A stretch of 15,522 nt of DNA from Massilia sp. UYP11. GTDB lineage: Bacteria > Pseudomonadota > Gammaproteobacteria > Burkholderiales > Burkholderiaceae_D. The DNA lies in the NCBI RefSeq assembly GCF_050434805.1, contig NZ_JBNDJE010000036.1, positions 1 through 15,522 on the forward strand, given 5' to 3'. The position numbers and the translations under genes were made by a program. Within the stretch, counting starts at the first letter, position 1, and every line of letters begins with the position of its first letter. This document shows positions 1 through 15,522 of the stretch, one piece after another. The notes under the pieces are model-generated. The model searched no databases, had not been told where the DNA came from, and saw only the letters and a program-made list of their open reading frames with translations.

Positions 1-35
1 ATCTTGAATTCCTCTGTGTACCGCTTACCGCTCAT
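1..35 (-). CDS. IS3-family transposase OrfA, N-terminal 11 codons only (partial, runs off the window)
   Basis: The reverse complement of 1-35 is ATG AGC GGT AAG CGG TAC ACA GAG GAA TTC AAG AT, which translates to MSGKRYTEEFK. It is preceded by the Shine-Dalgarno GGAGAAG (38-44, reverse complement). This N-terminus matches what I recall of IS3-family OrfA proteins (MSGKRYxEEFK...). Only 11 residues are visible. Confidence 0.5.
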   Translation of the reverse strand, partial: MSGKRYTEEFK

Positions 36-99
36 ATCTTCTCCTTGTGCCCGATATTATGGCTCAGGAGTGTCTACGATAGTCGTGGCGATTCAGTCA
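1..99 (-). mobile_element. Left end of an IS3-family insertion sequence; the element continues beyond the window start and the outer boundary near 99 is tentative
   Basis: On the minus strand, the sequence starting at 99 reads 5'-TGACTGAATCGCCACGAC. That is the TG-type terminus typical of IS3-family inverted repeats. It lies about 64 nt upstream of an ATG (33-35) that opens an IS3 OrfA-like reading frame. The other end of the element is outside the window, so the inverted repeat cannot be confirmed. Confidence 0.45.
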
Positions 100-230
100 A
101 TCCTAGCCGAACAAGGCGAAGGTTAGAAGCTCCACATCAGCTATCGTGAGTGCTGTCCGAGGTGAACAGGAAGATTGCCTTGTCGAACCTAGCGTTGCTC
201 TTATTATGAACTGAACGCACATACCTGAAA

Positions 231-247
231 TGTCGCTTCAAGCGACA
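231..247 (-). terminator. Weak hairpin downstream of the repeat-protein gene
   Basis: Perfect 7-bp stem TGTCGCT / AGCGACA with a 3-nt loop. On the minus strand it is followed by TTTCAGG. It lies about 70 nt after the TAA stop at 316-318. The tight loop and short U-run make it marginal. Confidence 0.3.
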
Positions 248-315
248 CTCGTTGACTACTACTCAACGGCGAAGGAATCCGTGCGTCTCTGATAAAATCT
301 AAGCGCTAGGACAAT

Positions 316-627
316 TTACTTGGGAAGTAACTTTACCCGACCGTCTTTTCCCTCTGCGGCCCTTCGTCCGTGCGGTATGGCGACAACTCGGCCATCTCGG
401 CCTTCACGTGAAGTTGCGCCCTTCGGAACGCACACGACGCGTCCATCCCGACCCTCCCGAGAGGTACCGCCATGCTTGATCGCCACAACTCGACCGTCGC
501 TTCCTTCCCTCGATGTGCCACCAGGCGGAACCGCCACCACGCGTCCATCGCGTCCCTCACGAGACGTGTAGCCAGAGGGTACTTTTACTTTTTTATGATC
601 GCTGCCGGTTCGATATCGATCTGCCAT
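316..627 (-). CDS. Small (103 aa) tandem-repeat protein of unknown family: a 16-aa leader followed by five 17-aa repeats
   Basis: ATG at 625-627 lies 5 nt after GGAGAAG (633-639, reverse complement). TAA stop at 316-318. Translation: MADRYRTGSDHKKVKV + (PSGYTSREGRDGRVVAV / PPGGTSREGSDGRVVAI / KHGGTSREGRDGRVVCV / PKGATSREGRDGRVVAI / PHGRRAAEGKDGRVKLL) + PK. The longer ORF-track form (start 723) has no SD and overlaps the upstream small ORF, so I prefer 627. Confidence 0.65.
   Translation of the reverse strand: MADRYRTGSDHKKVKVPSGYTSREGRDGRVVAVPPGGTSREGSDGRVVAIKHGGTSREGRDGRVVCVPKGATSREGRDGRVVAIPHGRRAAEGKDGRVKLLPK
325..579 (-). repeat. Five tandem 51-bp (17-codon) repeat units, the last one degenerate
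   Basis: Read directly from the sequence. The TSREGRDGRVV core is coded four times with different codons. Thr is acg, aca, acc and act. Arg is cgt, agg, cgg and cgt. Gly is gga, gga, ggt and ggc. Confidence 0.85.
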
Positions 628-697
628 AAGGTCTTCTCCTAAAGTGGTATTTAGTCGAAACCTAATGCAATTTCGCAACTCGGCCGCGGCGACGTGA

Positions 698-904
698 CTA
701 GCGAAGAAAAGACGTCGGTGCAAGAACCTCTACCGATAGGCTTGTCCCTAAAATCGCTTGGTACACCGTACGTTCAATTTCAGCCCGATCGTGAGATCTC
801 CAGACGTAGCAAAGAGCTGCATTTCGGGTTAACGAGGCTCCTGTCCTAGTATCGTTCGTTACCAGTCTTCCATCTGACGCTCGTAAGACATAATTCGTGT
901 CCAT
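698..904 (-). CDS. Hypothetical small protein (68 aa)
   Basis: ATG at 902-904 is preceded by AGAGGAGAT (SD AGGAG, short spacing). It is on the same strand as, and downstream of, the AIPR gene. I recognise no motif. Confidence 0.4.
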   Translation of the reverse strand: MDTNYVLRASDGRLVTNDTRTGASLTRNAALCYVWRSHDRAEIERTVYQAILGTSLSVEVLAPTSFLR

Positions 905-1051
905 ATCTCCTCTGCTTAGTTAGGCATTTCCTTTAGTGAGGTCCGCAGACTAAGCCCCTTTCAAACAAAAATCAAGCCAAAGCTCATACGAATAAAAGGA
1001 GCGGGCATTCAACCATATTGCGAGTCCGTGCTAGACACTGAACAACGCGAA

Positions 1052-3118
1052 TCACGCGACTTCAATTCCTTCTGCACGTGCCTTACTTAATATCTCTAAC
1101 AAGACCAAGCTCTGTTTTTCCGTAGGAATCTTCTTCGGAATTTGCGTCGCAATGCTAAGAACGCCTGCCTCTTTGGGGGTCACAAGCTGCTTTCTTGAAA
1201 GTACACTGGATAGATGCGCCCATTGCAACGCAGGAATATTAAGTACCTGCTTCTGAGCATCAATGCCGTTATCAATCTTTTGGGTTCTTTTTGCCGATTG
1301 AGCGTCAACGGCGACCTCATCTGCAGAGATGAGTTCCCCCCAGAACTCAGCTGGCAGGCTCGCTTCAATTTCAGGAATCCGCGTCTGAATTCTTGACCAG
1401 CAAGCGTCCTTTTTGCACCACTCTGATATATTGGATACGCCAGCTGTAGGTTGTGTGATGTCATCGTTCACAACCTTCGAGATTGCGCCCAAGGTACTTT
1501 CCAAAACCTTATTAATCCCTTGATTATTCCAAATGCGCAGAAAGTCCAATGCGCTATCTCGACGCCTGCTAATCTCGCTCAGCACGGCAATCGAGTAAGC
1601 AACAACGTTTGCGCGATAACCCCCGTTATACCAAGGCTGTTCAGAAACTAGTTTCTCGGTTGCGCGGAATATCAACCCCCGCGCAATGGCACGTCTATAG
1701 TAAAACTCATTAAAGTCGTCCGAAGATTTTTCCCATTCCTTGCCAATCCTCTGCGCATACTTCGCAAAATTCTTTTGTGCGCCGAGATTGACCCATTTCG
1801 GATGCTCGTCCCACACGTTCTCGAATTTTGCTAAATCGGTTTTGGTGAACATCTGAAATTTTGGATGTGCCGTCTTAAAACGTTTTTGATCGGCCGCAGT
1901 AAGGTTGTTTTGCGCATCGGCATACTGTCCTCTAGCACGCTCATAAAACCATTTCGTTTCCCGAATTGCGCCTGGCAGCGCTGGGGCCCATATGCGCCTC
2001 GAGTATTCCTCGATTCGTATGTGAAAGGGATGATTCGAGAAGAAGTCGGCAGCATTAACCTTGTTCTGGGTATTGGCATATTCCGAAATCTTGGGCACTA
2101 TAATTTCGCTGTCATTACTGTCGATAACAGACAATTTCATCTGAACAAAAATTTGACCAAGCGCAGCCTTATCCCGGCGGCGTGTATGGAAAAGCGATGC
2201 AGTCGTTTGCCCACCGTTCACAATCTGAAGATCAACAATTCTTTTGATCTGCATCCCCGTATCTGCGCTAATCGTCTCGACACTTTGGGCAGTGGCAGTA
2301 ATACCGTTGTTGTACGCAAAAAACATGCTTGGCTCGTTCAATATCGTACTTCGTATGCCTTGATTAACGGAGCCTCGTGCCTGGAGAAATGTCCTTACAT
2401 TCTGTTCGAGAAGCCGTGCCCCAAATCTTTCGTATAAATCGGAAAGAATTTCTGCTGGCATAACGATCAGGTAAGACTGGTAAGCGTTCAATCCTAAATG
2501 AGCGGGCAAACAAGAAATGCCGGCACCGAACATTTCGATGAAATCTAAATTCAGAGCTTCTTTATGTCCGCGAGAGGTTCGTTGCCGGTAGAGGCGCGAG
2601 ATGTCCCATATATGAAAACTTGTCAAGATGCCTGTCGTTTCGCCGTCGGGCAAATCTTGAACCTTGTCGCTAATCGTCCGCTCGGAAACAAGTATCACAT
2701 TGATTTTGCGAATTAAATCTTTTCGATCAACGATTTGCCTAGCTAGGCCGTATTCTGGTGACGTGACTTCAAGCTCGCTCGCTAGGTTCTTATTCACGCT
2801 AGCTTCAAAGAAATTGGCTACACGTTTAAATGCAGCCTCTAAGTCGGTCTTTGTAAGGGTCTGCAGTTCGTTTCGACAGTCGAAATCCGCTACGAACAGA
2901 TCGAGAGTTCCTTCGTCGTTGAACCAATAGCCGTCTACACGCATTCCACGCTGGGCTCGATAGTGGCAAAACTCAAAACCGTCTACAAATCCAGTTTCAA
3001 TAAACTCCGATGTAACGGCGTCCATGAAAGCTGCAAGTTGGAAAGTGCTCTTTGCTTCAGCATCAATCAATATTTCTCGGCGAAATTCCTCGAAAAATTC
3101 CTCTTTTGAAATCTCCAC
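1052..3118 (-). CDS. AIPR family (abortive-infection phage-resistance type) protein, 688 aa
   Basis: GTG start at 3116-3118 lies 6 nt after a GGAGAGG SD located in the last codons of the upstream gene, whose TAA stop (3119-3121) abuts the GTG. I recognise the following as AIPR-family signatures: the N-terminus EEFFEEFRREILIDAEA...MRVDGYWFNDEGTLDLFVADF, and the central FFAYNNGITATA and IVNGGQTTASL blocks. Confidence 0.85.
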   Translation of the reverse strand: MEISKEEFFEEFRREILIDAEAKSTFQLAAFMDAVTSEFIETGFVDGFEFCHYRAQRGMRVDGYWFNDEGTLDLFVADFDCRNELQTLTKTDLEAAFKRVANFFEASVNKNLASELEVTSPEYGLARQIVDRKDLIRKINVILVSERTISDKVQDLPDGETTGILTSFHIWDISRLYRQRTSRGHKEALNLDFIEMFGAGISCLPAHLGLNAYQSYLIVMPAEILSDLYERFGARLLEQNVRTFLQARGSVNQGIRSTILNEPSMFFAYNNGITATAQSVETISADTGMQIKRIVDLQIVNGGQTTASLFHTRRRDKAALGQIFVQMKLSVIDSNDSEIIVPKISEYANTQNKVNAADFFSNHPFHIRIEEYSRRIWAPALPGAIRETKWFYERARGQYADAQNNLTAADQKRFKTAHPKFQMFTKTDLAKFENVWDEHPKWVNLGAQKNFAKYAQRIGKEWEKSSDDFNEFYYRRAIARGLIFRATEKLVSEQPWYNGGYRANVVAYSIAVLSEISRRRDSALDFLRIWNNQGINKVLESTLGAISKVVNDDITQPTAGVSNISEWCKKDACWSRIQTRIPEIEASLPAEFWGELISADEVAVDAQSAKRTQKIDNGIDAQKQVLNIPALQWAHLSSVLSRKQLVTPKEAGVLSIATQIPKKIPTEKQSLVLLEILSKARAEGIEVA

Positions 3119-4108
3119 TTATGACCTCTCCAAGATCAGCGAATCTGAACACATGTACGCCTTAATAGATTCAAGTTTAATTTCATAAGAAAGCCGGGTG
3201 ATACCTTGGGGTAGGCCAGATCGCACAAGCTTCGGAAAGCCTTCCAACACTTGATAACACTGAGAGTTGCTCACGACAAATCTGGGGGTGTCATATTCAG
3301 GCAGTGGAATGTAGCCAAAGGAAGATAGTTTTTCTGAAAATGCTTCAAGCGCTTTATCGTCTGTTAACTCCAACTCAATTATCCGGATTATGTCGTTCAA
3401 AGAGTTTGCATGATCGGAATCAGGCATGTCGCTGAGTTTATATATCATCAAAAAAAGATTGCTGGACAGTGTCTCAAGCTGATCTTCAGACGAAATCCTT
3501 ACGCTGTTGCGTTCCCTCCCACTAACTGACTTTATCTCAACAGCGGTATCACCAAAAATAAAGTCTTGATGAACACTGTCAATTCCGCACCAAGCGTCCA
3601 ACGCCGCAATTTCTGATAGGCGCCGGGTATAGAGTGAACGCAGGAACTGAAGCTCTGCAAACAAGCCTTGTATCTCTTCAGCCGACAATAGCCTTAGTTT
3701 CCGCCCAGCGAGAAACGCTTTCCAGCGCTTAATATGAACAAGGACGACTGATAGCGCAACGGAGGCATCGGAGACCGGAACAAGACTGGCGATGAGTGTC
3801 TTGCAAAGCCCGAAGAACAAGTCTCGATCTACGTGCTTCTCTAACGTTAGAATAAGACGCTGTTTGAATGGAACCTCACCATTTCGGAGGTCCACGGTAA
3901 TTCCATGCAGAGTTATCACGTCATTACGAAACTGTGTGCTGTGATCCCCATCTAGCTCGATAATTAGAAGGCAGTTACCCTGCACGTTCTTACCCCAAAA
4001 AATAGGAATGGCGGCTGTTCCAGCTACTTTCCGCACATTAAAGTCTGCTTTGGGGCTGCCAATATCGTCCCATGGCGTTTCGCTACTCGTCATAGTCGTC
4101 TTCATCAT
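3119..4108 (-). CDS. PD-(D/E)XK motif protein (DUF4420-like putative nuclease), 329 aa
   Basis: HQDFIFGDTAVEIKSV gives D182-x8-E191-x-K193, a PD-(D/E)XK-type core. The gene's position between the Z1 and AIPR genes matches the recalled cassette layout. The ATGATG start (4103-4108) overlaps the end of the Z1 gene by 26 nt. An alternative ATG ends at 4093. Confidence 0.75.
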   Translation of the reverse strand: MMKTTMTSSETPWDDIGSPKADFNVRKVAGTAAIPIFWGKNVQGNCLLIIELDGDHSTQFRNDVITLHGITVDLRNGEVPFKQRLILTLEKHVDRDLFFGLCKTLIASLVPVSDASVALSVVLVHIKRWKAFLAGRKLRLLSAEEIQGLFAELQFLRSLYTRRLSEIAALDAWCGIDSVHQDFIFGDTAVEIKSVSGRERNSVRISSEDQLETLSSNLFLMIYKLSDMPDSDHANSLNDIIRIIELELTDDKALEAFSEKLSSFGYIPLPEYDTPRFVVSNSQCYQVLEGFPKLVRSGLPQGITRLSYEIKLESIKAYMCSDSLILERS

Positions 4109-6746
4109 CTGGGTCGTCGTTGAGCGATCCAGCCATTTGTTCCAGCCATACCTTATTGGCTACGATCTCAACTTCAGTGCCAAAAAGACCGCCAGGGAAG
4201 CTTACGCCAAACGCTGGAATACGCTGATCAATTGACTCGTTCCCCTTGGGACAGAGAGCGTGCAACATCAGCAATGGTTTGTTCCTAGCAATGCGGAAAT
4301 GATAATCTGCAGGGTTTGCGCTTGTGTTACTCGTATCTTTCGACGCCTCATTTACGGCTTGTGCGAGCTCAGTCTCGCCCAAGCCAAGTGCTTCGTCCCC
4401 TCGACTTGCAACCCTGTAGCCATTTAAACGCCAGCTATCCGTCGTGAAATTCTCAAATTTCCGTTGCTGCGTTCCGAGCCTATAGGTGCTTGCGGCCGAG
4501 GTCGTGTCACCAATCGAAATCAGCAAGACATCACTTAAACCAAATCTGTCAGTAATTGCGGCAAGGTACTGAAGCAACAATGCCTTTTGTAGTTCGAAAC
4601 CCTTGTGAACTTTGAAACGAGTAATAAATTTTTCAATTTCTGACGTGGCGACGTCTTGAATAAACCAACCTTTATCCGTTGCAACAACTTTGCCGCCGAA
4701 GCCTCGCCGCCAAAACTCTTCAATAAGCTCATCATTGAATTGGTTAACTGGCGACTTAGTTGGCAGAAGCGTACTCTCGACAAGCTTCCCAGTAAGATTT
4801 TGTTTTACTATAATTTTTTTGCCACTACGCATTTTATTGGCCGCAGTGATCAGGAGGCTATCCGGATGAGCCTGAACATAAAGACCGAAATCTTTCGGGC
4901 TCATCTTATCCCGGCGCATTCGCGTGATTTGCAGCCTCAGCTCATCGGATGCGTTCGCAATGTATGAATACCAATCAATAGATTCCTGCGGTAAATGCAC
5001 TCGGCAAAGATCTTCAAATCCAAGACGGTACCCAAACCATCGGCCCATTTGCATGAGAGTATCGTACATCTTTGTATTTCGATACATGTAGCTTATGGTG
5101 AGGCCCTCAATCGTTAGGCCTCGGGAAAGGCTGAGCCCGCCAATGGCAACCGCTGTAAGACCGATGCCATCTCTTTCATATTTTTTGTAATCAAGCACCT
5201 CGTCGCTTTTACTGTTTATGACGTATATGCGGAGGTGATCAAATACGCTGTTCAGCGCTTTCTTTACAGTGTGCCATTCAAAGCCGCAGTCTGAGAATTC
5301 CTTATCGAATGCGCTTTTAAGCCCGGTCATGTATTCGTTTTTGTTCGACACCTCCTCGGGCATCATATAGTTAGCCTTGACGGCCTCGCGAATTCTTTTC
5401 TCGCGCAAGCTTACAAAATCCCTAACGACCTTTTGTGTCGCCATAAAACGCGATATGTTAATCAGCATGGAGCAGTGTTTTTTTTCCTGCCCACGCAGAT
5501 TTCGGATCGCCCGCGCTACTATGAATTGATCGAAGGCGGCGTAGAGGCTTGGGGGAAGCTCTAGCAGAGCGTCGTCCTTTTTATGTGAAAAAGGAAGGTA
5601 TTTCTCGCAATCATTTATCGGGCAGAGAATTCTCGCACTTGACTTTTCTTCCAAGAATACTTTTTCAGGCCCGAAGTAAGTGTTTGGCGCGTCAAGCGAG
5701 TAGATGAAATCTCTAGGGAAGAGCTCTTCTCGAACGTCTTCATCGTAGGCTTCAGGGTTAATGAAGATGTTCGCGAATGGGGTGGCGGTGTATCCGACAT
5801 AGCACGACTTTTCGAACAGGCCGAGGATGCGTCGTATCATGGAATTCGTACGTGTCGGACTGACGTCTTCCTTATTCGTATTAATGGAGGCGTTATCAGC
5901 TTCATCGTCGATGAGGAGCATTGGTACGTCTGATATTCGGCCATCACCTTTCGCGTTCAATTCTTTTAACCACTTATGCAGTGCGTCAAGCGTCGTGACA
6001 TTTTTCTTGATTACCAATATTATTGGTTTGCTAAAATCATTAATTTTCCAGCCGCTTTTTGCGGCTGTATTCTTGTTGAAGTCCTCGTTTATGTTGGTAA
6101 GGGTTGCTGGATGCGGAAATTTTCCATATGTCCCTACTCCGATCGGAACCCGGTTTTCAGGGTCGCTAGACCTGCCGATAAAGCCTTCATCGACTCTTTC
6201 TTGCGTTTGCTTTCGGAGGTTATTGTGAATGCCTGCAATTACAATAATGAATTTGTATCCGGCATCAGCAGCCTTCCCAATAACACCCATGTAGTTCGCT
6301 GTCTTACCTGATTGGACGTGGCCGATCACTAGACCTCTACGATTCCAAGATCCATCGCTCGTTGGGTCTTGAAGATGCGAAAGTATCTTCAGGCCAACGT
6401 CGCTCAAAGAGCGGACAAGCGTCGGTTGCCATTTTTCCGAAATAAGATATTTTTCATATGCGTCGGAATACGTCCATTCAATTTCTGTGCGTTTATAGAC
6501 CCACTCGTCGTCATGATTCGCTTCGATATTAACTAGCGACACTCCTGCGCCCATACGTGTGTCTATCGCTACCATTGCTTCTTCGATAGCGCTCCGCAAG
6601 TCGCCTTCATAATCGAATACGACTGCTAATTGCTTTGCTTTGGCCTCGACTTCTTCTTTCGTGGGCGGATCTGACTTTCGGAGAAGCGCAGCGATCAGCG
6701 AACTCACAAAGCCTTTGTCCATCTCCATATGGTTTATCGTATTCAT
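4083..6746 (-). CDS. Z1-domain protein with an SF2 helicase-like P-loop ATPase module, 887 aa
   Basis: Motifs seen: Walker A GHVQSGKTANY, DEAD-like Walker B LLIDDEADNAS, and motif-III-like GYTATPFAN. The C-terminal block GGLSLSRGLTIEGLTISYMYRN...MQMGRWFGYR is one I recognise as the Z1 domain. The protein ends in an acidic tail DDPDDEDDYDE. Its ATG (6744-6746) overlaps the TGA of the upstream gene (ATGA, 6743-6746). Confidence 0.9.
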   Translation of the reverse strand: MNTINHMEMDKGFVSSLIAALLRKSDPPTKEEVEAKAKQLAVVFDYEGDLRSAIEEAMVAIDTRMGAGVSLVNIEANHDDEWVYKRTEIEWTYSDAYEKYLISEKWQPTLVRSLSDVGLKILSHLQDPTSDGSWNRRGLVIGHVQSGKTANYMGVIGKAADAGYKFIIVIAGIHNNLRKQTQERVDEGFIGRSSDPENRVPIGVGTYGKFPHPATLTNINEDFNKNTAAKSGWKINDFSKPIILVIKKNVTTLDALHKWLKELNAKGDGRISDVPMLLIDDEADNASINTNKEDVSPTRTNSMIRRILGLFEKSCYVGYTATPFANIFINPEAYDEDVREELFPRDFIYSLDAPNTYFGPEKVFLEEKSSARILCPINDCEKYLPFSHKKDDALLELPPSLYAAFDQFIVARAIRNLRGQEKKHCSMLINISRFMATQKVVRDFVSLREKRIREAVKANYMMPEEVSNKNEYMTGLKSAFDKEFSDCGFEWHTVKKALNSVFDHLRIYVINSKSDEVLDYKKYERDGIGLTAVAIGGLSLSRGLTIEGLTISYMYRNTKMYDTLMQMGRWFGYRLGFEDLCRVHLPQESIDWYSYIANASDELRLQITRMRRDKMSPKDFGLYVQAHPDSLLITAANKMRSGKKIIVKQNLTGKLVESTLLPTKSPVNQFNDELIEEFWRRGFGGKVVATDKGWFIQDVATSEIEKFITRFKVHKGFELQKALLLQYLAAITDRFGLSDVLLISIGDTTSAASTYRLGTQQRKFENFTTDSWRLNGYRVASRGDEALGLGETELAQAVNEASKDTSNTSANPADYHFRIARNKPLLMLHALCPKGNESIDQRIPAFGVSFPGGLFGTEVEIVANKVWLEQMAGSLNDDPDDEDDYDE

Positions 6747-8221
6747 GCAAAGCTCTCGCGAATGAATTGTTCTGCCAGTTCCATATTGTTCTCGAAAAGT
6801 TTCGTGGATTTCAAAATTTCACGGAATGTTCGCTTGTCCGCTGCGGTACTGCCAGTAATCACTTGCCTTAGAGCTAACAGCCTGTCCATGAATAGATTAT
6901 CGTCAGGTAGGAGCTGCCTTATTTCGCGAGGGTTAGTTGAGTAGTCAGAATAAATCATCTCAATCGGCAAGGCCGTTGCTACCATTTCCATAAGAAGCCT
7001 CAACTGTTGTTTTCCGTCGCTGTCTAGGCGCTCGCCTAGACCCTGTAGAACAGGATGCTCAGAGTTAACTACGTAGCGGACATAGCCGTGGTCCGCGTAG
7101 CGTTCCCAAATCGGTGCAGTATTTTCTTCAAAGAGCTTCTGCCCTCTACCGCGATGTACTCTCGTGCTCCGGGTAGATACTTGGGAAATTATTTGGCGTA
7201 GTCGTTCGCGGACAGGATGGGGAGGGCGTGCACGCGACTTCTTTATATCGATGGTCCATGATTCGTCAAGGCTGTTTGGGAAGTCTATTTGCACCCGAGC
7301 CAGTTTGGTCGACTCTCCCTTAGGTATCAATCTGAACCAATCTCCCCAAGCCATCAGGCGGCCGTTTCGATAGATATAGGCGCCCTGGTTGGAGATAAAA
7401 TCACTTCGGTTTTGATAGAAGTCGTATTCGCGTGTTGATAGCCGGCTGTGGTGGGGAAGAATATATGGCTGCAATTGAACCGCAACTTCTCCGATATAAA
7501 CTACTTCTTGGGGCAAAATTTGAGTTGCAGCGTTATTCCGACAAAATGGGTCGAAAGGCTGTATTGAATGGCCGTTAATGGAAATGGAGATCTTCTTTCG
7601 GCCTTTTAGTTCACCGGATAGATATCGATGAAATACTAGTGAAAGATGCTTTTCTAGTACGTCGAGTTTTTCGTTGACTATTTCGTCACGGCGACCGCCA
7701 ATTTGATCTTCAAGCATGCGATCTAATTCTGCCCAGATTATTACAGTCCCATCCCCCGATAGCATTCTACTTTGAGGAAAATCTGATGTTTCTGTATCGT
7801 CGAGGATGGAAAGAATCCAGTCATCTCGAGCATCGATTTTATCCAAGCTCCACGTGGCGCCGCTGAGGCACGCGTTCTTCGCACTGATTACGGTTAAGGA
7901 ACGGCACTGTGAGAACGAAGCAGTTTTTAGACCGAGACCAAATCTGCCCAAGTCGCGTGGTGATCGTTTCTGTTTCGGATTTGCGGTGCCATGTCGCATT
8001 GCGTCCACGATCTCGTCTTCGTTCATACCCCAACCGTTGTCTACAACCGCGAGTGTTGGCGAAGCTCCTGTAACGTCGCAGACTATGGAAATATCGGTTG
8101 CGTTAGCAGAAATGCTATTGTCGACCAAGTCGGCGACAGCTGTTTCGAGCGAGTACCCTAGGTCTCGCATGGACGCGGAGAGGCAGGCAGCGCTCGGTGG
8201 GAGGTGATGATCGCGAGCCAT
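6743..8221 (-). CDS. GHKL-superfamily ATPase (HATPase_c_3 type, MutL/MORC-like), 492 aa
   Basis: Bergerat-fold motifs in order: N-box DLVDNSISA, G1 box VVDNGWGM and G2 box GRFGLGLKTAS. SD AGGAG (8231-8235, reverse complement) lies 9 nt before the ATG at 8219-8221. I did not see a MutL C-terminal endonuclease motif (DQHAxxExxxxE). Confidence 0.9.
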   Translation of the reverse strand: MARDHHLPPSAACLSASMRDLGYSLETAVADLVDNSISANATDISIVCDVTGASPTLAVVDNGWGMNEDEIVDAMRHGTANPKQKRSPRDLGRFGLGLKTASFSQCRSLTVISAKNACLSGATWSLDKIDARDDWILSILDDTETSDFPQSRMLSGDGTVIIWAELDRMLEDQIGGRRDEIVNEKLDVLEKHLSLVFHRYLSGELKGRKKISISINGHSIQPFDPFCRNNAATQILPQEVVYIGEVAVQLQPYILPHHSRLSTREYDFYQNRSDFISNQGAYIYRNGRLMAWGDWFRLIPKGESTKLARVQIDFPNSLDESWTIDIKKSRARPPHPVRERLRQIISQVSTRSTRVHRGRGQKLFEENTAPIWERYADHGYVRYVVNSEHPVLQGLGERLDSDGKQQLRLLMEMVATALPIEMIYSDYSTNPREIRQLLPDDNLFMDRLLALRQVITGSTAADKRTFREILKSTKLFENNMELAEQFIRESFA

Positions 8222-8294
8222 TTGTTGCCGCTCCTTGTTGACTGTGCACTTCGATGACTGTTTGGGGATTCGGCCCCAATAGTGTTACCAAGCA

Positions 8295-8300
8295 ATTATA
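8295..8300 (-). promoter_or_regulatory. Candidate -10 box (TATAAT on the minus strand) for the four-gene effector operon
   Basis: Plus-strand ATTATA at 8295-8300 is a perfect TATAAT on the coding strand of the operon, 74 nt upstream of the GHKL ATG. The -35 position (TGCCGG) is poor, so this is only a candidate. Confidence 0.25.
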
Positions 8301-8369
8301 CCCGGCATGCAGCCTGTCCGGCAGCATCACTTACATGTCACGGTGAGCGATTTGAATGGGTGACTTGTA

Positions 8370-8457
8370 GAGCGGCCGGAGCGGCAGAGCTGGATCTACT
8401 TGTGTTGCATCGTATGGTCGAGCGGCTCTGCGGCAGGTTGCCAGAGTGAGCCGCTCG
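8370..8457 (-). promoter_or_regulatory. Cluster of GAGCGGC motifs, including a 10-bp-stem hairpin, between the methylase and the effector operon
   Basis: GAGCGGC occurs at 8370-8376, 8379-8385 and 8420-8426, and inverted (GCCGCTC) at 8450-8456. CGAGCGGCTC (8419-8428) pairs perfectly with GAGCCGCTCG (8448-8457). An inner GGCA/TGCC pairing sits in the 19-nt loop. No U-run follows on either strand, so this is not a canonical intrinsic terminator. Confidence 0.45.
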
Positions 8458-8472
8458 GTAAGTGGAGGACAG

Positions 8473-10026
8473 TCAGACAAGGACGTTCTTCACTAAGCTG
8501 GCTATTCGATTCGCTAGTAGTGGGGGGACGGCATTTCCGACCTGATGAAACTGCTCAGTTCGGTTGCCCATAAAGAAGTAGTTGTCAGGAAAAGTTTGCA
8601 ACCGGGCGGCCTCGCGAACAGTCAAGCTACGGCATTGCGTCGCATCGGGGTGGATAAAATAGTGACCGTCTTTAGCGATATGGCTAGTGATAGTTGTAGA
8701 GTGGGCCCCATATCGTTGTACCTTGAACCTGTCAGCGAACTTGCCTGTTTCCCAGTTATCGTGATCGGGGCGCAAGCCAGATAGGTCAAACTGTTGATGC
8801 CCTTTTGGTGAAAAGCCTCGCAGCTCTGCAAACGTTGCGGCGTATGCGTATCTTCGAAGATCGCCTGTCATATGGGCACGTGCCTCATGATTTAGCCATT
8901 TATTCAGATTCGGGTCCAAATACCACTCCCTGAGTTCAAGCGGTAAGACGCTGTCGCCGGCACCAGAAAATCGATTGCTGCCGGTTTCTAAGTTATATTT
9001 AACTCCAAACGCAGACGACAGCAGCGCACAACTTAAGTCTGCGTCACCCTTTGCGTTTGCTTCAGCCGCCAGTGAGCGGAGATGATCGATCACAGTATTT
9101 GCCCATACGGAGCTTGAGTCTTGTTCGCGGGTTAGACTACTCCTGAGGGCTGGAAGGCCACTTAGCACGTCTTCCACAAGGTGAGATGGGACATTCTTGC
9201 TAAGTCGACCTGCCCGCACATTGATGTCGGATCGAATTCCTAAAAGGATTACCCTATGCCTAGCTTGGGGCAGCCCGTGCTCTTCTGCTTTGATTATGAA
9301 GTCCCTTGGGTCAATCGAGCTTACGTCCATTCCCTTTTCGAACGTCGTATCAGTCACTAACGAACAGATTTTATATCCGAAGTTTGATGGCGCCTCCCCA
9401 AGCGCTGCTCCTGGATCACATAGGTCCTTGAGGATGTGATGAAAGATTTTTTCACCATCAACTTTTGCGGAAAGAATTCCTTTAACGTTTTCCATCACGA
9501 AAACAGCGGGGCGACGGCTTCGGATGATTCTCAGGTACTCTTTGTAGAGGAAGTGACGATGATCTTCTTCGGCCTTGTAGCCAGCCTTGCCGAGATTTCG
9601 TGAACGGCCTACCAGCGAATACGCTTGACAAGGTGGGCCACCGATGAGAACACATTCTTCGTCTGCACTTAGGAGACTGTCTAGTATGGCGTCTAGCTCA
9701 TCATTGTCTGACGGCTTGCCAAGCTCGAACTGGCGGGCCTCACGTTGCGCCTCCTCCCAAGCAGCCTCCGTCACGCTGTCGTATGGGGAAGGCGCATCGC
9801 CATTGCAAAAGCGATAGTAGCGACGGGCATCGCGTGGGTTGTGCCTTACACGCCGAAAGTAGCTGCGGAGCGACAGGGTCTTATGAGCGGAGGTTTCCAT
9901 CTCAGCTGATACGATAATCTTGAAAGCCCGACCGTCGTCTAGAGATGAGAAGCCCTCACCTAGGCCGCCAGGTCCTGCAAATAAATCAATAATTGGTATA
10001 GTCATCACGAATACAGTTAGGCGCAC
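8473..10026 (-). CDS. dcm: DNA (cytosine-5)-methyltransferase, 517 aa as drawn
   Basis: Canonical m5C MTase motifs in order: I DLFAGPGGLGEGF, IV GGPPCQAYS, VI FVMENV, VIII QARHRVILLG, IX RSLTVREAARLQTFPDNY and X GNAVPPLLA. The start is uncertain. The choices are GTG at 10024-10026 or ATG at 10003-10005 (MTIPIIDLFAG...), and neither has a good SD. Confidence 0.92.
   Translation of the reverse strand: MRLTVFVMTIPIIDLFAGPGGLGEGFSSLDDGRAFKIIVSAEMETSAHKTLSLRSYFRRVRHNPRDARRYYRFCNGDAPSPYDSVTEAAWEEAQREARQFELGKPSDNDELDAILDSLLSADEECVLIGGPPCQAYSLVGRSRNLGKAGYKAEEDHRHFLYKEYLRIIRSRRPAVFVMENVKGILSAKVDGEKIFHHILKDLCDPGAALGEAPSNFGYKICSLVTDTTFEKGMDVSSIDPRDFIIKAEEHGLPQARHRVILLGIRSDINVRAGRLSKNVPSHLVEDVLSGLPALRSSLTREQDSSSVWANTVIDHLRSLAAEANAKGDADLSCALLSSAFGVKYNLETGSNRFSGAGDSVLPLELREWYLDPNLNKWLNHEARAHMTGDLRRYAYAATFAELRGFSPKGHQQFDLSGLRPDHDNWETGKFADRFKVQRYGAHSTTITSHIAKDGHYFIHPDATQCRSLTVREAARLQTFPDNYFFMGNRTEQFHQVGNAVPPLLANRIASLVKNVLV
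9994..10002 (+). promoter_or_regulatory. Candidate extended -10 element (TGgTATAGT) for vsr, embedded in the 5' end of the methylase gene
   Basis: TGGTATAGT at 9994-10002 fits TGnTATAAT at 8 of 9 positions. It lies about 60 nt upstream of the vsr ATG at 10062. The -35 region is weak (CTGCAA). Confidence 0.3.
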
Positions 10027-10061
10027 TCACCGAGTGGCCTGTTGAAGCAAATTGGGAACAA

Positions 10062-10538
10062 ATGATAGATATTGTAGATAAATTGGTACGATCACGAATG
10101 ATGGCGGCAAATAAAGCTAAAAACACTAAGCCGGAATTGTTGCTCAGACGGTTCTTACATGGGAAGGGCTTTCGCTACAGAATCCACGTTCGCAGCTTAC
10201 CAGGTTCACCCGATTTAGTGTTGGCAAAGTACAACTTAGTGATTTTTGTACACGGCTGTTTCTGGCATCAACATGCCGGATGCCGTTTTGCCACGACTCC
10301 AGACGAGCGGCGTGAGGAGTGGCAGGCGAAATTTGCAGGGACCCTGGCACGAGACGCTCAGCATATTACAGCGTTGCGTCAAGGCGGGTGGCGGGTATTC
10401 TTAATATGGGAGTGCGGCTTGACAAAAGGCCAGGCGGGCCAGTCCTTAGAACGGCTTCCAGAGGCAGTCAGGGACGCCTCTCTGGACTTCATCAGTTGGC
10501 CCGAGCCTGCTGTAGGGTTGAGCAAGCGCTCAACATGA
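10062..10538 (+). CDS. vsr: Very short patch repair endonuclease Vsr, 158 aa
   Basis: The alignment by eye to E. coli Vsr is clear: VDKLVRSRMM (Vsr: HDKATRSKNM), LPGSPDLVL (catalytic Asp context PGRPDFV), IFVHGCFWHQH, WQAKFAGTLARD and GWRVFLIWEC. Confidence 0.9.
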   Translation: MIDIVDKLVRSRMMAANKAKNTKPELLLRRFLHGKGFRYRIHVRSLPGSPDLVLAKYNLVIFVHGCFWHQHAGCRFATTPDERREEWQAKFAGTLARDAQHITALRQGGWRVFLIWECGLTKGQAGQSLERLPEAVRDASLDFISWPEPAVGLSKRST

Positions 10539-10638
10539 AGGGCGAGCCTCGGTTCAGCCGTCATCAGGCGGAACTAACATACACGGGTTGCCGTTGAGTC
10601 GAAACGCATCAGCATGTAGGTAGTGTAGTGTTGCTCTA

Positions 10639-10651
10639 CCCAGTGACATAC
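10639..10651. repeat. Left copy of a 13-bp direct repeat CCC(A/T)GTGACATAC; the right copy is at 11231-11243
   Basis: CCCAGTGACATAC (10639-10651) and CCCTGTGACATAC (11231-11243) match at 12 of 13 positions in direct orientation. They are 592 bp apart and bracket the 147-aa gene plus its upstream region. Confidence 0.5.
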
Positions 10652-10680
10652 CTAGTCGTCCGTTACGTAAGTACTGAATT

Positions 10681-11124
10681 TCACTTATTGGCGAAGCTGG
10701 CGCGCAAGCAGCCGCTTGCAGTGTCAATCTGGGAGTCCAACTCACCGGCGGCTACTGCCGCCTTGAGCATATCGAGCGTAGGGATCAGTTCGGCCATGGT
10801 GCCGACTTCGATTGCGCTCTTGCCCTTCGCAAGCTCAAGAACCTTCGCCCCATACTTTACGATCAGGCAGACCTTGCCGCTGTCTGCGGTAAACCACCAT
10901 GCCTTGATACGTTTAGGAGCCTCCACGCGGCGCACGTCGCCAGTCTCGCGGTCTTTCACTTTCCGGGTGTGCATGGGCGCATAAGTCTTACCTTCCTGTG
11001 CGCCCTTCGCCAGCTCTGTTTGTTCCCAAATTTTCGCAATCAGACGATTACGACGTTTAACAACAGGAGGGATATCAGAAGGACGTTTTGCAGATACCAG
11101 TTTCAGCGAAGTCAGTGTGTTCAT
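10681..11124 (-). CDS. Conserved-looking hypothetical protein, 147 aa
   Basis: ATG at 11122-11124 lies 7 nt after GAGG. The composition is protein-like: a basic N-terminal half (VVKRRNRLIAKIWEQ...) and WWFTADSGKVCLIVKYGAKVLEL in the middle. I recall similar proteins as a DUF family in proteobacterial islands, but I cannot name the family with confidence. Confidence 0.7.
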   Translation of the reverse strand: MNTLTSLKLVSAKRPSDIPPVVKRRNRLIAKIWEQTELAKGAQEGKTYAPMHTRKVKDRETGDVRRVEAPKRIKAWWFTADSGKVCLIVKYGAKVLELAKGKSAIEVGTMAELIPTLDMLKAAVAAGELDSQIDTASGCLRASFANK

Positions 11125-11280
11125 TTGTTTGCCTCATCAGTTAATTAGTACACCAATGATGCAGTCGCGTTATCACCTAATCAACTATTTTTCATAGCTT
11201 TCGAATTGCTCATGTTTAGTGGTGTTTTCGCCCTGTGACATACGGTGCCCTACCTGCGATATATCGGTTTGCTTGCGCAA

Positions 11281-11298
11281 TTTTGTCATAAGACAAAA
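11281..11298. other. Perfect palindrome TTTTGTC-ATAA-GACAAAA
   Basis: 7-bp arms and a 4-nt spacer, read directly from the sequence. It lies in the ORF-less region about 160 bp upstream of the 147-aa gene start. It could be an operator or an RNA hairpin. Confidence 0.4.
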
Positions 11299-11385
11299 AG
11301 TCACGCCGTATCGCAGTGACCTCGCACGACCGCCAAATTTCGCGGTCATTTCTTATACTCTATATCTGGGTAAATTCACTTCTGA

Positions 11386-11411
11386 TTCAGATATCTTTCT
11401 TCATATCTGAA
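11386..11411. other. 9-bp-stem hairpin TTCAGATAT-(8 nt)-ATATCTGAA
   Basis: Perfect inverted repeat read directly from the sequence (11386-11394 / 11403-11411). It is AT-rich and its function is unknown. Confidence 0.45.
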
Positions 11412-11732
11412 TGCAACGCGAAGGGCTGAGCGAGCAGCGAAGACCAGCGTCAGCATTCCCTTGCATCGGAGCGAATAGCGAAGAGGCAAGGTGCCGATAG
11501 GCAAAAAGACGAAGTCGGCAAAGATGACTAACGAATTTAGTCAGAGAAGTGGCTACCCAATTCAATGGGTACTGGAATTTGAATGCGCATATGTTCAGGA
11601 CAAACATCTGTTGCTTGAAGCACCAGAGCATCAACAGCGCATACCGTCTTTGCTTCGCGACAGATGGCTTGCTTGTTTCTGCGTATTGCATATGACGTGG
11701 TTTAGCAGGAAAAAAATTTACTCAAGATTATT

Positions 11733-11754
11733 CTTAACCCTCGCTGTGGTTAAG
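11733..11754 (+). terminator. Terminator-like hairpin CTTAACC-(8 nt)-GGTTAAG followed by ATCATTTTCC
   Basis: Perfect 7-bp stem with a T-rich tail on the plus strand. It sits inside the ORF-less region, so it would terminate an unannotated plus-strand transcript if it is functional. Confidence 0.3.
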
Positions 11755-11806
11755 ATCATTTTCCGCATCATGCAACACCCTCGCTTATCGTATGCCTCGC
11801 TGTTGG
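11738..11806 (+). repeat. Three direct copies of CCTCGCT within 69 bp
   Basis: CCCTCGCTGTGG (11738-11749), CCCTCGCTTATCG (11778-11790) and GCCTCGCTGTTGG (11794-11806), about 390-450 bp upstream of the recombinase gene. Confidence 0.4.
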
Positions 11807-12094
11807 CTCCGCTTAGTCTATGCACCCGGTTTTTACGTGAGTGGTCGTTGCTGCTGTGGTCCCAGTACCGCTAAGTTGTCCTGGCAGCTTTCAGTCGTTG
11901 CGACTGTGGCGCTATTGCGTTATCAGTATCAGTGCCTTATCTAAGGGCAGCCGGCTTTTCTAACGTGTGAGCCTTGTGGAGATCGGTGGTTTGTGGCTGA
12001 TTGTAATCTTGCTCTTGTAACTATATTTAGCTCCATGTGAGGATACAGGAACCAAAGGAAATAGCAATTATCTTTGTTTATTGGCTAAGTCCCT

Positions 12095-12109
12095 GAATCT
12101 TCTAGATTC
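12095..12109. promoter_or_regulatory. Palindrome GAATCT-TCT-AGATTC upstream of the recombinase gene
   Basis: 6-bp arms with a 3-nt spacer, 84 nt upstream of the ATG at 12193. It has the shape of an operator, but no known site was recognised. Confidence 0.3.
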
Positions 12110-12192
12110 TTCTCCCGATTAGTCTTGCGTTGATTTCCCAAACCAAAGAATGCATCCTCCGCTCCGTGGTTTTCTTATATTTTCAGGAGTTG

Positions 12193-12762
12193 ATGATGGC
12201 GCAAGCAAAAACCTTATCGGAAAAAGAGTTGAAGCGCGTGCTTGCGCACATCGCCATCGGTAAGCATGCTGCACGTAACAGGGCGATGTTGCTGATTACA
12301 CATTGGGCAGGTTTGCGAGTAGGGGAGGTAGCTGCGCTGTTGATTGGCGACGTGCTTGCAACTGATGGGTCGATCAAGTCGGAAATTCGATTGTTGCCTG
12401 AACAAACGAAGGGACGCCATGCGCGCACGGTATTTGTTGGGGAGCGTCTTCGCAAGGAGCTGACCGTGTACATCGCCACGCTGAAGAATCCAACACCAGA
12501 GAAGCCACTGTTTTACACCCAGAAGCGGCTTGGTTTCACGGCGAACACAATGTGCCAACACTTCCATTGGCTGTACAAACAAGCCAATATTGATGGAGCC
12601 AGCAGTCATTCCGGACGGCGCACGTTCATTACCAATCTTGCTAATAAGGGCGTCGGGGTGCGCGTGCTGATGGCATTGGCTGGGCACCGGAACATATCGA
12701 CCACCCAGGTGTATATTGACGTTAACGACGAAATGCAACGTGCTGCTGTCGATTTAGTCTAA
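12193..12762 (+). CDS. Small tyrosine recombinase (phage-integrase family catalytic domain only, 189 aa; FimB/FimE-like size and layout)
   Basis: ATGATG at 12193-12198 lies 4 nt after AGGAG (12185-12189). The ORF-track start at 12130 is a TTG without an SD. All catalytic residues are present: Arg-I in WAGLRVGEV, Lys in TKGRHARTV, HSGRRTF (His-x-x-Arg), GHRNISTT (His) and the nucleophile Tyr in TQVYI. Only about 40 aa precede Arg-I, so there is no N-terminal core-binding domain. The N-terminus LSEKELKRVLAHIAIGKHAARNRAMLLI resembles what I recall of FimB (LTHSEIESLLKAANTGPHAARNYCLTLL). Confidence 0.85.
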   Translation: MMAQAKTLSEKELKRVLAHIAIGKHAARNRAMLLITHWAGLRVGEVAALLIGDVLATDGSIKSEIRLLPEQTKGRHARTVFVGERLRKELTVYIATLKNPTPEKPLFYTQKRLGFTANTMCQHFHWLYKQANIDGASSHSGRRTFITNLANKGVGVRVLMALAGHRNISTTQVYIDVNDEMQRAAVDLV

Positions 12763-12872
12763 CTGCGAGTGTCACTTTAACCGACACTTCACAGTTTCTA
12801 TGCTCGCTTCGGACGCGCCGTCAAAATTTCCAAGCGAATGACGTGAAAATGGTCGCGATTGCACTTGGGTTT

Positions 12873-13213
12873 CTAGTGGCTCTGAATAATGTAGTCGCCA
12901 AATTTCAGGGTAAATATCGCGGCGTCGGACGCGACAACTTCTGAAATTACGAAAACGAAAATTCCTTTCGGCGAACGCACCATTTGCCGATACTCGAATT
13001 CGGTTGTAACTTTTATCTCCATTTCGCAATTATCTGCATACTTCCATACTTCCATAATTCGAGAAAATGTGTTTCTCCGATGCAAGTGGGTCCATCAATA
13101 GTGGAAATCAAATTAAATGCAATGGGATCAGGCTCCGTACAAATTCCGTTAACCATGAATTCATAGACGTATTCGCCATTACATGTTCTCCGATATTCTC
13201 TAATAAATCTCAT
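12873..13213 (-). pseudogene. Small AT-rich gene (110 aa when repaired) disrupted by an 8-bp tandem duplication
   Basis: ATG at 13211-13213 lies 7 nt after GGAGAG. The frame runs MRFIREY...GETHFLELWKY, then shifts at the duplicated TATGGAAG and stops at 13013. Deleting one 8-mer joins it in frame to ...ADNCEMEIKVTTEFEYRQMVRSPKGIFVFVISEVVASDAAIFTLKFGDYIIQSH, ending at TAG 12873-12875. This accounts for ORF-track ORFs 13013..13228 and 12873..13085 as two halves of one gene. Confidence 0.55.
13041..13056. repeat. Exact 8-bp tandem duplication CTTCCATA x2 (TATGGAAG x2 on the coding strand)
   Basis: Read directly from the sequence: 13041-13048 equals 13049-13056. A partial third copy (CATA) lies at 13037-13040. 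Confidence 0.95.
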
Positions 13214-13329
13214 TCCGTTTCTCTCCATTTGATTGCATCTATATTTATTTTGGATAGCTAGCTGCCGAATTGGTGTAGGGTGCTGTGCAAAGGCGCGCTG
13301 CGTCGCTGAGGTAGTCGGAAGCGCGGCTA

Positions 13330-13358
13330 TTGGGTTGTCGTCTGAACCGACAACCCAA
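13330..13358 (+). terminator. Strong hairpin with a plus-strand T-tract (rho-independent terminator shape on the plus strand)
   Basis: Perfect 11-bp stem TTGGGTTGTCG / CGACAACCCAA with a 7-nt loop. On the plus strand it is followed by CATTTTCTATTG. On the minus strand it is followed by TAGCCGCGC, with no U-run. It lies 43 nt below the stop of the 343-aa minus-strand gene. Confidence 0.5.
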
Positions 13359-13400
13359 CATTTTCTATTGTTCTGCCGCCGGCTCCTGACCGTCGCCCGG

Positions 13401-14432
13401 TTAGCTCGTCACAGCGGAATTCACCACGGATTTATCTTCGAGCAGATCAGGGTGCAACTCGGTAGGGCAAGAATCTTTCTGCGGTATATAGAACGTTACT
13501 TTTCCATTCCTGCGAGCGATTGCAATTGGTAGCCAGGTACCTTCGCTTGGAATCAATTCCTTCAATTCGTCCGGTGAATGCTCAAAGAGAAAAGACGTTA
13601 GGGGCGTCCATGACGCGGCCAGCGAAGTATCAAACAAGGTCTTCAGGTTGCCTTTGTGCCTATTTTGAGCGCGCTGTTGCTCTGAATTTTTTTGTTCCTG
13701 CTCGCACTCAAAATTATCGATTTCGGTTTTGATTTTGTTAAGACCGCCAAGCTCTCTCACCCAATCCCCGAACGTCTTCTCTGTTTGGTCTTCGTTATGT
13801 GCACGGATAAGAACCTTTGCGTCGGCTGAGGCTTGTCTCCGGTCTGACTGGCGAAAAAGCTTCGAGAGTAGGTGGAACTCAGTGGTTTGTTTGTTGCGAC
13901 CTTTCAAGCCATTAGCTTTACATTGCTCATACAGTTCATCCATAAGTATGCTGCTTACTTCTGGTGTCGTGTCGTCAAAGTACGCTCGCCGAACGCCGAG
14001 GATTTTTGCCAACCCGTTAATAGCTTTTTCTTGGACCTTCCCGTGATATTTGTCTATTGTCTCATCAAGGTTTTTTCCTGAGCTATAAATTTCGCTAAGC
14101 TGTTCTCGAAAAAAGGGGAGGACTTTTTCTTTATCAAAAACTGGGCGGGTAAACGTTGAAGTGGTAGATTGGGTTAGGTTCGTTTGGTGTTTCGGTTGAG
14201 CTTGTTGTTCGGATTGCTGCGCGGATTTTATGCCGCTATTGGATTCAGAAAATGCATCGACATCTACCGTGGTCGTCGCATCAATATGGGCGATTTCGTT
14301 CGAAGCAATCGAACCTGATTGATCCATTTCGCGGAATTTAATAACATTCCATTTATTGAACTGATTCAATTTAGCTATGGATGCGTTATTGTCAATATAA
14401 GACGCATTGATTCTGGTGGTTGTTGTCATCAT
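13401..14432 (-). CDS. Hypothetical protein, 343 aa
   Basis: ATGATG at 14427-14432 is preceded by AAGGA (6 nt spacing). A long ORF with ordinary composition. It has an internal Q/S/T-rich low-complexity linker (SAQQSEQQAQPKHQTNLTQSTTST). I recognise no family motif. Confidence 0.75.
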   Translation of the reverse strand: MMTTTTRINASYIDNNASIAKLNQFNKWNVIKFREMDQSGSIASNEIAHIDATTTVDVDAFSESNSGIKSAQQSEQQAQPKHQTNLTQSTTSTFTRPVFDKEKVLPFFREQLSEIYSSGKNLDETIDKYHGKVQEKAINGLAKILGVRRAYFDDTTPEVSSILMDELYEQCKANGLKGRNKQTTEFHLLSKLFRQSDRRQASADAKVLIRAHNEDQTEKTFGDWVRELGGLNKIKTEIDNFECEQEQKNSEQQRAQNRHKGNLKTLFDTSLAASWTPLTSFLFEHSPDELKELIPSEGTWLPIAIARRNGKVTFYIPQKDSCPTELHPDLLEDKSVVNSAVTS

Positions 14433-14474
14433 GAAATCCTTTATGTCGTTGGGTTGGTTTACGTAATGTCGTTC

Positions 14475-14531
14475 ACGCTAGCGTTCTGTGCGTGTGCTGC
14501 TCAACGACAGTGCTATCTTAGGTTCGCTAGC
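14475..14531. promoter_or_regulatory. Two GTTC(A)CGCTAGC sites in the divergent promoter region
   Basis: The 10-bp perfect palindrome ACGCTAGCGT lies at 14475-14484, within GTTCACGCTAGCG. A second site, GGTTCGCTAGCTG, carries the GCTAGC palindrome at 14526-14531, immediately upstream of the extended -10 element. Confidence 0.35.
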
Positions 14532-14540
14532 TGATATAAT
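14532..14540 (+). promoter_or_regulatory. Extended -10 promoter element TGATATAAT for the 311-aa gene
   Basis: Perfect match to TGnTATAAT at 14532-14540, 46 nt upstream of the ATG at 14587. The -35 is weak, as is common for extended -10 promoters. Confidence 0.4.
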
Positions 14541-14586
14541 CTCTAACTACAATTCAGACCACGATTCTGGTTAGTGTTTTTTAGAC

Positions 14587-15522
14587 ATGAATAAAGACCG
14601 AGAAAGCGACCGACTGGCTCGTTTGATGTTGTTAAGCCAACAGAAATACGGGATTTCTGTTCAGGAGGACTGGCGTCACGAGAGCTTTTTTCGGTTTTTA
14701 CAGATAAGTCCCAGCTATCATCTCGCGCACCAAGTAGCAACGGGGGGAGTCCAGGATTTGGCAAATGTCGGGCACGTTCCGCGCGACTTTCTTGACGTGG
14801 TAAAGACTTACGAGGCCTTTGGGGACGTTTGGCAGACTGATTTCTGGAATTGGTGGGTGAAGCGTGCCCAGTATCAGTTTGGTCTGCGGTGCCCGCCGAG
14901 AGTTCATAGGTTTGCAACACTACAGCCCGGTGCTGAGGCGAATCAGCAGAGCTTATACGAGGCGCAAGCTTGCCTTGATCAGTACTTCTCTGCCGATCGA
15001 CTTGCGGAAGGGAAGCCGGGCAGTCTTGTGGTTGCAGTTCCCTTACATGCTGATCGCGCGACAATCTTGCGCGAAGTGTCGAAGCTGATGGACGAGGCTG
15101 AGCATGAAGCGGGACCGGATGCGGATTCTGGGCAGTTCAAATTTCTAGTGAACAAAATTCGTCGGCAGACACTCGATGAGGCGCGACGGGTTGCGTGGGC
15201 CAGAGCGGCTGCGCCGAAGCAGCCCCTGTATGTGATAGGAAATCGAGTAGGGATCGCGGCTGCGTATATCACGGAAGAGGGCGCGAAGGCACCAAAAGAC
15301 AATAGGCGTGATCTGATGGTGATCGTCACAAGTCGGCACCTCAAGCGTGCGCTTGTCTTTTCGGAAAACGCAGCGCGCGGAAGATTTCCTTGTTCTGACG
15401 AGGTGGATAGTATCGCTTTCGATTTCAATAAGCTACGGTCCACCATCATTGCCTACCGAAACTGGATAAAGGCGGAGCTTGCTCGCCTTAAGGCCACCTC
15501 GAATAACCCGCTCTCGGCGTGA
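14587..15522 (+). CDS. Hypothetical protein, 311 aa (its stop codon is the last triplet of the window)
   Basis: A long ORF with protein-like composition (FFRFLQISPSYHLAHQ, DVWQTDFWNWWVKRAQYQFG). There is no clear SD. The overlapping antisense ORFs are R/P/S-rich shadows. I recognise no family. Confidence 0.7.
   Translation: MNKDRESDRLARLMLLSQQKYGISVQEDWRHESFFRFLQISPSYHLAHQVATGGVQDLANVGHVPRDFLDVVKTYEAFGDVWQTDFWNWWVKRAQYQFGLRCPPRVHRFATLQPGAEANQQSLYEAQACLDQYFSADRLAEGKPGSLVVAVPLHADRATILREVSKLMDEAEHEAGPDADSGQFKFLVNKIRRQTLDEARRVAWARAAAPKQPLYVIGNRVGIAAAYITEEGAKAPKDNRRDLMVIVTSRHLKRALVFSENAARGRFPCSDEVDSIAFDFNKLRSTIIAYRNWIKAELARLKATSNNPLSA

Follow-up and report, generated by a model that had tools for sequence, protein, structure and literature searches.

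The 1,068 bp that separate the gene of a DUF6641 protein from that of a catalytic-domain-only tyrosine recombinase (positions 11125 to 12192) form a horizontally exchangeable slot within the conserved backbone of a mobile island. The window analyzed here is the whole stretch of 15,522 nucleotides from Massilia sp. UYP11 (NZ_JBNDJE010000036.1), which was compared with a set of 160 related loci. In the explanation that we favor, with a probability of roughly 40%, the intergenic region is a three-part gap in the backbone of a tRNA-integrating island, and the recombinase would act on one site per element. The features are listed in Table 1.

TABLE 1. Features of the intergenic region and of the two genes flanking it.
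Feature	Position	Strand	Basis
DUF6641 gene (147 aa), conserved divergent partner of the mini recombinase	10681..11124	-	PF20346, phrog_31551
Conserved upstream region of the DUF6641 gene, backbone side	11125..11195	-	blastn and alignments with L084-L088
Shared box GTTGATT-N15-TGCATC, 33 nt ahead of the DUF6641 ATG	11158..11185	-	Pattern search
Fast-evolving left part of the slot	11196..11355		46-70% identity, large indels (window, L083, L097)
Conserved ORF-free core of the slot, 645 bp	11356..12000	+ slightly favored, strand not settled	Three-way alignment
Perfect palindrome near the left end of the core (10-bp arms, 8-nt spacer)	11385..11412		Repeat search
Direct repeat pair GAGCGA..AGCGAAGA (16 nt, 41 nt apart)	11428..11484	+	Repeat search
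Short variable segment, right end of the slot	12001..12045		Window vs. L083/L097, 77-80% identity
Upstream region of the recombinase, conserved throughout the family (HP1, GCTAAGT..TGAAT block, shared box, SD)	12046..12192	+	
HP1 hairpin/palindrome (12-nt arms, 6-nt spacer)	12050..12079	+	Covariation, 96 loci
Shared box GTTGATT-N15-TGCATC, 36 nt ahead of the recombinase ATG	12129..12156	+	Pattern search
Catalytic-domain-only tyrosine recombinase (189 aa, or 188 aa from ATG 12196)	12193..12762	+	

The recombinase ORF spans positions 12130 to 12762 and contains ATG codons at 12193 and 12196. Both are preceded by a Shine-Dalgarno sequence (AGGAG, 12185-12189), as the preliminary description had stated; since homologues are mostly 188 aa long, ATG 12196, which lies 6 nt after this sequence, is probably the real start. 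The product matched PF00589 in Pfam (residues 7-180, E 3.6e-28, 99 bits). Structure alignment with XerD and XerA placed R42, K73, H139, R142, H165, and Y174 on the catalytic set, and the matched structure residues were within 102-307, corresponding to the catalytic domains only (XerD 109-285, XerA 139-307). The previously described full R-K-H-R-H-Y set in a catalytic-only protein was confirmed by this match and alignment, and about 41 residues were counted ahead of the first catalytic arginine, where about 40 had been given. With the R-K-H-R-H/W-Y residues and the DNA_BRE_C fold, the protein belongs to the tyrosine recombinase superfamily. It was not assigned to the Xer type (XerC/D/A), because it begins at the catalytic domain without an N-terminal core-binding domain; the XerA model gave 85 bits against a cut-off of 220. 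The lack of a core-binding domain in this enzyme weighs against recognition of the hairpin HP1 by it.

Recombinases of this size (about 188 aa; hereinafter mini recombinases) were represented by 7,336 cluster representatives at 90% identity (E <= 0.001), with hosts in the Beta- and Alphaproteobacteria and on plasmids of Legionella, Acinetobacter, Burkholderia, and Piscirickettsia; their existing annotation is "integrase" only. Mini recombinases of about 40% identity were found on 525 plasmids, including conjugative ones with their own MOBF relaxase. On many plasmids such a gene adjoins replication genes, and on one plasmid of A. baumannii 1.38 kb of unannotated DNA separates it from a divergent RepB initiator gene.

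The genes for the DUF6641 protein and the mini recombinase were found as a conserved back-to-back pair in the 160 related loci. Where the upstream DNA covered at least 2.5 kb (100 loci), the DUF6641 gene was located divergently upstream of the recombinase in 58 cases, and this pairing rose to 22 of 26 loci where the recombinase was at least 70% identical. The DUF6641 protein matched PF20346 (E 9e-18) and phrog_31551, and its AF2 model had a pLDDT of 86. Comparison of this model with PDB folds was not informative, as Foldseek/VIA-align returned coiled-coil-type matches only (Z about 5), and fold comparison gave no hint of DNA binding.

The spacing between the two genes ranged from 169 to 5,568 bp (median 1,431), with contents unrelated between loci. 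In relatives, the slot is filled by an HUH Rep-like gene (at least 13 loci, including L086 and L087), by an RNA of the Polynucleobacter-1 type (RF01718, on the + strand in eight loci), or by other cargo. Against five loci whose recombinases are 90-95% identical to that of the window (L084-L088), the slot boundaries were sharp, at 11191-11195 on the left and 12046-12050 on the right, and backbones with 90-97% identical recombinases carried unrelated slot contents. For the recombinase-side region of about 145 bp (12046-12192), identity was 62-71% with Burkholderiales loci and reached 91-94% with close relatives, whereas searches with the remainder of the gap gave no match. These comparisons establish the backbone-and-slot architecture and the slot boundaries. 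Further, 32 of 80 genome loci had an integrase of 400-470 aa no more than 6 kb away, and in many cases it adjoined a tRNA gene; the window's own integrase is absent because the contig ends at 15522.

The box shared by the two flanking genes was matched three times in the window, where 0.27 matches would be expected; two of these matches precede the two divergent genes. The same box type recurred across loci and was located 33-36 nt ahead of both start codons in all relatives; given this equal distance, the boxes behave as promoter- or operator-type elements. They also bracket the slot as an inverted, though imperfect, pair, which would suit the earlier proposal of a switch in which the recombinase, like FimB/FimE-type enzymes, inverts a sub-segment of 11125-12190 that bears a promoter. 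The size of the recombinase matches FimB/FimE, and in two distant relatives (L047 and L051) a slot segment of about 450 bp was found in opposite orientations. However, the promoter-like position of the boxes in all relatives argues against such a switch, and the slot boundaries fall inside the pair of boxes, not at the boxes. Inverted repeats in the gap were not above chance: none of 12 nt with at most one mismatch was found, against 0.72 expected in shuffled sequences; the preliminary description had likewise not found, by eye, a flanking repeat longer than about 9 bp. Moreover, the slot content was co-oriented in all three copies (window, L083, and L097), as were 326 of 328 slot-to-slot matches. 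The NCBIfam invertase models gave low scores on the recombinase (NF007370, 34.3 bits against a cut-off of 221; NF007371, 24.5 bits against 222), and were outscored by Xer models (74-85 bits). Inversion is not supported, because no flanking inverted repeats, second site, or opposite orientation was found; with repeats at chance level, a single copy of HP1, one orientation, and FimB/FimE models far below cut-off, a phase-variable invertible element is extremely improbable here.

A mechanical listing gave 17 ORFs of at least 30 aa in the gap, so that the number of three in the preliminary description did not hold; its judgment that no credible ORF is present did. None of these ORFs had a Pfam match at E <= 1, and in the two relatives with this sequence 1-nt indels interrupt the longest one (127 aa, 11491-11874). 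Neither a tRNA nor a tmRNA was detected, and no Rfam match was obtained at E <= 1 over 10400-13500. Searches with the gap against E. coli genomes and plasmids (megablast), against plasmids and phages (blastn), and against viral contigs (43-mer scan) found no relative; 40 relatives and 400 genomes of the order gave only chance matches of 20-36 nt. In addition, tblastx against 80 loci found nothing, and the profile of the HUH Rep-like family reached at best E 0.29 in the six frames.

The slot content of the window recurred in two metagenome contigs only (L083 and L097). The left part of the slot, which contains a terminator-like hairpin at 11328-11347 (+), and the short right-hand stretch varied among the three sequences, the latter being 95% alike between L083 and L097. 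The core between them was 87-96% identical, while third codon positions of the recombinase diverged by 22-25% among the same three sequences; the core is thus two- to four-fold better conserved than the synonymous sites of the neighboring recombinase gene. Every ORF in the core is disrupted by 1-nt indels. From this high conservation and the ORF-breaking indels it follows that the core is functional and non-coding, and on the evidence of these alignments it is under purifying selection without coding for protein. A decayed protein-coding gene or functionless filler, as which the gap might be read since many relatives have protein genes in the slot and the left 160 bp of the slot evolve almost freely, can hardly account for a core conserved to this degree; the HUH Rep-like profile, tblastx (80 loci), and Pfam, moreover, all detected no trace of such a gene.

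The core is plausibly either an RNA or a cis-acting DNA element, since three near-identical sequences leave both. Its fold z-score was modest on both strands (-2.46 on + and -1.92 on -), and RNAalifold on the three sequences returned no informative covariation on either strand. The core had no match to Rfam, Pfam, HUH-Rep, or type A/B, and nhmmer found no cross-match between the two ORF-free slot types of relatives and the window type in all loci. A consensus scan found neither a promoter (sigma-70) nor a terminator for an RNA. The earlier suggestion of a structured RNA is plausible as regards the core, which is ORF-free and under selection and lies where relatives have an Rfam RNA. Consensus DnaA boxes were absent (one match with one mismatch allowed), so that reading the core as an origin lacks the classic marks. 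The palindrome near its left end was largely retained in L083 and L097. The direct repeat pair beside it holds four AGCGA motifs in purine-rich surroundings, further direct repeat pairs were found at 11732/11788 and 11844/11894, and the 3′ half, which is pyrimidine-rich, has three copies of TCGCT. A single-stranded DNA promoter (Frpo-like) in the core was considered and dropped, as the DUF6641 gene points away from the putative nick region; in leading regions, that orientation is wrong for transcription from the transferred strand.

HP1 is the first element of the recombinase-side backbone and lies 114 nt ahead of the ATG. All of its 12 pairs varied on both sides among 96 loci, and its covariation score was reached by 0 of 500 shuffles, with far lower scores for slid controls. 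Since no structure came from RNAalifold for the upstream alignment of 96 sequences, HP1 was defined by the complementarity of alignment columns. Wobble cells were biased toward the G-T type (55, against 17 of the A-C type), which favors the + strand, although this bias comes mostly from two columns and may reflect few events. An equivalent hairpin was kept in the minimal intergenic regions of 169-187 bp in L039, L052, and L056, and only one copy of HP1 was found in the genome; covariation and single copy are thus established. With its arms and spacer, its conservation, and its position beside the gene, HP1 is a putative single site of the recombinase. Accordingly worded, the earlier proposal of recombinase substrate sites in the gap appears plausible for 12046-12192 with HP1, and not for the rest of the gap.

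The position of HP1 also raises the idea that the recombinase itself exchanges the slot contents, like an integron or pdif module, with HP1 as its docking site at the slot edge. The right boundary falls within 2-4 nt of the outer edge of HP1, and unrelated contents are found among backbones with 90-97% identical recombinases. This idea nevertheless seems improbable. An HP1-like second site is absent at the left boundary and elsewhere in the genome, and the left boundary lies at the edge of the promoter-type box of the DUF6641 gene and has no motif in common with the right one. No repeated site bounds the slot as in integrons, and the integron-integrase model TIGR02249 scored 41.7 bits, far below its cut-off of 265. 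Homologous recombination in the conserved flanks would explain the swapping equally well.

Another reading takes the mini recombinase as a MOB_M-type relaxase of an integrative mobilizable island and the ORF-free DNA upstream of it as the oriT region; HP1 might then be a relaxase-binding hairpin, and the conserved GCTAAGT block may be a nick region. MobK, MpsA, and TcpM are tyrosine-recombinase-like relaxases without arm- and core-binding domains (PMC8152469), and the recombinase of the window likewise consists of a catalytic domain without AB and CB domains, with its catalytic tyrosine at Y174 (Y179 in MobK). In pIGRK, oriT lies within 456 bp without ORFs immediately ahead of mobK, and this region has inverted repeats, direct repeats, and AGCGA four times (PMC8152469); AGCGA occurs four times on the + strand of the core, along with the three TCGCT and the direct repeats, but as a 5-mer its resemblance may be due to chance. 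SGI1 has an essential small RNA between oriT and mpsA (PMC9299015), which would be similar in arrangement. MOB_M relaxases are reported to be common in chromosomes, to lie near an integrase in 96% of cases, and to be often annotated as integrases (preprint 10.64898/2026.01.13.699239). Also in favor are the covarying arms of HP1 with the conserved block after them, and the wobble bias would suit a single-strand hairpin. On the other hand, the recombinase scores as an ordinary PF00589/Xer-like domain (99 bits), whereas MOB_M relaxases are described as distantly related, and its relatives of about 40% identity are found on conjugative plasmids that already have a MOBF relaxase and, on many plasmids, beside replication genes. 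We give this reading an appreciable but minor chance.

In the favored explanation, that of a three-part gap with one recombinase site per element, 11125-11195 would be the control region of the DUF6641 gene, and 11196-12045 a slot whose content swaps horizontally between otherwise near-identical backbones. Its core would be a structured non-coding RNA gene on the + strand or a cis element similar to an RNA-primed origin, and may stand in functionally for what relatives have in this place, an HUH Rep-like gene or an RNA of the Polynucleobacter-1 type; in favor of this, the same slot holds RF01718 in eight loci and an HUH Rep-like gene in at least 13. The third part, 12046-12192, would be the recombinase's own region, in which HP1, with the geometry of a tyrosine-recombinase core site, is followed by the box shared with the DUF6641 gene. 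The mini recombinase would act on the single HP1 of each element and would thereby resolve multimers or otherwise maintain the excised circular island; it would not flip any segment. We infer the RNA nature of the core, a role in replication or maintenance, and the function of HP1 as recombinase site.

The DUF6641-mini recombinase pair thus brackets a hot-swappable slot with a conserved single-copy hairpin, and offers a concrete, testable module for how small defense-carrying islands are maintained, replicated, or mobilized. To this the window contributes a third non-coding slot type and precise slot boundaries. Since an HUH nuclease gene alternates in the slot with several unrelated large ORF-free elements, one may ask whether a Rep-type protein can be substituted by RNAs or cis elements. 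It is also conceivable, but very unlikely, that an RNA encoded upstream guides or scaffolds the choice of DNA target by a recombinase without a DNA-recognition domain. If true, tyrosine recombinases would have a counterpart to the IS110 recombinases, which bridge RNAs guide, and the slot RNAs (Polynucleobacter-1 type, type B, and that of the window) would be alternative specificity modules.

Among known systems, FimB/FimE with fimS resemble the locus in the size of the recombinase (about 190-200 aa) and in the non-coding DNA next to its gene. In contrast to them, the window has neither an inverted repeat pair nor a second site, its orientation is constant, its non-coding region is a swappable slot, and the family models score far below cut-off. 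The MOB_M modules (MobK of pIGRK, MpsA-MpsB of SGI1) are similar to it in that a tyrosine-recombinase-type protein lacks the usual DNA-binding domains and a long ORF-free region with inverted and direct repeats lies directly upstream of its gene. The setting is likewise an island whose integrase is separate, and SGI1 encodes a non-coding RNA in the space from oriT to the gene. The MOB_M modules differ in that the protein of the window is a strong PF00589/Xer-like match, has no MpsB-like gene with it, and is 188-189 aa long, whereas MobK is of about 28 kDa and MpsA of more than 319 aa.

In the eight related loci, the slot between the DUF6641 gene and the mini recombinase is taken up, on the same strand, by the Polynucleobacter-1 RNA motif (Rfam RF01718; Weinberg et al., 2010; PMC2864571). 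RF01718 found nothing at E <= 10 in the whole genome of the window, and a model built from the related loci that bear RF01718 had no match in the window. As both the Rfam model and the locus-built profiles failed on it, the element of the window is unrelated in sequence to this RNA.

Multimer-resolution systems, namely Cre/loxP of P1, ResD/rfsF of F, and XerCD/dif-cer, differ from the window in that its enzyme lacks any core-binding domain, the wobble bias of HP1 suggests single-strand folding, and the conserved DUF6641 partner has no counterpart in them. They resemble it in a tyrosine recombinase with the full catalytic set and in one site per element beside the gene, with inverted arms around a 6-nt spacer (putatively HP1). 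A further likeness is the setting, a mobile element with a separate integrase, and relatives that lie beside plasmid replication genes.

The 1,068-bp gap between the divergent genes for a DUF6641 protein and a small tyrosine recombinase (hereinafter the mini recombinase) is a swappable slot. In its closest relatives among the loci fetched for comparison (L084 to L088, recombinase 90-95% identical), the sequence matched the window through the DUF6641 gene to 11191-11195 and similarity resumed at 12046-12050, with unrelated DNA of 1.0-1.5 kb between both boundaries. The window, an entire 15.5-kb contig (C36) within a 5.4-Mb genome, was assigned to accessory DNA because the DNA around the gap was absent from 40 relatives within the genus and order, from E. 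coli genomes, and from plasmids.

Features of the window and of the slots in related loci (window coordinates unless a locus is named)
Feature	Position	Strand	Remark
Methylase-linked Mza-like defence cassette	1052-10538		AIPR, DUF4420, Z1, GHKL ATPase, C5 methylase, Vsr (domain matches)
DUF6641 gene	10681-11124	-	
Gap	11125-12192		1,068 bp, between DUF6641 gene and recombinase
Inverted copy of box GTTGATT-N15-TGCATC	11158-11185	-	33 nt before DUF6641 ATG
Perfect palindrome	11385-11412		10-bp arms; in the core
Hairpin HP1	12050-12061 pairs with 12068-12079		opens the 145-bp region
Box GTTGATT-N15-TGCATC	12129-12156	+	36 nt before recombinase ATG
Small tyrosine recombinase	12193-12762	+	
Two genes without Pfam match	beyond recombinase		
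HUH Rep-like gene, examples	L086:1919-2440, L087:2845-3495, L007:5015-5515	always recombinase strand	about 10 more loci

Clustering of 65 slots by DNA similarity revealed many unrelated contents. One cluster of 24 loci consisted of ORF-poor elements: the Rfam Polynucleobacter-1 RNA (RF01718) was found in eight of them, in all eight on the recombinase strand, and another dozen shared a different conserved element of ~500 nt. In at least 13 loci (L086 and L087 among them), the slot carried a plus-strand ORF of 167-217 aa, which was assigned to HUH Rep-like nucleases because it contains the motifs HAVTLT, LHYHC, and GWxxYITKE and matched PF23343 repeatedly, though below threshold; ~460 ORF-free bp followed this gene. 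Other slots contained longer cargo.

For comparison, 80 loci were taken from species genomes and a further 80 from metagenomes. A divergent DUF6641 gene was present upstream of the recombinase in 58 of the 100 loci whose upstream DNA extended for 2.5 kb or more, and in 22 of 26 where the recombinase was at least 70% identical. The spacing between the two genes was 169-5,568 bp (median, 1,431 bp), with three distant loci having merely 169-187 bp. Of the 80 genome loci, 32 encoded an integrase of 400-470 aa (weak PF00589/SAM-like matches) at most 6 kb away, and in several it abutted a tRNA gene (L018, L037, L053, L066, L080, L081). On these grounds, the DUF6641/mini-recombinase pair is part of tRNA-integrating genomic islands with a separate integrase, which is missing from the window because the contig ends. 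In the window, the island backbone carries anti-phage cargo, with the Mza-like cassette situated immediately past the DUF6641 gene. The DUF6641 protein gave a confident predicted model (pLDDT 86), for which structure comparison found no informative fold match; it might act as a DNA-binding partner. On the other side, the stretch 3' of the recombinase (12763-13400) was only 68% identical to L083 and held short overlapping minus-strand ORFs. The 311-aa ORF left open by the contig end (14587-15522, plus strand) belongs to a recurrent gene triad (F3-F7-F4) found downstream of the mini recombinase in L018, L019, L020, L033, L035, L041, L045, L048, and L051. The triad encodes proteins of ~294 aa with a faint bacHORMA_2 match, ~276 aa of unknown function, and ~235 aa (AAA ATPase), and could represent a further defence or accessory module.

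The preliminary description of a catalytic-domain-only recombinase with the full R-K-H-R-H-Y set was borne out. The PF00589 match (E 3.6e-28) spanned the whole protein, alignment to solved Xer proteins was confined to their C-terminal catalytic domains (XerD 109-285, XerA 139-307), and R42, K73, H139, R142, H165, and Y174 coincided with the catalytic positions of the Xer structures. FimB/FimE, Xer, or IntI equivalog status was not reached at NCBIfam cut-offs. The protein has 189 aa from the ATG at 12193 or 188 aa from that at 12196; the latter was favoured, because it fits better with AGGAG at 12185-12189 and with the 188-aa length of most homologues. A protein search retrieved 7,336 cluster representatives (E ≤ 0.001), mostly of 188 aa, with top matches in Noviherbaspirillum, Herbaspirillum, Massilia, Burkholderia, and Paraburkholderia.

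Only the recombinase-proximal 145 bp of the gap was conserved across the recombinase family. The hairpin HP1, whose position exactly delimits the slot on the right, occurred once in the whole genome, and an equivalent hairpin was retained in the minimal intergenic regions of 169-187 bp. Across 96 non-redundant loci, all 12 pairs of HP1 had changed on both sides (178 cells); none of 500 shuffles reached this score, and slid controls dropped to one third. Mismatched cells were of G-T type in 55 cases versus 17 of A-C type, pointing to pairing on the plus strand; two columns give most of the cells, and few independent events may be involved. The 12+6+12 geometry of HP1 is that of tyrosine-recombinase core sites (dif, loxP). 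Slot exchange at HP1 catalysed by the recombinase itself is possible, but a second site is lacking. The same bipartite box precedes both divergent genes, which suggests that they are regulated together. The arrangement is likewise present in relatives, and the paired boxes look like a shared promoter or operator rather than a recombination pair. Within the box, the downstream segment CATCCTC might pair with the GGAG Shine-Dalgarno in the mRNA.

The content of the window's own slot (11196-12045) recurred, among the fetched loci, solely in L083 and L097. Its first part (11196-11355) was nearly unalignable among the three (46-70% identity, large indels), and for the core that follows (11356-12000, 645 bp), identity was 87-90% over the first half and 94-96% over the second half. 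Because third codon positions of the recombinase gene differed by 22-25% among the same genomes, the far more similar core is under purifying selection, and because of single-base indels at no fewer than five places it is taken to be untranslated. The earlier statement that ~1.07 kb lacks a credible ORF was confirmed for the gap: 17 mechanical ORFs of at least 30 aa were found, none credible and none with a Pfam match, and the longest (127 aa) was split by 1-nt indels in both sharing relatives. The HUH Rep-like profile found nothing in the six frames of the core (best E 0.29), so the core is not a degenerate remnant of the gene that usually fills the slot. The slot element of the window is conserved and non-coding and represents a new type, matching none of the RNA types of related slots (RF01718 model and profiles built from related loci). 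Rfam search of the gap, one of the checks proposed earlier, gave no match at E ≤ 1, nor were tRNA or tmRNA genes detected.

Direct repeats of 16 nt formed three local pairs in the core, the two copies of a pair being 41-56 nt apart; in two of the pairs, 14 of 16 positions matched (an estimated ~0.03 each expected by chance at that spacing). AGCGA occurred four times in its purine-rich 5' part and TCGCT three times in its pyrimidine-rich 3' part, which provides long-range complementarity. Folding energy was modestly better than that of shuffles (z -2.46 on the plus and -1.92 on the minus strand), and no covariation was readable from the three near-identical sequences. The core may be an RNA, on either strand, or a cis-acting DNA element. 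Of the earlier proposals, substrate sites and a structured RNA both remain plausible, each for a different part of the gap.

The phase-variable invertible element also proposed there was unsupported. The inverted-repeat scan of the gap yielded nothing beyond chance, no second HP1 existed anywhere in the genome, the three slot copies were co-oriented, as were 326 of 328 slot-to-slot matches, and invertase family models scored far below cut-off for the recombinase. The sole inverted case among these 328 matches, a ~450-bp segment at different positions in L047 (slot 2099-2555) and L051 (slot 1534-1930), was partly similar to the Polynucleobacter-1-type element and does not concern the window.

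The mini recombinase and its slot are best explained as a maintenance or replication-type module. The main rival is that the recombinase is a MOB_M-type relaxase with oriT upstream. MobK of pIGRK, a relaxase that resembles tyrosine recombinases (catalytic Y179), lacks DNA-binding domains, and the oriT of this plasmid lies within an upstream 456-bp ORF-free region with inverted and direct repeats and four AGCGA motifs (PMC8152469). A small RNA lies between oriT and mpsA in SGI1 (PMC6414798, PMC9299015), and MOB_M-type relaxases are reported to be abundant beside integrases in chromosomes (2026 preprint, 10.64898/2026.01.13.699239). However, the strong Xer-like PF00589 match lowers this reading, as do the plasmid contexts of relatives: ~40%-identical mini recombinases were found on 525 plasmids, one of which, a conjugative plasmid of Legionella, already has a MOBF relaxase.

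In line with a maintenance or replication-type module, the slot beside the recombinase carries either a gene of the HUH Rep-like type or a large element that is non-coding. The window adds one more example, with precise boundaries, of an island module that is little known. Its gap is alike in geometry to another of the 525 plasmids, from A. baumannii (L174, NZ_CP039344.1 27770-36291), on which 1.38 kb without annotated gene (locus 2606-3985) lies between a mini recombinase of 41% identity and a divergent gene for the RepB initiator. With a single recombinase and a single adjacent site per element, such a module would resemble multimer-resolution systems.
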